A stretch of DNA of 64,000 nt from Dehalococcoidia bacterium (GTDB lineage: Bacteria > Chloroflexota > Dehalococcoidia > UBA6926): contig CBDCYO010000005.1 in the NCBI GenBank assembly GCA_965224255.1, positions 1,107,168-1,171,167 of the forward strand, written 5' to 3'. This document shows positions 1 to 64,000 of this stretch, piece by piece. The notes beneath the pieces were generated by a model that saw only the letters and a list, made by a program, of their open reading frames with translations, was not told the origin of the DNA and did no database searches. Every line of letters starts with the position of its first letter. Within the stretch, counting starts at the first letter, position 1. A program made the position numbers and the translations under genes.

Positions 1-64
1 CGACGGTTCAACGTTTGGCTCACCCCGCCCGATTGCGACGAATGCAACTGCAGCACTGTTTCTG

Positions 65-1600
65 GTGGCGGCATCCGGTCCGGGTGGATCAGCGCTGATC
101 CTATTCGCGGACGAGAGTGGCACAGTCCGCTCAGTGAGCAGGTCTGGTGGCTCCTGGTCTGCTCCCGCTGCGTGGGGACATGGGCTCTCCACCATAGACG
201 GCATCGCCTGCGCCCATATCGATGGTGATTGGGCTGTCGTCGTCTGCGGGACCCTCACGGATGGCTCACCTGGCGTTTGGAGTTGCGTCCGTGACGGAGG
301 CTCATCGGAGTCCGTGGGCACCTGGTCGACGCTGCATGAGGTCATCACATCAGCCGCCGGTGCCAACGTGACGTATCAACAGCCCAGCGTCTGTGCGGCA
401 GACGGTTCCCGCATCAGCTTCGTCGAGGTATACACGGGCGGGGATGGGTACGCGCAGACGTTCATGACGCACACACCCGCCGCTGCCCGCTTTCGCGATC
501 ATCGGTGGCGGGAACCCGCACCGTTCGGGCCAACGTCAGGCGCGGGAGCATCACTCACGGCCGATGCGTCACACGCATGGCTGACGACGCCCTCTGGTGT
601 GTGGCGCGCACGTATTGGCGCCAAGGGCATTGATATATCTGCGTCAGTCATCTATGCCAATGCAGGTGAAACGCAGCGGGGTGGATCTGTGACTCTCCAC
701 CTTGTGGAGGATGCTGCTCTCGCTGCGGCGATCGGTACGAGCTCCGGAATGCTGGGACATGAACTCCGCATCGGGTGGGGCTACGATACCAGCACGGGGC
801 GCGAAGCGGGGACACCACAGCGCTACTGGGTACGTGAGGTTCGAAGGGAAACCCGGCGTGGCAGCCCCATCACTGTGCTGGAAGCGGAAGATGCGTGGTG
901 GTTCATGGCCAACATGCGCGTCCGCAGACAGCTGACCTGGCCCGCCTACACAACATCGGCGTGGAACATCCTTGGCCAGCTGCTCACCATGGTCGGCCTC
1001 TCCGCCATCATCTCCCATTCGAGTCCGGCCATCGTTTCGACGTACCCCGCAATGACGATATCGCCGAACGAGAGTCTTTCCCTTGCGGTAAACAGGCTGA
1101 TGGCGCGTGTGCCGGATCTGCTGCGCTTCTCAGACGGGGCGCTTGAAATCGTACATGCCCAGGAGAACGACGCAGCAGTGTACACGTACGGCGGCACAGG
1201 CGAGCACGCGCTGATTGACACCGTACGCTCATCCACGCTCTCCCGTACGAATCACGTGCAGGTCTACGGTGACAATGCCTTCGGCCAGGCACTCAATGAA
1301 CACGAACTGGAGGCAGTGGGCAACCTGCTTGTTCAGGTGGTTGACCGCTCTCTCACCACGGCCGAAGTGGCAATGACCCGCGCCAAGGCTGAATTGCGGA
1401 CACGAGGTGTTCTGCAGCCCGTTGCCCGCATCGCCGCGCCGGTGAACGCCGGGCTACAACTCCATGATGTCGTGGCACTGACGGCACCATCCGTTGGCTG
1501 GCACAGGGCCCGTCTGCGCGTGGCCGGGCTACGGACACGGTACGATATCAGAGGTGCCCAGGCGGTCTATCGGCAAGACATCGAGCTTGGCGGAGTGTAG
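65..1600 (+). CDS. hypothetical protein, possibly phage-derived (structural/tail-like), no catalytic motif recognised
   Basis: Long uninterrupted ORF in 511-aa frame; followed by small ORF and an ASCH-domain gene as often seen in prophage modules; no motif-level identification. Confidence 0.4.
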   Translation: MAASGPGGSALILFADESGTVRSVSRSGGSWSAPAAWGHGLSTIDGIACAHIDGDWAVVVCGTLTDGSPGVWSCVRDGGSSESVGTWSTLHEVITSAAGANVTYQQPSVCAADGSRISFVEVYTGGDGYAQTFMTHTPAAARFRDHRWREPAPFGPTSGAGASLTADASHAWLTTPSGVWRARIGAKGIDISASVIYANAGETQRGGSVTLHLVEDAALAAAIGTSSGMLGHELRIGWGYDTSTGREAGTPQRYWVREVRRETRRGSPITVLEAEDAWWFMANMRVRRQLTWPAYTTSAWNILGQLLTMVGLSAIISHSSPAIVSTYPAMTISPNESLSLAVNRLMARVPDLLRFSDGALEIVHAQENDAAVYTYGGTGEHALIDTVRSSTLSRTNHVQVYGDNAFGQALNEHELEAVGNLLVQVVDRSLTTAEVAMTRAKAELRTRGVLQPVARIAAPVNAGLQLHDVVALTAPSVGWHRARLRVAGLRTRYDIRGAQAVYRQDIELGGV

Positions 1601-1602
1601 GA

Positions 1603-1818
1603 ATGGAACTGCGTCATGGAACAGTCAGGCGCCTCGATGCCGCATCATTTATCGCCGATGTACAGCTTGATGGCAGCATGCCAACGTGGCTGACGGGCGC
1701 GCGCATCAGCCGGAGCATCGCCGCGGAAGATATGCTGGTCGGCCGCTCATGTATCATCGCCTTTGCGGCGGATCCGTCCGACCCAACGGAGGCAGTCATC
1801 ATCGCGGTGTATACGTAG
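1603..1818 (+). CDS. hypothetical small protein
   Basis: Starts 3 nt after stop of upstream ORF with GGAG ~9 nt upstream of ATG; no recognisable motif. Confidence 0.3.
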   Translation: MELRHGTVRRLDAASFIADVQLDGSMPTWLTGARISRSIAAEDMLVGRSCIIAFAADPSDPTEAVIIAVYT

Positions 1819-1860
1819 GACGCGGAACGTCTCTTCAGTCGCTGACGATAGAGTGATGGC

Positions 1861-2214
1861 ATGATTCTGTTCAAGGAACCAAGCGTGCAATTGATCCTTC
1901 GGGGTGAAAAGTCGCAGGCGCGCAAACTGTGGGCACGGGCACGGGCCAGGGAGGGAGCGGAACACCTCCTCTATCGCCGCCCACCGATGACCGGCGAAAA
2001 GCCGTTTGCACGAATCCTCGTGACACGCGTCTGGAAGCAACGTCTTGGCGAAATGACTGAGGAGGAGGCGCGCGCGGAAGGCTGGCCGGACAAGGTTACG
2101 TGGATCGAGCAGTTCAGCGAAGGCCGTCGGTTCGACCAACCGGTTGATGACGTCGCAGTGTACGCACTGGAGTTTCAGGTTGTCGAGCGGTTCGAGGAGC
2201 CGGCGAGCGCTTAA
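1861..2214 (+). CDS. ASCH domain-containing protein
   Basis: 117-aa ORF MILFKEPSVQLILRGEKSQ... matches the ASC-1 homology (ASCH) beta-barrel pattern (ILFKE...ILxGxKxxE); family common in phage/mobile contexts. Confidence 0.6.
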   Translation: MILFKEPSVQLILRGEKSQARKLWARARAREGAEHLLYRRPPMTGEKPFARILVTRVWKQRLGEMTEEEARAEGWPDKVTWIEQFSEGRRFDQPVDDVAVYALEFQVVERFEEPASA

Positions 2215-2972
2215 TGCGCCTTACGACGCCTGCGCCTGCTGACAACATAGCCGGCGGCAACGCCGATGACGGGCGCTCCCGTCAAAAACATCAGTGAACC
2301 GACAACCAGCCAGTGAACATACTCATATCCGAAGATCATCATCGTCCCTGAGCCTCATCTCGACAGGCGCGCACCTCTCCGGTTCGATGGGGCATTTGCC
2401 TGCCGCTTTCCTTCCGATTGTCGTCCCGTGCCTTCGTTTTCCTTCAGACAGAGTAGCGTACCGGCGACGACTGTATCGAATATACGGCGGGCTACATGCT
2501 GCCCGGGTCCTCTGCGCCTGATCTGCCCGCGGATTTACAGCAAGCCGCTACCGTATTGGCGCGTGGCATATACCTACGGCGCCTCACGCTCTCCGGACGT
2601 GGCCAGTGAGTCGCTGGTAGGCGTGACGGACGTGTCCTATGACTTCACGGGCAGTGCGTCCGATGATACCGCCATGCCGCCCCGTGTGCGTTCGATGCGT
2701 GACCGCTACAGAGCAATAGGAGTGTGAGAGATGACGCATATTTTGACGACTAGGTTGGGTGCGACTCTGTGCGGACTGGCCAACACGCCAGAGCGCCAGG
2801 CAAACGGTGCGACGTACTTGAGTTTCAAGGGGTACGCGTCGTTGCTCACGGTACCCGACGGGATCCTGCTACTGAACGTCGTCGGGACCGTGAACACGCT
2901 TACAGCACTACGTCGAATGCTCACAGCATAGCGAGACGGCACCGTAGCGCGTCCGTCTCTCAACGTGTTTGA

Positions 2973-3188
2973 CTACTCGGAAGGTGCGTCAGCGTCCGCT
3001 GTGTCGTCCGCCCGCCTGACGATTGTGCGAATCGTCCACCCTATGCCACATCCGAACAGCACAAGGGCGAGAATCGCAAGGGGCTCAGGCTGTGTGAGCT
3101 GCGCAGCTGTCCATCCGATACCGCATCCGAGAAGTACTAGGGCGAGAATCGCAAGGGCGTAGCGGGCTCTAGCTGCAAGAGTGGACAT
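2973..3188 (-). CDS. small membrane protein with internal ~60-bp sequence duplication
   Basis: 71-aa ORF with duplicated hydrophobic segment ALAILALVLLGCGIGWTAAQ / LAILALVLFGCGIGWTIRT; DNA shows an imperfect tandem duplication 3040-3160. Confidence 0.35.
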   Translation of the reverse strand: MSTLAARARYALAILALVLLGCGIGWTAAQLTQPEPLAILALVLFGCGIGWTIRTIVRRADDTADADAPSE

Positions 3189-3189
3189 G

Positions 3190-3402
3190 CTATTCGGAAG
3201 GTGCGTTAGACGTGGGTGTGAGCGAAGCCCAGTAGTCCGCCCATTCAGCTACGGCTGTGGCATTTCCAGCTTCGATTGTGGCATTCGCCGTCGGTACGCT
3301 CACCACTTCAGTCACGTCCAGATTCATCAGTACACTCGCCACTATCAGCACCGTCATAGTCCAAAGCATCAAATCCGCAATAGACGGACGCGGTCGTTCC
3401 AA
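3190..3402 (-). CDS. hypothetical small protein
   Basis: 70-aa ORF, hydrophobic stretch TVLIVASVLM; weak. Confidence 0.25.
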   Translation of the reverse strand: MERPRPSIADLMLWTMTVLIVASVLMNLDVTEVVSVPTANATIEAGNATAVAEWADYWASLTPTSNAPSE

Positions 3403-3425
3403 AGAACAGTCTCCAGCTTGACATC

Positions 3426-3818
3426 CTACCTCTTGACGACTGTGAACCCTTTATGAAAGACGTGGTGAACTCCTAGCTCCTCTAGCTTAGCCTTCAGTCT
3501 AGCATTCGAGGCAATCGCACGCTCTGCCTGCATGGCCTCACGCTGAACGGTGAGCATGTTGGCCAACACGTCCATTGTGTGAAGCAAGCCGTCCATCTCG
3601 CGCTCTGTCTCTACGTCGTCTCCGAAGTCCATAGCGTGAAGCCCGATCCGAATCGCGTTCGTCCGGTGAGAAACCTCGACCATCGCTTCGTTCCGTAGGT
3701 AGTCGTCAAAGTCCACCACGACCGCCCGGAACCCCTTCGTTTTGGGCAGGCATGAACAAAGCGGAAACGCGCATGACATGACCATGAAGTAAATCGTCAT
3801 GGCAATTTTGGAACACAT
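3426..3818 (-). CDS. hypothetical protein
   Basis: 130-aa ORF divergent from comM-like gene on a locally AT-richer stretch; C-terminal half looks protein-like (helical, charged); no motif. Confidence 0.3.
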   Translation of the reverse strand: MCSKIAMTIYFMVMSCAFPLCSCLPKTKGFRAVVVDFDDYLRNEAMVEVSHRTNAIRIGLHAMDFGDDVETEREMDGLLHTMDVLANMLTVQREAMQAERAIASNARLKAKLEELGVHHVFHKGFTVVKR

Positions 3819-3901
3819 GTTGCAAACTCATTCACGTCATGGTAGGGTGCACAGAACGCGCGTTCTTTATCGTGTTGCAGCAACGCGCCGGAAGGAGAAG
3901 A

Positions 3902-5449
3902 ATGATGGCTCTTGCACACGTACGCAGTTGCGCAGTGGTCGGTCTTGAAGGCTCCATCGTGGAGGTGGAGGTGGACATCGCCCCCGGGCTACCGGCGTTC
4001 ACAATTGTCGGACTGCCTGACACAGCCGTTCAGGAGGCGCGGGAGCGTGTTCGTGCCGCGGTCAGGAACTCCGGCTTTGAGTTCCCGCAGCGGCGGATTA
4101 CCGTTTCCCTTGCACCGGCTGATCTCAAGAAGAACGGCACATCGTACGATTTGCCCATCGCAGCTGGCATTCTGATCGGATCCGGGCAGGCGGGCGCGGA
4201 ATTCTCGCTTGACGCTGCCGCCTTTTTCGGCGAGCTCTCACTGGAGGGGCAGGTGCGGCACACGCAGGGCGTGCTCCCGATGGCGGCGCTTGCCCGGGAA
4301 GGTGGATTAACGCAGATCATCGTTCCCGCCGTTGATGCGCCGGAGGCGGCGCTCGTTGACGGTATTGAGGTTCTGCCGGTGAGTAACCTCCGTGAGATGG
4401 TTGAGCACATCAGTGGGGAGCAGGCATGTCGGCCGTTCTACCAGACTGAGCCGCCACAGGAACCGCGTGGGGCAATTGCAGACGGGTTCGATATGTCGCT
4501 CGTACGGGGGCAAGAGAACGTGAAGCGCGCGATGGAGGTTGCGGCGGCAGGTGGCCATAACCTGGTGATGATGGGACCGCCAGGTAGCGGCAAAACCCTC
4601 CTGGCCCGGAGCTTACCCACCATCCTGCCAACCATGACGCGTGAGGAATCGCTGGACGTCACAAAGATCTACAGCGTCGCGGGGCTGCTCCCACCGGAAA
4701 GGCCGCTCATCTCCGCACGTCCCTTCCGCGCACCACATTACACGGTCTCCAACGCGGGCCTGGTTGGCGGCGGGCAGTGGCCGCGGCCCGGAGAAATCAC
4801 GCTCTCCCATCGGGGAGTTCTGTTCTTGGACGAGATGCCGGAGTTCGGCCATCACATCCTGGAGGTGCTCCGACAGCCACTGGAAGATAAGGCCGTGACC
4901 ATCAGCCGGGCGCAGGGTTCAATCACTTTCCCGGCCAATTTCATGCTCGTCGGCGCAATGAATCCCTGCCCGTGCGGTTTCTACGGTGACGTTATCAAGG
5001 CGTGCTCGTGTACCCCAACGACCATCGATCGATATCAGCGTCGTATCAGCGGACCGTTGCTTGACCGCATCGACATCTTCGTAGACGTGCCGCGCGTCGA
5101 GTACGAGAAGTTGACCGATGAGCACGCCGGGGAGACGTCCGCCGTCGTGAGAAATCGCGTGGGAGAGGCGCGAAGTCGCCAACGGGCGCGCTTCGGCGGC
5201 TCATCCGGTGTGATGACCAATGCAGACATGGGCCCAATCGAGATTCGGGAGTTCTGCGCACTCGATGACGCGTCACACGGGTTGCTCCGCGCAGCGATGC
5301 AGCAGTTGCACCTGAGCGCACGCGGCTTTCATCGTATTCTCAAGCTGGCGCGAACGATTGCAGACCTTGCAGAAGAGCCGACAATCACATCCCGGCACCT
5401 GAGCGAGGCGTTGCAATATCGCCCGCGAGAGCTTGGGGCGGCTGCCTAG
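3902..5449 (+). CDS. comM: YifB/ComM family Mg-chelatase-like AAA+ ATPase
   Basis: MMALAHVRSCAVVGLEGSIVEVEVDI...GLPDTAVQEARERVRAAV (N-terminal Lon-like/ChlI domain), Walker A GPPGSGKT, Walker B VLFLDEMPEF, C-terminal Zn-ribbon CPCGFYGD...CSC; start taken at second Met (ORF opens at 3839). Confidence 0.85.
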   Translation: MMALAHVRSCAVVGLEGSIVEVEVDIAPGLPAFTIVGLPDTAVQEARERVRAAVRNSGFEFPQRRITVSLAPADLKKNGTSYDLPIAAGILIGSGQAGAEFSLDAAAFFGELSLEGQVRHTQGVLPMAALAREGGLTQIIVPAVDAPEAALVDGIEVLPVSNLREMVEHISGEQACRPFYQTEPPQEPRGAIADGFDMSLVRGQENVKRAMEVAAAGGHNLVMMGPPGSGKTLLARSLPTILPTMTREESLDVTKIYSVAGLLPPERPLISARPFRAPHYTVSNAGLVGGGQWPRPGEITLSHRGVLFLDEMPEFGHHILEVLRQPLEDKAVTISRAQGSITFPANFMLVGAMNPCPCGFYGDVIKACSCTPTTIDRYQRRISGPLLDRIDIFVDVPRVEYEKLTDEHAGETSAVVRNRVGEARSRQRARFGGSSGVMTNADMGPIEIREFCALDDASHGLLRAAMQQLHLSARGFHRILKLARTIADLAEEPTITSRHLSEALQYRPRELGAAA

Positions 5450-5576
5450 AAACGTGAGCTTGACCGCACACCAGAGAAATTCGTAGGATAGCAGCATGGA
5501 AGTCCGTGCATTGTACCCATACGGTGCAGCCCATCCACTTCAGGCCGCGTACATGCCCGTGTAAGGCGAAGCACAC

Positions 5577-6236
5577 ATGACGAGCAGCAACGGAACGACT
5601 CTCACGCTTACGGGTGAACCCCGGGAGGCGTTGGGGCGCCACGTCAAGGCGCTCCGCCGGGAGGGGATCACGCCTGCCAATCTCTACGGACGCGGCGCGG
5701 AGTCAGTTAGTTTTCAGACATCGACGCGGGAACTCGCGAAGCTTGCTACGGACGGGGGGCGCGGGTCTCTCGTTGCACTGACCATCGGCGAGCAAACACA
5801 TCACGCCCTAATGCGCAAGCTGCAGCGCCATCCCGTGACCCGCGCCATCCTGCATGCCGATTTCTACATTGTTGAGATGAACCGCTCCGTGCAGACGACC
5901 GTGCCTGTACACGTCATCGGCAGCGCGCCCGCAGCGCGCCTGCCCGGAGCAGTCGTTACACACCTGACACACGAAGTCATGGTTGAGTGCCTGCCGACGC
6001 ATATCCCCACCGCCATCGAGGTGGACGTCTCTACCCTCGAAGAGTTGGAGACGTCAATCCATATCTCTGACATCGTGGCGCCAGAAGGCGTGGCTATTTT
6101 GACCGACGGCGAAACGATCGTCGTTCGTGCCACGCACTCCCGCGTCTCTGCTGCCATGGCGGCCGAGGACGAGGCGGATGAGGCGGCTGCAGCAGCGGCG
6201 GAGTCCCCAGCCACGGAGCCCGTAGACTCAGACTAA
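5577..6236 (+). CDS. rplY: 50S ribosomal protein L25 / general stress protein Ctc
   Basis: N-terminal LTGEPREALGRHVKALRREGITPANLYGRG and RAILHADFY...VPVHVIG pattern of L25/Ctc with acidic C-terminal extension. Confidence 0.8.
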   Translation: MTSSNGTTLTLTGEPREALGRHVKALRREGITPANLYGRGAESVSFQTSTRELAKLATDGGRGSLVALTIGEQTHHALMRKLQRHPVTRAILHADFYIVEMNRSVQTTVPVHVIGSAPAARLPGAVVTHLTHEVMVECLPTHIPTAIEVDVSTLEELETSIHISDIVAPEGVAILTDGETIVVRATHSRVSAAMAAEDEADEAAAAAAESPATEPVDSD

Positions 6237-6282
6237 GGGCCCTTGCACATACCCTGGCAAGTCGCGCTCTGTCATTCCGGTG

Positions 6283-6375
6283 CGCACCTCTGTCATTCTG
6301 AGCGCAGCGAAGAATCTACGTCCCCATTGCCGCAAACACCGAGGAGCGCAGACAGGCCTGGACTCTTCGCTCCCG
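6283..6375. repeat. MITE/REP-like element core (orientation B): tgtcattctgagcgcagcgaagaatctacgtccccattgccgcaa...
   Basis: Same hairpin core as the other eight MITE sites in this window (listed separately below); sits inside the 5' part of the annotated helicase ORF, so the helicase start is probably downstream. Confidence 0.7.
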
Positions 6376-6404
6376 TACTTGAACAAGTGTGTCACTATGT
6401 CCAC

Positions 6405-8891
6405 ATGAGTAACGAGATGATGGAAGATCGCACGCCGACCACCCAAACCGTCATCGACCGGTTGCAAGCTCGTGAGGGTTACGCGGAACAGATCGTTCAC
6501 ATTGAGCACATGCCTCATAGTTCCGCGGCCTTTGGCTCCACACGGACGCCGATAAACCGCCTTCTGCGACACGCACTGGAAATCCATGGAATCGACCGAT
6601 TGTACTCGCATCAGGCTGAGGCCATCGATGCCCTCACTGAGGGCCACAACATCGTCGTCGCCACCACAACCGCGTCCGGCAAGAGTCTCTGCTATAACGT
6701 GCCAATCCTGCATTCATACATGGAATCTGGCGCGTCGCCGCGTGGCGCAACCGCACTCTACCTCTTCCCCACCAAGGCTCTGGCGCAGGACCAACTTCGC
6801 GCACTGAAAGACCTGACACGCCCTCTCCCCAAACCACCCGTGACGGCCACGTACGACGGTGATACTCCGTATCAAAAGCGCGCCGCCATCCGCAAGTCTG
6901 TCCAGCTGCTACTCACGAATCCAGACATGGTGCACACGGGCATCCTCCCAAACCACAGGCTGTGGGCGCGATTCCTGCGCAATCTTCGTTTTATTGTCAT
7001 TGATGAAGGTCACGTCTATCGCGGCGTATTCGGCTCTCACGTGGCGCTGCTCATTCGGCGTCTCCTGCGTCTCTGTCGCAAATACGGCTCCGCACCGCAG
7101 CTCATTGTGACGACAGCGACCTTGGGCAATCCCAAGGAGCACGCAGAGGCGTTGACAGGCCTGGACGTGCTGGCGATCACGGAGGATGGCGCGCCAAGCG
7201 CGGGGCGGGAATTCGTCATCTGGAACCCGCCAGTCATCGAGGATGGCAGGAATCCCCCCACGACGAAGAATTCCGCGCGGCTACGGCGACGCGGAACCAT
7301 CGGGGAGGGAACGGAGCTCTTTGCACAGCTTGTTCACTGGGGAAAACGCACACTCGCATTCGTCCGCTCACGTTCCGCGGCTGAGTTGATGTATCGATAC
7401 GCGGAAGAGCGGATCGGCATTGCTCACGACGATCGAGCGGTCGCTGCGGGAAGTCATAGCGAGACGGATACGGTTGTGGCGGCAGGCGTGCCAGGGCGAG
7501 GACGCAGTCCGGTTAGTTCGTACCGAGCCGGCTACATGCCGGAAGAGCGCCGTGAAATTGAGGTGAAACTCGCAAGTGGCGAACTGACTGGCGTGGTCAC
7601 GACAAACGCCCTCGAGCTGGGCATCGACATCGGCCACCTGGATGTGACGCTGCTGAACGGCTACCCCGGGTCCCTGTCGGCCACATTTCAGCAGGCGGGC
7701 CGATCCGGTCGGCGTACGGATCGCGGGCTATCAATCATGGTGTTGAACGACAATCCGCTTGATCAGTACTTGGGCAAACACCCGGATATCCTGTTTCGGC
7801 GTGGAATGGAGCACGCCCGCATCTCCACCACCAATCCCCGCATTCTTGATCCTCACGTCATATGCGCAGCCTTTGAGGCTCCTCTCGGCTCAATCCCAGG
7901 GGACATCGACATGTTCGGCGGGGACGATGTGGCGTCCGAGGCCCTTGAACGTCTTGCAGAGGCAGGATTATTGACCAGGAGGCTGCACGGAGATTCAGTG
8001 TTGTGGCACCTGCACCCGAAGGCTGGTGGGCATCCCGCCGGGGACATCAACCTGCGCGCCACGTCCGGCGCACGCTATACCCTCGTCAATGAGGCAACGG
8101 GACTGATACTGGAGGAGGTTGATGAACCACATGCTTTCATGAATGCCCACCCTCATGCTGTGTACCTGCATCGTGGCGAAGAGTTTGAAGTCACGGCCAT
8201 GAATTCTGAAGAGCAGCGGATCATGCTGAAGCGTGTCCCCAGCCCCTTCTACACCGTCTCGACGGCGCACACTGAACTATCGATCACTGGAGAACGACAA
8301 CACACGGAAGGGCGTGGCGCCCGCATCGCGCTGGGCGAAGTGGAAATAACGCGGACGATGAATGAGATGACCCGTCTGCGTCACTATTCCAATGAGGAGT
8401 ATCGGAACCCAACAGACGCGAATCACCCACCACGCGAGCCCATTGACCTGCCTCCGCGCAGCTTCAACACCGTCGCCCTCTGGTGGACTGTGCAGAGCGA
8501 TATGATTGACGCGCTCACTTGCCAAGGAGTCAGTGTTGTCGGCGCGCTCCACGCCCTCGAACATGCCTGTATCAGCCTATTGCCGCTGTTCGCACTATGC
8601 GACCGCGCGGACATCGGCGGTATTTCGACAGACCATCACCCGGACACAGGTGAGGCAACAATCTTCATCTACGATGGCTCGCCGGGTGGCGTCGGAATCG
8701 CTGAGCGCGGGTATGAGGTCATCCGGGACCTCTGGGAGGCAACCCTCGCCATGCTCGGCGAATGCCCCTGCACGGAGGGCTGCCCATCATGCGTGCAGTC
8801 ACCCAAGTGCGGGAACAACAATGAACCACTGGACAAACGTGGAGCGCGCCTGCTGGTCCAAGGCATACTGGACGACAACCCGCGCCCGTGA
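6405..8891 (+). CDS. MrfA/SftH-like DEAD/DEAH-box helicase with C-terminal DUF1998 (Zn-binding) domain
   Basis: Helicase motif I VATTTASGKSL, motif II FIVIDEGHVY, motif VI QQAGRSGRR; C-terminal cysteine cluster CPCTEGCPSCVQSPKCGNNNE typical of DUF1998/MrfA_Zn; start trimmed to Met after the MITE core (ORF opens at 6243). Confidence 0.8.
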   Translation: MSNEMMEDRTPTTQTVIDRLQAREGYAEQIVHIEHMPHSSAAFGSTRTPINRLLRHALEIHGIDRLYSHQAEAIDALTEGHNIVVATTTASGKSLCYNVPILHSYMESGASPRGATALYLFPTKALAQDQLRALKDLTRPLPKPPVTATYDGDTPYQKRAAIRKSVQLLLTNPDMVHTGILPNHRLWARFLRNLRFIVIDEGHVYRGVFGSHVALLIRRLLRLCRKYGSAPQLIVTTATLGNPKEHAEALTGLDVLAITEDGAPSAGREFVIWNPPVIEDGRNPPTTKNSARLRRRGTIGEGTELFAQLVHWGKRTLAFVRSRSAAELMYRYAEERIGIAHDDRAVAAGSHSETDTVVAAGVPGRGRSPVSSYRAGYMPEERREIEVKLASGELTGVVTTNALELGIDIGHLDVTLLNGYPGSLSATFQQAGRSGRRTDRGLSIMVLNDNPLDQYLGKHPDILFRRGMEHARISTTNPRILDPHVICAAFEAPLGSIPGDIDMFGGDDVASEALERLAEAGLLTRRLHGDSVLWHLHPKAGGHPAGDINLRATSGARYTLVNEATGLILEEVDEPHAFMNAHPHAVYLHRGEEFEVTAMNSEEQRIMLKRVPSPFYTVSTAHTELSITGERQHTEGRGARIALGEVEITRTMNEMTRLRHYSNEEYRNPTDANHPPREPIDLPPRSFNTVALWWTVQSDMIDALTCQGVSVVGALHALEHACISLLPLFALCDRADIGGISTDHHPDTGEATIFIYDGSPGGVGIAERGYEVIRDLWEATLAMLGECPCTEGCPSCVQSPKCGNNNEPLDKRGARLLVQGILDDNPRP

Positions 8892-8899
8892 GGGGGCCG

Positions 8900-9140
8900 T
8901 ATCACTCTGAAACGCAGCGTTAGCGACCCCTATGTCATTCTGAACGAAGCGTGCCCTCGCATGTCATTCTGAACGGAACGTGACCCCACCATGTCATTCT
9001 GAACGGAACGGAGTGAAGTGAAGAATCTAACGCGCCTCTGCCGCAGTGGGGACATGGATTCTTCGTTGTGCTCAGAATGACAGGGAGCGCTCAGAATGAC
9101 GGGGAGCGCTCAGAATGACAGGGAGGGTGGCTCAGAATGG
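8900..9140. repeat. MITE/REP-like modular palindromic element (3 left arms catgtcattctgaacgNaacg, hairpin core gtgaagaatctaacgcgcctctgccgcagtggggacatggattcttcg, 4 right arms gcgctcagaatgacagggag)
   Basis: Direct reading of tandem arm repeats and the inverted repeat gaagaatc/gattcttc in the core. Confidence 0.8.
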
Positions 9141-9828
9141 CAGAGTGGCGGCTGGTGATGTGCACGGAGGGGTAATCATTCAAACGCGCCCGGTCCAGAT
9201 TAGTTCCTCGGACGGCATCGCCCTGGAAGGACAGCTTGACCTGCCTGATGGGTCCACACCACCAACCGCCGGCGTCGTCGTCTGTCATCCACATTCCCAG
9301 TACGGAGGTGAGATGACAAATAACGTTGTGACCGCAATAGCCTCCGCCATTGTCACGCACGACTTTGCGGCACTGCGGTTCAACTTCCGTGGCGTGGGCC
9401 GCAGCACCGGCACGTACGGAAACGGCATCGGTGAACAGGACGACGCGCTTGCGGCGCTGGGCGCGTTGAAGAACGCGGCGGGTGTTGGGCGTGTCGCACT
9501 AGCGGGCTATTCATTTGGCGGTGGTGTTGCCCTGAGGGCCGCAGGTCGAGTGGGTAGCCTTGCTGCGTTGGCGCTCATCTCACCCGCGATAAGTGATGAC
9601 CAGGAGCAGGACGCCTACGCCGCGCTAGTGATGCCCAAGCTCATCGCAACCGGCGAGGCAGACGACTATGCGAGTATCGAGCGTGTACGGGATCTAGCGG
9701 CCATCCTGCCGGGCGTGACGGAACTCTACATCTCGCCGCAGACCGATCATTTCTGGTGGGGTGAAGAGGACAACCTCGCCCGTCGTGTCGGAGAGTTCCT
9801 GGCCTCGGCGTTTCGTCGAGGTGCGTAG
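9115..9828 (+). CDS. alpha/beta hydrolase fold protein (start uncertain, N-terminus overlaps MITE arm)
   Basis: VVCHPHSQYGG...LAGYSFGGGVALRAA (GxSxG nucleophile elbow) ...PQTDHFW; alternative GTG starts at 9145/9160. Confidence 0.65.
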   Translation: MTGRVAQNGRVAAGDVHGGVIIQTRPVQISSSDGIALEGQLDLPDGSTPPTAGVVVCHPHSQYGGEMTNNVVTAIASAIVTHDFAALRFNFRGVGRSTGTYGNGIGEQDDALAALGALKNAAGVGRVALAGYSFGGGVALRAAGRVGSLAALALISPAISDDQEQDAYAALVMPKLIATGEADDYASIERVRDLAAILPGVTELYISPQTDHFWWGEEDNLARRVGEFLASAFRRGA

Positions 9829-9999
9829 CGATGACAGGAAACCCGAGCCCGAGCAGAAGCGCGCTGAACTCACGGAGGATGAGTGAATGCTGCAGGCACA
9901 TCCAGATGTTACGCGGCTTGATGAGGAACTTGGCAGCGCGCTGGCAGCGCGCCCCGTTCTGCGTCAAGGCTTGGCACCGCTTTTTTGGAACAGCCATCG

Positions 10000-10527
10000 C
10001 TACCCTGTCGGTTCAGCCCAGAAAGCCACGCATCCATCCTCTTCCTTTTCGATTAGCAGGACGTCGGCGGTACCTGCCACCCTGCCGCCGGATGCGTTCT
10101 TGGCGGTGAAGTCGACGGCCACGTAGTTATGGTAGCTGCTCCTACCACCCGCGCGCTTAATTGTGAACTCGAATACTGGTATCATCTCCTCCTCCTCCTC
10201 ATCCTCCACCGCTGCGCTGAGTTTCTCGAGGTAGGAAACATTCCAGATACGATCCGGATTCTGTATCTCATTGTTCAGGAAGAGTAGCGTATCCCGCTTG
10301 CTGGACTCGAATGTGGACTCGCTTTGTGGTGTCATGTCGAGGAACTCGTAGGATCCTGGGTCGGCCAGCAAATCCTGGATGGCACTTCTGGTCGACAAGC
10401 TCAAGTGGTGGCTAGTCCTGAACTTCTCCCCGACGGTAGGGCATGGCTGCGGCGGCGGGGTCTCACACTCCGTCTCCGCTGCGCCCATCATGACGATGAT
10501 GACCAGTACAAATAACAGGTACCTCAT
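10000..10527 (-). CDS. secreted acidic hypothetical protein on a low-GC patch
   Basis: N-terminal signal peptide MRYLLFVLVIIVMMGAAE, Glu-rich block EDEEEEEM; local GC clearly below window average, suggesting foreign origin. Confidence 0.5.
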   Translation of the reverse strand: MRYLLFVLVIIVMMGAAETECETPPPQPCPTVGEKFRTSHHLSLSTRSAIQDLLADPGSYEFLDMTPQSESTFESSKRDTLLFLNNEIQNPDRIWNVSYLEKLSAAVEDEEEEEMIPVFEFTIKRAGGRSSYHNYVAVDFTAKNASGGRVAGTADVLLIEKEEDGCVAFWAEPTG

Positions 10528-10559
10528 TATCTTCCTCCCTTGTCTTTCTGCCTCTACAC

Positions 10560-10740
10560 CAGTCCCGTCCGCTTACTTTGCGGAAGGGTTCCATGCCCTG
10601 CCTGTCCTTGCCAAGCCAAGCCAAGCCTGTCCCCGCCTGGCCACGCCACGCCATGTGGCGGTAGATATCCTTGCCGTGCCACGCCACGCACTGCCTCGCC
10701 CAGCCTCGCCTAGCCGTGCCTCGCCTAGCCTCGCCTTGCC
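10560..10740. repeat. simple-sequence/low-complexity tract (ccaagcc x3, gccacgcc, cctcgcc/tagcc units; G-rich GGCGAGG units on minus strand) in the promoter region of the secreted-protein gene
   Basis: Visible short-period repeats; overlaps only spurious ORFs. Confidence 0.6.
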
Positions 10741-10783
10741 ATAAGGAGAGGAGCTGCGCAAGGCTAAACGCAAGGTCGCTGAT

Positions 10784-10836
10784 ACAAAGAGAGGAGAAGG
10801 GGATCTGCACATGCGCGATTCCCTTCTCCTCTTTGT
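10784..10836. promoter_or_regulatory. 17-bp perfect inverted repeat stem-loop acaaagagaggagaagggg...cccttctcctctttgt, 140 nt downstream of the MaoC-like gene stop
   Basis: Perfect palindrome read directly; no U-tract after it on the minus transcript, so the stem-loop is certain but a terminator role is unproven; aagagaggag motif recurs at 10745 and 10930. Confidence 0.35.
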
Positions 10837-10974
10837 CACGCCCATTGTCCTCGCTCTTGCCTTATGGCGCGCCGAGGCAAAAGGGGCCATGCGCATGAGC
10901 GCAACACGCGCTACGTGTACGTCCGAATAAAGAGAGGAGTGTTAGCCGGACGGCGGCGGCTCTAAGCCCTTCGT

Positions 10975-12079
10975 CTAGCTCTTCGAAGGTAGCGTCGCGA
11001 TGACAGGGCCCGGACCAACGGAGACGTTTCCGTTGGTGGATAGGACGGATTGCAGTTCGATCTCGATGAGGTTCTCCCCGTTTTCCTGCCACGTACGCTT
11101 GACTGTGCCGCCAGTAACGACGGTGTCGCCGACGGTGCTGAAGACGCGCATGCGGAATGAACCGATCTGCTTGATCCGACCACCGAGGCCGATAAACTCG
11201 CGCGCCACACGCTCCCACATGCCATTGTGGAAGTAGTTCATGGCGTACATATCGGCCGCGCCGCCGGCCTGCGCAACAACGGTGTTGTGATGGATGGCGT
11301 TGAAATCACGATTTGCGCCCGCGGCCATGACCATCCGCTGTATCGTCAGCGGATAGTGCACGGCGGGAACCTCATCGCCCTCGTTCACATCCTCCCAGTA
11401 GCGTTGGGAATCCCAGTCAATGGACGGGTTCGACCGCGGCTCAATGGTGCGCGCCGGCTTCTCCTCACCCGTGGCGGATGCGGCAGCCGCCCCCGCAGAG
11501 GGGTTGGGGATGTAGGTGTAGCTGACCATCAGTTGGCGCCCAACAGTGACGCCGCTCTGATTTTCAAACAGTGACTCATACGTGAGGAACGCGCCGTCGC
11601 CGACTCGCGTCCTGCGGGGGTTCACGTCCAGCAGAGTCTGCGACACTTGCGTTACCCGCTCTCCAACGTAGAGTGGCTTCAAGAACTCAACCTCAAGATC
11701 CGTAACGAAGCCGGCGGTGCCAGGCGAGGGCACGTTCTCCGTCTTGCCGGCACGGCCCGTGCCGGAGTTTGTGAAGTGCGGATCGTCCGTCGGCCAGATG
11801 CTGCCCAAGCCGGGCTCCCACATGGACGCCGTCTGGAACGTCTGAATCATGTGGAGCGGCGCGAACACGCCATCGTAGCCGTTCCTTCGCGCGACGGCAT
11901 CGTCAAAGTGCAGCGGACAGTCCATTTCCAGGACCTCCATTTGGCGACGGATCGCGCTGTGCTCCACCGCATCGATGCCTGTCTTGGGATCGAGCATGAT
12001 GTCACGCCCGACGAATTCCATGGTTGCCGACCAATCAAGCTCTGATTCGTTTGATGACGTCATCGTCTTCTCCTTGCCC
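10975..12079 (-). CDS. MaoC-like (double hotdog) dehydratase
   Basis: Two hotdog-like halves (N-terminal MaoC_dehydrat_N-like, C-terminal ...AIHHNTVVAQAGG...GGTVKRTWQENGENLIEIE); start trimmed to MGKEKTMTSS because the upstream 150 codons of the ORF run through a MITE. Confidence 0.6.
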
Positions 12080-12187
12080 ATACTCCTTGGTTCGCCTTGG
12101 TGCGCGTACGCGCACGTGGGACACGGCAATAGTGTCGTATCCCACGCCAGCACGCAAGGGAGCAGGCACCGTGAGGCGGCGTGGCGT

Positions 12188-12380
12188 GTGTACATGTCAT
12201 TCTGAATGGAACGCAGTGGAGTGAAGAATCTAACGCGCCTTTGCGGCTGTGGGGGACGTAGATTCTTCGCTACGCTCAGAATGACAGCAGGGCGCTCACG
12301 AATAACAGCAGGGGCATGCGGGCTAGCGGCGCAGAAGGGCCCGCGGGCTAGCACGGAAGAGCGCTCAGAATGACAGGAAG
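12188..12380. repeat. MITE/REP-like element (core gtgaagaatctaacgcgcctttgcggctgtgggggacgtagattcttcgctacgctcagaatgacag plus flanking arms)
   Basis: Same core hairpin and gctcagaatgaca arms as other copies. Confidence 0.8.
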
Positions 12381-12452
12381 GGCGCCGGCAGAGGACGGAG
12401 GGACGCGTCCAGGCGACAGAGCGGGAACGAGAACTGTAGGGATGCCGTCGCC

Positions 12453-13295
12453 CTACACCCCCAGGAACTCCCGGGTTGCGGCGATGAACTCCCGCGGCTT
12501 GTCGACCGTGACAACGTGGCCTGCGTTCGGCACGTCGACCCATGAAAGGTCTTTCGCCGCCGCGATCATCTTCTGCTTGAGCGTCTCATCGAGCAGGGGG
12601 CTCTCCAGTCCGCGAACCTCCAAGATTGGCTGCTCAATCGTCCCCAACGCCTTCCAGTAGCGGTTGATCAGTGTCTCATCAGTGCCGTCGGCGAGCGGGA
12701 CGGTGAAGAGCGCGGTATCCGCCTTCCATGTCCATGAGCCATCCGACGCCTGCCTGAGCTTCTCTTCCATGTCCTTTCGGAGCCGATCGTCTGACGCCCA
12801 CGGGTTATTGGAGCGAGCCCACGCGATGCCCTCGTCGAAAGTACTGAAGGACATCGGCGTCGGTGGGCGATCGCCCCATTGTGCCTTGGCTGTCTCGCTT
12901 GATTCTGGCCCAATATCGACAATCACAATACGTTCCACCTTTTCCGGGTGCTTCTCACCTGTATAAAGCAGAGAATGCCAGCCGCCCATGGAGAGGCCGA
13001 CAAGCACGAATCGGTCAAAACCCAGCGCAACGACAAGCTCGTCAAGATCCTCGACAAATCGATCCCGCGCATAGCCCGTCGATGCGTGCCCGCTCTCACC
13101 GTGTCCGCGCTGATCAACGGTGATGACGTGGAAATGTGGCGCCATCGCCTCCGCGAACTCATCCCAGATATGAGCTTGCCCCGTGTGGCCGTGCAGGCAC
13201 ACCATGGGCATCTTGCCCTCTGTCCCATAGTCGAAATAGCGAAGCGTCACTCCGTTGACGGTGACGTGCTTTTCCTGCGCTTGCGTGATGGTCAT
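12453..13295 (-). CDS. alpha/beta fold hydrolase (MhpC-like)
   Basis: VCLHGHTGQAHIWDEF...VLVGLSMGG (GxSxG) ...PNAGHVVTVDKPREF. Confidence 0.8.
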   Translation of the reverse strand: MTITQAQEKHVTVNGVTLRYFDYGTEGKMPMVCLHGHTGQAHIWDEFAEAMAPHFHVITVDQRGHGESGHASTGYARDRFVEDLDELVVALGFDRFVLVGLSMGGWHSLLYTGEKHPEKVERIVIVDIGPESSETAKAQWGDRPPTPMSFSTFDEGIAWARSNNPWASDDRLRKDMEEKLRQASDGSWTWKADTALFTVPLADGTDETLINRYWKALGTIEQPILEVRGLESPLLDETLKQKMIAAAKDLSWVDVPNAGHVVTVDKPREFIAATREFLGV

Positions 13296-13505
13296 TTCAT
13301 CCTCCTCTGTCCGGCTGTTCGCACGACCCCAGCTGCCGGCCTCAGTATTGTAGCAAGGGCGGGGACTGAATGGCGGAGCGCACGCGCACCCATTTCCTAG
13401 TGCCGATGGGGCACAGCGTGGTCAGCGCCGGTATCGTGCGTTGACGCTGTGAACAAGCGCTCCTATCCTGAGCATGGCTGCGGCCGGGAATATAGTGAGG
13501 AAGCC

Positions 13506-15932
13506 ATGACGCGTTCGACTGGCCCAAGTGGAGCGGGCCCCCTGGATGGGCTGACCGTGCTGGATCTCTCCGGGCCGGAAGGGCAGCCGTGTGGACGCAT
13601 CCTTGCTGACCTCGGCGCAGATGTCATTCTGATCGAGCCGCCATCCGGTAGCCCCTCGCGTCGGATGGCTCCATTCGCCAATGGCGAGCCCGGCCAGGAT
13701 CGCAGCCTCTACTTCATTCACTTCAACACCAACAAGCGCGGCATCGTCCTTGATCTGGATGACGCGGCTGCGCGCACACGTTTCCTAGAACTGGTTCGTG
13801 AGGCCGACGTGGTGCTGGAGTCCGGCCGACCCGGAGAGATGGACGGGCGCGGTCTGGGCTATGAGGACCTCGCCGCAATCAACCCGGGCATCATTGTCAC
13901 ATCCATCACACCCTTTGGACAGACCGGGCCGTACCGCGACTTTGTGGGAGCGGACATTGCCGTTGCCGCTATGGGGGGTGTCGTTTATGCCGAGGGCGAA
14001 GCCGTGGGCCCGCCGACGACGATGCCTCGGTACCAGGGATTTCAGATGAGCTCCGTTCATGCGGCCTTCGGTACGCTCATTGCGCTGTGGTGGCGGCGCT
14101 CAGCCGGTCAGGGACAACATCTTGACGTCTCCATGACGGAGGTGGTGGCTCACATGCACATGAACCTGATGCGCTACGCCGCCATGAGCGAGGTGTCACC
14201 GCGCCGAGGCAGCCGTGGCGGCAATGGGCCTACACAATACTTTCAGACGTCAGACGGTGAATGGGTGCAGTTGGCGCTCACAACACCGCGCCAATGGCTG
14301 GAGTTCGCCGCGTGGGTGGATCACCCATTGTTGCTTGACCCGGCGATGCGAGAGTTGAGCGCTCGGGACGCGAAATCGGAGGAGATCAACGCCATTGCCG
14401 GTCCGTTCATCAAAGGCATGACGGCGGAACAGTACTTGCATGACGGCGTGGAGAAACACGTCACCATCGCGCCTGCAAACTCCCCCGCGGATTTTGCTCG
14501 CCATCCCCACGCGGAGGTCTATAACTTCCTCTCTCCCATGCAGCATCCGGTTCTCGGCGAATACATGATTCCCGCCGGATCGGTTCAGTTTGGAGTAAGT
14601 CCGCTGAGTGTGCGACGGCCCGCACCACTGCTGGGACAGCACCAAGACGAGGTTCTCGCTGGAATCGCTGGCAAACGAACTCCTGTGCCGACGAATGGTG
14701 CAAACAGCTCTGGCGGATCAGATCTGCCGCTGGAGGGCGTGCGCATTTTGGCGTTCGAGCGGGTCTGGGCTGCGCCATTCGGCACACGATTCCTCGCGGA
14801 TTATGGTGCCGACGTCATCAAGGTGGAGTCAACGCGATTTCCGGACGGGCGCGTCTTTGATCAGGACGCCAACCCAACAGCATGGCGCAGCACCAACGCG
14901 AGCTACGGGGAGATCAACCGCAACAAGCGTTCCATTGCCATTGATCTACACATGCCTGAGGGCCAGGAGCTGTTCAAACGCCTTGCGGCAGAATCGGACA
15001 TCGTCGTGGAGAACAACGCGCCCGGCGCTATGGACCGCTTCGGTATCAGTTGGGAGCATCTGCGCGAAGTCAACCCTCGTCTCATCATGGTGAGTTGCCC
15101 CGGCTACGGCGCGATGGGGCCAATGAAGGATTTTGTCGCCGTCGGGCAGTGTCTCACCTCATTTACCGGACTCGGCTATCTGTGGGCGCAGCCGGACGCG
15201 GCATGGCCCGCGCGCGGCCGGAATGCCTATCCTGATTTCATCACGGCGGGCAACTTGACGCTGTCCATCATGGCTGCACTCCATCATCGCGAGCGAACCG
15301 GAGAGGGTCAGTACATCGAGATTCCGCAGTTTCAGGCCGCCGCGAGCGTCATCGGACTCGCCTTCCTTGAGACACAGTTCGGGGCGACGTCGGCGGAGGC
15401 GTGGGGCAACCGAGCTCCAAATGCCGCACCACAGGGCATCTACCCATGCGGCGGCGAGGATCGCTGGTGCGCCATCTCCTGCGCCGATGATGACACCTCA
15501 TGGCGCGCCCTCACCGGATTGATGGGCCGGCCTGAGCTGGCCGAGGACGATCGGTTCGCAACGTTCGCGGCCAGGCAAAGTAACCACGATTTGCTTGATG
15601 CAGAGATTTCCGCCTGGACACGTACACGCTCCGCCCATCAGGTGATGTATGCGTGTCAACACGCAGGCATTGCCGCGGGCGTCGTGGCCACCGGCGAAGA
15701 TATGTATATCGACCCGCAATTCCGGGCGCGCGGATACATCGTTGAGGTGGACCACACAATGCCTGGGCGAATTGAACATCCGGGAATGACAGTCAAACTT
15801 GGCGCATCACCGGGACGCGTTCGCATGGGCGCGCCAACGCCCGGCCAACATAATCGGGAGGTCCTCACCCAGATCCTGGGACTCTCCGACGATGACTACG
15901 CACGGTATGAGGAATCCGGCGCGCTCAGCTAG
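13506..15932 (+). CDS. tandem-fused family III CoA-transferase (two CaiB/BaiF domains)
   Basis: Two repeats of the CaiB/BaiF N-terminal pattern: LDGLTVLDLSGPEGQPCGRILADLGADVILIEPP and LEGVRILAFERVWAAPFGTRFLADYGADVIKVES; RBS gaggaag before ATG 13506. Confidence 0.8.
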   Translation: MTRSTGPSGAGPLDGLTVLDLSGPEGQPCGRILADLGADVILIEPPSGSPSRRMAPFANGEPGQDRSLYFIHFNTNKRGIVLDLDDAAARTRFLELVREADVVLESGRPGEMDGRGLGYEDLAAINPGIIVTSITPFGQTGPYRDFVGADIAVAAMGGVVYAEGEAVGPPTTMPRYQGFQMSSVHAAFGTLIALWWRRSAGQGQHLDVSMTEVVAHMHMNLMRYAAMSEVSPRRGSRGGNGPTQYFQTSDGEWVQLALTTPRQWLEFAAWVDHPLLLDPAMRELSARDAKSEEINAIAGPFIKGMTAEQYLHDGVEKHVTIAPANSPADFARHPHAEVYNFLSPMQHPVLGEYMIPAGSVQFGVSPLSVRRPAPLLGQHQDEVLAGIAGKRTPVPTNGANSSGGSDLPLEGVRILAFERVWAAPFGTRFLADYGADVIKVESTRFPDGRVFDQDANPTAWRSTNASYGEINRNKRSIAIDLHMPEGQELFKRLAAESDIVVENNAPGAMDRFGISWEHLREVNPRLIMVSCPGYGAMGPMKDFVAVGQCLTSFTGLGYLWAQPDAAWPARGRNAYPDFITAGNLTLSIMAALHHRERTGEGQYIEIPQFQAAASVIGLAFLETQFGATSAEAWGNRAPNAAPQGIYPCGGEDRWCAISCADDDTSWRALTGLMGRPELAEDDRFATFAARQSNHDLLDAEISAWTRTRSAHQVMYACQHAGIAAGVVATGEDMYIDPQFRARGYIVEVDHTMPGRIEHPGMTVKLGASPGRVRMGAPTPGQHNREVLTQILGLSDDDYARYEESGALS

Positions 15933-15956
15933 CGTCGCCGAATCAGCACAGCCGCC

Positions 15957-16880
15957 ATGACAGGCCGGCGACTCCCCCGGCAAATGACGGTTGTTCCCGC
16001 CTATCGGCTTGAAGGTCACTTTGCGGAACAGGCACTCAACCAAGTCGAACAGCTGCCGGTGGAGTCGTTTCAACAGCGGTTGCGGCTGTACGTTCGCCGC
16101 CTCCTGGCGGGTGAACAGCCCGCGTTCATTGATATCGGCGAGCGCTGGGCGATGACACAGACGGGTGAGCCGGACCTGAACGCTTTCATTCGGGCCGTCA
16201 ACGCGACGGACGCCCTCTCGCCACGCAGCATCGTCGAGGACACACTGGTTAAGTGTTCCTACGCCTTGCCGCGGCCGGATCTCTCCGCCCGTGTCGTCAT
16301 TCTCATGGGTGACGGAGAAAACCGCGGCCTGACGCAGGCCATGCAGTACGCAACCGGCGTGAGCCTTGGTTCAGGCGTCACGCTGCTATTCATCTGGCCG
16401 GTGCACAACTGGGCGGAGACGCTGGCATACATCACGGCGCACGAATACGTGCACCTGGTGCGCAACCGACTCTTCCCACGGGGTCTGATCGATGGACGCA
16501 TGATTTATGTCAAAAATGACCAGCCGGACACGCTCCTAGACGCGATGGTGACCGAGGGTATTGCCGATATCTTTGCGGGGGGAATCGTGCCCGATCATCG
16601 GCCGCATTGGATGGGTGCGCTCCCCGCAGATGTTGAACGGGACATCTGGCCGCAGGTGGAAAGTCGTCTGTCCATCACCGATCCGTTGGAAATTCGGCAG
16701 TATCTCTTCGGGGACGGAGATCAGGTGCCGGTATGGACGGGGCACACAATCGGCCATCGCATCGTGCAGTCATATATGCGCGTGCATCCTGAAGGCCGCG
16801 TCGCCTCAATCATCGGCTTGCCCGTTCGTACTCTTTTTGAGGAGAGCGGCTTTCAGCCCGGCCAGATTGACACGCCGTAA
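15957..16880 (+). CDS. DUF2268-like predicted zinc metallopeptidase (HExxH)
   Basis: HEYVH (HExxH) in ITAHEYVHLVRN plus GIADIF motif. Confidence 0.45.
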   Translation: MTGRRLPRQMTVVPAYRLEGHFAEQALNQVEQLPVESFQQRLRLYVRRLLAGEQPAFIDIGERWAMTQTGEPDLNAFIRAVNATDALSPRSIVEDTLVKCSYALPRPDLSARVVILMGDGENRGLTQAMQYATGVSLGSGVTLLFIWPVHNWAETLAYITAHEYVHLVRNRLFPRGLIDGRMIYVKNDQPDTLLDAMVTEGIADIFAGGIVPDHRPHWMGALPADVERDIWPQVESRLSITDPLEIRQYLFGDGDQVPVWTGHTIGHRIVQSYMRVHPEGRVASIIGLPVRTLFEESGFQPGQIDTP

Positions 16881-17051
16881 CCTCCACGCCTGCGGATAGA
16901 GAATTGGCGGCGTGGCCTGCATGCGCTGCTGCCCTCAAATGGAGGCCAGATGCGAAGGGCGTGAGGTGTTTGACCAGTTTCACGGCAGGTTACTAGAATG
17001 AGGGTCAACAATGAATGCCATCATAACAAGGCAATCTGGGCGCGGGTGAGA

Positions 17052-17128
17052 GGGCGGTTAGCTCAGTTGGTTAGAGCGCAGCGTTGACATCGCTGAGGTC
17101 AGAGGTTCAAATCCTCTATCGCCCACCA
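17052..17128 (+). tRNA. tRNA-Val (anticodon GAC), CCA encoded
   Basis: Cloverleaf gggcggt/D-arm tagctcagttggttagagc/anticodon stem-loop cagcg-ttGACat-cgctg/T-arm gaggttcaaatcctc/acceptor atcgccc + a + cca. Confidence 0.85.
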
Positions 17129-17183
17129 CACCTTCTTTTGTGCAGTGCGCTTGTGTCGCACGCGCTGTGACGTGGAGGAAAAT

Positions 17184-18368
17184 GTGAAGAACGGAATTCT
17201 GGCGCCCACGATGCTTGCCGTGTCTTTCCTTGTGGTCATCGCTGCGCTGGCGGGTTGCGAGGAGCAGATAGAGGAGGGGCCGCCTGTCTACCGCATCGGT
17301 GTGATGGAGTCACTCACCGGACCAGGAGAGACGTATGGCACCGTCTCGTATCAGGCAAAAAGGCTGGCGCTTGAAGAGATCAACGCGGCCGGCGGTATCA
17401 ATGGCATGATGTTGGAGCTTGTCGTTGAGGATTCCAAGTGCAATGCACAGGACGCCATCACCGCCTACAACAAGCTGACGGACGTTGACAACATCAGGAT
17501 CATTCTCGGCACGTCCTGCAGTGGCGCAATGCTCGGTGTAGCGCCGCTCGCAGAGGAGGATGGCGTTGTTCTGTTCTCCTCATCTGCGACGAATCCTGAC
17601 ATCGCAGCGGCGGGAGACTACATCTTTCGCAACTCGATCAGTGACGCGAAGCTGGGTGTCGAGGGAGGAAACCTTCTCTGGGCGGACGGCGTTCGCAAAC
17701 TGGCAGCTATTTCTGAAGCGACGGACTACGCCGAGGGTGTTCGGCGGGCGATTTCAGGTCAGTTCGAGGCACGCGGCGGGCAGGTCATCGCCACGGAGCG
17801 CTACCTGACAGACACCTTGGATTTCAGAACGCAGTTGACCGGCCTCGCCGGCCTCAGGCCGGATGCTTTGCTCATCACCGCGCAGGCTGAGGCCAGCGCC
17901 GGTGCCCTCCTCAAACATGCCCGTGAAGTCGGCTACACCGGGCCCATCTACGGAGATATTGTCGCCGTCGGTACAACATCTCTGAACGTTGCGGGTGATG
18001 CTGCGACCGGCACCAAGGCCATCATCGCAGACCTCGATCCAGCGAATCAGACGGGGCAGCGCGTCCTTGCAGATTTCAAAGCGCGGTACGACTATGTCAC
18101 CCTGCCTTGGTTCTTGGGCTCCGCCTATGACAGCGTCCACATCGCCGCAGAATGCCTTGGGACGACTGAGGATGATCAGGACACGGCCGGCTTCCGTGAC
18201 TGCCTCTATACCCTCACCTGGAGCGGCGCAATCGGCGAGAATTACTCCTTTGACAGCCGTGGTGAGGTCGTTGGCCTATCCAACGTGGTCGTTGAAGTGT
18301 TGCCCCTCGCTGAGCGTACGGAAAACAATGGAGGCTATCGGGTCCTTGGCCCTGCGCCAACTGACTAG
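17184..18368 (+). CDS. ABC transporter substrate-binding lipoprotein (branched-chain amino acid / Leu-Ile-Val binding family)
   Basis: GTG after GGAGG; signal/lipobox VIAALAGC; periplasmic binding protein type I pattern YRIGV...GTSCSGA... Confidence 0.75.
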   Translation: MKNGILAPTMLAVSFLVVIAALAGCEEQIEEGPPVYRIGVMESLTGPGETYGTVSYQAKRLALEEINAAGGINGMMLELVVEDSKCNAQDAITAYNKLTDVDNIRIILGTSCSGAMLGVAPLAEEDGVVLFSSSATNPDIAAAGDYIFRNSISDAKLGVEGGNLLWADGVRKLAAISEATDYAEGVRRAISGQFEARGGQVIATERYLTDTLDFRTQLTGLAGLRPDALLITAQAEASAGALLKHAREVGYTGPIYGDIVAVGTTSLNVAGDAATGTKAIIADLDPANQTGQRVLADFKARYDYVTLPWFLGSAYDSVHIAAECLGTTEDDQDTAGFRDCLYTLTWSGAIGENYSFDSRGEVVGLSNVVVEVLPLAERTENNGGYRVLGPAPTD

Positions 18369-18442
18369 CTGACGATGAAACAGCGACGCCTCGTCCCTTC
18401 TCACGGTTCACGCGACATGATGACGCGCTGCAGGCCGTTCAA

Positions 18443-20659
18443 CTAGGCCGGTGACGTGTGCTTCTCCACGGGCTCAACACGCACGTCTGGTAGCCACCGC
18501 AGGAAGCCCGGGAGGTACCAGTTCCGCGCCCCCAGCATCTCCATTGATGCTGGCACAAGCACGGATCGCACCAGCGTCGCATCCAAGAGGATGGCAACGG
18601 AGAGCCCAAAGCCAACCTGCTGATTGATGATGGTCTTACCGGATGCAAATGCACCAAAAACGGCGACCATAATCAGCGCGGCGCCGGTGATTAGCCCCGC
18701 CGTCTCTCGAAGGCCAAAGGCGACGGCCTCTCTGTTGTTGCCGGTCTGATCAAACCGCTCACGGATACGACTCAGCAGAAACACGTGATAGTCCATTGAT
18801 AGGCCGAACAGGATAGAAAAGAGGAACAGCGGGATCCACACATCGATGACCACTGCCTCCTGAAATCCCAGCAGGTCTCTTCCATATCCCTTCTGGAAAA
18901 CAAGTACCAGCAACCCATAGGCCGTGCCAACGGACAGCAGGTTCATGAAGACGGCCTTGATGGGGATGACAATGGAGCGGAAGACCACCATGAGGATGAG
19001 AAAGCTGACCCCCAATACAAACGCAATGACTATGGGCGTATACCGATCAACAACGTCAAACACCTCAGCAGCAGCAGCCGTGTACCCGCCAACCAGCACC
19101 TCCGCATCCACACCCTCGAACGCAGCGGGGATATGCGTGCCCCGTATGGTCTCAATCGCGTCGACGGCAGATTGGCTGGCCGACTCACCGGGTATCACCA
19201 CCTGAATTAGTGCAAGATCATTGGCCGCATTGGCGATGTGCCGGGGCGGCAGCGGCAGCATCGGGTCCGCCACAATCGCATCGTGTAGCCGTTGCAATGC
19301 GCCCATCACTTCCGGGGAAGAAAGGTCGCCATCAACGACAATCTCCGCCGGATTGATCAGGCCAAAGGAAAACTGCTCCTCCATGACAAAGAAGGCCTCG
19401 CGGGTCTCAGATTCCTCGGGGAATGTATCCACGCCGCTGAGGCCAGTGCGAATGTCGAAATAGAACAGCGTGGCAATGACCATGGGCGCGCCGATGACGA
19501 TGACGCTCAACACCGGGTAACGCATCACAATATCTGTTGTTCGTTCCCAGAATCCGCGCCGATTTGCCGATTCAGACGTTGTGCTTCGCGCGCCGATCAC
19601 GGGGATCGATAGGGTGTTTATCCGACTTCCCAATAGGGCGATCATGGCCGGCAAGAGCGTCAGGGTGGCAGCCATCGCGATGGTGACCACCAGGATCGCC
19701 CCAATAGCCAGGGATTGGAAGAATCCGAACGGCACGATGAACATGCCGCACAGCGCGACAACGACCGTTGTTCCACTGAAGAGCACTGTCCGGCCCGCAG
19801 TTGCACCTGAGCGGGCTACTGCTTCAAATGGCGTCAATCCCTTCTCAAGCTCTTCCCGGAAGCGCGAGATGATGATCAACGAGTAGTCGATACCAACAGC
19901 CAGTCCGATCATCGTGATCATGAGCGTGACAAAGAAGACCAGCTCATAGATCTGTCCAATCAGCGCGGCCAGGCCAAGCGCCACAATGACGCAGATCAGG
20001 GAGAGCCCGATTGGTACCAGAGCCGCAATCACGGCTCCGAACAGCACGACGAGAATGATCAGCGCGACGGGAATGCCAATCCTCTCCCCCTGCTGAAGGT
20101 CCCGCTCCGACAGTTCATTGCGCTCAAGGGAGATACTTGCGTCACCGACTGTTAGTACGCGGAATCCGTCACGGCCATTTTCTTCCTTCACAAGGTCGAG
20201 GAGAGCATGGACGTTTTCCTCCGCAGTCTCAAGGTCACCCGCCAGGTTGATAGGAATCAACGTTGTGCGACGATCCTGCGAAACAAGCACAGCGGCGTCA
20301 TCGGGTTGGCCTTCGGCCAGAAGGTAGTAGTTCGCCGCCTGGGAGACGATGTCTGTCCCCAGGCGGTCAATCGTCTCCGTAAGCGACATCACACGGTCTC
20401 GAAAGGCCGCATCGTCCACTGTGAGCGTTTCTGACTGAACGATCACGGTTTCCGCGACCGGCTTCGGGCCCCGGAGCCGATCCTCGAGCAACTGCTCCGC
20501 CCGCTGCGATTCGAACCCGCTACCGATTCGTAGCTCTGTCGTCGTAGCACTGTCCAGCAGCTGGGTACTCAGGGCACCGCCAACGAAGGCAGCCAGGACC
20601 CACAACGCAATCGTTACAAGCGGCCTTCGAGCGCTGATGCGCGCAAGTCTTTCCGCCAC
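18443..20659 (-). CDS. MMPL family (RND superfamily) membrane transporter
   Basis: 738 aa, two 6-TM blocks separated by soluble domains, typical MMPL/YdfJ architecture. Confidence 0.75.
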   Translation of the reverse strand: MAERLARISARRPLVTIALWVLAAFVGGALSTQLLDSATTTELRIGSGFESQRAEQLLEDRLRGPKPVAETVIVQSETLTVDDAAFRDRVMSLTETIDRLGTDIVSQAANYYLLAEGQPDDAAVLVSQDRRTTLIPINLAGDLETAEENVHALLDLVKEENGRDGFRVLTVGDASISLERNELSERDLQQGERIGIPVALIILVVLFGAVIAALVPIGLSLICVIVALGLAALIGQIYELVFFVTLMITMIGLAVGIDYSLIIISRFREELEKGLTPFEAVARSGATAGRTVLFSGTTVVVALCGMFIVPFGFFQSLAIGAILVVTIAMAATLTLLPAMIALLGSRINTLSIPVIGARSTTSESANRRGFWERTTDIVMRYPVLSVIVIGAPMVIATLFYFDIRTGLSGVDTFPEESETREAFFVMEEQFSFGLINPAEIVVDGDLSSPEVMGALQRLHDAIVADPMLPLPPRHIANAANDLALIQVVIPGESASQSAVDAIETIRGTHIPAAFEGVDAEVLVGGYTAAAAEVFDVVDRYTPIVIAFVLGVSFLILMVVFRSIVIPIKAVFMNLLSVGTAYGLLVLVFQKGYGRDLLGFQEAVVIDVWIPLFLFSILFGLSMDYHVFLLSRIRERFDQTGNNREAVAFGLRETAGLITGAALIMVAVFGAFASGKTIINQQVGFGLSVAILLDATLVRSVLVPASMEMLGARNWYLPGFLRWLPDVRVEPVEKHTSPA

Positions 20660-20789
20660 GCTGGGTTCGCTTCTCCAAGAAAACGGTTACGGCACGTCGT
20701 AGCGTTTCTTAATGTGCATCTGTATCCAGATGAGCGCAAGCACGGAGGCAGCTCATTCGTCAACGGGGACGTGCGCTCCCCGTCATTCC

Positions 20790-21062
20790 CATTTGCCCCC
20801 GTCGTTCAGAATGACGTGGTGTGCGTGCCGCATCCGTCGAGGGCGCGCGCTGGCTGTCTTCTCCGCCCCTGCGGCCCTGGGGGCATAGATTCTTCGCTGC
20901 GCTCAGAATGACAAAAGGTAAACGCTCAGAATGACCGGGAGGCGTACGTAATGACAGGAAGGCGTACGTAATGACAGGAAGGACGCTCAGAATGACAGGA
21001 AAAGCGCTCAGAATGACAGGAAGGACGCTCAGAATGACAAAAGGAAAGGGAATGACGGCGTA
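20790..21062. repeat. MITE/REP-like element with expanded right arms (6 x gcgctcagaatgacagg / cgtacgtaatgacagg units)
   Basis: Direct reading of tandem ~22-bp arm units and core gcatagattcttcgctgcgctcagaatgaca. Confidence 0.8.
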
Positions 21063-21123
21063 TTCCGTGATGAGAGGGGTTCGAACCCGCGCTGATATGA
21101 TTCTGGAGTGGAGGTAGCGAACG

Positions 21124-22503
21124 ATTCTTGACCGACGGAGGATACGCGAGGCGCCGGATGAGACGCGGGCCGTGCTTGCCCGACGGGGCGATCCTGACGC
21201 GCTTGCTGTCCTTGACGAAATCGTGTTGCTCGATGCCGAATGGCGCGCTGCGCAAGCTCGCGCTGATGAACTCCGCGCTCAACTCAACACGCGCTCCCGT
21301 GCGTTTGGCGCGTTGCGTGGCCGTGCCGGGCGGGGCGAATTGACACCGGAGGTTGTTCTGGGCACTCCCGGTGTCTCGGAACTACTCGGTGATCGACCGG
21401 AGATGGGCGGCCGGTCCGTCGATGAACTCATCGAAGCTCTTCAGGGTGCGCTGCGCGGTTTCTCAGAGCAGGTTGATGAGGCGACCCGATTTGCGGACGA
21501 TACAGACGCGCGGATCACACAACGATTGAGCCATTTGGCCAATCTGCCCGAGGAGTCTGTTCCGGACGGAGCGTCGGATGCGGACAATGTCGTCACACGC
21601 CAATGGGAAGAGCCCCGCAGCTATGATTTCCCCCCGCAGGCGCACTGGGACCTGGGGCCGGCGCTCGGCATCATCGACTTTGAACGCGGGACACGCATCG
21701 CCGGCTCTCGCTTCTACGTGCTGACCGGGGCAGGATCGAAACTACAACGTTCGCTCATCCAATGGATGCTGGACGTGCACACGCGCGAGCACGGCTATCG
21801 TGAGATCTACCCCCCTTTCGTCTCCAACGAACAGACACTGTTTGCCAGCGGCCAACTGCCCAAGTTTCGAGAGAACGTGTACCGCGATATCGAGGATGAT
21901 GTCTGGCTCGTGCCGACGGCGGAGGTGCCCCTGACGTCCATGCATCGGGGGGAGATTCTGGAGCCGGGGATGTTGCCCATCAACTACGTTGCCTACACGC
22001 CGTCATTCCGCCGTGAAAAAATGTCCGCCGGCCGCGATATCCGCGGCATCAAGCGCGGCCACCAATTCGACAAAGTCGAAATCTACAAGTACACGGAGCC
22101 GGAGCGATCCATGGAGGAGCTTGAAGTACTCCTTGGCCACGCGGAATCGATCCTGCGCCGCCTTGAGCTGCCCTACCGCATTGTGGAATTGTGCGCGGGA
22201 GACCTTGGGCAGGCGGCGGCAAAGACATACGACATCGAAGTGTGGGCGCCCGGATGCGGAGAATGGCTGGAGGTGTCCAGCTGCTCGACAACGTCTGATT
22301 ACCAGGCTCGGCGGGCCAACATTCGTTATCGGCCGGAGGCAGGCGCGCGGCCGCGGTTCGTTCATACCCTCAATGGCTCCGCGCTGGCGTTACCGCGCGT
22401 CATGATCGCGGTTATGGAGACGTATCAACAGGCGGACGGCAGTATCGCCATTCCTGACGCTCTGCGCCCGTACACAGGTTTCACACACATTACGCGCGAA
22501 TAG
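21124..22503 (+). CDS. serS: seryl-tRNA synthetase
   Basis: N-terminal coiled coil, class II motifs FRREKMSAGRDIRGIKRGHQFDKVE and GSALALPRVMIAVMET; conserved N-terminus ILDRRRIREAPDETRAVLARRGD extends upstream of the first GTG/ATG to a frame that opens right after a TAG at 21115-17, so start codon is non-canonical (ATT 21124?) or there is a sequence error. Confidence 0.85.
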   Translation: MLDRRRIREAPDETRAVLARRGDPDALAVLDEIVLLDAEWRAAQARADELRAQLNTRSRAFGALRGRAGRGELTPEVVLGTPGVSELLGDRPEMGGRSVDELIEALQGALRGFSEQVDEATRFADDTDARITQRLSHLANLPEESVPDGASDADNVVTRQWEEPRSYDFPPQAHWDLGPALGIIDFERGTRIAGSRFYVLTGAGSKLQRSLIQWMLDVHTREHGYREIYPPFVSNEQTLFASGQLPKFRENVYRDIEDDVWLVPTAEVPLTSMHRGEILEPGMLPINYVAYTPSFRREKMSAGRDIRGIKRGHQFDKVEIYKYTEPERSMEELEVLLGHAESILRRLELPYRIVELCAGDLGQAAAKTYDIEVWAPGCGEWLEVSSCSTTSDYQARRANIRYRPEAGARPRFVHTLNGSALALPRVMIAVMETYQQADGSIAIPDALRPYTGFTHITRE

Positions 22504-22652
22504 CCCTTCGGACCTCGTGGCGTGCCGCCGCGGCCGTCTTGGTGGAGAGCCCGCGCTGGCTGCTCGCCAGATGGCATGTGGAGCCTCATTCTCGATTCGG
22601 CATCGGAACGACCGGGCTCTAGGTAGTACCATATCCCGTAGAGAAGGAAGGA

Positions 22653-23807
22653 GTGGAATTGATACGCATTGGCGTGACAAAGGAGACGGCGCCACGCGAG
22701 GCTCGCGTCGCACTTGCTCCTGTTTCCGTTGCCCGATTCACTCGCGACGGAATTGGTGTCACCGTCGAGACCGGTGCAGGAGAGCGGGCGTTCTTTAGCG
22801 ATGAGGTGTACCGCGAGGCCGGTGCGGAGATTGCGCCGGACGCCTCATCCGTCCTCGCCGCTGCAGACGTCATTCTCAAGGTCGCCCCGCCGTCCAACGA
22901 GGAGACGGAATCGCTTCGTGCGGGGCACATACTGGTCACCGTCCTTCAGCCGCTGACGAACCATGACTGTGTCCGTGCACTGGCCGTGCGTGGTGTCTCG
23001 GCCTTCAGTCTCGATGCCATTCCACGGATTGCCCGCGCGCAGCCAATGGACGTCCTATCCTCGCAGGCATCGATCGCGGGCTACAAGGCGGCCATTATCG
23101 CTGCTGATACCCTCGGCAAGCATCTGCCAATGATGACCACGGCTGCTGGGACGATGCCTCCTGCCCGCGGCCTTGTCCTGGGCGCCGGCGTTGCCGGTCT
23201 TCAGGCCATTGCAACCGGTCGCCGGCTTGGCGCGGTGATGTCCGCGTTTGACGTCCGCCCTGCTGTGAAGGAACAAGTGCAGAGCCTGGGCGCGACGTTT
23301 ATTGAAGATGAGGAACTGCAGCGCGCACAGGCGGAGACGGCGGGCGGCTATGCTCAGGAGCAGACGTCGGAGGAACGCGACCGCTCTCAAGCGCTGGTCA
23401 GGCGCCACGTCGGCGCGTCAGATTTTGTCATTACAACAGCCTTGGTGCCTGGCCGCCCAGCACCCCGCCTTATCACACGGGAGATGACTGAGGACATGCA
23501 GCCCGGCTCCGTCATCATCGACCTTGCCGCTGAGACGGGCGGCAACTGTGAGTTAACGATTCCCGGAGAAATCATCATCCACAAGGGCGTCATCATCAAC
23601 GGGCCGATCAATGTGCCCTCATCCATGCCCGTTCATGCGAGCCTCATGTTCTCTCGCAACGCGCAGAGCTTTGTGGATCTGCTCATCACAGAGGGTGACA
23701 TTGTCATCAACATGGATGATGTGATCGTCCGTGATTCGCTCATCACGCAGGACGGTGAAGTGGTTCATGCCGCCACACGGCAGGCTATGGAGAGCGCGGC
23801 GGCGTAG
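22653..23807 (+). CDS. pntAA: NAD(P) transhydrogenase subunit alpha part 1
   Basis: Alanine-dehydrogenase/PNT N- and C-domains, Rossmann GAGVAGLQAI. Confidence 0.85.
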   Translation: MELIRIGVTKETAPREARVALAPVSVARFTRDGIGVTVETGAGERAFFSDEVYREAGAEIAPDASSVLAAADVILKVAPPSNEETESLRAGHILVTVLQPLTNHDCVRALAVRGVSAFSLDAIPRIARAQPMDVLSSQASIAGYKAAIIAADTLGKHLPMMTTAAGTMPPARGLVLGAGVAGLQAIATGRRLGAVMSAFDVRPAVKEQVQSLGATFIEDEELQRAQAETAGGYAQEQTSEERDRSQALVRRHVGASDFVITTALVPGRPAPRLITREMTEDMQPGSVIIDLAAETGGNCELTIPGEIIIHKGVIINGPINVPSSMPVHASLMFSRNAQSFVDLLITEGDIVINMDDVIVRDSLITQDGEVVHAATRQAMESAAA

Positions 23808-23837
23808 AATGCGCCCACGAGAAGGAGGAACGCAGCG

Positions 23838-24143
23838 GTGCTAGACGGTGGACTCCTGATTGCAATCTACGTCTTTGTGCTCGCCGGATTCGTTGGCTTT
23901 GAAGTGATCACAAAGGTACCGCCAACGCTGCACACACCCCTGATGTCCGGCGCGAACGCCATCTCTGGCATCACGATCATTGGCGCGCTGATCATCGCGG
24001 GGTCCGGTGAAGGGACGTTGACGACGGCGCTTGGAGTCGCTGCCGTTATCCTGGCGACCATCAATGTCGTGGGTGGGTTCATGGTGACGGACCGTATGCT
24101 GCGGATGTTCCGCCACGGTCGAGAGAGAGAACGCTCCTCGTGA
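23838..24143 (+). CDS. pntAB: NAD(P) transhydrogenase subunit alpha part 2 (membrane)
   Basis: ~100-aa 3-4 TM protein between pntAA and pntB, RBS gaaggagg. Confidence 0.8.
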   Translation: MLDGGLLIAIYVFVLAGFVGFEVITKVPPTLHTPLMSGANAISGITIIGALIIAGSGEGTLTTALGVAAVILATINVVGGFMVTDRMLRMFRHGRERERSS

Positions 24144-25540
24144 CTCTCGACCGTGATCTCATCATTGCATCCGCGTATCTAATTTCAGCAGCCCTTTTCA
24201 TCTTTGGCCTGCGCTCCTTGGGCTCGCCCGCGACGGCGAGGCGCGGCAACACCTTGGCCGCCACGGGCATGCTGCTGGCGATCATCGTGACGCTTATCAG
24301 CGAGAAGATCGTGAGCTATCCGCTCATCGTGGCCGGTGTGCTGATCGGCGGTATCATTGGCGCAGTATTCGCGCGACAGGTAAAAATGACGGCGATGCCG
24401 CAGATGGTTGCGGTCTTCAACGGCTTCGGCGGCGCCGCCTCCGGCCTGATTGCCATCTCCGAGTACTTCCGCCTGCGGGACGCCGGCGAAGAGATGGGGA
24501 TCGATCTATCGGTCACAATCATGCTCGGGGTCCTCATTGGCGCGATCACATTTTCCGGCAGCGCCATTGCGACGGGCAAACTACAAGAGGTCATTGCCTC
24601 CCGTGCCATCCGCCTGCCCCTGCAAAACATCGTCAGCGTTATCCTCTTCGCGATCATCCTTGCCGTTGCAGTCGGCCAGATCGCCTTCACCGCCGATCCG
24701 ATCCTGTTCCTCATCATGATCGCGTTGTGCCTGGTACTTGGTGTGATACTCGTTCTGCCCATCGGTGGCGCGGATATGCCAGTGGTTATTTCCCTGCTGA
24801 ACTCCTACTCCGGTCTGGCGGCCGCTGCTGCCGGCTTCGTGATTGGCAACCCCATTCTGATTATCGCCGGCGCGCTTGTGGGGGCGGCAGGATTCATCCT
24901 GACGCAGATCATGACGCGCGCGATGCACCGCTCCCTCGCCAACGTGATGTTTGGCGCGTTCGGCACCGGTGGGGGCGGCGCAGCAGTCAGCGGAGTGACG
25001 GCGGGCGGGACGGTCCGCGAGGCCTCAACGGAGGACCTTGGCGTTCTGCTCGCCTATGCCGAGAGCGTCATTGTGGTTCCTGGCTATGGCCTTGCCGTCG
25101 CGCAAGCTCAGCGGCAAGTGCGTGACCTCGCTGACCTTCTGGAAGAGCGTGGCGTTGACGTGCGTTACGCCATTCACCCCGTCGCAGGCCGGATGCCGGG
25201 CCACATGAACGTTCTCCTGGCTGAAGCGGACGTGCCGTATGACCGTCTCTTTGACCTTGAGCAGATCAATGACCAGTTTGAACGAGCAGACGTCGCTATC
25301 GTCATTGGCGCCAACGATGTGACGAATCCGTCCGCGCGTGAGGTTCCGGAGAGTCCCATCTACGGCATGCCCATTCTCAACGTGGATCATGCGCGGAACA
25401 TCATCGTCCTCAAGCGCTCCATGAGCCCTGGATTTGCAGGCATTGATAACCCGCTCTTCTACAATGAGAAGACATCGATGCTCTTCGCTGATGCCAAGGA
25501 CGGCCTCAATCGCCTCATCGAGGCCGTTCAGGAGAACTGA
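24140..25540 (+). CDS. pntB: NAD(P) transhydrogenase subunit beta
   Basis: N-terminal TM block plus C-terminal NADP(H)-binding domain VVPGYGLAVAQAQ...IGANDVTNP. Confidence 0.85.
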   Translation: MTLDRDLIIASAYLISAALFIFGLRSLGSPATARRGNTLAATGMLLAIIVTLISEKIVSYPLIVAGVLIGGIIGAVFARQVKMTAMPQMVAVFNGFGGAASGLIAISEYFRLRDAGEEMGIDLSVTIMLGVLIGAITFSGSAIATGKLQEVIASRAIRLPLQNIVSVILFAIILAVAVGQIAFTADPILFLIMIALCLVLGVILVLPIGGADMPVVISLLNSYSGLAAAAAGFVIGNPILIIAGALVGAAGFILTQIMTRAMHRSLANVMFGAFGTGGGGAAVSGVTAGGTVREASTEDLGVLLAYAESVIVVPGYGLAVAQAQRQVRDLADLLEERGVDVRYAIHPVAGRMPGHMNVLLAEADVPYDRLFDLEQINDQFERADVAIVIGANDVTNPSAREVPESPIYGMPILNVDHARNIIVLKRSMSPGFAGIDNPLFYNEKTSMLFADAKDGLNRLIEAVQEN

Positions 25541-25594
25541 CGCGATCGCGCCTCGCCGCGCGCGCATCGTCTCAGGGGAACTCCAAGAAGAATC

Positions 25595-26932
25595 ATGGTC
25601 GAAACGAGCACACCGTCCCAGCAGCGTATGAAAACGCCGCTCCTGGTGCGGCGCACCCCGTTCTTCTATGGCTGGGTCATCGTTGGGCTGACGTTCACCA
25701 CCAGCATGATCACGGCGGGCATCAGCGGCTATGGCCTCTCCTTCTTCGTCGTGCCCATGAGCGAGGCGTTGGGCGTCTCCCGCGCCGAGTTCTCATCCAT
25801 TACCCTGTTCCGACTTGCTGCCATACCGCTCGTTCCTCTCCTTGGCATGATGGTTGATCGAAGGGAGGGGCCGCGGCTGATCATCATGATCGGCAGCTTC
25901 TCCGCCGGCCTCTCGCTCATCGCATCCTCGTATGTGCAAAACATGATGCAGTTCTACCTGACGTTCGGCATCTTCTTTGGCATTGCCATGATGGCGATGG
26001 GTGGACAGCTTGTCGGGCCTGCCGTTCTCGCCAAGTGGTTCGTCAAGCAGCGTGCGCGCGTCATGGCGATCAGTGCCATCGGTATCTCCGGCGGTGGCTT
26101 CGTCATTGCGCCGATAGCCGGCCAACTTGTGACCGCGCTTGGGTGGCGCGATGCCTGGGTCCTCCTCGGCGTTGGAATGATTCTCATCGTCGTGCCCGCA
26201 GCGGCCCTGTTCATGCGCAGGCAACCCAGCGACGTTGGCCTGACGCCTGACGGCATCATTCAACCTCTCCCGGCAGATGTGCGCACCGCCCCCGACGATG
26301 GAATCGCCACAGTGCTCCCAGACGAGCCCTATGAGTATCCGTGGACGGTGCGCGAGGCGGCGAAAACGGTGGCCTTCTGGGCACTGCTGGCGGCACAGGT
26401 TCTCGCCCTCTCCTCCCTGATGCCCATCCTCTTCCACCAGGTTGCCTACATGCAAGACAAGGGGTTGGGAACGGACGATGCGACACTCGTCGCAACTGCA
26501 CTCGCAGGATTCGCCATCCTGGGGAAGATCGTCTACGGATACATCGTTGAGCGTGTGCACGTTCGTTGGGTGTTGGCACTCTCTATGATGCCGGCAGGAG
26601 TATCCGTCCTCCTGCTGGTTATGGGATCGAGTCGTGAGATTCTGCTGGCCTATGCCGTCGCCCACGGGCTCACCATGGGCGGGTTCATGCCCCTCATGAA
26701 CGTGGCCCTTGCCCAGTATTTTGGTCGCCAGCACATGGGCGCTATCCGGGGGGCCGTGACGCCACTGGCCAATGTGATGGCCGCCGTCACCCCGTTCGCC
26801 GCGGGCTGGGTGTGGGAACTCTCCGGCACGTACGACCTCGCCTTCACCCTGGCCGGGGCAGGCTGGTTCCTTGGCGGCGTGATCGTGCTGATTGCGGCAG
26901 AGCCGCGAGAGCCAGTGCCGCGCGCAGTGTGA
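25595..26932 (+). CDS. MFS transporter
   Basis: 12-TM profile, ~445 aa, two 6-TM halves separated by a cytoplasmic loop. Confidence 0.75.
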   Translation: MVETSTPSQQRMKTPLLVRRTPFFYGWVIVGLTFTTSMITAGISGYGLSFFVVPMSEALGVSRAEFSSITLFRLAAIPLVPLLGMMVDRREGPRLIIMIGSFSAGLSLIASSYVQNMMQFYLTFGIFFGIAMMAMGGQLVGPAVLAKWFVKQRARVMAISAIGISGGGFVIAPIAGQLVTALGWRDAWVLLGVGMILIVVPAAALFMRRQPSDVGLTPDGIIQPLPADVRTAPDDGIATVLPDEPYEYPWTVREAAKTVAFWALLAAQVLALSSLMPILFHQVAYMQDKGLGTDDATLVATALAGFAILGKIVYGYIVERVHVRWVLALSMMPAGVSVLLLVMGSSREILLAYAVAHGLTMGGFMPLMNVALAQYFGRQHMGAIRGAVTPLANVMAAVTPFAAGWVWELSGTYDLAFTLAGAGWFLGGVIVLIAAEPREPVPRAV

Positions 26933-26934
26933 GC

Positions 26935-27275
26935 GCCCGCATGTCATCCTGACCGATGTGCGGCTGTCCTCACGCCACCCTGACCGGAGCACCAGCGCCC
27001 CACCATGCCGTTCTGAACAGAGCACGCTAGCCGCCGTGTTGCTCTGAACGAAACGTGCCTACCCCATGTCATTCTGAACGGCGCGTCGGCCTCCCCCATG
27101 CCATCGTGAACGGAACGTAGTGGAGTGAAGAATCTAACACGCCTTTGCTGCAGCGGGGACGTAGATTCTTCGCTACGCTCAGAATGACATGGGGGTCGCT
27201 CAGAATGACAGAGGGGATATGCCTCAGAACGACAGAGGGCGTCGGCGGCGGGGAGTGGATTCTTCGCTACGCTCC
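26935..27275. repeat. MITE/REP-like element cluster (6 degenerate left arms, core gtgaagaatctaacacgcctttgctgcagcggggacgtagattcttcgctacgctcagaatgaca, right arms, second partial core)
   Basis: Direct reading. Confidence 0.8.
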
Positions 27276-28363
27276 GTCACTTGCAGGAACGGCACGGCCC
27301 CCTCTGCGTCGTCTGTCCGCTGCGGCGGCTCCATGACGTAGTGAATCTGGGGGGCGGGATCAGCCAGCAGCTGGCGGTTGTCCTCCATGCGCTGCATGGC
27401 GACCGTATACGCCCCCTCCCAGATGTCCATGGCGACCCACAGACGACCGAGGCGTTCGGCGGCGATGGGCGTCGTGGCGCACCCGGCGAACGGGTCCAAC
27501 ACGATGTCTCCCGGGTTGCTGCTTGCGCTGATGATGCGCTCATAGAGAGCCAGCGGTTTCTGCGTAGGGTAGCCAGTCCGTTCACTGTCAGTTTGCGACA
27601 AGGTGCAGTCGATGAGCTCGTCGTTATCCCACACTGAATCTATTGGCTTGCCGCCCTTGAGATAGTATCGGGTTCCATCCTGGACAAAATAGCGGCCTTT
27701 TTCGTCTACCTGCGAATACTTGGCATCCATCCACTTACTGACGGCTCCCCTGATCTTGTTGTGGTGGCTTTGAGGCGATTTTGCGTAATAGAAGATGGTG
27801 TCATGCTTCCGCGGGAACCAATTCCTGACATTGAAACCACCAAGCCCGTAGTGCCAAATAATTTCGTTCCTCAAGTTGTCCTTACCAAACACGACGTCCA
27901 TCAACTGCTTGAGGTAGTGGCTCGCCGTGGGATCGCAGTGGAGGTAGATACTCCCGTCTGAGCGGAGGACGCGGCGCATCTCGATGAGTCGCACCGCCAT
28001 GAAGCAGAGGAACGCGCCCATATCATCGCCGTAACTCTCTCGGGAGCCGTTGATGACAGTCATGACGCGCGGCCAGCCGTCCGTGATCTGATCGACCCAC
28101 TCGCCCTCGACGTCGTCTTCCCAGCTCCAACGATCCTGAAACTTTGCGCCCGCGGCGAGGCTGTCCGGCGTGGCGTGGAAGTCGCGCCCCTTATTGAAGG
28201 GCGGATCTGTGGCGATGAGGTGGACGGATTCGCTGTTCAACGCTCGCAGAAACGGGAGATTATCACCGTGAAACAGCGTGCGATTTACGAAGTTGGGCTC
28301 GGCCATACCTGATTCCTCGTCCGTCGGTGTCGGTCCGTAGTAGTGTACAGGCGCGATCATCAA
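27224..28363 (-). CDS. N6-adenine/N4-cytosine DNA methyltransferase (beta-class, orphan in this window)
   Basis: DPPF motif (IATDPPFNKG), later AdoMet-binding region (DPFAGCATTPIAAERLGR); no adjacent endonuclease ORF. Confidence 0.8.
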   Translation of the reverse strand: MMIAPVHYYGPTPTDEESGMAEPNFVNRTLFHGDNLPFLRALNSESVHLIATDPPFNKGRDFHATPDSLAAGAKFQDRWSWEDDVEGEWVDQITDGWPRVMTVINGSRESYGDDMGAFLCFMAVRLIEMRRVLRSDGSIYLHCDPTASHYLKQLMDVVFGKDNLRNEIIWHYGLGGFNVRNWFPRKHDTIFYYAKSPQSHHNKIRGAVSKWMDAKYSQVDEKGRYFVQDGTRYYLKGGKPIDSVWDNDELIDCTLSQTDSERTGYPTQKPLALYERIISASSNPGDIVLDPFAGCATTPIAAERLGRLWVAMDIWEGAYTVAMQRMEDNRQLLADPAPQIHYVMEPPQRTDDAEGAVPFLQVTERSEESTPRRRRPLSF

Positions 28364-28384
28364 TGCGAATGTACGGCCTTTCCG

Positions 28385-28612
28385 AGAGCGTCACACACTC
28401 ACATATCATTCTGAACGGCACGCCACTTCACCATGTCATTCCGAACGAAACGTCGGCCTACCCCATGTCACTCCGAACGGTGCGGAGCGACCCCTATGTC
28501 ATTCTGAACGAAACGAAGTGGAGTGAAGAATCTAACGTGCCTGTGCCGCAGTGGGGACGTAGATTCTTCGCTGCGCTCAGAATGACACACAGGGCCGCTC
28601 AGGAATTGTAGA
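28385..28612. repeat. MITE/REP-like element (left arms catgtcattccgaacgaaacg etc., core gtgaagaatctaacgtgcctgtgccgcagtggggacgtagattcttcgctgcgctcagaatgacac)
   Basis: Direct reading; together with 26935-27275 it brackets the methyltransferase gene. Confidence 0.8.
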
Positions 28613-28756
28613 TGTTAGGTAATTCGTTGACAGAATTGGCTAGAGAACGAGCCAGTCTGGAGGCGAAGATGGGCGAGGATGCTCATTCCGCTTGACCCTC
28701 TAACAGGGCACTCCAATACTTGACGTGGTGGTGCGGCTTTCCTTCCGCACCCATTT

Positions 28757-28844
28757 GGAGGGGTGGCCGAGCGGACGAAGGCGGCTGTCTTGAAAACAGC
28801 TTTCCGGTGACCCCGGAACGCGGGTTCGAATCCCGCCCCCTCCG
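28757..28844 (+). tRNA. tRNA-Ser (anticodon TGA), long variable arm, no encoded CCA
   Basis: ggaggggtggccgagcgg...gctgt-ctTGAaa-acagc...long extra arm...gcgggttcgaatcccgc-cccctcc-g. Confidence 0.8.
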
Positions 28845-28997
28845 CGGGTTTTCCCGGCGTGCGCTTCGGAAGCGCAATGAGAAGAGATCTGCGTGCCACG
28901 TTCTCACTTGATGGAGGGCCGGGCTTCGCTTGCACCGTTTCCTTGTCCTGTATGACACTGCTTGTGAGACCATTGGCAATGTGAGGAGTCGCCGTCG

Positions 28998-30164
28998 ATG
29001 AAGATCCATGAATATCAGGCCAAGGAAATCCTGGCCGCGTTTGGCGTGGCAGTACCAAAGGGGCGCGTCGCGACAACCGCCGATGAGGCTCGCGCCATTG
29101 CGCAGGAACTCGGTGGCCGCGCCGTCGTCAAGGCGCAGGTTCATGCCGGTGGGCGTGGTAAGGCCGGTGGGGTCCGTGTTGTATCGAGCCCCGCTGAGGC
29201 CGCTGAATTCGCAGGTGACCTACTCGGCTCCAATCTCGTGACCGCACAGACCGGCCCGCGGGGCGTGCCGGTGAACGCCGTCCTAGTTGAAGAACCCGTG
29301 GACATCACCAATGAGCTGTACCTGAGCATCACTGTGGATGGCTCCGCGAAATCATCCGTCATCATCGCCTCCGCTGCGGGCGGCATGGAGATTGAGGAGA
29401 TTGCCGAACACTCCCCGGAAAAGATCACCCAGGTACATATCGATCCCCTCATTGGGTATCAGCCCTTCATCGGGCGACGCGTGGCCGCCGCGCTTGGCCT
29501 GGATGCGACTCAGGCGAGGGCCTTCGGCACGCTTCTGGGCGGCATGGTGCGTGCCTTCAATGAGAAGGATCTGGCTCTGATTGAAATCAACCCGCTGGTC
29601 GTCACTGGCGAGGGGAACCTGCTCGCCGCAGATGGCAAGATCAACACAGACGACAACGCCCATTTCCGCCATCCTGATCTCCTCTCACTTCGCGATGCTG
29701 AGCAGGAGGACCCCCTCGAACGCGTCGCCAACGAAAAGGGCGTCCAGTACGTGAAGCTGGATGGTGACGTGGGGTGCATGGTGAATGGTGCCGGACTCGC
29801 GATGGCAACCATGGATGTCATTTCCCAGGTGGGACACGCGCCGGCCAATTTTCTGGACGTTGGCGGCGGCGGCAGCGCGGAGCAAGTTGCTGAGGCATTC
29901 AAGCTCATCGTATCTGATCCAGACGTCAAGAAGGTTCTGATCAACGTCTTTGGCGGCATCCTCCGTTGTGACATTGTTGCGAACGGCATCGTTGCCGCCT
30001 ACAGAGAAGTGGACGTCAATGTGCCAATTATTGTGCGAATGACTGGCACAAATGCAGAAGAAGGCGCGGAAATCCTGCGCACTTCTGACATCACCGTGGC
30101 CGTCGCAAATGACCTGAACGAGGCGGCCGCGAAGGTCGCGGAGGTCAGCGAGGCCACCACTTAA
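28998..30164 (+). CDS. sucC: succinyl-CoA synthetase beta subunit (ADP-forming)
   Basis: MKIHEYQAKEILAAFGV... ATP-grasp N-terminus; CoA-ligase C-domain GDVGCMVNGAGLAMATMD. Confidence 0.9.
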   Translation: MKIHEYQAKEILAAFGVAVPKGRVATTADEARAIAQELGGRAVVKAQVHAGGRGKAGGVRVVSSPAEAAEFAGDLLGSNLVTAQTGPRGVPVNAVLVEEPVDITNELYLSITVDGSAKSSVIIASAAGGMEIEEIAEHSPEKITQVHIDPLIGYQPFIGRRVAAALGLDATQARAFGTLLGGMVRAFNEKDLALIEINPLVVTGEGNLLAADGKINTDDNAHFRHPDLLSLRDAEQEDPLERVANEKGVQYVKLDGDVGCMVNGAGLAMATMDVISQVGHAPANFLDVGGGGSAEQVAEAFKLIVSDPDVKKVLINVFGGILRCDIVANGIVAAYREVDVNVPIIVRMTGTNAEEGAEILRTSDITVAVANDLNEAAAKVAEVSEATT

Positions 30165-30217
30165 CCACAGCCAAACCGGACAACCCCCAAGTGGACAGTT
30201 GAGGAGAACACCCGCAG

Positions 30218-31108
30218 ATGAGCATTCTTGTAGGAGAGGATACCCGCGTCTTGGTTCAGGGAATGAGCGGCCGCGAAGGGACGTTTCAGACCGAACGCTG
30301 CATTGCCTATGGCACCAATATCGTTGCCGGTGTCACCCCTGGACGCGGTGGAACGACACATCTCGACCGCCCCATGTATGACTCCGTCCATGATGCAGTG
30401 GAGCAACAGGGAGCCAACGCCTCACTCATCTTCGTGCCCGCCGCATTCGCGACGGACGCACTGTTGGAGGCGGCGGAGGGCGGCGTGGACCTCATCGCCT
30501 GCATTACGGATGGCCTCCCCACGTTGGACATGGCGCAAGTTGCCCAATATCTCACAAAGAAGGGCGTTCGCCTCATCGGCCCAAACTGCCCGGGGCTCAC
30601 CTCCGTCAAGGAGCGTCAAAAGGTGGGGATCATCCCCGGCAACATTCACATGGAGGGCCGCATCGGCGTCGTGTCCCGTTCAGGCACGCTCACTTATGAG
30701 GCTGTCTCCCAGCTGACTGCTCTTGGTATTGGGCAATCGACATGCGTCGGTGTCGGCGGTGATCCCATCATCGGCCTGCGCCATCGTGATGTCCTTGAAC
30801 TGTTTGAGAATGATGCGGAGACCGACGCCATCGTCCTCATTGGTGAGATTGGCGGCACCGCGGAACAGGAAGCAGCAGAGTACATTGAGGAACACATGAC
30901 CAAGCCGGTGACGGGGTTCATTGCCGGTGCCACCGCGCCGCCCGGACGCCGCATGGGCCACGCGGGGGCGATCATCACGGGAACGGCGGCGACGGCGGAG
31001 GCCAAGAAAGAAGCTCTACGCGCCGCCGGCTGCTACGTCGCTGATAGCCCCGGCCAGATTGGCATCACTGTGCAACGCATGTTGGCAGAGCGGAGGATCT
31101 CTGCCTAA
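30218..31108 (+). CDS. sucD: succinyl-CoA synthetase alpha subunit
   Basis: [13 protein letters not shown]...; phospho-His region GHAGAIITG. Confidence 0.9.
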
Positions 31109-31204
31109 CTTGCCACCTGCGCCAGTGTGCGTATACTAGTATTAGTGATGGAATTCACAGTCTAGCCTGCCTTTCCCAAGGGGCCACGCCAGGGGCCACG
31201 TCGA

Positions 31205-33784
31205 ATGCTACTCACACGCCTTGCTCTGCGCGCGCGTATCCTCACGCTCATCGTTCTTGCGATCGCCATCGCGGCCGGGATCTGGTCATTCACGCGACTT
31301 CAGGTTGAACTGTTTCCGGACGTCGATTTCCCACTGGTCACCGTCGTCACCTTCTATGCGGAAACGGACCCGCAAATCGTTCTTGAAGAAGTGACCCTCC
31401 CTGTTGAGCGAGTACTGCAGGAGCAGGATTCCGTCGCAACGGTCGGTTCCCGCTCCTCCCCGAACCTGTCGGTTGCGTATGCCGAGTTTGCCTTCGGGAC
31501 TGATATGCGTGCCGTTGAAGAGAGTGTGCAAGCAGACATTGAGCGTCTCCGTTTGCCCCCCAACGTGAACCCGCCCCGTGTGAGCCGTCTGAGCTTTGAA
31601 CAATTTCCCGTCCTGCAGGTGAGCGCTCGAGGAGACCGCCCACCGGCTGAGCTACAGAAACTCGTCGAGAACACGGTGCTGCCGCCGCTGCGAGAAATTC
31701 CGGGCGTCGAGAGCGTCGAGATTCCCGTCGATGCGAGCGCGGTCGGCGTGATTAGCCGCACAAATGGCTTCCCCAGCCTAACCATCGATGTTGTCAAGAG
31801 CGCGGATTCCAACACTGTTGACGTTGTTGATGCCTTCTTGGAGAAACTGGAGGATCTCAAGACACAACTGCCGGCTGATATCCAATTCACAGAGATATCC
31901 AACCAGGCGCCGGAGATCGAAAATTCCATCAGCAAACTCGGTCGAGAGGTCGCCCTCGGCGCTGCCCTCGCCGTTCTGGTGATTTTGGCCTTTCTGCTGA
32001 GCGTCCGTCCGACGTTCGTCACAGGCATTTCCATTCCCGCAAGCCTCCTCATCGGCATCATTGTCATGATGATTCAGGACATGAGCCTGAACCTGGTTAC
32101 GCTTGGTGGGCTCGCCATCGCGGCGGGGCGAGTCGTGGATGATTCCATCGTCGTGATGGAGAACATCTACCGACATATCCAGGATGGGCAGAACCGCGTG
32201 GAGGCCGCATATGAAGGCACGCGTGAAGTCGCCCTGCCCATCACAATCTCCACGCTGACGACGATTGCAGTCTTTGCGCCTTTGGGATTCATCGGCGGCA
32301 TCGTTAGCGCGTTCTTCCTGCCATTTGCCCTCACCGTTACGTATGCCCTGCTCGCTTCCCTCATCGTGGCGTTGACCGCCGTTCCGGTATTGGCGAGCCT
32401 GCTCATCACGCGTCATATGACGGACACCGCCGAAGAACTCCTTTCTCGCCGTATCATCCGGGTGTATACGCCATTCATCCACTGGGCGCTTGGGCACCGA
32501 ACCATCACCATTCTCGGCGCGTTTGTGCTCTTCATGGGCAGTCTGGGACTCTTGAACGGGATCCCAATCGGCTTTCTGCCGGGCAGCACGCAGAACGTAT
32601 TGAATATCGAAATCGCAACACCGCCAACACGCCCTCCTGACGCGCTAACCCCATATGTCACTGAGGCGGAGGGTCGACTCGAAGAGCTTCGACTGGCAGG
32701 GGATGTAGCGGCGTACTCCGCGCAGGTTGGGGGCGGCGCGGGGAACTTCGGCGCTGGCTCAGGAAGGCTGACGACGGCTTTCCTCACCGCCCGCCTGAGT
32801 GAGGAGGTTGACGTAGAGGCGATGGCGGATGTGCTCCGTGATGATCTCCGCGGTGAAGGCCGCACCGTGTTCATCTCCCAGGCCTCCGGCGGGGGGCCAG
32901 CCGGCAATGTCCTTGAGGTACGGCTGATCAGCGAAGATTACGCGCTCATGAAGCAGGCAGCTGACGGCCTAACGGGACCCCTGAGTGAGATCGATGGTGT
33001 TATCAACGTTCGTTCAGACGCCGTGGACATCGCGGCAGAGGGACAGTTCGGTCCTGCGGCAATACCCATTTTCCGCACTGATGGCCGGCGGACTATCACT
33101 ATCTCTGGCACCATCACCGCCCAGGATACGCGTGTCATCAGCTCTGAGATCGACCGCATCGTGGCGGAGGTCGGGCTACCCCCGGGCGTGGAGCGGGAGT
33201 CCGGCGGCGTCTTCAGCGATATTCAGGAGGTTTTCAGGGACATGGCCATCGCGATGCTGATTGGCCTCGTGCTGGTCTACGTCGTGATGTTCGTGGCGCA
33301 GCGTTCTCTTATTACGCCGCTCATTATCCTGTTTGCTGTGCCGTTGGCCAGCATTGGCGCACTTGGCGGGCTGTTCATCACACAGCGCACGCTTGGGCTG
33401 CCAGCGCTGATGGGTATTCTCATGCTCATTGGGTTGGTTGTCACCAACGCCGTCGTTCTCATCGCCTTCGTCGATCAGCTCCGCGCGCAGGGGCTGCGCG
33501 TTCGGGATGCGCTCATCCAGGGCGGCCGTGCCCGCCTGCGCCCCATCCTGATGACTGCCCTGACGACCAGCTTCGTCCTCCTGCCCCTGGGGCTGGAGGA
33601 GGCCGGCGCTGGTGGAATTATCGGTGCGGAATTGGCAACGGTGATCGTTGGCGGCCTGATGACATCAACCCTACTGACCCTTGTCGTAGTCCCCGTCATC
33701 TACAGCATCATGCGGAGGGATCGCCGCACAGACGCCGATGCGTCGAATGGCCCCACGCCCGCGCCGGCTGGCGGCGCAGAGTGA
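31205..33784 (+). CDS. RND-family efflux transporter permease (AcrB-like, short form)
   Basis: N-terminal TM1 followed by large periplasmic loop, FPDVDFPLVTVVTFY motif, 12-TM/two-loop topology. Confidence 0.65.
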   Translation: MLLTRLALRARILTLIVLAIAIAAGIWSFTRLQVELFPDVDFPLVTVVTFYAETDPQIVLEEVTLPVERVLQEQDSVATVGSRSSPNLSVAYAEFAFGTDMRAVEESVQADIERLRLPPNVNPPRVSRLSFEQFPVLQVSARGDRPPAELQKLVENTVLPPLREIPGVESVEIPVDASAVGVISRTNGFPSLTIDVVKSADSNTVDVVDAFLEKLEDLKTQLPADIQFTEISNQAPEIENSISKLGREVALGAALAVLVILAFLLSVRPTFVTGISIPASLLIGIIVMMIQDMSLNLVTLGGLAIAAGRVVDDSIVVMENIYRHIQDGQNRVEAAYEGTREVALPITISTLTTIAVFAPLGFIGGIVSAFFLPFALTVTYALLASLIVALTAVPVLASLLITRHMTDTAEELLSRRIIRVYTPFIHWALGHRTITILGAFVLFMGSLGLLNGIPIGFLPGSTQNVLNIEIATPPTRPPDALTPYVTEAEGRLEELRLAGDVAAYSAQVGGGAGNFGAGSGRLTTAFLTARLSEEVDVEAMADVLRDDLRGEGRTVFISQASGGGPAGNVLEVRLISEDYALMKQAADGLTGPLSEIDGVINVRSDAVDIAAEGQFGPAAIPIFRTDGRRTITISGTITAQDTRVISSEIDRIVAEVGLPPGVERESGGVFSDIQEVFRDMAIAMLIGLVLVYVVMFVAQRSLITPLIILFAVPLASIGALGGLFITQRTLGLPALMGILMLIGLVVTNAVVLIAFVDQLRAQGLRVRDALIQGGRARLRPILMTALTTSFVLLPLGLEEAGAGGIIGAELATVIVGGLMTSTLLTLVVVPVIYSIMRRDRRTDADASNGPTPAPAGGAE

Positions 33785-33802
33785 AGCAGTTGGGGATTCA
33801 TA

Positions 33803-34624
33803 CTAATCTCCGCTGCTGAAGAGATCCGTCTCCGGCGGCAAGCCCGGAGGTGCCGGAGGGATGAGGCGGGCGTAGACCTCACGCGGAGCGAGGAGTCTGC
33901 GAAGGCGAGGCGATAGTAGCTCCCAACGTCGCATCCACCATGCGCCCTCGCGCAGCGCGCTTGGGTAGCACCGTGCCGCCGCTCTCCTTTGCGCCAATAC
34001 GCCACGCACGTCTATGTAGGTGGTCGGGCGCTGTTCTTCCGCCACGCGCATGGCGGTTCTCATCGATTCAGATGTGCCGCGTCTGAAAAGCGAAGTGACC
34101 CTCGATCGTGCGGCGAGCTGTCGGCGCGCGAACACGGCGGCATAGAGCCGCGTCTGAGGGGCAGCAGAACCTGCCTCATCGTTCAGCACGAGAGCGGCTT
34201 CATCTGTCGCCGCGCCTATGGCGATGTGTTCTGGATGTCCGGTCGCGCCAGTCGCGTCAAACGTAATGACAACGTCTGGGCGCAGTCGACGGAGCTCCGT
34301 GAGAACTGCTCCAGACAGCGTGGGGGCGCCGTCATCGCTGCCCGCGCCGTCCGTATCGATGTGCGGTAGGCAACGCCATTCCGTGAGACCGAGGACGCGC
34401 ACGGCCGCCTCAAGCTCTGCGATGCGCTCCCGTGTTGGCATTCCACCCGCGTCCGGACCAAACGGGCCATAGACAACCCGCACGTCATATCCGCCTGCTG
34501 CGTACAGCGCCAGCGTCCCGCCAATAATGAACGTCTCATCATCGGGATGGGCGAGGACGGCAACGATGCGGCGCCGGGTCTGGTCGTCCTCGGCGGCGTG
34601 TGGGGCGGAGGCTGAAATGGACAT
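33803..34624 (-). CDS. PIG-L/LmbE family N-acetylglucosaminyl deacetylase
   Basis: VAVLAHPDDETFIIGGTLA (xHPDDE zinc motif) ...HPEH. Confidence 0.75.
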   Translation of the reverse strand: MSISASAPHAAEDDQTRRRIVAVLAHPDDETFIIGGTLALYAAGGYDVRVVYGPFGPDAGGMPTRERIAELEAAVRVLGLTEWRCLPHIDTDGAGSDDGAPTLSGAVLTELRRLRPDVVITFDATGATGHPEHIAIGAATDEAALVLNDEAGSAAPQTRLYAAVFARRQLAARSRVTSLFRRGTSESMRTAMRVAEEQRPTTYIDVRGVLAQRRAAARCYPSALREGAWWMRRWELLSPRLRRLLAPREVYARLIPPAPPGLPPETDLFSSGD

Positions 34625-34740
34625 ATCAGAGGCTGTTCACAATCGTGCGCGCATTCGATCGGCAGTGCACCTATAATAGGGACAATTCTGTCCGATCTGG
34701 AGCGGGGAGCAGATTCGGAGAGACGCGAAGAGGAGGAGCC

Positions 34741-35646
34741 ATGCGGATCGGCGCGTTTGAAGTACAAGAACCCCTGCCTGAACTACGTGATCCGCATATA
34801 TTCGCCATCCTCCAGCCATGGATCGATGTGGGTTCCGTGGGAACGCTGGCTCTCGGAACGCTCGAAGCGCAGTTTAACGCGACGGAGTTGGGCCGCCTCG
34901 CCCGTCCCAGTCAGTTCTATGACCTCACTCGCTACCGCCCCATGCTGTATCGCCGCCGTGGCGAGCGCGTCGTTGAGATCCCCAACACCATCGTACGGTA
35001 TGCGGTGAGCGATGGCGGGAATGACTTTATCTTCATGCACATCCTGGAGCCACATGCCAACGGAGAGGATTTTGTGGAGGGACTGCTGGAGTTGGCTGAT
35101 CGGTTGAACGTGCGACGCTATTGCCAGGTGGGCGCGATGTACGGGTCTGCCCCCCACACCCGGCCACTATTGGCGAGTGGCCAGGCATCGAATCCTGAGG
35201 TGCAATCACTGCTTGTGCGCGCCGGTGTTCGCACATCCAACTACGAAGGCCCGACGAGCATGATGGCCATCGCCACGCAAGAACTCATCAAACGGGGCGT
35301 CGATACACTCTCGGCGCTGATCCAGCTCCCACCCTACGCCCGGCTCGAGGAGGATCATCGCGGGCAGGAGAAGCTCCTCAAGCTGCTGTCACCCATCTAC
35401 AGCTTTCAGATCGAAAACCTGACAAAGATCGAGCAGGATGGGGATAGGCAGTATGCGGAGATCGACCGCATGGCGCAGCGGGAGCCGCGTGTCCGTTCCC
35501 TAGTCAAGCAACTTGAAGAGGCCTACGATAGCGAAGTTGGCGCCGAGCAGGGCGAAATTGGCGAGATGACCGAGCAGGAGCCGCCACGCCTCGCCCCGGA
35601 CGTGGAGGACTTCCTGCGGGAACTTGAGGAGCGACGGGACGAGTAA
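34741..35646 (+). CDS. PAC2 (proteasome assembly chaperone 2)-family protein
   Basis: N-terminal pattern LRDPHIFAILQPWIDVGSVGTLA resembling bacterial PAC2 proteins, acidic C-terminus; start trimmed to MRIGAFEV. Confidence 0.5.
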   Translation: MRIGAFEVQEPLPELRDPHIFAILQPWIDVGSVGTLALGTLEAQFNATELGRLARPSQFYDLTRYRPMLYRRRGERVVEIPNTIVRYAVSDGGNDFIFMHILEPHANGEDFVEGLLELADRLNVRRYCQVGAMYGSAPHTRPLLASGQASNPEVQSLLVRAGVRTSNYEGPTSMMAIATQELIKRGVDTLSALIQLPPYARLEEDHRGQEKLLKLLSPIYSFQIENLTKIEQDGDRQYAEIDRMAQREPRVRSLVKQLEEAYDSEVGAEQGEIGEMTEQEPPRLAPDVEDFLRELEERRDE

Positions 35647-35702
35647 CGGATGCTGTTCGAACTTTTCTCGACTCTCGCAGAAGCCGGATCAAGGAGATGT
35701 AG

Positions 35703-36404
35703 ATGAGACGCTGGGCTCCAATAATTCCCGCTGCGATTCTCATCGCCGTGGGTTCCCTTTTCCTTGCGGACAATCTGTGGTCCCTCGCCGTGTGGGGAGT
35801 GATGTGGTCGGGGCTGCTCATCGTGCTCGGCCTATTGTGGATCGTCCGTGGACCGTTGTGGTTGGGTGTCGTCGTCGTCGTTGCGGGCGGCATATTCCTT
35901 GCTGATGCCCTTGATACGGGCATGGAGATTGGTACGTGGTGGCCACTCCTCATCGTCGCGCTTGGCGTCGGCGTTCTGCTCGAACGGTTGCGCATCAAGC
36001 AACGGCTGGGAATCCAACCACCACGCCCGGCCGTTAGCGCCCGGCCCCCCAGCGCTGAAGTCCACACCCTTTCTCTAGACACAATTGACATCTCCGCCAC
36101 CGGTGCAAGCACGCATCATGCGGTCGTATCGCAGGCCTTCCTCCGGGGCGCCGCATCCGCAACGTTCGGTCAGATAGACTTGGACTTGCGACAGGCACGC
36201 CTGCATGAGGATGGCGCCGAGATGCAGCTTGCGGCAACGTTTGGTCAGGTGATTTTGCGCGTGCCGGATACGTGGGTCATCCTTCAAGAAGCATCCAATC
36301 GCTTTGGGCGGGCGGAGATTGCGCGTAGCGACAATCCGACTGAGGGGCCGGAGCTCCGCCTGCACATCACCACGACGTTCGGCCACGTCGCGATATCGGA
36401 TTAG
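35703..36404 (+). CDS. LiaF-like / DUF2154 (toast-rack) domain membrane protein
   Basis: N-terminal 4-TM block; C-terminal repeated beta pattern FGQVILRVPDTWVILQ...HITTTFGHVAISD. Confidence 0.45.
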   Translation: MRRWAPIIPAAILIAVGSLFLADNLWSLAVWGVMWSGLLIVLGLLWIVRGPLWLGVVVVVAGGIFLADALDTGMEIGTWWPLLIVALGVGVLLERLRIKQRLGIQPPRPAVSARPPSAEVHTLSLDTIDISATGASTHHAVVSQAFLRGAASATFGQIDLDLRQARLHEDGAEMQLAATFGQVILRVPDTWVILQEASNRFGRAEIARSDNPTEGPELRLHITTTFGHVAISD

Positions 36405-36434
36405 CCCCCGACAGCCCGCCGTCGGTACGGACGG

Positions 36435-37856
36435 CTAGCCCAGATCAGGTGTGCGGCGGTGCCACGCGGTTGCCTGTTGGTATGCGTGGCCAACGTTGAA
36501 GGTCGTCTGTTCATCCCAGACATTCGCGACGATCTGCATTCCGGCCGGTAGTCCCTGGGAATCAAAGCCGCAGGGGACACTGAGAGCGGGCATCCCCGTT
36601 AGATTGAACGGAAAGAGATTGCGCGTGCGGAGGAACGACGCCTCCTCCTCCCTGTCGCCGATCTGCACCATGACCTGTCCGAGGCGAGCTGCGGTGTAGG
36701 GTACGGTCGGCAGAACGAGCACATCGTAGCGGCTCAATGCTCGCTGGACCCCCTCTGCGAACATGGCGCGGGCGCGCTGAGCGTTCACATAATCCATTGC
36801 GGGGATCGTGTAGCCGGGGATCAGGCGGTCAAGAATCGCGGCCCCGTACTCACTGCCTTGTCCTTGCTGTATCCAGCGCTGGTGATAGGCGGCGGCTTCC
36901 GCCGGCAGAAGTGTAGCGAACAGGGCAGGCAGCGTATGTGTGTGGTCAAGCATGATGTCCTCGAGCTCCATGCCGAGCCCGCGCAGCACATCAAATGCCT
37001 GCTCGTTGAGCTGCGCCACTTCAGGGACGATTGGATCCCAAAAGTACCCCCGCACGATACCGGCGCGGAGCCGGGTCACCTGTACATCGAGGTTCGCAGC
37101 AAAATCTGGCACAGTGCGCCGCGCCGTCGTCTCATCCCTCGCGTCGTGTCCTGCGATGGCGCTCAATACCAGGGCGGCGTCCTCTGCACTACGTGCCAGT
37201 GGCCCGGCGTGATCAAGCGTCCACGCGAGGGGCACAACGCCGGATCTGCTCACGCGGCCGAACGACGGCTTAATGCCGGTTACGCCATTGAAGTGGGACG
37301 GATTGCGGATGGAGGCGGCTGTATCTGTGCCAAGAGCCGCGTAGGCCAAGCGGGCGGCGACCACCGCGCCAGAACCCCCGGATGATCCCCCCGAACTCCG
37401 CCCCCTGTCCCATGGGTTGTGCGTAACACCGTAATGGGTGTTCTCAGTCGTACCGCCAAAGGCAAATTCGTCCATGTTTGCCCGGCCGATAATGATAGCT
37501 CCTGCCTGTCGCAGGCGGTGAACTGCCGTGGCGTCCTCATCCGGCCGCCAGTCAGCTAGGATGCTTGATCCCGCCGATGACGGAATGCCCCGCTCCGCAA
37601 AGAGATCCTTGATGGCGATGGGGACGCCATGCAGCGGGCCGTGATCGATGCCGGCGGCAAGCAGGGCGTCCGCTGCCCGTGCCTGCGCCATCGCTTGTTC
37701 GGTGTGGACGGCGACGTAGCCGTTAATCTGCGGCTCAATCCGCTCAATCCGTTCCAACTGAGCCCGCGTCACGTCCTCACAGGAGATATCGCGAGCTTGG
37801 ATGCGCGCGGAGACCTCAGCGAGTGAGAGGGCAGTGATGTCCGCGCTGCTTGTCAT
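36435..37856 (-). CDS. amidase signature (AS) family enzyme
   Basis: GGSSGGSGAVVAARL (Ser-cis-Ser-Lys triad region), K at IAIKDLF. Confidence 0.85.
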   Translation of the reverse strand: MTSSADITALSLAEVSARIQARDISCEDVTRAQLERIERIEPQINGYVAVHTEQAMAQARAADALLAAGIDHGPLHGVPIAIKDLFAERGIPSSAGSSILADWRPDEDATAVHRLRQAGAIIIGRANMDEFAFGGTTENTHYGVTHNPWDRGRSSGGSSGGSGAVVAARLAYAALGTDTAASIRNPSHFNGVTGIKPSFGRVSRSGVVPLAWTLDHAGPLARSAEDAALVLSAIAGHDARDETTARRTVPDFAANLDVQVTRLRAGIVRGYFWDPIVPEVAQLNEQAFDVLRGLGMELEDIMLDHTHTLPALFATLLPAEAAAYHQRWIQQGQGSEYGAAILDRLIPGYTIPAMDYVNAQRARAMFAEGVQRALSRYDVLVLPTVPYTAARLGQVMVQIGDREEEASFLRTRNLFPFNLTGMPALSVPCGFDSQGLPAGMQIVANVWDEQTTFNVGHAYQQATAWHRRTPDLG

Positions 37857-37889
37857 GGAGGGTTTGTCCCACTCACTGTTAAGGGTAGC

Positions 37890-39317
37890 TCAGGGAGTGG
37901 TGTCAGCGGGCGGCCGCCACGTGTGCCAATCGGTTTCCTTCTGATACGCATGCCCGGTGCGCAGTACAGTCGCCTCATCGAACGGCCGTCCCGCGATCTG
38001 GAGACCGATTGGTAGCTCATCACTACTGAAACCGCACGGGACAGTCATGGCGGGGACGCCCAGGAGATTGAACGGCGACATGTTGCGCGTCAGTGCACGC
38101 GTGAGTTGCATCTGCCCGGTCCCCAAATCGACGGTCTCATACGCGTGGCCAATTTTCGGCGCAGTGACCGGCGTGGTTGGGAGGGCCAGAATGTCCACTC
38201 GGCGGTAGATCTCCCTCATCTTGTCGCGCAGGACGGCACGAAGGCGCTGGGCATTGACATAGTCGACTGCGGGGATCGTCGCGCCCTGTTGGAGTCCGGC
38301 CAGGACGCGGGGATCGTAGTCTTGGGGCCGCTCACGCATCCAGCGGTGATGATAGGCGGCGGCATCGGCAAAGAGGATGGATGTCTGCATGGTGACGAGA
38401 TCATCCGCGAGGGGGAATTCGATTTCTACGATGCGTGCGCCCAGCCCCTCCAACACCGTGATGCCCGCGCGAACAGCATCCGCCACTTCTGGGTCAATCG
38501 GCTCCCAAAAGGGATCCCCGGGGATGCCGATCGTGAGACCCTCGATGGGATCGTCGAGGTTTGCCAGATAGTCCGGAACCGGGCGATTGGCGGACGTGGG
38601 ATCGCGCGGATCATGGCCGGCGATGACCTGCAATGTGCGCGCGCAGTCCTCCGCCGTTCGCGCCAGTGGCCCCACGTGGTCGAGCGACCAGGAAAGAGGG
38701 AGGCATCCATCGCGGCTAACGAGGCCGTAGGTTGACTTGATACCACTGACGCCGCATAGCGATGCCGGAATACGAATGGAGCCGCCGGTGTCTGTTCCGA
38801 TGGCCATGTACCCCATGCCCATAGCGACGGCCGCGGCAGAACCCCCACTGGAGCCGCCCGGCACGTGCTCCCGATTCCACGGATTATGCGTGTTGCCGTA
38901 ATGTGGATTCTCCGTCGTGACGCCAAACGCGAACTCATGGAGGTTCGTCTTGCCGACGATGACCGCGCCAGCCTGCCGAAGCTTGCGAATGACCGTCGCG
39001 TCCCGGTCCGGCTTCCAGTCCGCGAGGATTCTGGACCCCGCAGTGGTTGTGATGCCGGCTGTCGTCAGAATGTCCTTAACGGCCACGGGAACCCCGTGGA
39101 GCGGGCCAAGCACGTGTCCCGCGCGTAGCATGTGATCCGCCGCCTCCGCCTCATGGAGGGCCTGATCCCGCAGGACGGTCACAAAGGCGTTAATCGTATC
39201 GTCCGCATGGGCGATGTGCTCAAGCACGTCCTCCAACGCGTGGGTCGCAGAGACCTCCTGCGAGTGGATGCGGCGTGCGATCTCTGTTAAAGAGAGGCCG
39301 ACACGCTCCTCATTCAT
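37890..39317 (-). CDS. amidase signature (AS) family enzyme (second, tandem paralog)
   Basis: GGSSGGSAAAVAMG, VAVKDIL; start trimmed to MNEERVGL; stop-start overlap with downstream-upstream neighbours. Confidence 0.85.
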   Translation of the reverse strand: MNEERVGLSLTEIARRIHSQEVSATHALEDVLEHIAHADDTINAFVTVLRDQALHEAEAADHMLRAGHVLGPLHGVPVAVKDILTTAGITTTAGSRILADWKPDRDATVIRKLRQAGAVIVGKTNLHEFAFGVTTENPHYGNTHNPWNREHVPGGSSGGSAAAVAMGMGYMAIGTDTGGSIRIPASLCGVSGIKSTYGLVSRDGCLPLSWSLDHVGPLARTAEDCARTLQVIAGHDPRDPTSANRPVPDYLANLDDPIEGLTIGIPGDPFWEPIDPEVADAVRAGITVLEGLGARIVEIEFPLADDLVTMQTSILFADAAAYHHRWMRERPQDYDPRVLAGLQQGATIPAVDYVNAQRLRAVLRDKMREIYRRVDILALPTTPVTAPKIGHAYETVDLGTGQMQLTRALTRNMSPFNLLGVPAMTVPCGFSSDELPIGLQIAGRPFDEATVLRTGHAYQKETDWHTWRPPADTTP

Positions 39318-39318
39318 G

Positions 39319-39519
39319 CTAGCCCCCGACGGACCCGGCATCAGGGTCATACGTGACGGACGGCTCCGTGAGACCCAGATCCATATCATCGAGACGCGTC
39401 ATCGCCTCCTGATAGAATGCGACGCGCCTCTGCAACCCTGGCAATGCTTCCTCATCGATGTGCAGGCCCAGCATCGCCAACTGCGCACGTAGCTCCCCCG
39501 TCGTTGGTACTGGTCTCAT
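39319..39519 (-). CDS. GatC-like small subunit (AtzG-type partner of amidase)
   Basis: ~67 aa MRPVPTTGELRAQLAMLGLHIDEEALPGLQRRVAFYQEAMTRLDDMDLGLTEP matches GatC pattern (LA.L..L.l.eee...l......i..yv..L..vD...vEP); ends 2 nt before amidase start. Confidence 0.45.
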   Translation of the reverse strand: MRPVPTTGELRAQLAMLGLHIDEEALPGLQRRVAFYQEAMTRLDDMDLGLTEPSVTYDPDAGSVGG

Positions 39520-39693
39520 CCGTCTGCCCCCCAACGTTGCCCCCGGCGCATGCTTTCCCCAGATTTCACCGCCAACCGTCATCATACGGCATCGACATGT
39601 GAGGGAGGGCGGCGAAGCGGAGCGAGGACGGCCGTCCATAATGGACCGTGTCAACCCCGCCCGTCGCTCCCCGTAGGGGAGAGCGCATTGGGC

Positions 39694-40464
39694 CTACGAT
39701 AAGCCGGCGTTCTTCCACTGAGATTCTAGTTGAGGCAGCCGTTCGCTCGCGAATTGTGTGAAACCAAGGACGCGCGGGTGATCTGAGTACCGTTGCTTAA
39801 CGTCGTCCCACACAACCAGATGCAGAGAGTTATCATCGCATATGCCTTTGACGTGCCCAGGTGAAACCTTGTCGTCAGCGGTGACGAGGTAGACGTTCGG
39901 CGCACGCAGTTGCGTTAGCTCGCCTACGACCTCCTGCCAGCGCTCTCGAAGCGTCCGCTTAAGGGAGGCGACGACGCAAACAACATGATTCTTTTCGAAG
40001 GCGGTCTCGCCAGGCAATATAAAGTCGGTGCGGCGCTGCTGGGATTGTCGCACGAATGAGTAACCAGCGTGCTCCAATAGCAACGCGAACTGATCTTCAA
40101 AACTCTTGCCGCCTCGGGACATGCGTCCCTGAGCTACGGACAGGAACGCGCGTCGCAAATCAGGATAAAGAGACTCCAACAGGGCGAAGGCGCCTGCTCT
40201 GAACCCCTCCGTTTCACTGACGTCTGCAGCGTGCGAAACTTGGGCCTGGTTCTCGTTGCTGTTGACGACTTGACTGGCAATTGAACGAGAATAGAATCGT
40301 TCTTCGTACTGCTCGTAGATTGCGAGGGTCTTCTCGCTCAGAGCCCGCAACTGCGCGTCGAAACTTGCGCGGATGGCCTCGGTCCCCTGCGACCCAATGT
40401 TCAACTCTTGCGCAGCTTCACGAACCAGGGCCGTGGACGTTGGGATTTGGGAACGGCTCGTCAT
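39694..40464 (-). CDS. Type II restriction endonuclease (family not assigned)
   Basis: 256-aa ORF overlapping by 4 bp with an upstream co-directional DNA methyltransferase; no match to common metabolic families; GKSFEDQFALLLEHAGY segment; local AT-skew indicates foreign origin. Confidence 0.55.
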   Translation of the reverse strand: MTSRSQIPTSTALVREAAQELNIGSQGTEAIRASFDAQLRALSEKTLAIYEQYEERFYSRSIASQVVNSNENQAQVSHAADVSETEGFRAGAFALLESLYPDLRRAFLSVAQGRMSRGGKSFEDQFALLLEHAGYSFVRQSQQRRTDFILPGETAFEKNHVVCVVASLKRTLRERWQEVVGELTQLRAPNVYLVTADDKVSPGHVKGICDDNSLHLVVWDDVKQRYSDHPRVLGFTQFASERLPQLESQWKNAGLS

Positions 40465-41363
40465 TCACTGGGACTCCGGAAATGTAGAATGTACTCAAAA
40501 GTCGTACCCATCGTTATATAGTTGCTCGGCCATCCGAAAATACCAATACGGTTTACGATATTGGTACGATCCCAAATAATGATGTTCTTGAAGAGGTAGC
40601 CTGCCTCTTGCATGGCCGTTATGACCATGCTGTGCAAGGGAATACGCTCCTCTTTGGCCCACAGGTCATTCACGTTTATGATTGCGTGCCCTCCCGGCTG
40701 GAGAGCAGGTAGAAGGCGTTCAAAGATATCGCCTATCGACCGACTGTAGCTAACGGGGTCAAGAGTTCCGAGGTCACGTTCATCTTGCGAGTACTGCTCT
40801 ACTTTCCCAAACTGGCTATTGCGCCGGTCGCTACTACGCCGGCTCTTATTCGCGCGACGCCGGTTGAGCATATTGGCGTAGGGCGGCGATGTAAAAACGA
40901 GTTTGACCGACTCCGGTTCTAGAAGATGCGAGACGTTTCGGGCGTCCTCGACAAGAGCAACTTGTCGGGTGCTACCTGTGGAAGGCAAGCCGATTCTGCT
41001 GCGGCTCAACTCGACGTACTCCTCGGATAAGTCAACCCCGAGAGCGTTGCGGCCAAGATCGTGGGCGGCAACCAATGTTGTTCCGCTCCCAACAAACGGA
41101 TCGACGACAAGCTCGCCTGCGTGGGTGAACAGTTTGATAACGTGGGTGGCCAGCGCTACAGGGAATGTCGCAGGGTGCAGAGACTTGTCTCGGACATCTT
41201 TGCCGTTGTAGGTGAACCGCCAAACGCCGACTTGGCTCTTCATCCACTCCTTGGCAGTGAGGCAGTTGATGTGATTCGGAGGGCAATCACACAGTCGATC
41301 CGACCCAACACCGATGCCCTCTGCCTGCAGCGCAGGTTGCGCGAACTGTTCCGCTAGTGCCAC
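40461..41363 (-). CDS. N6-adenine/N4-cytosine DNA methyltransferase (beta-class) of a Type II R-M pair
   Basis: SPPY motif (LVFTSPPYANM) and AdoMet motif VVDPFVGSGTTLVAAHDLGRNALGVD; translationally coupled to downstream ORF. Confidence 0.8.
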   Translation of the reverse strand: MALAEQFAQPALQAEGIGVGSDRLCDCPPNHINCLTAKEWMKSQVGVWRFTYNGKDVRDKSLHPATFPVALATHVIKLFTHAGELVVDPFVGSGTTLVAAHDLGRNALGVDLSEEYVELSRSRIGLPSTGSTRQVALVEDARNVSHLLEPESVKLVFTSPPYANMLNRRRANKSRRSSDRRNSQFGKVEQYSQDERDLGTLDPVSYSRSIGDIFERLLPALQPGGHAIINVNDLWAKEERIPLHSMVITAMQEAGYLFKNIIIWDRTNIVNRIGIFGWPSNYITMGTTFEYILHFRSPSE

Positions 41364-41555
41364 GGTGCCACCCCCTATTTAGAACAACTATACCAGTCTT
41401 GAGGGGGGAGTTTCTACACCGGGTGATTGAGCCAAGGCGGAGATTGGTATCGCATGGTCGCCTGGCGTCCCAATGCGGCTCAACAGCAAAGGCTCCCCGA
41501 TGCCGTCTGACGGCATCGGGGAGCCTCACATGTTCAGCTCTGTGCTGTGGCGTGC

Positions 41556-42380
41556 CTAGCTGCCGACCCACTGGGGCTTACGCTTCTCGGTGAAGGCGCG
41601 CGGGCCCTCCGCGGTGTCCTTCGGGGACAGCATGCGCAGTCGGTTGCTGTTCAACGACTGGATCTGCAGCGCCTCTCGCGTGGGCAGATGCAGAGTGCGC
41701 ATGACGTGCTCCTTGGCGACGCGCGTCGCCATTGGCGAGCATTCGGTGACGATCTCGGTCGCCATGGCGACGGCGGTGTCCATAAGCTCCGCCTGTGGGA
41801 CGACCTGACTGACCAATCCCATGCGGTAGCAATCAGGGGCCTTGTAGCGCCGGCCCGTGATGATCAACTCCATGGCGAGGCCGATGGGGATGGCGCGGGA
41901 CATGCGCGTCGTGCCGCTAATGGAGAGTAGCCCACGACGGGGCTCAAGGAGGCCCATCTCTGCGTTTTCAGACATGATGCGGATGTCTGCCCACAACGCC
42001 ATCTCTGAGCCGCCGCCGAAGGCGTAGCCGTTGATGGCGGCGATGACAGGCTTGAACACCTCAATGCTCGGATAGGAATGGAGGCCCTCATTCGGCACCT
42101 GCGGCGGGGGAGGCGGCTCCTGGCCTGCGCCCGCGGCTGCGTCCTGCTGCGCCTGTCGTCGAAGGTCCAGGCCGGTGGAGAACGATCTCTCGCCGGCGCC
42201 TGTCAGGATGAGCACCCACGCATCAGAGTCATCGCGGAACTCGCGTACGTAGCCCAGCATGGCTGCGTTGCCGTCCATTGTCAGAGAGTTCAGCGTCTCT
42301 GGCCGGTTCATGGTGATCAGCCGGACGTGGTCCGCCGGCGTCGAATACATAATCTCAGGCTGCGTGTTTTCCTGGGTCAT
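41556..42380 (-). CDS. enoyl-CoA hydratase/isomerase (crotonase fold)
   Basis: ITMNRPETLNSL...LTGAGERSFSTGLDL...AAINGYAFGGGSEMAL. Confidence 0.85.
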   Translation of the reverse strand: MTQENTQPEIMYSTPADHVRLITMNRPETLNSLTMDGNAAMLGYVREFRDDSDAWVLILTGAGERSFSTGLDLRRQAQQDAAAGAGQEPPPPPQVPNEGLHSYPSIEVFKPVIAAINGYAFGGGSEMALWADIRIMSENAEMGLLEPRRGLLSISGTTRMSRAIPIGLAMELIITGRRYKAPDCYRMGLVSQVVPQAELMDTAVAMATEIVTECSPMATRVAKEHVMRTLHLPTREALQIQSLNSNRLRMLSPKDTAEGPRAFTEKRKPQWVGS

Positions 42381-42673
42381 CTCCTACCTCCCGGTCTGAT
42401 TTGTGCGTCGATACCGCACCGGCGGACGCCGAGCGCAGGGGCGCTGTTCGTTTGAGCCTCAAAGAAGGCGCGCGCCGATATGTCCCCCCACCACGGCGAC
42501 CGTCAGGAAACGGCGCTGAAACTATAGCACGCGCAGGGTGGATTCGTCAGTGGGGGTGGATAGAGGATGGTTCAGTATCGGCATCGACAAAGCTCATTAT
42601 GTTAAGTAGTGCTATATTAGTACAGGTGCGTTCCTTAGTGAGAGGCACCGTCTGGACAAGGGGAGGTGCCAGG

Positions 42674-43273
42674 ATGCGCGCATTGTTTACCATTGCACTG
42701 TGCCTAATGGTCGCTGTTGCGGTGATTGCTTGTGAGAGCAATGAAGAAGAGCCAAATGCCGAACATGAGATGACTGAAGAAGAGTCATCCGACGAACATG
42801 AGGAAGATGACGAGCACGAGGGCATGGAAGGTATGTCTGACATGTCTTCCTCTTCCATGGAGGACGCGGAACACGTCGTCGTGGTTCTGACAGATGTGGG
42901 TGAGATGTACACCATGGCCCCCGAAGTGGAATCTGTTCATGCCGGTCCGGTCACATATGTTGCTAGCAACGAAGGCCTGATTGAGCACGAACTCATTGTG
43001 GTCAAGCTCCTGGATATGAGCCTGGATCTCACGAGCCTACATGTCGTTGAAGGCCAGCTTGTTGAAGTTGAGCAAGGCGACACGGTCTATCTTGCTGACG
43101 CTTCCGGCAACCATTATGGACAGGTCATCGCCTCAACCGGTCACGGCCTGCACCTTGATGCCGGCCATACCGTTGAACTGAATGCCAATATGGAAACAGG
43201 CCACTACATGCTGCTCTGTAACATTGCGACGCACTACCAGCTTGGCATGTGGACTGAGTTTGAGGCTTCGTAG
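42674..43273 (+). CDS. cupredoxin-like (type-1 copper) lipoprotein with acidic His/Met/Glu-rich linker
   Basis: Lipobox IALCLMVAVAVIAC; C-terminal C-x4-H-x4-M (LLCNIATHYQLGM) plus upstream H (GHGLHLD) as in plastocyanin/azurin sites; linker EHEMTEEESSDEHEEDDEHEGMEGMSDMSSSSMED; RBS gggaggtg. Confidence 0.6.
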   Translation: MRALFTIALCLMVAVAVIACESNEEEPNAEHEMTEEESSDEHEEDDEHEGMEGMSDMSSSSMEDAEHVVVVLTDVGEMYTMAPEVESVHAGPVTYVASNEGLIEHELIVVKLLDMSLDLTSLHVVEGQLVEVEQGDTVYLADASGNHYGQVIASTGHGLHLDAGHTVELNANMETGHYMLLCNIATHYQLGMWTEFEAS

Positions 43274-43489
43274 GTCTCACGCCCTTCCGTAGCTCATCGT
43301 TTGCCCTACCACGGCCCTTTCATCCGGGGGGGCCGTGGTAGCTCTTAAGACCAGATCGCTCATCACGAGCACATCCGCCTACAGGTCAGCGCAGTCCGCT
43401 AAGGGGATCCGCGCAACGCCGCTATAATGGCGCAACGGGACAGCACGTTCGGGCGCTATTGACGGCAGCCTGAGCGAGTCCCCGAGGGA

Positions 43490-43777
43490 GTGGTCGGCAT
43501 GGCAACGATTCGGGCGAGATACGAGAAGGGCGTCCTGACGCCACTGGAGCCCCTTGACCTCGAGGAGGGCAAGGGGGTCGTGGTATCAGTGCAGGACGAG
43601 CCCAAGTCTGGCGGCGAGGGTCGCGCCAAGGAGCCCGAGGATACGGGAGAGTCCCTCCTTGAGATGTTTGACAGGCTGCGCAAGTCTGTTCCCCCGGAAG
43701 CATGGGATGGTCTCCCTACGGATCTTGTCAAGAACAAGAAACACTATCTCTACGGCCATCCCAAAGAAGAGGACTGA
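43490..43777 (+). CDS. antitoxin (AF2212/DUF104-like) of a VapBC-type pair
   Basis: MATIRARYEKGVLTPLEPLDLEEGKGVVVSV pattern typical of DUF104 antitoxins; stop overlaps ATG of PIN gene (ATGA). Confidence 0.55.
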   Translation: MVGMATIRARYEKGVLTPLEPLDLEEGKGVVVSVQDEPKSGGEGRAKEPEDTGESLLEMFDRLRKSVPPEAWDGLPTDLVKNKKHYLYGHPKEED

Positions 43778-44196
43778 TGCCAACGCTGTTCGCAGACTCC
43801 GGCTACTGGATTGCGCTCATGTATCCCGGTGATGAGTTGCATGTTCGGGCGAGAACGTTTGCTGCAAGCCTGGGTTCCACACCAATTGTGACCACACAGA
43901 TGTTGTTAGTGGAGGCGCTTAACTTCATGGCGGGCTTGGGCGAATCCCGTCGCAGATTCGCCGCTGAGATGGTTCAAGGCTTACAGGACGATTCCAACGT
44001 TGAGATTATTGAGCAGACAGATTCCCAATTTCGGACCGCGCTCGAACGGTACGCATCTCGTGAGGACCAGACGTGGAGCCTCACAGACTGCGCGAGTTTC
44101 ATCGTCATGGAAGAGCGAGGGCCGTCCGAGGCGCTGGCATACGACCGTGACTTTGAGCAGGCGGGGTTTGTCGCGCTACGACGATCTGTCACCTAA
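43777..44196 (+). CDS. PIN-domain toxin (VapC-like)
   Basis: N-terminal LFADSGYWIAL (D5 acidic residue), ...EQTD..., ...LTDCASF (PIN acidic quartet positions). Confidence 0.65.
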   Translation: MPTLFADSGYWIALMYPGDELHVRARTFAASLGSTPIVTTQMLLVEALNFMAGLGESRRRFAAEMVQGLQDDSNVEIIEQTDSQFRTALERYASREDQTWSLTDCASFIVMEERGPSEALAYDRDFEQAGFVALRRSVT

Positions 44197-44291
44197 ATAT
44201 CGGCGACCATCGCAACCGCGTCCTCTGGCAGACGCTCGGGGTAATCAATGGCCGGCCGCGCGCTTGACAACCCGGCGGGTATCGGTTGGGG

Positions 44292-44654
44292 TCACTCACC
44301 GTTGATGAGCGCGTCAACCTTTTCAATGAATCGTGAGACCTGGGCAAGGCTCTGGCGCACGTCTCTGCTTGCGAATCGACCTTCGTAGAAGTTGGTGTGT
44401 AGACCTCCGGCCTCGTTGAAGAGGGTGCGGAGCGTATCGTCATCCGTCTCTTCTACCAAGCGGCTTACCGCCCCATAAAGCAGACCATGACTGTTGTGAT
44501 CCAGCCCGCGCAGCACCGCGTAAGCCTTGACCAACTGGGCGGCCGCGCCCCAGCCCTTTTCGGAGGCTTGGCGGAGGTCATCGTTAGAGAGTTCAACAAA
44601 GGCCTGATCCAGGAACTTGCGGCCCTGTTCCACGTAGCCGTTGGCGTTCGTCAT
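44292..44654 (-). CDS. HEPN-like four-helix protein (PaREP1/HEPN-like), tentative
   Basis: 120-aa all-helical ORF with motifs SEKGWGAAAQLVKAYAVLRG and HTNFYEGRF; convergent with VapBC; the 60-bp tandem array begins 28 nt upstream of its start. Confidence 0.35.
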   Translation of the reverse strand: MTNANGYVEQGRKFLDQAFVELSNDDLRQASEKGWGAAAQLVKAYAVLRGLDHNSHGLLYGAVSRLVEETDDDTLRTLFNEAGGLHTNFYEGRFASRDVRQSLAQVSRFIEKVDALINGE

Positions 44655-44681
44655 GGCGACAGTATACGCCGGGGTGTTTAG

Positions 44682-45220
44682 CCGGAACGCGGCGCGCGAA
44701 CGACATGGGCACGATACGGCGAGTCGCGACGTTCAGAAAAGCCGGAACGCGGCAAGCGAACGACACGGGCACGGCACGGCGAGTCGCGACGTTCAGAAAA
44801 GCCGGAACGCGGCGCGCGAACGACATGGGCACGATACGGTGAGTCGCGACGTTCAGAAAAGCCGGAACGCGGCAAGCGAACGACATGGGCACGATACGGC
44901 GAGTCGCGACGTTCAGAAAAGCCGGAACGCGGCGCGCGAACGACATGGGCACGGTACGGCGAGTCGCGACGTTCAGAAAAGCCGGAACGCGGCAAGCGAA
45001 CGACATGGGCACGATACGGCGAGTCGCGACGTTCAGAAAAGCCGGAACGCGGCGCGCGAACGACACGGGCACGATACGGCGAGTCGCGACGTTCAGAAAA
45101 GCCGGAACGCGGCAAGCGAACGACATGGGCACGGTACGGCGAGTCGCGACGTTCAGAAAAGCCGGAACGCGGCGCGCGAACGACATGGGCACGATACGGT
45201 GAGTCGCGACGTTTAAAAAG
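44682..45220. repeat. tandem array: 9 x 60 bp (alternating two variants, so 120-bp higher-order period)
   Basis: gccggaacgcggc[gc/aa]gcgaacgaca[t/c]gggcacg[at/gc/gt]acgg[c/t]gagtcgcgacgttcagaaaa repeated head to tail; no unique spacers. Confidence 0.95.
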
Positions 45221-45242
45221 ACCTTAGCAGTTGGATAGTGGG
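45221..45242. other. 3' half of putative pre-16S processing (RNase III) stem; pairs with 46995-47015
   Basis: accttagcagttggatagtggg is the reverse complement of ccactatccaactgttaaggt (one G-U), bracketing the 16S gene. Confidence 0.6.
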
Positions 45243-45452
45243 AGGAAGAGTTCGGTACTTCAGTCCAATGTTGTTTCGTCTTTGTGCGCCGAAGCGCGCA
45301 GCGATCTATGGTGTCCTGTCTCTCATCCGACCGGGGTTCCACCGCCCCGTGAGGGACGGTTCATGCCACGCAGTCACCGAATTTCGAGTCAGGAGAATCG
45401 CTGACCGACCTGGGTGCAATGCGCGCCACATAAAGCGACGCGATTGACTCCC

Positions 45453-46970
<1,518 letters not shown>

Positions 46971-46994
46971 GAACGGAAGACCTCTGTCTTCCTA

Positions 46995-47015
46995 CCACTA
47001 TCCAACTGTTAAGGT
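46995..47015. other. 5' half of putative pre-16S processing stem
   Basis: see 45221-45242. Confidence 0.6.
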
Positions 47016-47122
47016 GCATGCACCCTCCCCTGAGGAAGGACGCACCGCTCAGACTATGCCCCGCGCAGTACGTTGTCAACCCTGAGGACGCGCTCATTAC
47101 GCCGTCAATGGGGCGCGGGACA

Positions 47123-47309
47123 ATGGGTATCGCCCCACAATGTGAGACCCTCACGGCGCATTCAGAGAGATGGTGTCGTGTCGGTCCATTTGACAGTGGG
47201 GACAGGGCGTGTATCATTCGCGGTCAGAACGGGCGCTGGTACATCCGAGGCGCGCCCCCTCACGTAAGGTGAATGGAGGGGTGTCATGAACCGGTCAGCT
47301 ATCCGAATC
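47123..47309. repeat. 187-bp leader copy 1 (direct repeat of 48998-49178): promoter + structured 5'UTR + first 8 codons
   Basis: Near-identical to second copy (about ten mismatches on reading). Confidence 0.9.
47179..47207 (+). promoter_or_regulatory. sigma70-like promoter TTGACA-17-TATCAT inside leader copy 1
   Basis: Consensus -35 and near-consensus -10 hexamers with 17-nt spacer; followed by GC stem gggcgc...gcgccc and a hairpin cccctc...gagggg that would sequester the GGAGG RBS. Confidence 0.5.
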
Positions 47310-48041
47310 TTCATCATCGCCAGCATTCTTGCTGTTCTCGCTATCCTGCCGGGGTCGGCGTCCGCGGCTGAACTGGAGGCCACTGCCCCCACCGCGCCAC
47401 CTGTCATTGATGCTCCGACTTACATGATCACAACGCCGGCCGGCAGCATGTCGAAATTGCGAGCAGGGGCGGTCATCAGCCATGGCGTAAGGCTTTCTGA
47501 TGGGAGTTGTAGTAATGGCGAGATAGCCGTTGAAATTTCAAACCGAGGGGCACATGAAGGAGTTGTGTCCATGAGTGTAGACGCGCACTGCAACGTGCGT
47601 CTTGATGATCTCTCGTGGAGGCGTGTTCAGGTGCCAGCTGCTCCGTCTGTGGCTGCGGCTAGTCAGAACAAGAGGTCCGCGTCCACTAAGTCAGAACTCA
47701 ACGACGAAGTAGGGATGGACTTATTGGTCGCATTGGCCGAGATAGAGTATTCCGACGATGGGTTCGAGTTGGACGATGGTGAATTCGATTACGACTGTCG
47801 CGTCCATTGTCCATGGTGGCAATTGGCTGACTGTGATGACGGTAGTACCGTGCATGGCTCAGACCGGATGTGGGGATGGACTCGCGTAGACGGCAAGGCT
47901 TTTCCTGAATCGCGTTGGACTGGCACGACGCATGGCAAAGCAAAGGTCTGGGTCTGGCCTGATGAACATACGAACCACAGGTGCTACAACGGACGGACAC
48001 GTGTCGCCACGCACTGGCGGTGCCGATACGGTAGCTCCTGA
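47286..48041 (+). CDS. secreted Cys/Trp-rich protein (toxin/bacteriocin-like candidate), no family assigned
   Basis: Signal peptide MNRSAIRIFIIASILAVLAILPGSASA; C-terminal region rich in C, W, H (CRVHCPWWQLADCDDGS...WVWPDEHTNHRCYNG...WRCRYG). Confidence 0.55.
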   Translation: MNRSAIRIFIIASILAVLAILPGSASAAELEATAPTAPPVIDAPTYMITTPAGSMSKLRAGAVISHGVRLSDGSCSNGEIAVEISNRGAHEGVVSMSVDAHCNVRLDDLSWRRVQVPAAPSVAAASQNKRSASTKSELNDEVGMDLLVALAEIEYSDDGFELDDGEFDYDCRVHCPWWQLADCDDGSTVHGSDRMWGWTRVDGKAFPESRWTGTTHGKAKVWVWPDEHTNHRCYNGRTRVATHWRCRYGSS

Positions 48042-48077
48042 CTGGTCGCTCTGGCGGTACGCGGGAGGACTAAGGCG

Positions 48078-48986
48078 ATGGGCGGCTACAGACTCGGGCC
48101 CCTAGGCCTGGTGGGCTGCGTGGGCGCAGCCGTGATTGTCGCCAGCGGGGTGACGTGGCTCTTTGTGGAGGGGCTGCAGCTCTTCTGGGAGGATCTGGGA
48201 TTCTTCGCATTCCTGCTCATCGCCGTGCGGATCGTGGCGCTATGTATGATGCCCATTGGGCTTGTCATTGGCATCCGCGCGGTGGTTCGGGCTATGACAT
48301 CACGACTCCATGCCAGCGCATTGAACAATGCCATTACGTTCTATGCCATCGCTGTCGCATATGCGACGTTTGGGATGATGCTGCCGATGGTTGGCGTGGC
48401 GTACCTTGAGCCCGCCGTCTATCTTTCTATCGCCCTGCTCTTACTCATCGCGGTGCGTGTCGGGACGTTGTCGGGTCGCGACAAGAGCATGGCCGGTTCG
48501 CAAATCAACCTGTCACTACCCGATACTCGCCGCGCAGGTGGGCTGACGCTGCTGACCGCCGCCGCACTTCTTGGCGTCGCCATGATGTATGGGTGGTTCG
48601 CGCTCAGGGGCGATTTGGTGGAGTGCTTTGGCGCCGGGAATTGCTCGACTGACGTGACCTTTGGGGTGCTGGCGGCAATGACCACGGCCGGAATCTTGAC
48701 GGCGGGTGTTGTTCTGTGGAGTCTACACGCACCTGCCCGGGTGACACGGCTCGGCGTCATCGCCACGACAATGTATGCCTGTCTTGCCCTCATCGGGTTT
48801 GGGGCGCCGCTCTCGACTCTGGTGCCATATGACTTCGTCGCAGTGGCAGTCTGGCATGCCATCGCCAGCCTTGCACTCCTGGTCTGCCAGTCCAGTTTTG
48901 AAGACGATCCGTGGCCCCTTCCAACTCACCTGGTGATGGAACCGTGGAGCCCGCCAACGTTCGCGCCACGTCAAGAAACGGCCTAG
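48078..48986 (+). CDS. polytopic membrane protein (partner/immunity-like candidate)
   Basis: ~8 predicted TM segments; paralog of 49262-50111. Confidence 0.55.
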   Translation: MGGYRLGPLGLVGCVGAAVIVASGVTWLFVEGLQLFWEDLGFFAFLLIAVRIVALCMMPIGLVIGIRAVVRAMTSRLHASALNNAITFYAIAVAYATFGMMLPMVGVAYLEPAVYLSIALLLLIAVRVGTLSGRDKSMAGSQINLSLPDTRRAGGLTLLTAAALLGVAMMYGWFALRGDLVECFGAGNCSTDVTFGVLAAMTTAGILTAGVVLWSLHAPARVTRLGVIATTMYACLALIGFGAPLSTLVPYDFVAVAVWHAIASLALLVCQSSFEDDPWPLPTHLVMEPWSPPTFAPRQETA

Positions 48987-48997
48987 CTCTCCGGCCG

Positions 48998-49178
48998 GGT
49001 ATCGCCGCACAACGTGAACCCCACGGCGCATTCAGAGAAATGGTGTGGTGTCGGTCGATTTGACAGTGGGACAGGGCGTGTACCATTCGCGGTCAGAACG
49101 GGCGCTGGTACATCCGAGGCGCGCCCCCTCACGTAAGGTGAATGGAGGGGTGTCATGAACCGGTCAGCCATCCGAATC
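48998..49178. repeat. 187-bp leader copy 2 (promoter TTGACA-16-TACCAT at 49059-49086); its downstream secreted-protein ORF is reduced to 24 codons
   Basis: atgaaccggtcagccatccgaatc then divergence and stop. Confidence 0.9.
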
Positions 49179-49261
49179 AGTTTCCACCGTGGCACTCATT
49201 GGAAGTGCAGAACCGGCGGCAACTGACCGCTGTGAGATTTGCCTGGTGACGCGGTGATGCC

Positions 49262-50111
49262 GTGACTGCCGGGCGCTATGCTGCAGCGTTCGCGGCAGTC
49301 ACGGCCGCCAGCTTGCTCGTGGCGGCAGCCACAGCGGCGCTGATGTTGTCCGGCCACAAGTGGATGGATGATAACAGTGCCTTTGGGTATGGCACTGGAT
49401 GGATCCTATTCCTCCTTCTCGGCAGAGTGCTCGTGTTTCCGATCATGCTCTTCGTGGCAATACGGAACGGGTGCAGAGCCATCAAGATCATGATTGGGCG
49501 GCGTGATAGCTCTGTACGTCCCGCTGAGTATGGCGTTACCGTCTGTCATCGTTTTCTTGTTCTTTGAGGCCTTCCTCTATCCATTGCCGTTGCTTCTCTT
49601 GTTGGTGGCGACCGTTCGTGCGATCAGTAAGGAGGGGCGGTTGCCGGGACCTCCGGTCGTGGCGCCACGCGTGGCAGTCATCATTGTGGCGGCGGCCTGG
49701 ATGACTGTAATCGGGGCAGGCGTGGCCTATGCGCGGTTTGTTTTGGCGGGAGACGTGATGGACTGCTTTGTCTGGGAATGCCCGCCCGAAACCACAGTCG
49801 GCGCGCTGGGCTTTATGGTCATTGCAGCAACGGTGGCAGCTGTAACAGTCGCGTGGAGCCTGCGTTCCCCCATGGGGGTACGCAGGCCGGGCATCATTGC
49901 TGCTGTTGCGTTCGCGGGCATTGCCCTGCTTTTTCAGGTCACACCCATCGCATTTGTCATGCCGTATGACGCCTTTGTGCCGGGTCTCTTCTATGGGATC
50001 GCCGCAGTTGCCCTCCTGATTGTGGCTGTTGCTCGGAAGGACGAGGACGAGGTTCAGGTGGCGCCTTCCTTAAAAAGAAAGCCATCACTAGCAAAAGGAA
50101 GCCATCGCTAG
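49262..50111 (+). pseudogene. frameshifted paralog of the 48078-48986 membrane protein (two overlapping ORFs 49262-49567 and 49494-50111)
   Basis: N-terminal ORF matches FFAFLLIAVRIVALCMMPIGLVIGIRAVVRAM region, C-terminal ORF matches ALRGDLVECFGAGNCSTDVTFGVLAAMTTAG...; reading frame changes between them. Confidence 0.4.
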
Positions 50112-50528
50112 CCCGCCCATCGTGACCGCAACAAAACCCATGAGAAATCCCCCGACGTCCCGATAACACCAGTCCCGGATGCGCCACCCCTCGGTGATCT
50201 CGTAGGCCAGGAAGAGGATAGTGATGAGCGCCTGGGCGGTGAGTAGCTGTGCCAGATCAACGCCCGCCAGCGCGTCGAGAAAGGGCAGCGCTGCCACAAC
50301 CGCGCCAAGGAGTGCATGAATTCCCTCACGCATCAAGCTGGGCTTGCGGACTGGGTCGAGTCGCCATTGGCCACCGTCGCCCCGATACCAGCCTGGATTG
50401 TCGTCAGGCGGCCCCCCTAGCGTGTCATAGTCGGGGTGCGTCATCGCTCTCCGCCATTGCCGTGGGTCCGCTGCCATGGCAGAAAGCGCTCGTGGTGTGT
50501 CGTTCCAAGGTGAACTGCTCCTGGCCAA
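50088..50528 (-). CDS. hypothetical membrane protein
   Basis: C-terminal half hydrophobic (3 TM); adjacent to portal gene. Confidence 0.3.
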   Translation of the reverse strand: MARSSSPWNDTPRALSAMAADPRQWRRAMTHPDYDTLGGPPDDNPGWYRGDGGQWRLDPVRKPSLMREGIHALLGAVVAALPFLDALAGVDLAQLLTAQALITILFLAYEITEGWRIRDWCYRDVGGFLMGFVAVTMGGLAMASFC

Positions 50529-50532
50529 TACA

Positions 50533-51903
50533 TCAAGATGACATCAGGGGAACGCCCGATTCCGGTGTCGTTCCCTCCGCATCTATCCGCGCCATTTCCC
50601 CGTCCGGGTCATCCGTTCCCAGGCGTGACATTGCCGTCCTCCTTGCGCGCAGTCCGCCCCGCACCAACTCGATCTCTTGTCGGACAACCTGCGCCTGATC
50701 CTGTGGAAGAACAGCGCCCCACTCGATGGCCGTTCGATAGGGAGCGAGGCGCTCCCCTGTCCGCTGTTCATGAATTCTCAGGGTGATCTCGTTCCGTTTG
50801 CGGTACGCCGCTGCCCGGATGAGGCGCTTCCGCCGCAGCTTGTGTAGCAGCGGGTGCAGCTCCATTTCAAGCGCGACGCCGGATAACCCCTGTCGATTGT
50901 CCCCAAAGGCGATGCGGGGCGTCTCCGAGAGATCATGGAGCGTGCGATAAATAGCGTTGACGTAATCCATGTGAAGCTGGACGCCGCCTCCCTGCAAGAG
51001 GTCCAGCAGATATGCCCGCGCTCGGTCGGGCAGTTCCCAGACGGCGCCGGGCTGGATAGCGATGTCCTGTGACTGGTCAACGTTCTCCAAGACGGCGATG
51101 GGATTACCGGAGAGCTCAAGGATGGTGGAAAGCTGTGAAAGGGCGCGGTTGAGTTCACGGATCGGTTCCACAATGGCGGGGATATCGGACACGCCCCAGA
51201 ACTGCTTCGGCGCGCGGATGTTGGGGTAGACGACAAAGGGGATGAGTCCGTACGGGTTGGCCTCATCGCGCGCCAGTGAGTCCCCTACCCAGAGTTGAAA
51301 CCGCTTCTCGCTCCACACCTCCGTCATAGTGACACCGCGCTGAGAGTCTCCCCGCGCAGGCGATCGAATGCCGTGCAACTCACGTGCCTCATCGGCATCC
51401 AACGTGTACCGAGAGGCCACGCGGCGTATGCGATTGACGTCATCGCCCACCCACCAACAGTGGAGCCCCTGCACATCCGGCGCGGTGATACGGACACCGC
51501 CTCTCTCCTCGTCCCATGTGATCTTGTACGCGCCATCGCCCAGGACGGCTGTATCGATCTCCGTATCGAAATCGAGCTGATCGAGTGAATTTGTCTCGGC
51601 AATGTCCGCGAGCAGACGCTCCGTGTGCCGCGCCCGCTCCTGTGCCTCCGGTGACGCATCCTCCGGCGGAACCGTGGAGCGAATATCCGCCACCAGATAG
51701 GACGTCACCTTTTCCACTGCGGCGCGGGCGTAGTTAAAGGTAAGACGACGCTCCCGACCCCGTGCGCGGCCGGGCCAGTGGTCGCCGTTGTAGAAGGCCA
51801 GATTGCGTCGATACCGATCGCGCCTTTCCGAGTCCCGCCGATCCAATGAAGACGGAACGAACGCTCCCCTGCTCTGCGCGTGTCCATTCTGAGATATCGC
51901 CAT
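50533..51903 (-). CDS. phage portal protein (family not assigned)
   Basis: 456 aa, position immediately downstream of large terminase, NYARAAVEKVTSYL-type portal wing region, acidic C-terminal tail. Confidence 0.6.
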   Translation of the reverse strand: MAISQNGHAQSRGAFVPSSLDRRDSERRDRYRRNLAFYNGDHWPGRARGRERRLTFNYARAAVEKVTSYLVADIRSTVPPEDASPEAQERARHTERLLADIAETNSLDQLDFDTEIDTAVLGDGAYKITWDEERGGVRITAPDVQGLHCWWVGDDVNRIRRVASRYTLDADEARELHGIRSPARGDSQRGVTMTEVWSEKRFQLWVGDSLARDEANPYGLIPFVVYPNIRAPKQFWGVSDIPAIVEPIRELNRALSQLSTILELSGNPIAVLENVDQSQDIAIQPGAVWELPDRARAYLLDLLQGGGVQLHMDYVNAIYRTLHDLSETPRIAFGDNRQGLSGVALEMELHPLLHKLRRKRLIRAAAYRKRNEITLRIHEQRTGERLAPYRTAIEWGAVLPQDQAQVVRQEIELVRGGLRARRTAMSRLGTDDPDGEMARIDAEGTTPESGVPLMSS

Positions 51904-51908
51904 CGTGC

Positions 51909-52310
51909 CTACCTCTCCCGCTTCCTCGTATCTGGTACCATTTCCGCCTCTACTCGGGCAGACTGTAGCGCACGGTAAATCGTCCGTGTGCCAACGTTGA
52001 AACGCTCTGAAATGGTCGCAATCGGCAGCCCTTCCTCGACGCGCGCCCTGACGATGGCCCCGTCACGACTCAGGAGATTCTGGCGCCGTGAGACAAGCGG
52101 CTCATCGTAGCGGCAACGGGGGAAAGGGCACTCCAGGGATCGCTGACACCCATCGCCGCAGCCGCGGTCTATGTAGAGCGTGTCCTCAGGCAGGTCGTCC
52201 GCGAGGCCTGAACTCCGTCGTCGCATGAGCGGGATTTCGAGCCGATCAACACTATTCGGCTTTCGTGGTGCGGCGGGTTGGGCGATGTGTTGTCCTGAAT
52301 CCACAGTCAT
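51909..52310 (-). CDS. small HTH protein (terminase small subunit-like or sigma-70 region-4-like)
   Basis: C-terminal helix-turn-helix IATISERFNVGTRTIYRAL; Cys cluster CGDGC...CPFPRC. Confidence 0.4.
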   Translation of the reverse strand: MTVDSGQHIAQPAAPRKPNSVDRLEIPLMRRRSSGLADDLPEDTLYIDRGCGDGCQRSLECPFPRCRYDEPLVSRRQNLLSRDGAIVRARVEEGLPIATISERFNVGTRTIYRALQSARVEAEMVPDTRKRER

Positions 52311-52349
52311 GCCGCGACCTCCTGAATGAACTTGACATATAGGTACTGG

Positions 52350-53813
52350 TCATATTGAGGTACGTTCCTCCATACTCGGCCGGCCGACGGCCCTTCGTGG
52401 GCCACTCTCGTCCGCGCTCGCGTGTGCAAGTAGTGCGAGAGAGACCACAAAATCGTCATGACCCTCACGCTCAGGCACGTAGAAATTCATTGTCCGGTTG
52501 GCGTTGTGCTGCGCCTGTGCATGGCGCAGTTGATGGCGAACAGCCGTCGACTCAGAGGAATGATCATGCGCATAGAGGCGCAGGCGACCCGCGTTGACAA
52601 GCGCCAGGAGTTCAAAGCCGAGTCGAGATTTCACCTGCTGCGTGAAGACGACGGGCTGCACGGCCTGTCCCATGCGTCTGCGGAGCGCGGCCGCTGTCGG
52701 CTCTCCGATGCCGGTGGCGTCGACGGCTACGCGGCGCACACGCCAAACATTCTTGAGCAGATCAGTCAACTGTTCAGTCAGGGCTCCATGCGGCGCGCCC
52801 CGCCACTGGTAGTGCTGGACAACGCGGAGATGTGGCTCACTGCCATGCTCTCCGGCAACCACCTCGCCGATTGTGAGGACGGTCTCGTCCCGAGCCACGG
52901 TGCCAGCCGCGCCCCACTCCATCTCGGAAATCGTCACGGGTGCACCAGCAAGGTCAAGCCCAGCGACATAGACCCCGCCGGGGCGCGGCGTGTCCTGCCG
53001 CGCATGCACGCCCTGCAGTTGAGTGAGTTGCCCCGCGTTGAAGAGTCGTGTCGTCTCATCAAGCGGAAGCAGAGCATACTGCGTTCGAAATAGCGGGTGT
53101 TCCTCGCCCAACCGCTGACGCTCAGACTCGACGAATGCTCCGTACGATGGGTTGTACTGCGCAACGTCCTGCCACGTATAACGGAAGTGGCGCTTCTCAG
53201 CGCGTGGATCGTCCACGCGCCCGGTGGCATGAGGCATGGCAGAAACCTTGGTCTGTTCCAGCAAGGAGTCGCTCCGCCACGCAGTCCCATAGAGAACAGT
53301 CGTCGCGTTGTGCGCGGCAGCCATTGGCCGAAAATCCCGATTGAATTTCTCCGGGGAGACATCCTGCGCCTCGTCTACTTCCAGGAGAATGCTCGCCGTC
53401 TGTCCGACGACATTGGCCGAGGGGTGTGCGCTGAGATACGTGGCGCGTGATCGACCGACGTGGAGGATGTGCCCTTTTTCTATGTGAGAGATGCGACTGA
53501 GGCCATTCTCATCGAGTCGGCGCACAATGCGCTCGATAGAGATCAGGGACTGGGGTTGGAACGTGGGCGCGGCCTTGACGATCGAACCGCCGCGGGCGAC
53601 ATTGCGGAGCAACAGGACCATTTGCAGGTACGCGGAGAGCTCGTTCTTGCCCGCCTGCCGCGCCATCTCCACGGTGAACGTCAAGCCGCGCCGATTGAAG
53701 ACCGAATCCAGCACAGCCTGTGCCACCTCCGCCTGATACGGACGCAGACGGATGACGGATACCGGCGCGCTACGGCGCGCCGGTATCGTTCGCGCCTCCA
53801 CGGCGGGCGTCAT
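52350..53813 (-). CDS. phage terminase large subunit
   Basis: Walker A-like ARQAGKN, Walker B/coupling LLEVDEAQDV, C-terminal RNaseH-like nuclease acidic residues (GLDLAG..., VAVDATGIGE). Confidence 0.7.
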   Translation of the reverse strand: MTPAVEARTIPARRSAPVSVIRLRPYQAEVAQAVLDSVFNRRGLTFTVEMARQAGKNELSAYLQMVLLLRNVARGGSIVKAAPTFQPQSLISIERIVRRLDENGLSRISHIEKGHILHVGRSRATYLSAHPSANVVGQTASILLEVDEAQDVSPEKFNRDFRPMAAAHNATTVLYGTAWRSDSLLEQTKVSAMPHATGRVDDPRAEKRHFRYTWQDVAQYNPSYGAFVESERQRLGEEHPLFRTQYALLPLDETTRLFNAGQLTQLQGVHARQDTPRPGGVYVAGLDLAGAPVTISEMEWGAAGTVARDETVLTIGEVVAGEHGSEPHLRVVQHYQWRGAPHGALTEQLTDLLKNVWRVRRVAVDATGIGEPTAAALRRRMGQAVQPVVFTQQVKSRLGFELLALVNAGRLRLYAHDHSSESTAVRHQLRHAQAQHNANRTMNFYVPEREGHDDFVVSLALLAHASADESGPRRAVGRPSMEERTSI

Positions 53814-53815
53814 CT

Positions 53816-54136
53816 CTAGAGCCCCGCCACGCGCAGGATAGCCTGCAGTGCCACGGTTCCCGCGATCAGTAAGAAGAGGCTGTTGATTCGGCCCTTCACG
53901 TCACGCATTTGCTGTTCAAGCGCCTGCATTTGCTGGCGCAACAGCGCCTCAAATGTCGTGCTGGGCTCCATGTCCAGCGTGGTGCGTGAGACAGGTATGT
54001 GAGCCGCCCGCCCGCCGTGATGACGCATGAGGCGGACCACAAGACCACGCAGGACGTCACGCAATTCTTCCGATCGATGATGCGCCATCGCTCGCAACCT
54101 CCTCAGCGTGTGTTGAGTGACGTCCCTTTCCGTCAT
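53816..54136 (-). CDS. hypothetical protein with C-terminal TM helix (holin-like?)
   Basis: 106 aa, C-terminal INSLFLLIAGTVALQAILRVAGL. Confidence 0.3.
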   Translation of the reverse strand: MTERDVTQHTLRRLRAMAHHRSEELRDVLRGLVVRLMRHHGGRAAHIPVSRTTLDMEPSTTFEALLRQQMQALEQQMRDVKGRINSLFLLIAGTVALQAILRVAGL

Positions 54137-54507
54137 GATTCGCTTCCCTCCGTTAAATCAGGCATCAACTGTTCCCCAAGGCCGCGCAGCGTGCCGACAA
54201 GGTTGTCGAAGAGATCCTTCTCGGCCTTGTCTGCCAGCCGATGCCGCGTGGCAAGAGTGCGAGAGAGCGTGGCGATCCCCTTCATCAGAAGACTGACATC
54301 ATCAGGGCGTTCCTCTAGGCTGGAGCGGATCTTAGTCCGGAGAACAGCTATTTCTTGATCCAGCCCCTCGACACCGCCGGCGCGCTTCAGATACTCCGCC
54401 TCCGCCTCAGACAACGCCCGTTCATAGAAATTGCGCGTCGCTGTCCGGCGAGACGAGGTACTCCGCCTGACCGTTGGGCTGACGTCCCCAATCCTCTTCG
54501 CACTCAT
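54133..54507 (-). CDS. hypothetical helical protein (phage-associated)
   Basis: 124 aa, overlaps neighbours by 4 bp (translational coupling) in the terminase operon. Confidence 0.3.
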   Translation of the reverse strand: MSAKRIGDVSPTVRRSTSSRRTATRNFYERALSEAEAEYLKRAGGVEGLDQEIAVLRTKIRSSLEERPDDVSLLMKGIATLSRTLATRHRLADKAEKDLFDNLVGTLRGLGEQLMPDLTEGSES

Positions 54508-54742
54508 TGAGATAAGAGGCCCGTGTCGCCAATCGACGTCCCATCGGCCATGTCGTGCAGGAACAGATCCAAAGTGTCCGGCGACGTTTCACGAAGTGCG
54601 CGCGCCACTCCCCAGATAAGGGCGAGCGTGGAGAGCTCTGATTGCCCGGCCGCCTGCGGGCCGTGAATCGCCGTGAGAATCAACGGGTGCACCACCAATG
54701 CGGCCTCCTCCCAGTTCGCCATTCCGCCGCCTGCCAGAGCCA

Positions 54743-55057
54743 TCACGGCCGTCTTCGCCGAATCCGTGAGAGAATCAACGCCGTGAGAAACGCCGAACTG
54801 GCCAGAGCCAGAACGCCCGCCAGCAGCCACCCGCGAGCCTCCTGCCACTGCGTCGGATGAGTGCGCGGCAGCAGAATCAGACCGATGAAGGCGCTCTGCG
54901 CCGCCACGCCAATACAGAGCACCGCGAGTGTCCACGCCCCCACCGTGGCGCGGCGACTGTTCCATGACGCGGTGAGCAGGTACCCTGCGTTGATGAGGGA
55001 CACGAAGACCGTCAGCGAATGCTCGACGGTGATGAGCATGGACCACGGCAGCGTCAT
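54743..55057 (-). CDS. hypothetical 3-TM membrane protein
   Basis: Hydrophobic profile; preferred over the overlapping 180-aa Arg/Gly/Ala-rich ORF 54504-55046. Confidence 0.35.
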   Translation of the reverse strand: MTLPWSMLITVEHSLTVFVSLINAGYLLTASWNSRRATVGAWTLAVLCIGVAAQSAFIGLILLPRTHPTQWQEARGWLLAGVLALASSAFLTALILSRIRRRRP

Positions 55058-55249
55058 GCCTCCTGTGCGTGTTTCTGTGGGTAAAGGCGAGGTATCAGAA
55101 GGCGAGAATAGAATAAATGTTCTTTTTCGTCAATCCTGCATGACACACCGCCTGCTCCCGCAAGACGCCGCCCTTTCCATCACGACGGATACACTGGTAA
55201 ATGAGACGCGCGCTGCGCGCCTCGACTTTCAGATGGAGGCGGAGGTGGA

Positions 55250-55852
55250 GTGAATAAGCGGTTCTCACACGCGGCGTTAAGGGCAATGGTGCTCATCGTC
55301 ATCGTGGTAGCGGTGACGATGGCCGGTGCCTGCTCCGTCGCCGAAAGCTTCCTGCGTCAGCCTCTCCCGCCATCGGAGACGTTGATGCTTGAGGCCCTGC
55401 TGCTGGAGGGCGGTGGCATGATGCCCGGCACACAGGTTGTCCGCCTTGGCTGGGACCCTCCGGAGGAGGATCTGAGCGTTGATTTGGTTGTTATCGAGCA
55501 GTCCATCACCGCCGCTGGCCCGTGGGAGGAAATTGCCGCCGAGCTGGCCGCAACGGGACACCACGAAGAGACATCCATCTTTCGCCCCGGCAACTTCTAC
55601 TACTTCCGTGCCTTCATGACACGTGACCGGGAGGAGACGGACCCGGCCGAGCCGGTCGTGGTGTGGATACCAGATGTCGGCGCGTATGACCGCACGGCGC
55701 CTGGCGTCGTCGCCCCTCCGAACCGTACGCCGACACCCGTACCCGGATCCGGCGTCGCGCCCACGCCTCTCCCAACGATCACCGGAGACCCCTCTGTGCC
55801 GTTCCTCGTCGTTCCGCCAACTCACAGCCCAACGCCAACCCCAACCCCCTAG
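55250..55852 (+). CDS. secreted lipoprotein with FN3-like domain and Pro/Thr-rich tail
   Basis: Signal/lipobox VAVTMAGAC; C-terminal PTPVPGSGVAPTPLPT...HSPTPTPTP. Confidence 0.5.
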   Translation: MNKRFSHAALRAMVLIVIVVAVTMAGACSVAESFLRQPLPPSETLMLEALLLEGGGMMPGTQVVRLGWDPPEEDLSVDLVVIEQSITAAGPWEEIAAELAATGHHEETSIFRPGNFYYFRAFMTRDREETDPAEPVVVWIPDVGAYDRTAPGVVAPPNRTPTPVPGSGVAPTPLPTITGDPSVPFLVVPPTHSPTPTPTP

Positions 55853-55976
55853 CGCTTTCCAGACGCGCCGGTGGCACTTGACGATGAACGCGGCCAATTC
55901 CTAGAATTCGGGTATCTTTACGCCCCGCTTTCCGCGTGTTGGCACCTGACGCGGTCGGGGTGCAGGTGGGGACTGT

Positions 55977-56660
55977 ATGCCGTCGGATATCCCGGCTGTT
56001 GTCGTGGACAGACTGCCGCATTATTTGCGTGCGCTCCGTCTTATGCTCGACGATGGGATAGAGGTTGTCAGTTCGCGTGAGCTTGGTGAGGCGCTCATCG
56101 TCACACCCGCCCAAATTCGCAAGGACCTGAGCTACTTCGGGCGCTTTGGCAAACAGGGCCGCGGTTATGACGTATCGGCCCTGCTCAGTGATCTAACACG
56201 CATCCTGGGACTGGAGCGCTCCTGGCCGGTCATCCTTGTGGGCTTGGGCCGCCTCGGCCGCGCCATCATCACCTATCCCGGCCTCACCCCGGAGGGCTTT
56301 CATGTCCGCGCCGCCTTCGATGCCGATCCGCGCATTATCGGCAGCACTGTTGAAAACGTGCCTGTCTACTCCACAAATGAGATGGAGGGCTATATCCGCA
56401 GCCAGGGAATCGCCATCGCAATTCTCGCGACGCCTGGTGATGTGGCGCAGGGCGTCATTGACAAGCTCGTTTCATGTGGTATTCGCGGCATCCTGAACTA
56501 CGCGCCCATGACCCCGCACGTGCCCCAGGGCGTCACGGTACGCACCATCGACCCCGTGCAGGCGCTGCAGACCATGACGTTCTATTTGCGGGAGGCGGAT
56601 GGGCAGGACGATGTGCCGTCCAAGAAGAGGCGTGGCCGCCGCGCCAACTCCCGCCGTTAG
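55977..56660 (+). CDS. rex: redox-sensing transcriptional repressor Rex
   Basis: RLPHYLRALRLMLDDGIEVVSSRELGEALIVTPAQIRKDLSYFGRFGKQGRGYDV (winged helix) and Rossmann LVGLGRLGRAI. Confidence 0.85.
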   Translation: MPSDIPAVVVDRLPHYLRALRLMLDDGIEVVSSRELGEALIVTPAQIRKDLSYFGRFGKQGRGYDVSALLSDLTRILGLERSWPVILVGLGRLGRAIITYPGLTPEGFHVRAAFDADPRIIGSTVENVPVYSTNEMEGYIRSQGIAIAILATPGDVAQGVIDKLVSCGIRGILNYAPMTPHVPQGVTVRTIDPVQALQTMTFYLREADGQDDVPSKKRRGRRANSRR

Positions 56661-56689
56661 CCCGCCCGCCCTTCCGTCATTCCGAGCGT

Positions 56690-56975
56690 CTCTTGTCAGT
56701 GGTGCCCGCCGCCGTGTGATTCCGGGTGCTGTCACCCCTGAGCGCCCTTCTGGCATTCTGAGCGCAGCGAAGAATCTATGTCCCCACTGCCGCATACGCG
56801 CAAGAGCACGCACGGGTTTAGATTCTTCACTTCACTACGTTTCGTTCAGAATGACATGGGCGGGGTGGCCCGCCGTTCAGAATGACAAGGTGGTGGCCGT
56901 GTTCCGTTCGGAATGACAGAGTGCTGCTGCGCATCCGTTCAGAATGACATGGTTGTGCTACGCATCCGTTCGGAA
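56690..56975. repeat. MITE/REP-like element (orientation B core cattctgagcgcagcgaagaatctatgtccccactgccgcata...gtttagattcttcacttcactacgtttcgttcagaatgaca plus 4 degenerate arms)
   Basis: Direct reading. Confidence 0.8.
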
Positions 56976-56984
56976 TGGCAGGTA

Positions 56985-57130
56985 GAGAGTGCCCGCGCAT
57001 GTTGGCGCGCAGGCCGCGCTCAGCGGCAGTGCACTGTGTCAGGTGGAGAGTGCCCGCGCACGTTGGCGCGCAGGCCGCGCTCAGCGGCAGTGCAATGTGT
57101 CAGGTGGACCCGCGCACGTTGGCGCGCAGC
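56985..57130. repeat. tandem array ~2.3 x 63 bp (gtgcccgcgcaYgttggcgcgcaggccgcgctcagcggcagtgcaMtgtgtcaggtggaga)
   Basis: Shares the core AGCGGCAGTG..GTCAGGT with the fabI-leader arrays; directly abuts a MITE. Confidence 0.85.
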
Positions 57131-57131
57131 C

Positions 57132-57488
57132 TTACACAGCGCGACGGCTGAACGCGTCTTCCGTATCGAGCCTGGCGTACGTCTCCACGCCCAATTCGGT
57201 GGGTCGGTAGCGACGCATGAAGCCCCGCTCCTCCCCCTCCACTTCCTCGATGAAGCCCCCCTCAATCAACGCGCGGGCGATCATCTCGCCCATGTAGCCG
57301 CCCGCCGGCAGCAGGTGACCGCCCATCGGCGCGCCCGTCGAGGCGAACGTTCGGCAAATATCACGCAGCGCCTGCGCCGCTTCAATCATCATGCTTTCCA
57401 TGACGCGCGTCACCACGGGCGTCCCGCGGACGACTCCGACGAAGTCATCAAATGCTGGCACGTATCCCTCCGTCAGGGTTCTTCTCAC
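57132..57488 (-). CDS. hypothetical protein
   Basis: 118-aa ORF, no motif recognised. Confidence 0.35.
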   Translation of the reverse strand: MRRTLTEGYVPAFDDFVGVVRGTPVVTRVMESMMIEAAQALRDICRTFASTGAPMGGHLLPAGGYMGEMIARALIEGGFIEEVEGEERGFMRRYRPTELGVETYARLDTEDAFSRRAV

Positions 57489-57655
57489 CGGCGTCTTGGC
57501 GTTAATGTCGCCTTCTCAGGCCGGTCATTTGGGGGGCCATGGTCGCCGGGTCACACAGGGCGGCCATGCTGCTCAGTGTATTATAGGCGCTTTCACGGGG
57601 TGAACGTGGACGCAGACGACAGCGTCGCCGCCGCCCACGATTCGAGGTCCGGTGA

Positions 57656-58942
57656 ATGTCCTCAGTGCAACCCGAGGAGACGCAGCACGAAGTCCGTTCA
57701 GATGCGCGGAGTGCGCCCACGTCCTTCCTGGGAGCGCTCGCCGTCGCCAACTTCCGTACCTACTGGTTCAGCGCCATTTCCTTTGTCCTGGGGTGGCAGA
57801 TCCTCCGCATCGTCCTCGCCTGGGAGGGCTATGAGCTGACCAAATCGGAGTTCTACCTCGGCCTGCTCGGCCTCGCCATGGGGCTCGGCACGGTCAGCGT
57901 TAACCTCATCGGAGGCGTCGCGGCCGACCGTGTCAGCAGGCTCGCCCTCCTCATCGTCACCCAGATCAGCATGACGATCGCCGTGACCATCCTCATGGTG
58001 TTGACCTTTGGCCACATCCTCGCCCCCTGGCATCTCCTGGCGGCCTCGGCCGCCATCGGCATCATTCAGGGCATCGATCAGCCCACGCGTACCGCCGTGA
58101 TCCCCGCGCTCATTCCGGACCGGCGACTCCTCATGAACGCGCTCGCGCTGGGCTCCTCCGTGTGGCAGGGGACGCGAGTGTTCGGGCCGGGACTGGGCGG
58201 CGTCCTGATCGAGCTTGTCGGCTCCGCCATCACCCTCGGGACGGTCACCATCGGATTCGGACTGGGCACGCTCATGCTCTTCTTCGTCCGCATACCGCGG
58301 GCGGTACGACAGCCCGGCAACGTCATCAGAGAACTTGTGGACGGCCTGATGTTCATCGCGAGGCGCAATCTCTTCGCCAGCCTGATCGCGCTGACGTTTG
58401 TGGACAGCTTCTTCGGTGTGGCCTACATCCAGCTCATGCCCGTCTTCGCCACAGACATCCTGAAGATTGGCGCGAACGGCATGGGACTGCTGATGGGCGC
58501 ATCGGCTGCCGGCGCCCTGGTGGGCACATCACTGGCCGCATTCTGGGTGAAGGGGAGATGGCCGTTGATTCTGCTGCTGGGCGGCGCGGGGCTGTTTGGC
58601 GTGATGGTCGTCATCTTCGCCCTCAGTCAAATCCTCTGGCTCTCCCTCGCCGCGCTCTTCCTCTCCGGAACCTTCAACTCGCTGTCGCAGATCACCAACC
58701 TGACCCTGCTCCAGAGCGCCGTGCCGGAAGAACTGCGTGGCCGCGTCATGGGGGTCTTCAGCCTGACCTACAGCCTCATCCCATTGGGCGGTTTACAGGT
58801 CGGCGCGCTGGCCGAGTGGACGAACACCCCGACGGCCGTCGCCATCGGAGGCACCATCGCGGCCCTCTTTGCCGTTCTCCTTGCGCTCAGAACCGGCTTC
58901 GCCCGCGCTGTCCGACAGGCCGCCCGCACCGCCGCGGGCTAA
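57656..58942 (+). CDS. MFS transporter
   Basis: 12-TM profile, 428 aa. Confidence 0.75.
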   Translation: MSSVQPEETQHEVRSDARSAPTSFLGALAVANFRTYWFSAISFVLGWQILRIVLAWEGYELTKSEFYLGLLGLAMGLGTVSVNLIGGVAADRVSRLALLIVTQISMTIAVTILMVLTFGHILAPWHLLAASAAIGIIQGIDQPTRTAVIPALIPDRRLLMNALALGSSVWQGTRVFGPGLGGVLIELVGSAITLGTVTIGFGLGTLMLFFVRIPRAVRQPGNVIRELVDGLMFIARRNLFASLIALTFVDSFFGVAYIQLMPVFATDILKIGANGMGLLMGASAAGALVGTSLAAFWVKGRWPLILLLGGAGLFGVMVVIFALSQILWLSLAALFLSGTFNSLSQITNLTLLQSAVPEELRGRVMGVFSLTYSLIPLGGLQVGALAEWTNTPTAVAIGGTIAALFAVLLALRTGFARAVRQAARTAAG

Positions 58943-58974
58943 CCCCGGCTGGCGTGCGTGCCGCCAAGCGGCAG

Positions 58975-59240
58975 TGGCCCCATGCCATTCCGAACCCCTT
59001 GTCATTCCGGAGCACCCTTCTATCATTGCGCCCGTGTCCATGCCATTCCGTGGCCCCCCCGGCATTCCTGAGGTCCCCCTCCTGTCATCCCTGAGCGTAG
59101 CGAAGAATCTACGTCCCCATTGCCGCAGGGGCACAACACCACACGCACGGCCTGACACACGCGTTTAGATTCTTCACTCCGCTGCGCTCCGCTCAGAATG
59201 ACAGGGCGAAGTAACGTTCCGTTCAGAATGGCATGGTGGT
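58975..59240. repeat. MITE/REP-like element, left copy of the composite flanking the R-M fusion gene
   Basis: tgtcatccctgagcgtagcgaagaatctacgtccccattgccgcaggggcacaacaccacacgcacggcctgacacacgcgtttagattcttcactccgctgcgctccgctcagaatgacagggcgaagtaacgttccgttcagaatg; nearly identical to 62560-62720. Confidence 0.85.
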
Positions 59241-59261
59241 CGTGTGCCGATCGCAGCACTG

Positions 59262-59447
59262 ATGGTAGGACGCGGCGTGCCTATAAAGCCAAGCGGCAGT
59301 GTCAGGTTTAAAAAGCCGCACTGGTGGTAGGACACGATGTGCCGATAAAGCCAAGCGGCAGTGTCAGGTTTAAAAAGCCGCGGTGGTGGTAGGACGCGAT
59401 GTGCCCAAAGGAGCCAAGCGGCAGTGTCAGGTTTAAAAAAGGGCGCG
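59262..59447. repeat. tandem array 3 x 62 bp (fabI-leader unit tggtggtaggacRcgatgtgccgataaagccaagcggcagtgtcaggtttaaaaaRccgc)
   Basis: Each unit ends with GTGTCAGGTTTAAAA = GTG-S-G-L-K, the start of fabI; third copy carries aaggag like the functional fabI RBS; last copy overlaps the 3' end of the R-M gene. Confidence 0.9.
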
Positions 59448-62414
59448 GGCATCACGAGGGCGCGGTTTGCCCCCATGCACGGACGGCTCCGCGCACCACT
59501 TCTGCGCCAACCGACGCACTCCCCGATACACCTCCTCATCGAAGCCGAGGAGGTCCATCACCACACGCCTGTCCAGCTCATCACGACTCGGATCCGCGTC
59601 CGCCAGATACGCCGGCAAAAATTCCTTATCCCGGAAATCCTCGAAGATCATCTGCGCCATCAGCAACTGGTCATCACTCAATAACCGCAAGTCCAGAACG
59701 GGAAGACTTTCGGCGGATAGGTGAGAAATACTCCCGCGTCCGCTCTGCTGGCGGGTGGAGTGCCACCAATATGACACCAGACCCAGAGTCGAGTTGCCCC
59801 ACAGGGTGAAGGCGTAATCGAATCGCCTATCTGCAAATATGGCGTTAGGCCACGCTCTGCCGCCAATGGACTCGACTTCTGTGAATGCGGCTGCCAAAGG
59901 CTGCGAGTTGAATCGGAAGTCACAATTTACGTGAGCACGGCTAGCGGTAGCCCAAACAGTCGCGGCCTTCGCTTCCATGCCCTGCCTGACAAGCAGCTGG
60001 GAATCGGGCTCCACGACCATGCGCGTTTCCTTCGTGGCGTCATGGTTCCAGAGGGAAGGATAGGTCGCAGTGGGGCTAGAGTGTGCTCTGTCGAAGGGGC
60101 CCGAAGAACCAGCGATGTTCAGGTGATACCATCCACGCCTACCGATGTCGCTGAAGGCTGCTACCTGTAGCTCTACAGAGGAGCCTACGCCTGGGAGCCA
60201 CAGCCGTGAGCGCGCCAGCGCATAGGCGGTCTGAGCCAGAGAGGAGTCGGCCAGCCGCACCGCGCTCCAGCTTTCCCCATCCAGACCGACCGGGGCAGTA
60301 ATTGTCTCGCCTACCAACGCCTCCCCGACTGTGAGGGGCGTGCCGCCGTAGGGTCCGTCCTCGATCTGTCTGACCTGGCTGCCGTCCAACAGCCTGCCCG
60401 CCAGTGCACGTGCGTGCGCCAGCCCCTGAGGTCTGTTGCCAAAGGAGGCAAAAAGCGAACGCTCGTGAGGGGGAGGGGGCGTTTTAAGCTTTTGCGCAAT
60501 GACCAAGCATTCCGCCATTCCGGTATCGGACGAGAAGGACATGTCCCGACCGTTGGCCGCGATACTCAGGACGGTCATGTCCTCATAGTCACGGGCGAGC
60601 ATCGTCCTAAGCTTTTCCCATGACATACCGTTGGCAGCTGTAAGGGGAATCACCAGCGCTAGGACGCCGCCGGGCTTGATTTTCCGATGTGCTAGCGCCG
60701 CAAATGCGGAGGGGATCCCCGCGTTGCCGTGGTAGCTGGAAGCCCTTCCAAGACGATTAATGCGGTCCCCCATCTCCGTCTGGTCGGCACGTGTGCTGTT
60801 AAAGGCAGCGAAGGCAGGATTCGTGATGTCGAAGTGGGCGCCCTCATGGTTAGTTGCTCTCGTAAAGGGCGGGTTCATGATGACAAGGTCGAGGCTCTCA
60901 TCGGGGATGTCGGCGTACACGTTCTCCGATACTTCTTCCGTCGCTCCGCCAACGCGCATCGCCGGGCCGCCGCCCGCGTGCGTCAGCGTTACGGCCCTGC
61001 TCCCCGCCAGAAACTCCAGAGAACCCAGCTTGACGCTGCCATCGGGCTGGCGGCCATAGGGCATCGTATAGAGTCGGGATGTCGAATACGGAACGGTTGG
61101 CTCCATACCCGCAAGTGTCGCGGCGGTGATGTGGACGGCGGAGGGCATGACGTCAAAGCCCATAAGGACGTTCTCCATCATCGCACCGTGAAGGTCCTGC
61201 GGGTCGCCCCCCGTCCGCGCGTTTTGCCGGGCAATCTCCGCGTACACCGCGGAGAGGAGCGCCCCAGTGCCGCACGCGAAGTCAGCGATGCGCAGCGCGC
61301 CGATGGCCTCGGCATCGGACCAGTCCACGCCCTCCAATTTCGCGACGGCAAGCTGCGCAAGCAGCGCAGCGGACGCTGGCCGCGTGTAGAAGGTGGCGAG
61401 GTACTTGCGATCCGCGATCAGGCGCTGAAAGACGCGGCCCGTCAGGTCGTGCGCATTATCGATGCCGGCGGCGTGGACGTAGTTACCGGTCTCGCTGAGG
61501 ATGCGGATCACGCGCGCGGCGGGCTCGGCGGGAAGGCATTCGATGATGCGTCGCGCGATGTCGAAAATGGGAAAGTAATTGATCTCCAGGATGCGATTCC
61601 ACATCGCAATCAGCTGAGCGTTGGGCGTTCCGGAGCGCTCGATTGCAGACAGGGTCATGATGTCTGCGTCCGGATGCATGCCGACGATCCGCTCATGGAA
61701 GACCATGGCGTTGGCGACAATCGCCGCGGCCATGCGTCGCGTCTGCTCCACGTTCTCCATGCCGAGAACGCGGGCAATTTCGATGTTGATGGCGGGACGC
61801 GTCCCGTTCAACTCCGTGAGCACGGCCGCGGCGTTATCGATGCCACGCTCAAGGTTCTCGGCGGCCTCGTCCACGGCCCGTTGCGGCACGGACACCAGAT
61901 GCGCCATGTCAGCGAGGTCCTCGATGGCGCCGTCCAACCAACCCGCCTCGGGGAAGCGCACTTGCCGTTGGTTATTTCTGGCGCCTTCATGCGTCCAGAT
62001 GACATACGACAATTTGGCCTTACGCAGCTCCTGCGCGACATCGCCGGCGGCATCACGCAACTCTGCCGGGTAGCGCACGGCGATGACGACCTCGATCTCA
62101 CGTGCGCCTTCCGTCGTGCGGAGTCCGAGTCGAGCGCGCGCGTCGTCCTCAACGGTGCGGGCGGGCATGAATTCCGCCTCGATGGCGACCGGCGACCTGC
62201 CGTTCATAGTGACGAGAATGTCCGGGCGACGCCGTGGCTGCCCGCTGACGACGTCCGTTTCTTCTGCGGCGACGTTTGATCGCGGCAACATGGGGCGCAG
62301 GGCATCCGCGAGCGTGGTATTCAGAGTGGGCTCAGTGTGGGCCATGGCGGGATTAGTGTAGCGCACAGCCGCGCCCCCGCAGCATCCCTGGCCGCCCTTC
62401 CTGTCAGTACTCAC
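59433..62414 (-). CDS. single-chain Type IIG/IIL-like restriction-modification fusion protein (gamma-class N6-adenine MTase with N-terminal nuclease-like domain and C-terminal TRD)
   Basis: Motif I IADFACGTGALLSAV, motif IV VIMNPPFTRATN (NPPF); N-terminal RRPDILVTMNGRSPVAIEAEF resembles PD-x(n)-E-x-(K) nuclease core but lacks the Lys; 993 aa, size/architecture like MmeI-family enzymes. Confidence 0.65.
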   Translation of the reverse strand: MSTDRKGGQGCCGGAAVRYTNPAMAHTEPTLNTTLADALRPMLPRSNVAAEETDVVSGQPRRRPDILVTMNGRSPVAIEAEFMPARTVEDDARARLGLRTTEGAREIEVVIAVRYPAELRDAAGDVAQELRKAKLSYVIWTHEGARNNQRQVRFPEAGWLDGAIEDLADMAHLVSVPQRAVDEAAENLERGIDNAAAVLTELNGTRPAINIEIARVLGMENVEQTRRMAAAIVANAMVFHERIVGMHPDADIMTLSAIERSGTPNAQLIAMWNRILEINYFPIFDIARRIIECLPAEPAARVIRILSETGNYVHAAGIDNAHDLTGRVFQRLIADRKYLATFYTRPASAALLAQLAVAKLEGVDWSDAEAIGALRIADFACGTGALLSAVYAEIARQNARTGGDPQDLHGAMMENVLMGFDVMPSAVHITAATLAGMEPTVPYSTSRLYTMPYGRQPDGSVKLGSLEFLAGSRAVTLTHAGGGPAMRVGGATEEVSENVYADIPDESLDLVIMNPPFTRATNHEGAHFDITNPAFAAFNSTRADQTEMGDRINRLGRASSYHGNAGIPSAFAALAHRKIKPGGVLALVIPLTAANGMSWEKLRTMLARDYEDMTVLSIAANGRDMSFSSDTGMAECLVIAQKLKTPPPPHERSLFASFGNRPQGLAHARALAGRLLDGSQVRQIEDGPYGGTPLTVGEALVGETITAPVGLDGESWSAVRLADSSLAQTAYALARSRLWLPGVGSSVELQVAAFSDIGRRGWYHLNIAGSSGPFDRAHSSPTATYPSLWNHDATKETRMVVEPDSQLLVRQGMEAKAATVWATASRAHVNCDFRFNSQPLAAAFTEVESIGGRAWPNAIFADRRFDYAFTLWGNSTLGLVSYWWHSTRQQSGRGSISHLSAESLPVLDLRLLSDDQLLMAQMIFEDFRDKEFLPAYLADADPSRDELDRRVVMDLLGFDEEVYRGVRRLAQKWCAEPSVHGGKPRPRDARALF

Positions 62415-62765
62415 GCCCCCCGTGTCACTCCGGGTGCTGCATCGCCATTGCGCATGCCCCCGTCATTCCTGAGCGTCCCCTCTGTCATTCGTGAGCGCCC
62501 GTGTCCATGCCATTGTGGGTGCTTCAGTGTCATCCGTGAGCGCCCCTCTGTCATTCCTGAATGCCGTCGTCTGTCATTCTGAGCGCAGCGAAGAATCTAC
62601 GTCCCCATTGCGGCAGAGGCGAACCACCACACGCACGGTCTGACACACGCGTTTAGATTCTTCACTCCACTACGTTCCGCTCAGAATGACAGGGCGAAGT
62701 AACGTTCCGCTCAGAATGACAAAATGGGGAACGCGCCGTTTACAACGACATGGTGAAGTGGCGTG
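62400..62765. repeat. MITE/REP-like element cluster (6 left arms + orientation-B core + arms), right copy of the composite
   Basis: Direct reading; core 62575-62700 near-identical to 59085-59215. Confidence 0.85.
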
Positions 62766-62794
62766 TCGTTTAGAATGGAAGGGTGGTCGTGTGC

Positions 62795-63150
62795 CGATCG
62801 CAGCACTGGTGGCAGGACGCGATGTGCCCATAAAGCCAAGCGGCAGTGTCGGGTTTAAAAAACCGCGGTGGTGGTAGGACACGATGTGCCGATAAAGCCA
62901 AGCGGCAGTGTCAGGTTTAAAAAACCGCGGTGGTGGTAGGACACGCTGTGCCGATAAAGCCAAGCGGCAGTGGCAGGTTTAAAAAACCGCGATGGTGGTA
63001 GGACACGATGTGCCGATAAAGCCAAGCGGCAGTGTCAGGTTTAAAAAACCGCGATGGTGGTAGGACGCGATGTGCCGATAAAGCCAAGCGGCAGTGTCAG
63101 GTTTAAAAAAGGAGCTAAGCGGCAGTGTCAGGTTTAAAAATAGATCTCTC
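62795..63150. repeat. tandem array ~5.7 x 62 bp (fabI-leader unit) ending in the genuine fabI RBS/start
   Basis: Same unit as 59262-59447; final partial unit gives aaggagctaagcggcagGTGtcaggtttaaaaatagat = RBS + GTG start of fabI. Confidence 0.9.
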
Positions 63151-63907
63151 TGGCAAGAACGCCGTCGTTCTCGGCGTGGCGAATCACCGCAGCATCGCTT
63201 GGCACATCGCCCTGGCGCTCCGCGATGCCGGCGCGCGACTCTACCTCACCTATCAGAACGAGCGACTCGGTGACGGCATCCGCAAGCTGACTGAGGGCAT
63301 GGACGCTATCACCCTCATCGAGTGCGACGTGTCCGAGGACGCGAACATCGAGGCAGCGTTCGATCAGATAGCCGCGGACGGCGGGAAGACAGTGGACATC
63401 CTGACGCACAGCATCGCCTTTGCGAATCGCGACGATCTCGGTGGCGATTTCTCGCAGACCGGGCGTGAGGGCTTCCGCATCGCCCTGGAGGTCAGCGCCT
63501 ATTCACTCATCCCCGTCGCCCGCTACGCCGCGCCACTCATGTCCCCGGGCAGCGCCATCGTCACGCTTACCTTCCAGGCCTCAGACCGCGTCTTCCCCGG
63601 CTACAACATCATGGGTACGGCCAAGGCGGCTCTGGAGAACGAGGTTCGCCAACTGGCCTATGAGCTTGGGCCCCGCGGTATCCGCGTCAACGCCCTCTCT
63701 CCGGGCCCACTGGATACGCTCTCATCACGCGCGATCCACGGCTATGTGGACATGAAGCGCATCCAGGCGGAGCGCTCGCCGTTGCAGCGCAACATCACGC
63801 ATGATGAGGTGGCCAAGGCGGCGCTCTTCCTGCTGAGCGACCTCTCGAGCGGCATCACGGGCCACGTCCTGCCCATCGACGGCGGCTACCAGATCGCCGG
63901 CGTCTAG
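63125..63907 (+). CDS. fabI: enoyl-[acyl-carrier-protein] reductase (NADH), FabI
   Basis: LSGKNAVVLGVANHRSIAWHIA (FabI N-terminal Rossmann), catalytic Y...K (YNIMGTAKAALE), SPGPLDT; GTG start 11 nt after aaggag. Confidence 0.85.
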   Translation: MSGLKIDLSGKNAVVLGVANHRSIAWHIALALRDAGARLYLTYQNERLGDGIRKLTEGMDAITLIECDVSEDANIEAAFDQIAADGGKTVDILTHSIAFANRDDLGGDFSQTGREGFRIALEVSAYSLIPVARYAAPLMSPGSAIVTLTFQASDRVFPGYNIMGTAKAALENEVRQLAYELGPRGIRVNALSPGPLDTLSSRAIHGYVDMKRIQAERSPLQRNITHDEVAKAALFLLSDLSSGITGHVLPIDGGYQIAGV

Positions 63908-64000
63908 TGGCGCCCATGTCGTCAGACGCCCACGCCGCCACGCGCCGTTTCCAGACCGTTCGCGGCACGACTGACGCCTTGCCGGACGACCAGCCGTATT

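Follow-up and report, generated by a model that had tools for sequence, protein, structure and literature searches.

The gene for enoyl-ACP reductase, fabI, is preceded in the 64,000-nucleotide stretch of DNA analysed here (the window) by a tandem array of 62-bp units, the last of which passes without interruption into the gene, so that the 3' part of the repeat unit and the beginning of fabI are one and the same sequence. The question that this locus raises is which of the two was derived from the other. A first-pass annotation took the array to be an amplified fabI 5' end, whose copies might serve as promoters, as binding sites for a regulator or as uORFs and translational decoys. We favor the opposite direction of descent, at a probability of roughly three in four: the array would be a lineage-specific minisatellite, joined to a palindromic repeat cluster, that has replaced the original 5' end of fabI. 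The features on which the argument turns are collected in Table 1.

Table 1. Repeat composites of the window and the genes that adjoin them, in order of position.
Feature	Position	Strand	Basis or remark
Third composite: palindromic cluster (56690-56978), then 61-bp unit x 2.5 (56979-57129)	56690-57129	+	
Palindromic repeat cluster A with leader	58960-59259	+	map of boxes and inverted repeats
Array A, 62-bp unit x 3	~59256-59440	+	Tandem Repeats Finder: 59256-59439, period 62, 3.0 copies
Large N6-adenine-methyltransferase-like gene (type II/IIG-like), 970 aa	59433-62345	-	
Palindromic repeat cluster B (MITE/REP-cluster-like)	62363-62782	+	boxes and inverted repeats mapped
Leader GGTCGTGTGCCGATCGCAGCAC(TG), cluster B to array B	62783-62806	+	kept at both 62-bp arrays
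Array B, 62-bp tandem repeat	62807-63140	+	~5.4 copies, 95% matches
Full units of array B (n = 5), TGGTGGTAGGACRCGATGTGCCGATAAAGCCAAGCGGCAGTGTCAGGTTTAAAAAACCGCGR	62807-63116	+	Tandem Repeats Finder and register listing
Terminal truncated module, AAAAGGAGCT-AAGCGGCA-GTGTCAGGTTTAAAAA	63107-63140	+	ends in the fabI start
fabI, enoyl-ACP reductase, 260 aa	63125-63907	+	NCBIfam profiles, orthologues

The array before fabI (array B) is real. Tandem Repeats Finder places it at 62807-63110 with a period of 62, 4.9 copies, 95% matches and a score of 545, and adds an overlapping row of 31-bp period (1.9 copies, 63082-63140). The units lie head to tail without spacers, and their length is within the 40-100 bp of a minisatellite. 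After the five full units comes a sixth copy that consists of a 24-nt core alone, AAGCGGCAGTGTCAGGTTTAAAAA, at 63117-63140; it agrees with the core at 0 mismatches and holds the GTG of fabI at 63125, which bears out the identity between unit and gene start that had been described. The core has nine matches in the window at no more than one mismatch, as against none in 100 shuffles. The statement that every unit carries the fabI start and a GATAAAG box is right for most units and wrong for two of them, namely unit 1, which reads CATAAAG together with GTGTCGGG, and unit 3, in which GTGGCAGG encodes MAGLK. Also correct was the observation that a period not divisible by three lets the upstream copies open short reading frames. 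There are six GTGs, in frames 2, 1, 0, 2, 1 and 2; the first four each start a 24-codon ORF (MSGLKNRGGGRTRCADKAKRQCQV*) that ends at a GTT-TAA 10 nt past the GTG of the next unit. Between the stop of the fourth of these ORFs (63104-63106) and the Shine-Dalgarno sequence of fabI there are 3 nt. From the fifth GTG runs an ORF of 59 codons, which extends into fabI in a different frame.

Translation of fabI now most likely begins at this repeat-borne GTG, to judge from homology, from the frame and from the Shine-Dalgarno sequence before it. The terminal module carries AAGGAG at 63109-63114, followed by 10 nt and then the GTG at 63125-63127; the 3' end of the 16S rRNA is canonical (GGAUCACCUCCUUUCUAG, with the anti-Shine-Dalgarno CCUCCU), and many genes of the window have AGGAG or GGAGG 4-12 nt before the start. 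Because the fabI frame cannot be extended upstream past its TAA at 63116-63118, and because the next in-frame start after 63125 lies inside the Gly-rich nucleotide-binding motif (LGVAN) of the Rossmann fold, the GTG at 63125 should be the sole workable start of the gene. The sequence is that of the repeat as far as 63140, where codon 6 (ATA) begins, so residues 1-5 of FabI (MSGLK) are encoded by the repeat, and homology to orthologues sets in at residue 6. In keeping with this boundary, the NCBIfam FabI profiles align only from residues 6-8 of the protein; the best E-value of the FabI models, for residues 6-258, is 2e-86, though the scores stay under the strict equivalog cut-offs, and identity to orthologues is 82-92%. 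The gene itself is intact, and dN/dS of 0.04-0.07 against five orthologues, at dS of about 1.0-1.2, shows that purifying selection on it is strong.

The direction of descent is decided by the relatives. All 19 of the nearest FabI orthologues (67-92% identity) start MY(S/P/A)(I/V)(D/E)L, and none starts MSGLK; MSGLK-IDLSGK in the window stands against MY(S/P)-IDLSGK in the orthologues, whose lengths of 253-259 residues compare with 260 here (the exception, P0008, has 336 aa with insertions). At the DNA level the orthologous genes open with ATG TAT YCN ATT GAY CTC and hold no GTGTCAGGTTTAAAAA. These nearest homologues come from Chloroflexota metagenome-assembled genomes, and the FabI of the window is a singleton in the protein collection. 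Three related loci (L001, L002 and L004), with the order MFS, variable genes, fabI, hisS, begin fabI with ATG TAT (TC[AG]/CCA) (G/A)TT GA(T/C) CT(C/T) and carry a box, GC(G/T)(C/T)TACAATAG(G/A)AA, 60-75 nt upstream of the ATG. When the four are aligned as DNA, the window matches these three only from T(A/T)GATCTC on (~63140-63143): the first invariant column is the T at 63141, and there is no homology upstream of that junction. This TTACAAT box of the relatives has no match anywhere in the window when up to 3 mismatches are allowed. Since the orthologues have neither MSGLK nor GTGTCAGGTTTAAAAA, the fabI start would be derived from the repeat, and not the reverse.

Outside this genome the repeat was not found. 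None of the 126 loci that were fetched, from relatives or others, holds its 24-mer core, L125 and L126 (below) included, and exact scans for the core in GTDB species genomes, JGI metagenomes and IMG/VR gave 0 matches. A fabI-specific 25-mer used to look for contigs of the same species likewise gave 0 matches. Among the collections scanned, the 62-bp unit thus appears confined to one genome, the single genome for its species, and a unit that is missing from the relatives and from these public collections is not a conserved regulatory feature of fabI.

Nor does the unit belong to fabI within the window. A second 62-bp array (array A) lies 3.4 kb away in another intergenic region, where an MFS transporter gene (57656-58942) and a minus-strand methyltransferase-like gene meet with their 3' ends; the ORF 59361-59684, which had been assigned to the fabI array, belongs here. 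Array A is built to the same plan as array B. Each array follows a palindromic cluster of ~300-400 bp, the two clusters being 88-92% identical (92% between the right part of cluster B and cluster A), and the leaders that join cluster to array are identical over GGTGGTCGTGTGCCGATCGCAGCAC when 58930-59470 is aligned with 62380-63160. In cluster B, a left arm of GTCATTC boxes and a central hairpin, AGCGAAGAATCTA...TAGATTCTTCAC, are followed by a right arm of GAATGACA boxes spaced ~30 bp apart; the hairpin module, GTCA-NN-CYGA...GARG-N'N'-TC, is repeated in both orientations. A partial unit, GTGCCG-CCAAGCGGCAGTG, occupies 58955-58976 ahead of cluster A, and the isolated copy of the motif annotated at 58946-58966 is in fact at 58966-58976.

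The two arrays also finish alike, each running directly into the end of a gene. Their terminal modules, 63107-63140 and 59407-59439, differ at 1 of 33 nt, and AAAGGAGCY is restricted to these two modules and absent from the consensus unit. The last unit of array A thus has AAAGGAG (59407-59413) and a GTG (59424), with no plus-strand gene downstream. Because this terminus, too, reads AAAGGAG-N10-GTG with no gene after it, the Shine-Dalgarno sequence of fabI is not demonstrably an adaptation to fabI; the terminus of the composite may simply happen to carry a translation-initiation region, or may have been selected to carry one. What array A does provide is the other end of a gene: the methyltransferase-like gene takes its stop codon, a TAA on the minus strand at 59433-59435, from the final GGTTTAAAAAA of the array, which also encodes the last ~two codons of a protein whose C-terminus otherwise ends as those of its homologues do. 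At both sites the inverted-repeat cluster lies entirely to the left of the array, which runs straight into fabI or into the methyltransferase-like stop with neither a tail module nor a terminal inverted repeat after it, as an end module of the BOX or BrickBuilt type would be. Each array has variants of its own, AAAAAGCCGC in array A and AAAAAACCGCG in array B, from which it follows that the units were amplified or homogenized locally at each site.

That the motif is a member of a family and no one-off duplication, as had been proposed, is confirmed by this second 62-bp array and by a related array in a third composite, which was annotated as a 63-bp array at 56985-57130 and is actually a 61-bp array with the limits given in Table 1. 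The 61-bp unit differs from the 62-bp unit, the two having only AGCGGCAGTG and TCAGGT in common, and the relation of the 62-bp unit to the 61-bp unit and to a 60-bp unit is weak (5/300 for the shared 10-mer; 42/300 for the 60-bp unit). The cluster of this composite is of the same kind as clusters A and B, and its array, too, runs up to a gene, leaving 2 nt before the stop (57132) of an ORF on the minus strand. Further clusters, with neither long arrays nor cargo, are found near 9.0, 20.9 and 27.1 kb of the window.

It is at this point that the amplification of fabI's own 5' end, with the copies controlling the gene as promoters, regulator-binding sites or uORF decoys, can be weighed. It would account for the identity of the unit's 3' 24 nt with the fabI start and for the ORF-opening GTG in every unit, and the B-specific AAAAAACCGCG does speak for some amplification in place. 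The promoter of fabI, moreover, must come from repeat-derived DNA, the upstream gene being divergent. The MSGLK start and the DNA that encodes it are, however, missing in the orthologues, which largely refutes the part of the proposal that makes the unit an ancestral 5' end; the unit is arrayed as well at a locus that has nothing to do with fabI, and it occurs in no relative. Together with the want of a sigma-70-type site or of a TANNNT hexamer in the unit, and of Shine-Dalgarno sequences at the interior GTGs (both taken up below), this makes the proposal very unlikely.

Could the array-fabI junction, or the copy number, be the product of mis-joined repeats in the assembly? Such repeats are hard to assemble, and there is a single assembly. 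The units nevertheless carry individual SNPs as well as array-specific variants, the distinct flanks of the two arrays align to relatives on their outer sides, and the junction yields an in-frame start, a workable Shine-Dalgarno spacing and an intact, constrained gene. An artefact of this kind is extremely improbable.

Two relatives, L125 and L126, show what the locus looks like with no repeats in it. Both have the gene order of the window, with MFS, a methyltransferase-like gene of 989 aa on the opposite strand, fabI and hisS. The spacer from the MFS stop to the methyltransferase-like stop measures 35 nt in L125 and 30 nt in L126 against 490 nt in the window, and that from the conserved methyltransferase-like Met to the fabI start 153 nt and 271 nt against 779 nt; both window spacers are almost wholly cluster and array. 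(The conserved Met lies at 62345; the longest ORF, to 62414, enters cluster B.) To the left of composite B, homology to L125, L126 and L004 stops at ~62362, and at composite A homology to relatives restarts at GGGCG(C/A)GGGCATCACGAGG. Set against these empty sites, the composites have replaced 150-270 nt and are not clean insertions, and no target-site duplication is recognizable. The methyltransferase-like gene, since it is found in L125 and L126 in the same place and orientation, between short spacers and with no repeats, predates the composites, and is, on the evidence of gene order, ancestral at its position as the neighbor of fabI. In other relatives the interval between MFS and fabI holds different defence-type genes.

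This comparison bears directly on the idea that a mobile cassette with the methyltransferase-like gene as its cargo inserted next to fabI, the composites being its direct-repeat ends (att-like, or scars of Campbell-type recombination). Two composites in direct orientation do bracket the 970-aa gene, and the varied content of the MFS-fabI interval just mentioned would suit such a cassette. In L125 and L126, however, the gene is already there, at the same position and on the same strand, without repeats, which refutes the idea unless the repeats were secondarily lost on both sides; the clusters, moreover, are only 88-92% identical, and similar clusters occur elsewhere in the window without cargo. 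We regard a cassette as barely credible.

Whether the array regulates fabI is a separate question from where it came from. The GATAAAG box had been read as -10-like, but it lacks the conserved final T of such an element, and no TANNNT hexamer exists in the 62-bp consensus on either strand. A scan of 62300-63300 gave 0 sigma-70-type or terminator-like sites, and a tandem promoter array, for which each unit would have to offer a -35/-10 pair or, failing that, a TANNNT -10 hexamer, is unsupported. With the upstream gene divergent, the fabI promoter must nonetheless lie in repeat-derived DNA, within 62346-63124, and the sigma-70-type scan located no promoter in this 779-nt spacer. The translational side of the annotation fares no better: the interior GTGs are preceded by GATAAAGCC (GATAAAGCCAAGCGGCA) with no AGGAG or other Shine-Dalgarno sequence, which is confined to the terminal copy. 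With no ribosome-binding site at the interior GTGs and the unit in none of the relatives, a regulatory uORF or leader-peptide system is unsupported as well. Folds of the unit, of the dimer and of the whole leader are no better than those of shuffles (z about -0.8 to -1.4), and with z-scores so near the shuffles a hairpin that would hide the interior GTGs and leave the terminal one open is unsupported. Rfam at its gathering score finds only rRNA and tRNAs in the window, and its best match in 62300-63250 is a sub-threshold Prion_pknot (E = 0.099).

Other identities for the array were rejected on structural grounds. The units are contiguous, with no spacers, so the array is no CRISPR; the only GTT-led heptamer, GTTTAAA, violates the GTTRRRY of an integron attC array; and a MIRU in the strict sense is contradicted by the divergent upstream gene, by the separate 24-codon ORFs and by the fact that only the downstream start overlaps the repeat. 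Our default reading is that the interior units are probably inert passengers, in transcription as in translation. The unit does contain phased A-tracts (GGTTTAAAAAACC every 62 bp) and an imperfect dyad, GACAC..TGCCG/CGGCA..GTGTC, which could be a protein-binding feature.

Two functional proposals deserve mention beside that default. The first treats array B as a variable-number module, whose length would tune fabI through the length or structure of the 5'-UTR or through a termination-reinitiation relay along the 24-codon ORFs. The geometry of those ORFs invites the idea, as does the way the array ends flush at the fabI start codon, and the literature offers a case in which a repeat region reaches a start codon and is correlated with expression (PMC2734929). 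Against it stand the interior starts with no Shine-Dalgarno sequence, the folds no better than shuffles, and array A, which has the same architecture and no gene to regulate; we think it unlikely. The second proposal makes of the composite a portable 5' end. Its terminus, AAAGGAGCY-N8-GTG-TCAGGTTTAAAAA, is nearly identical at arrays A and B, and would present an outward-facing ribosome-binding site and start codon to whatever gene adjoins it, with the phased array tuning the expression of that gene. We give this an outside chance. If it were true, fabI expression would be under repeat-length control, and the tuning might act by copy number, by termination-reinitiation relay or by the binding of a host protein.

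The history that we propose for the minisatellite that replaced the 5' end of fabI can be put as follows. A palindromic repeat cluster of MITE or REP-cluster-like character would have borne a 62-bp minisatellite as a continuation of its right arm, and two such composites would have been laid down in this lineage on either side of the resident methyltransferase-like gene, each replacing a short native spacer. The right-hand one (~62363-63140) would have overwritten the TTACAAT box and the leader of fabI together with codons 1-3 (ATG TAT YCN), and at the junction that survived the truncated final copy of the repeat would lead in frame into codon 4, to give MSGLK-IDLSGK; a junction with no in-frame start would presumably have been lost. 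The number of units would then change, we infer, by slippage or recombination. As to the source of the unit, its derivation from a 31-bp sub-repeat of the cluster arm is not significant (67/500), and derivation from the relatives' native spacers was likewise rejected. The spacer sequences tried were GGTGTAGGA(C/T), which precedes the fabI ATG in L125 and L126, and GGTGGTCAGGACA, in the MFS spacer; the alignment scores did not exceed those of shuffles, which equaled or surpassed the observed value in 336/500 and 213/500, and the best case stood at 6/500 before correction for 14 tests.

If this history is right, the locus offers a clean and comparatively dated case in which a small non-coding repeat did more than land beside a core fatty-acid gene: it took the place of the gene's start codon, leader and promoter region, and the gene stayed functional. 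It is a caution, too, in that identity between a repeat and the start of a gene need not mean that the gene has been amplified. For annotation, the first five residues of FabI would be marked as repeat-derived, as would the last residues of the methyltransferase-like protein and its 23-residue N-terminal extension. No new mechanism and no long-standing question is opened by it; the element is an ordinary one with a neat consequence.

How ordinary can be seen by setting the composites beside the nearest known systems. In the BIMEs of enterobacteria, REPs present a short hairpin module in both orientations, and the palindromic cluster of the window is likewise a hairpin module repeated in both orientations. 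It differs from them in that no RAYT/TnpA-type gene is seen in the window and that the ~60-bp arrays are not built of the hairpin module. Small repeats are known to create promoters, as Correia elements do, or to enter genes that remain functional, as in Rickettsia (PMC3049150).

The MIRU-VNTRs of M. tuberculosis are tandem units of 40-100 bp, scattered through intergenic regions, and one such region, ETR-F/VNTR3239, reaches to the start codon of fpg1, has no counterpart in related species and shows a correlation with expression (PMC2734929). The resemblance is plain enough, as the 62-bp units of the window occur at at least two loci, end in the fabI start and are absent from relatives with short spacers. 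The two have no sequence relationship, however, and the window repeat would have replaced a start codon where the published one abuts it; its unit, furthermore, is not a multiple of 3, no continuous ORF joins the flanking genes, and each array is the continuation of a palindromic cluster.

The BOX elements of pneumococci, boxA-(boxB)n-boxC, can give a start codon to an outgoing ORF from their terminal module (PMC3049150). Like them, the composites described here are modular and MITE-like, with an amplified internal module and variable length. Unlike them, the window array has no tail module or terminal inverted repeat and shows no recognizable target-site duplication, its unit is 62 bp long, and the start codon that it supplies would serve a conserved gene of essential type and not a nascent ORF. 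BrickBuilt, in Porphyromonas gingivalis, has 23-nt units, always lies 49-591 nt from coding sequences and contains demonstrated promoter elements (PMC4596501). It, too, is a species-restricted inverted-repeat element joined to a spacer-less minisatellite with a leader, intergenic and in several copies per genome, and has leader and tail subunits (PMC4596501). The arrays of the window, by contrast, enter coding sequences and hold no detectable promoter motif. The composite is, in sum, an interspersed bacterial minisatellite built on a small palindromic repeat, a known kind of element that we assign to no named family.

The palindromic clusters of the window (see the table) are built from a hairpin module of ~26 nt, GTCA-NN-CYGA-(loop with GCGNAGC)-GARG-N'N'-TC. 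Of 231 instances, 227 have complementary bases at the two variable positions of the stem, as against 175 +/- 3 when their partners are shuffled, and five types of pair occur there: TT/AA, TC/GA, CC/GG, TG/CA, and CT/AG.

Repeats of the window and the genes that adjoin them (window coordinates)
Feature	Coordinates	Relation or content
Palindromic cluster	about 8930-9145	
Palindromic cluster	about 20770-21060	
Palindromic cluster	about 26930-27270	
60-bp x 9.0 tandem array	44680-45220	93% matches, score 956
Minus-strand gene beside the 60-bp array, ATG	about 44654	
16S rRNA gene, minus strand	45456-46966	
Palindromic cluster	56690-56978	
61-bp array end		2 nt from minus-strand ORF stop at 57132-57134
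MFS-fabI interval	58943-63124	
Palindromic cluster	58977-59235	
Array A		overlaps stop codon of methyltransferase-like gene, 59433-59435
Homologues' conserved Met, methyltransferase-like gene	62345	
5' extension of methyltransferase-like ORF	62346-62414	enters repeat cluster B
Palindromic cluster	62363-62782	
Array B		overlaps fabI start, 63125-63127

All three of the ~60-bp arrays that lie at 56-63 kb are flush with a gene boundary. Two readings would account for such ends: either the arrays expand until selection halts them, or gene ends are favoured sites of insertion for the composites. The interval between the MFS gene and fabI is a variable hotspot within this clade, as is seen when the window is set against five relatives' loci that carry fabI. 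In L002 its only gene is a 119-aa retropepsin-like one, which in L001 is joined by a 520-aa unknown ORF; L004 has GmrSD and a HEPN gene there, and the window, L125, and L126 have a methyltransferase-like gene of ~970 aa. In the window, the longest ORF of this last gene, which is also that of its database entry (P0121), is 993 aa and starts 23 codons before the Met that homologues share; because this extension runs into cluster B, the annotated N-terminus of the protein is probably spurious.

Repeat sequence also stands upstream of fabI in two relatives. The fabI leader of L126 (4757-5027) has its own 22-bp x 4.5 tandem repeat at 4808-4907 (97% matches) and also contains a GGGAATGACG box; in L002 CGCGGGAATGACGG stands immediately 5' of the fabI ATG. 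The region upstream of fabI has thus undergone repeated, independent invasion by this repeat family. A FabI homologue of 336 aa with 74% identity (P0008) has an in-frame insertion of ~50 residues (RLRGNDGGGAGSDGGEGTG...) within the FabI core, as well as an N-terminal extension containing ILAYARMTE. Judged from the protein sequence, both look like translated GGGAATGAC-type repeat DNA, which would place a repeat inside the coding sequence of a relative's fabI.

A further array, of 60-bp units, is flanked on one side by the 3' end of the 16S rRNA gene and on the other by the ATG that opens a minus-strand gene; a TATACT hexamer ends 6 nt before this ATG. Its units end in CGTTCAGAAAAGCC and its final copy in CGTTTAAAAAGACC, the latter resembling the GGTTTAAAAA end of the 62-bp unit. 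The 45 kb that lie downstream of the 16S rRNA gene contain no 23S rRNA gene, and the rRNA genes are thus unlinked.

A 21-base pattern for the module, AGATTCTTC-N5-20-GCTCAGAATGAC, was searched against GTDB species genomes and matches at least 120 of them across many phyla (loci L005-L124), with Nitrospirota, Acidobacteriota, Chloroflexota, Bacteroidota, Clostridia, and Helicobacter among the matches listed. At one such locus, L008 (Nitrospirales MAG OZ251550.1, 1912-2319), a half-cluster AGATTCTTCGCTTCGCTCAGAATGAC runs straight into a tandem array of 57-bp units (6.0 copies, 92% matches). Read from sequence, this is the architecture of the window, a hairpin module and then a ~60-bp array, in a different phylum, and it is the sole clear case of module plus array among the 120 pattern matches listed. 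The relative's locus L004 also has a tandem array (56-58 bp, about 12 copies, 10316-11018), downstream of a LysR gene; the 228-aa called gene that overlaps it has no Pfam hit and is probably spurious. This array and the 62-bp unit of the window have GCCGATA(A/G)AGC...GCGGC in common, a likeness of borderline significance (3 of 300 shuffles).

The search of the window against Rfam gave no match to the hairpin module, and a full-text literature search with its sequence returned only unrelated papers, mainly on eukaryotic systems. The module looks like a very widespread REP-like hairpin, formed in single-stranded DNA or in RNA.
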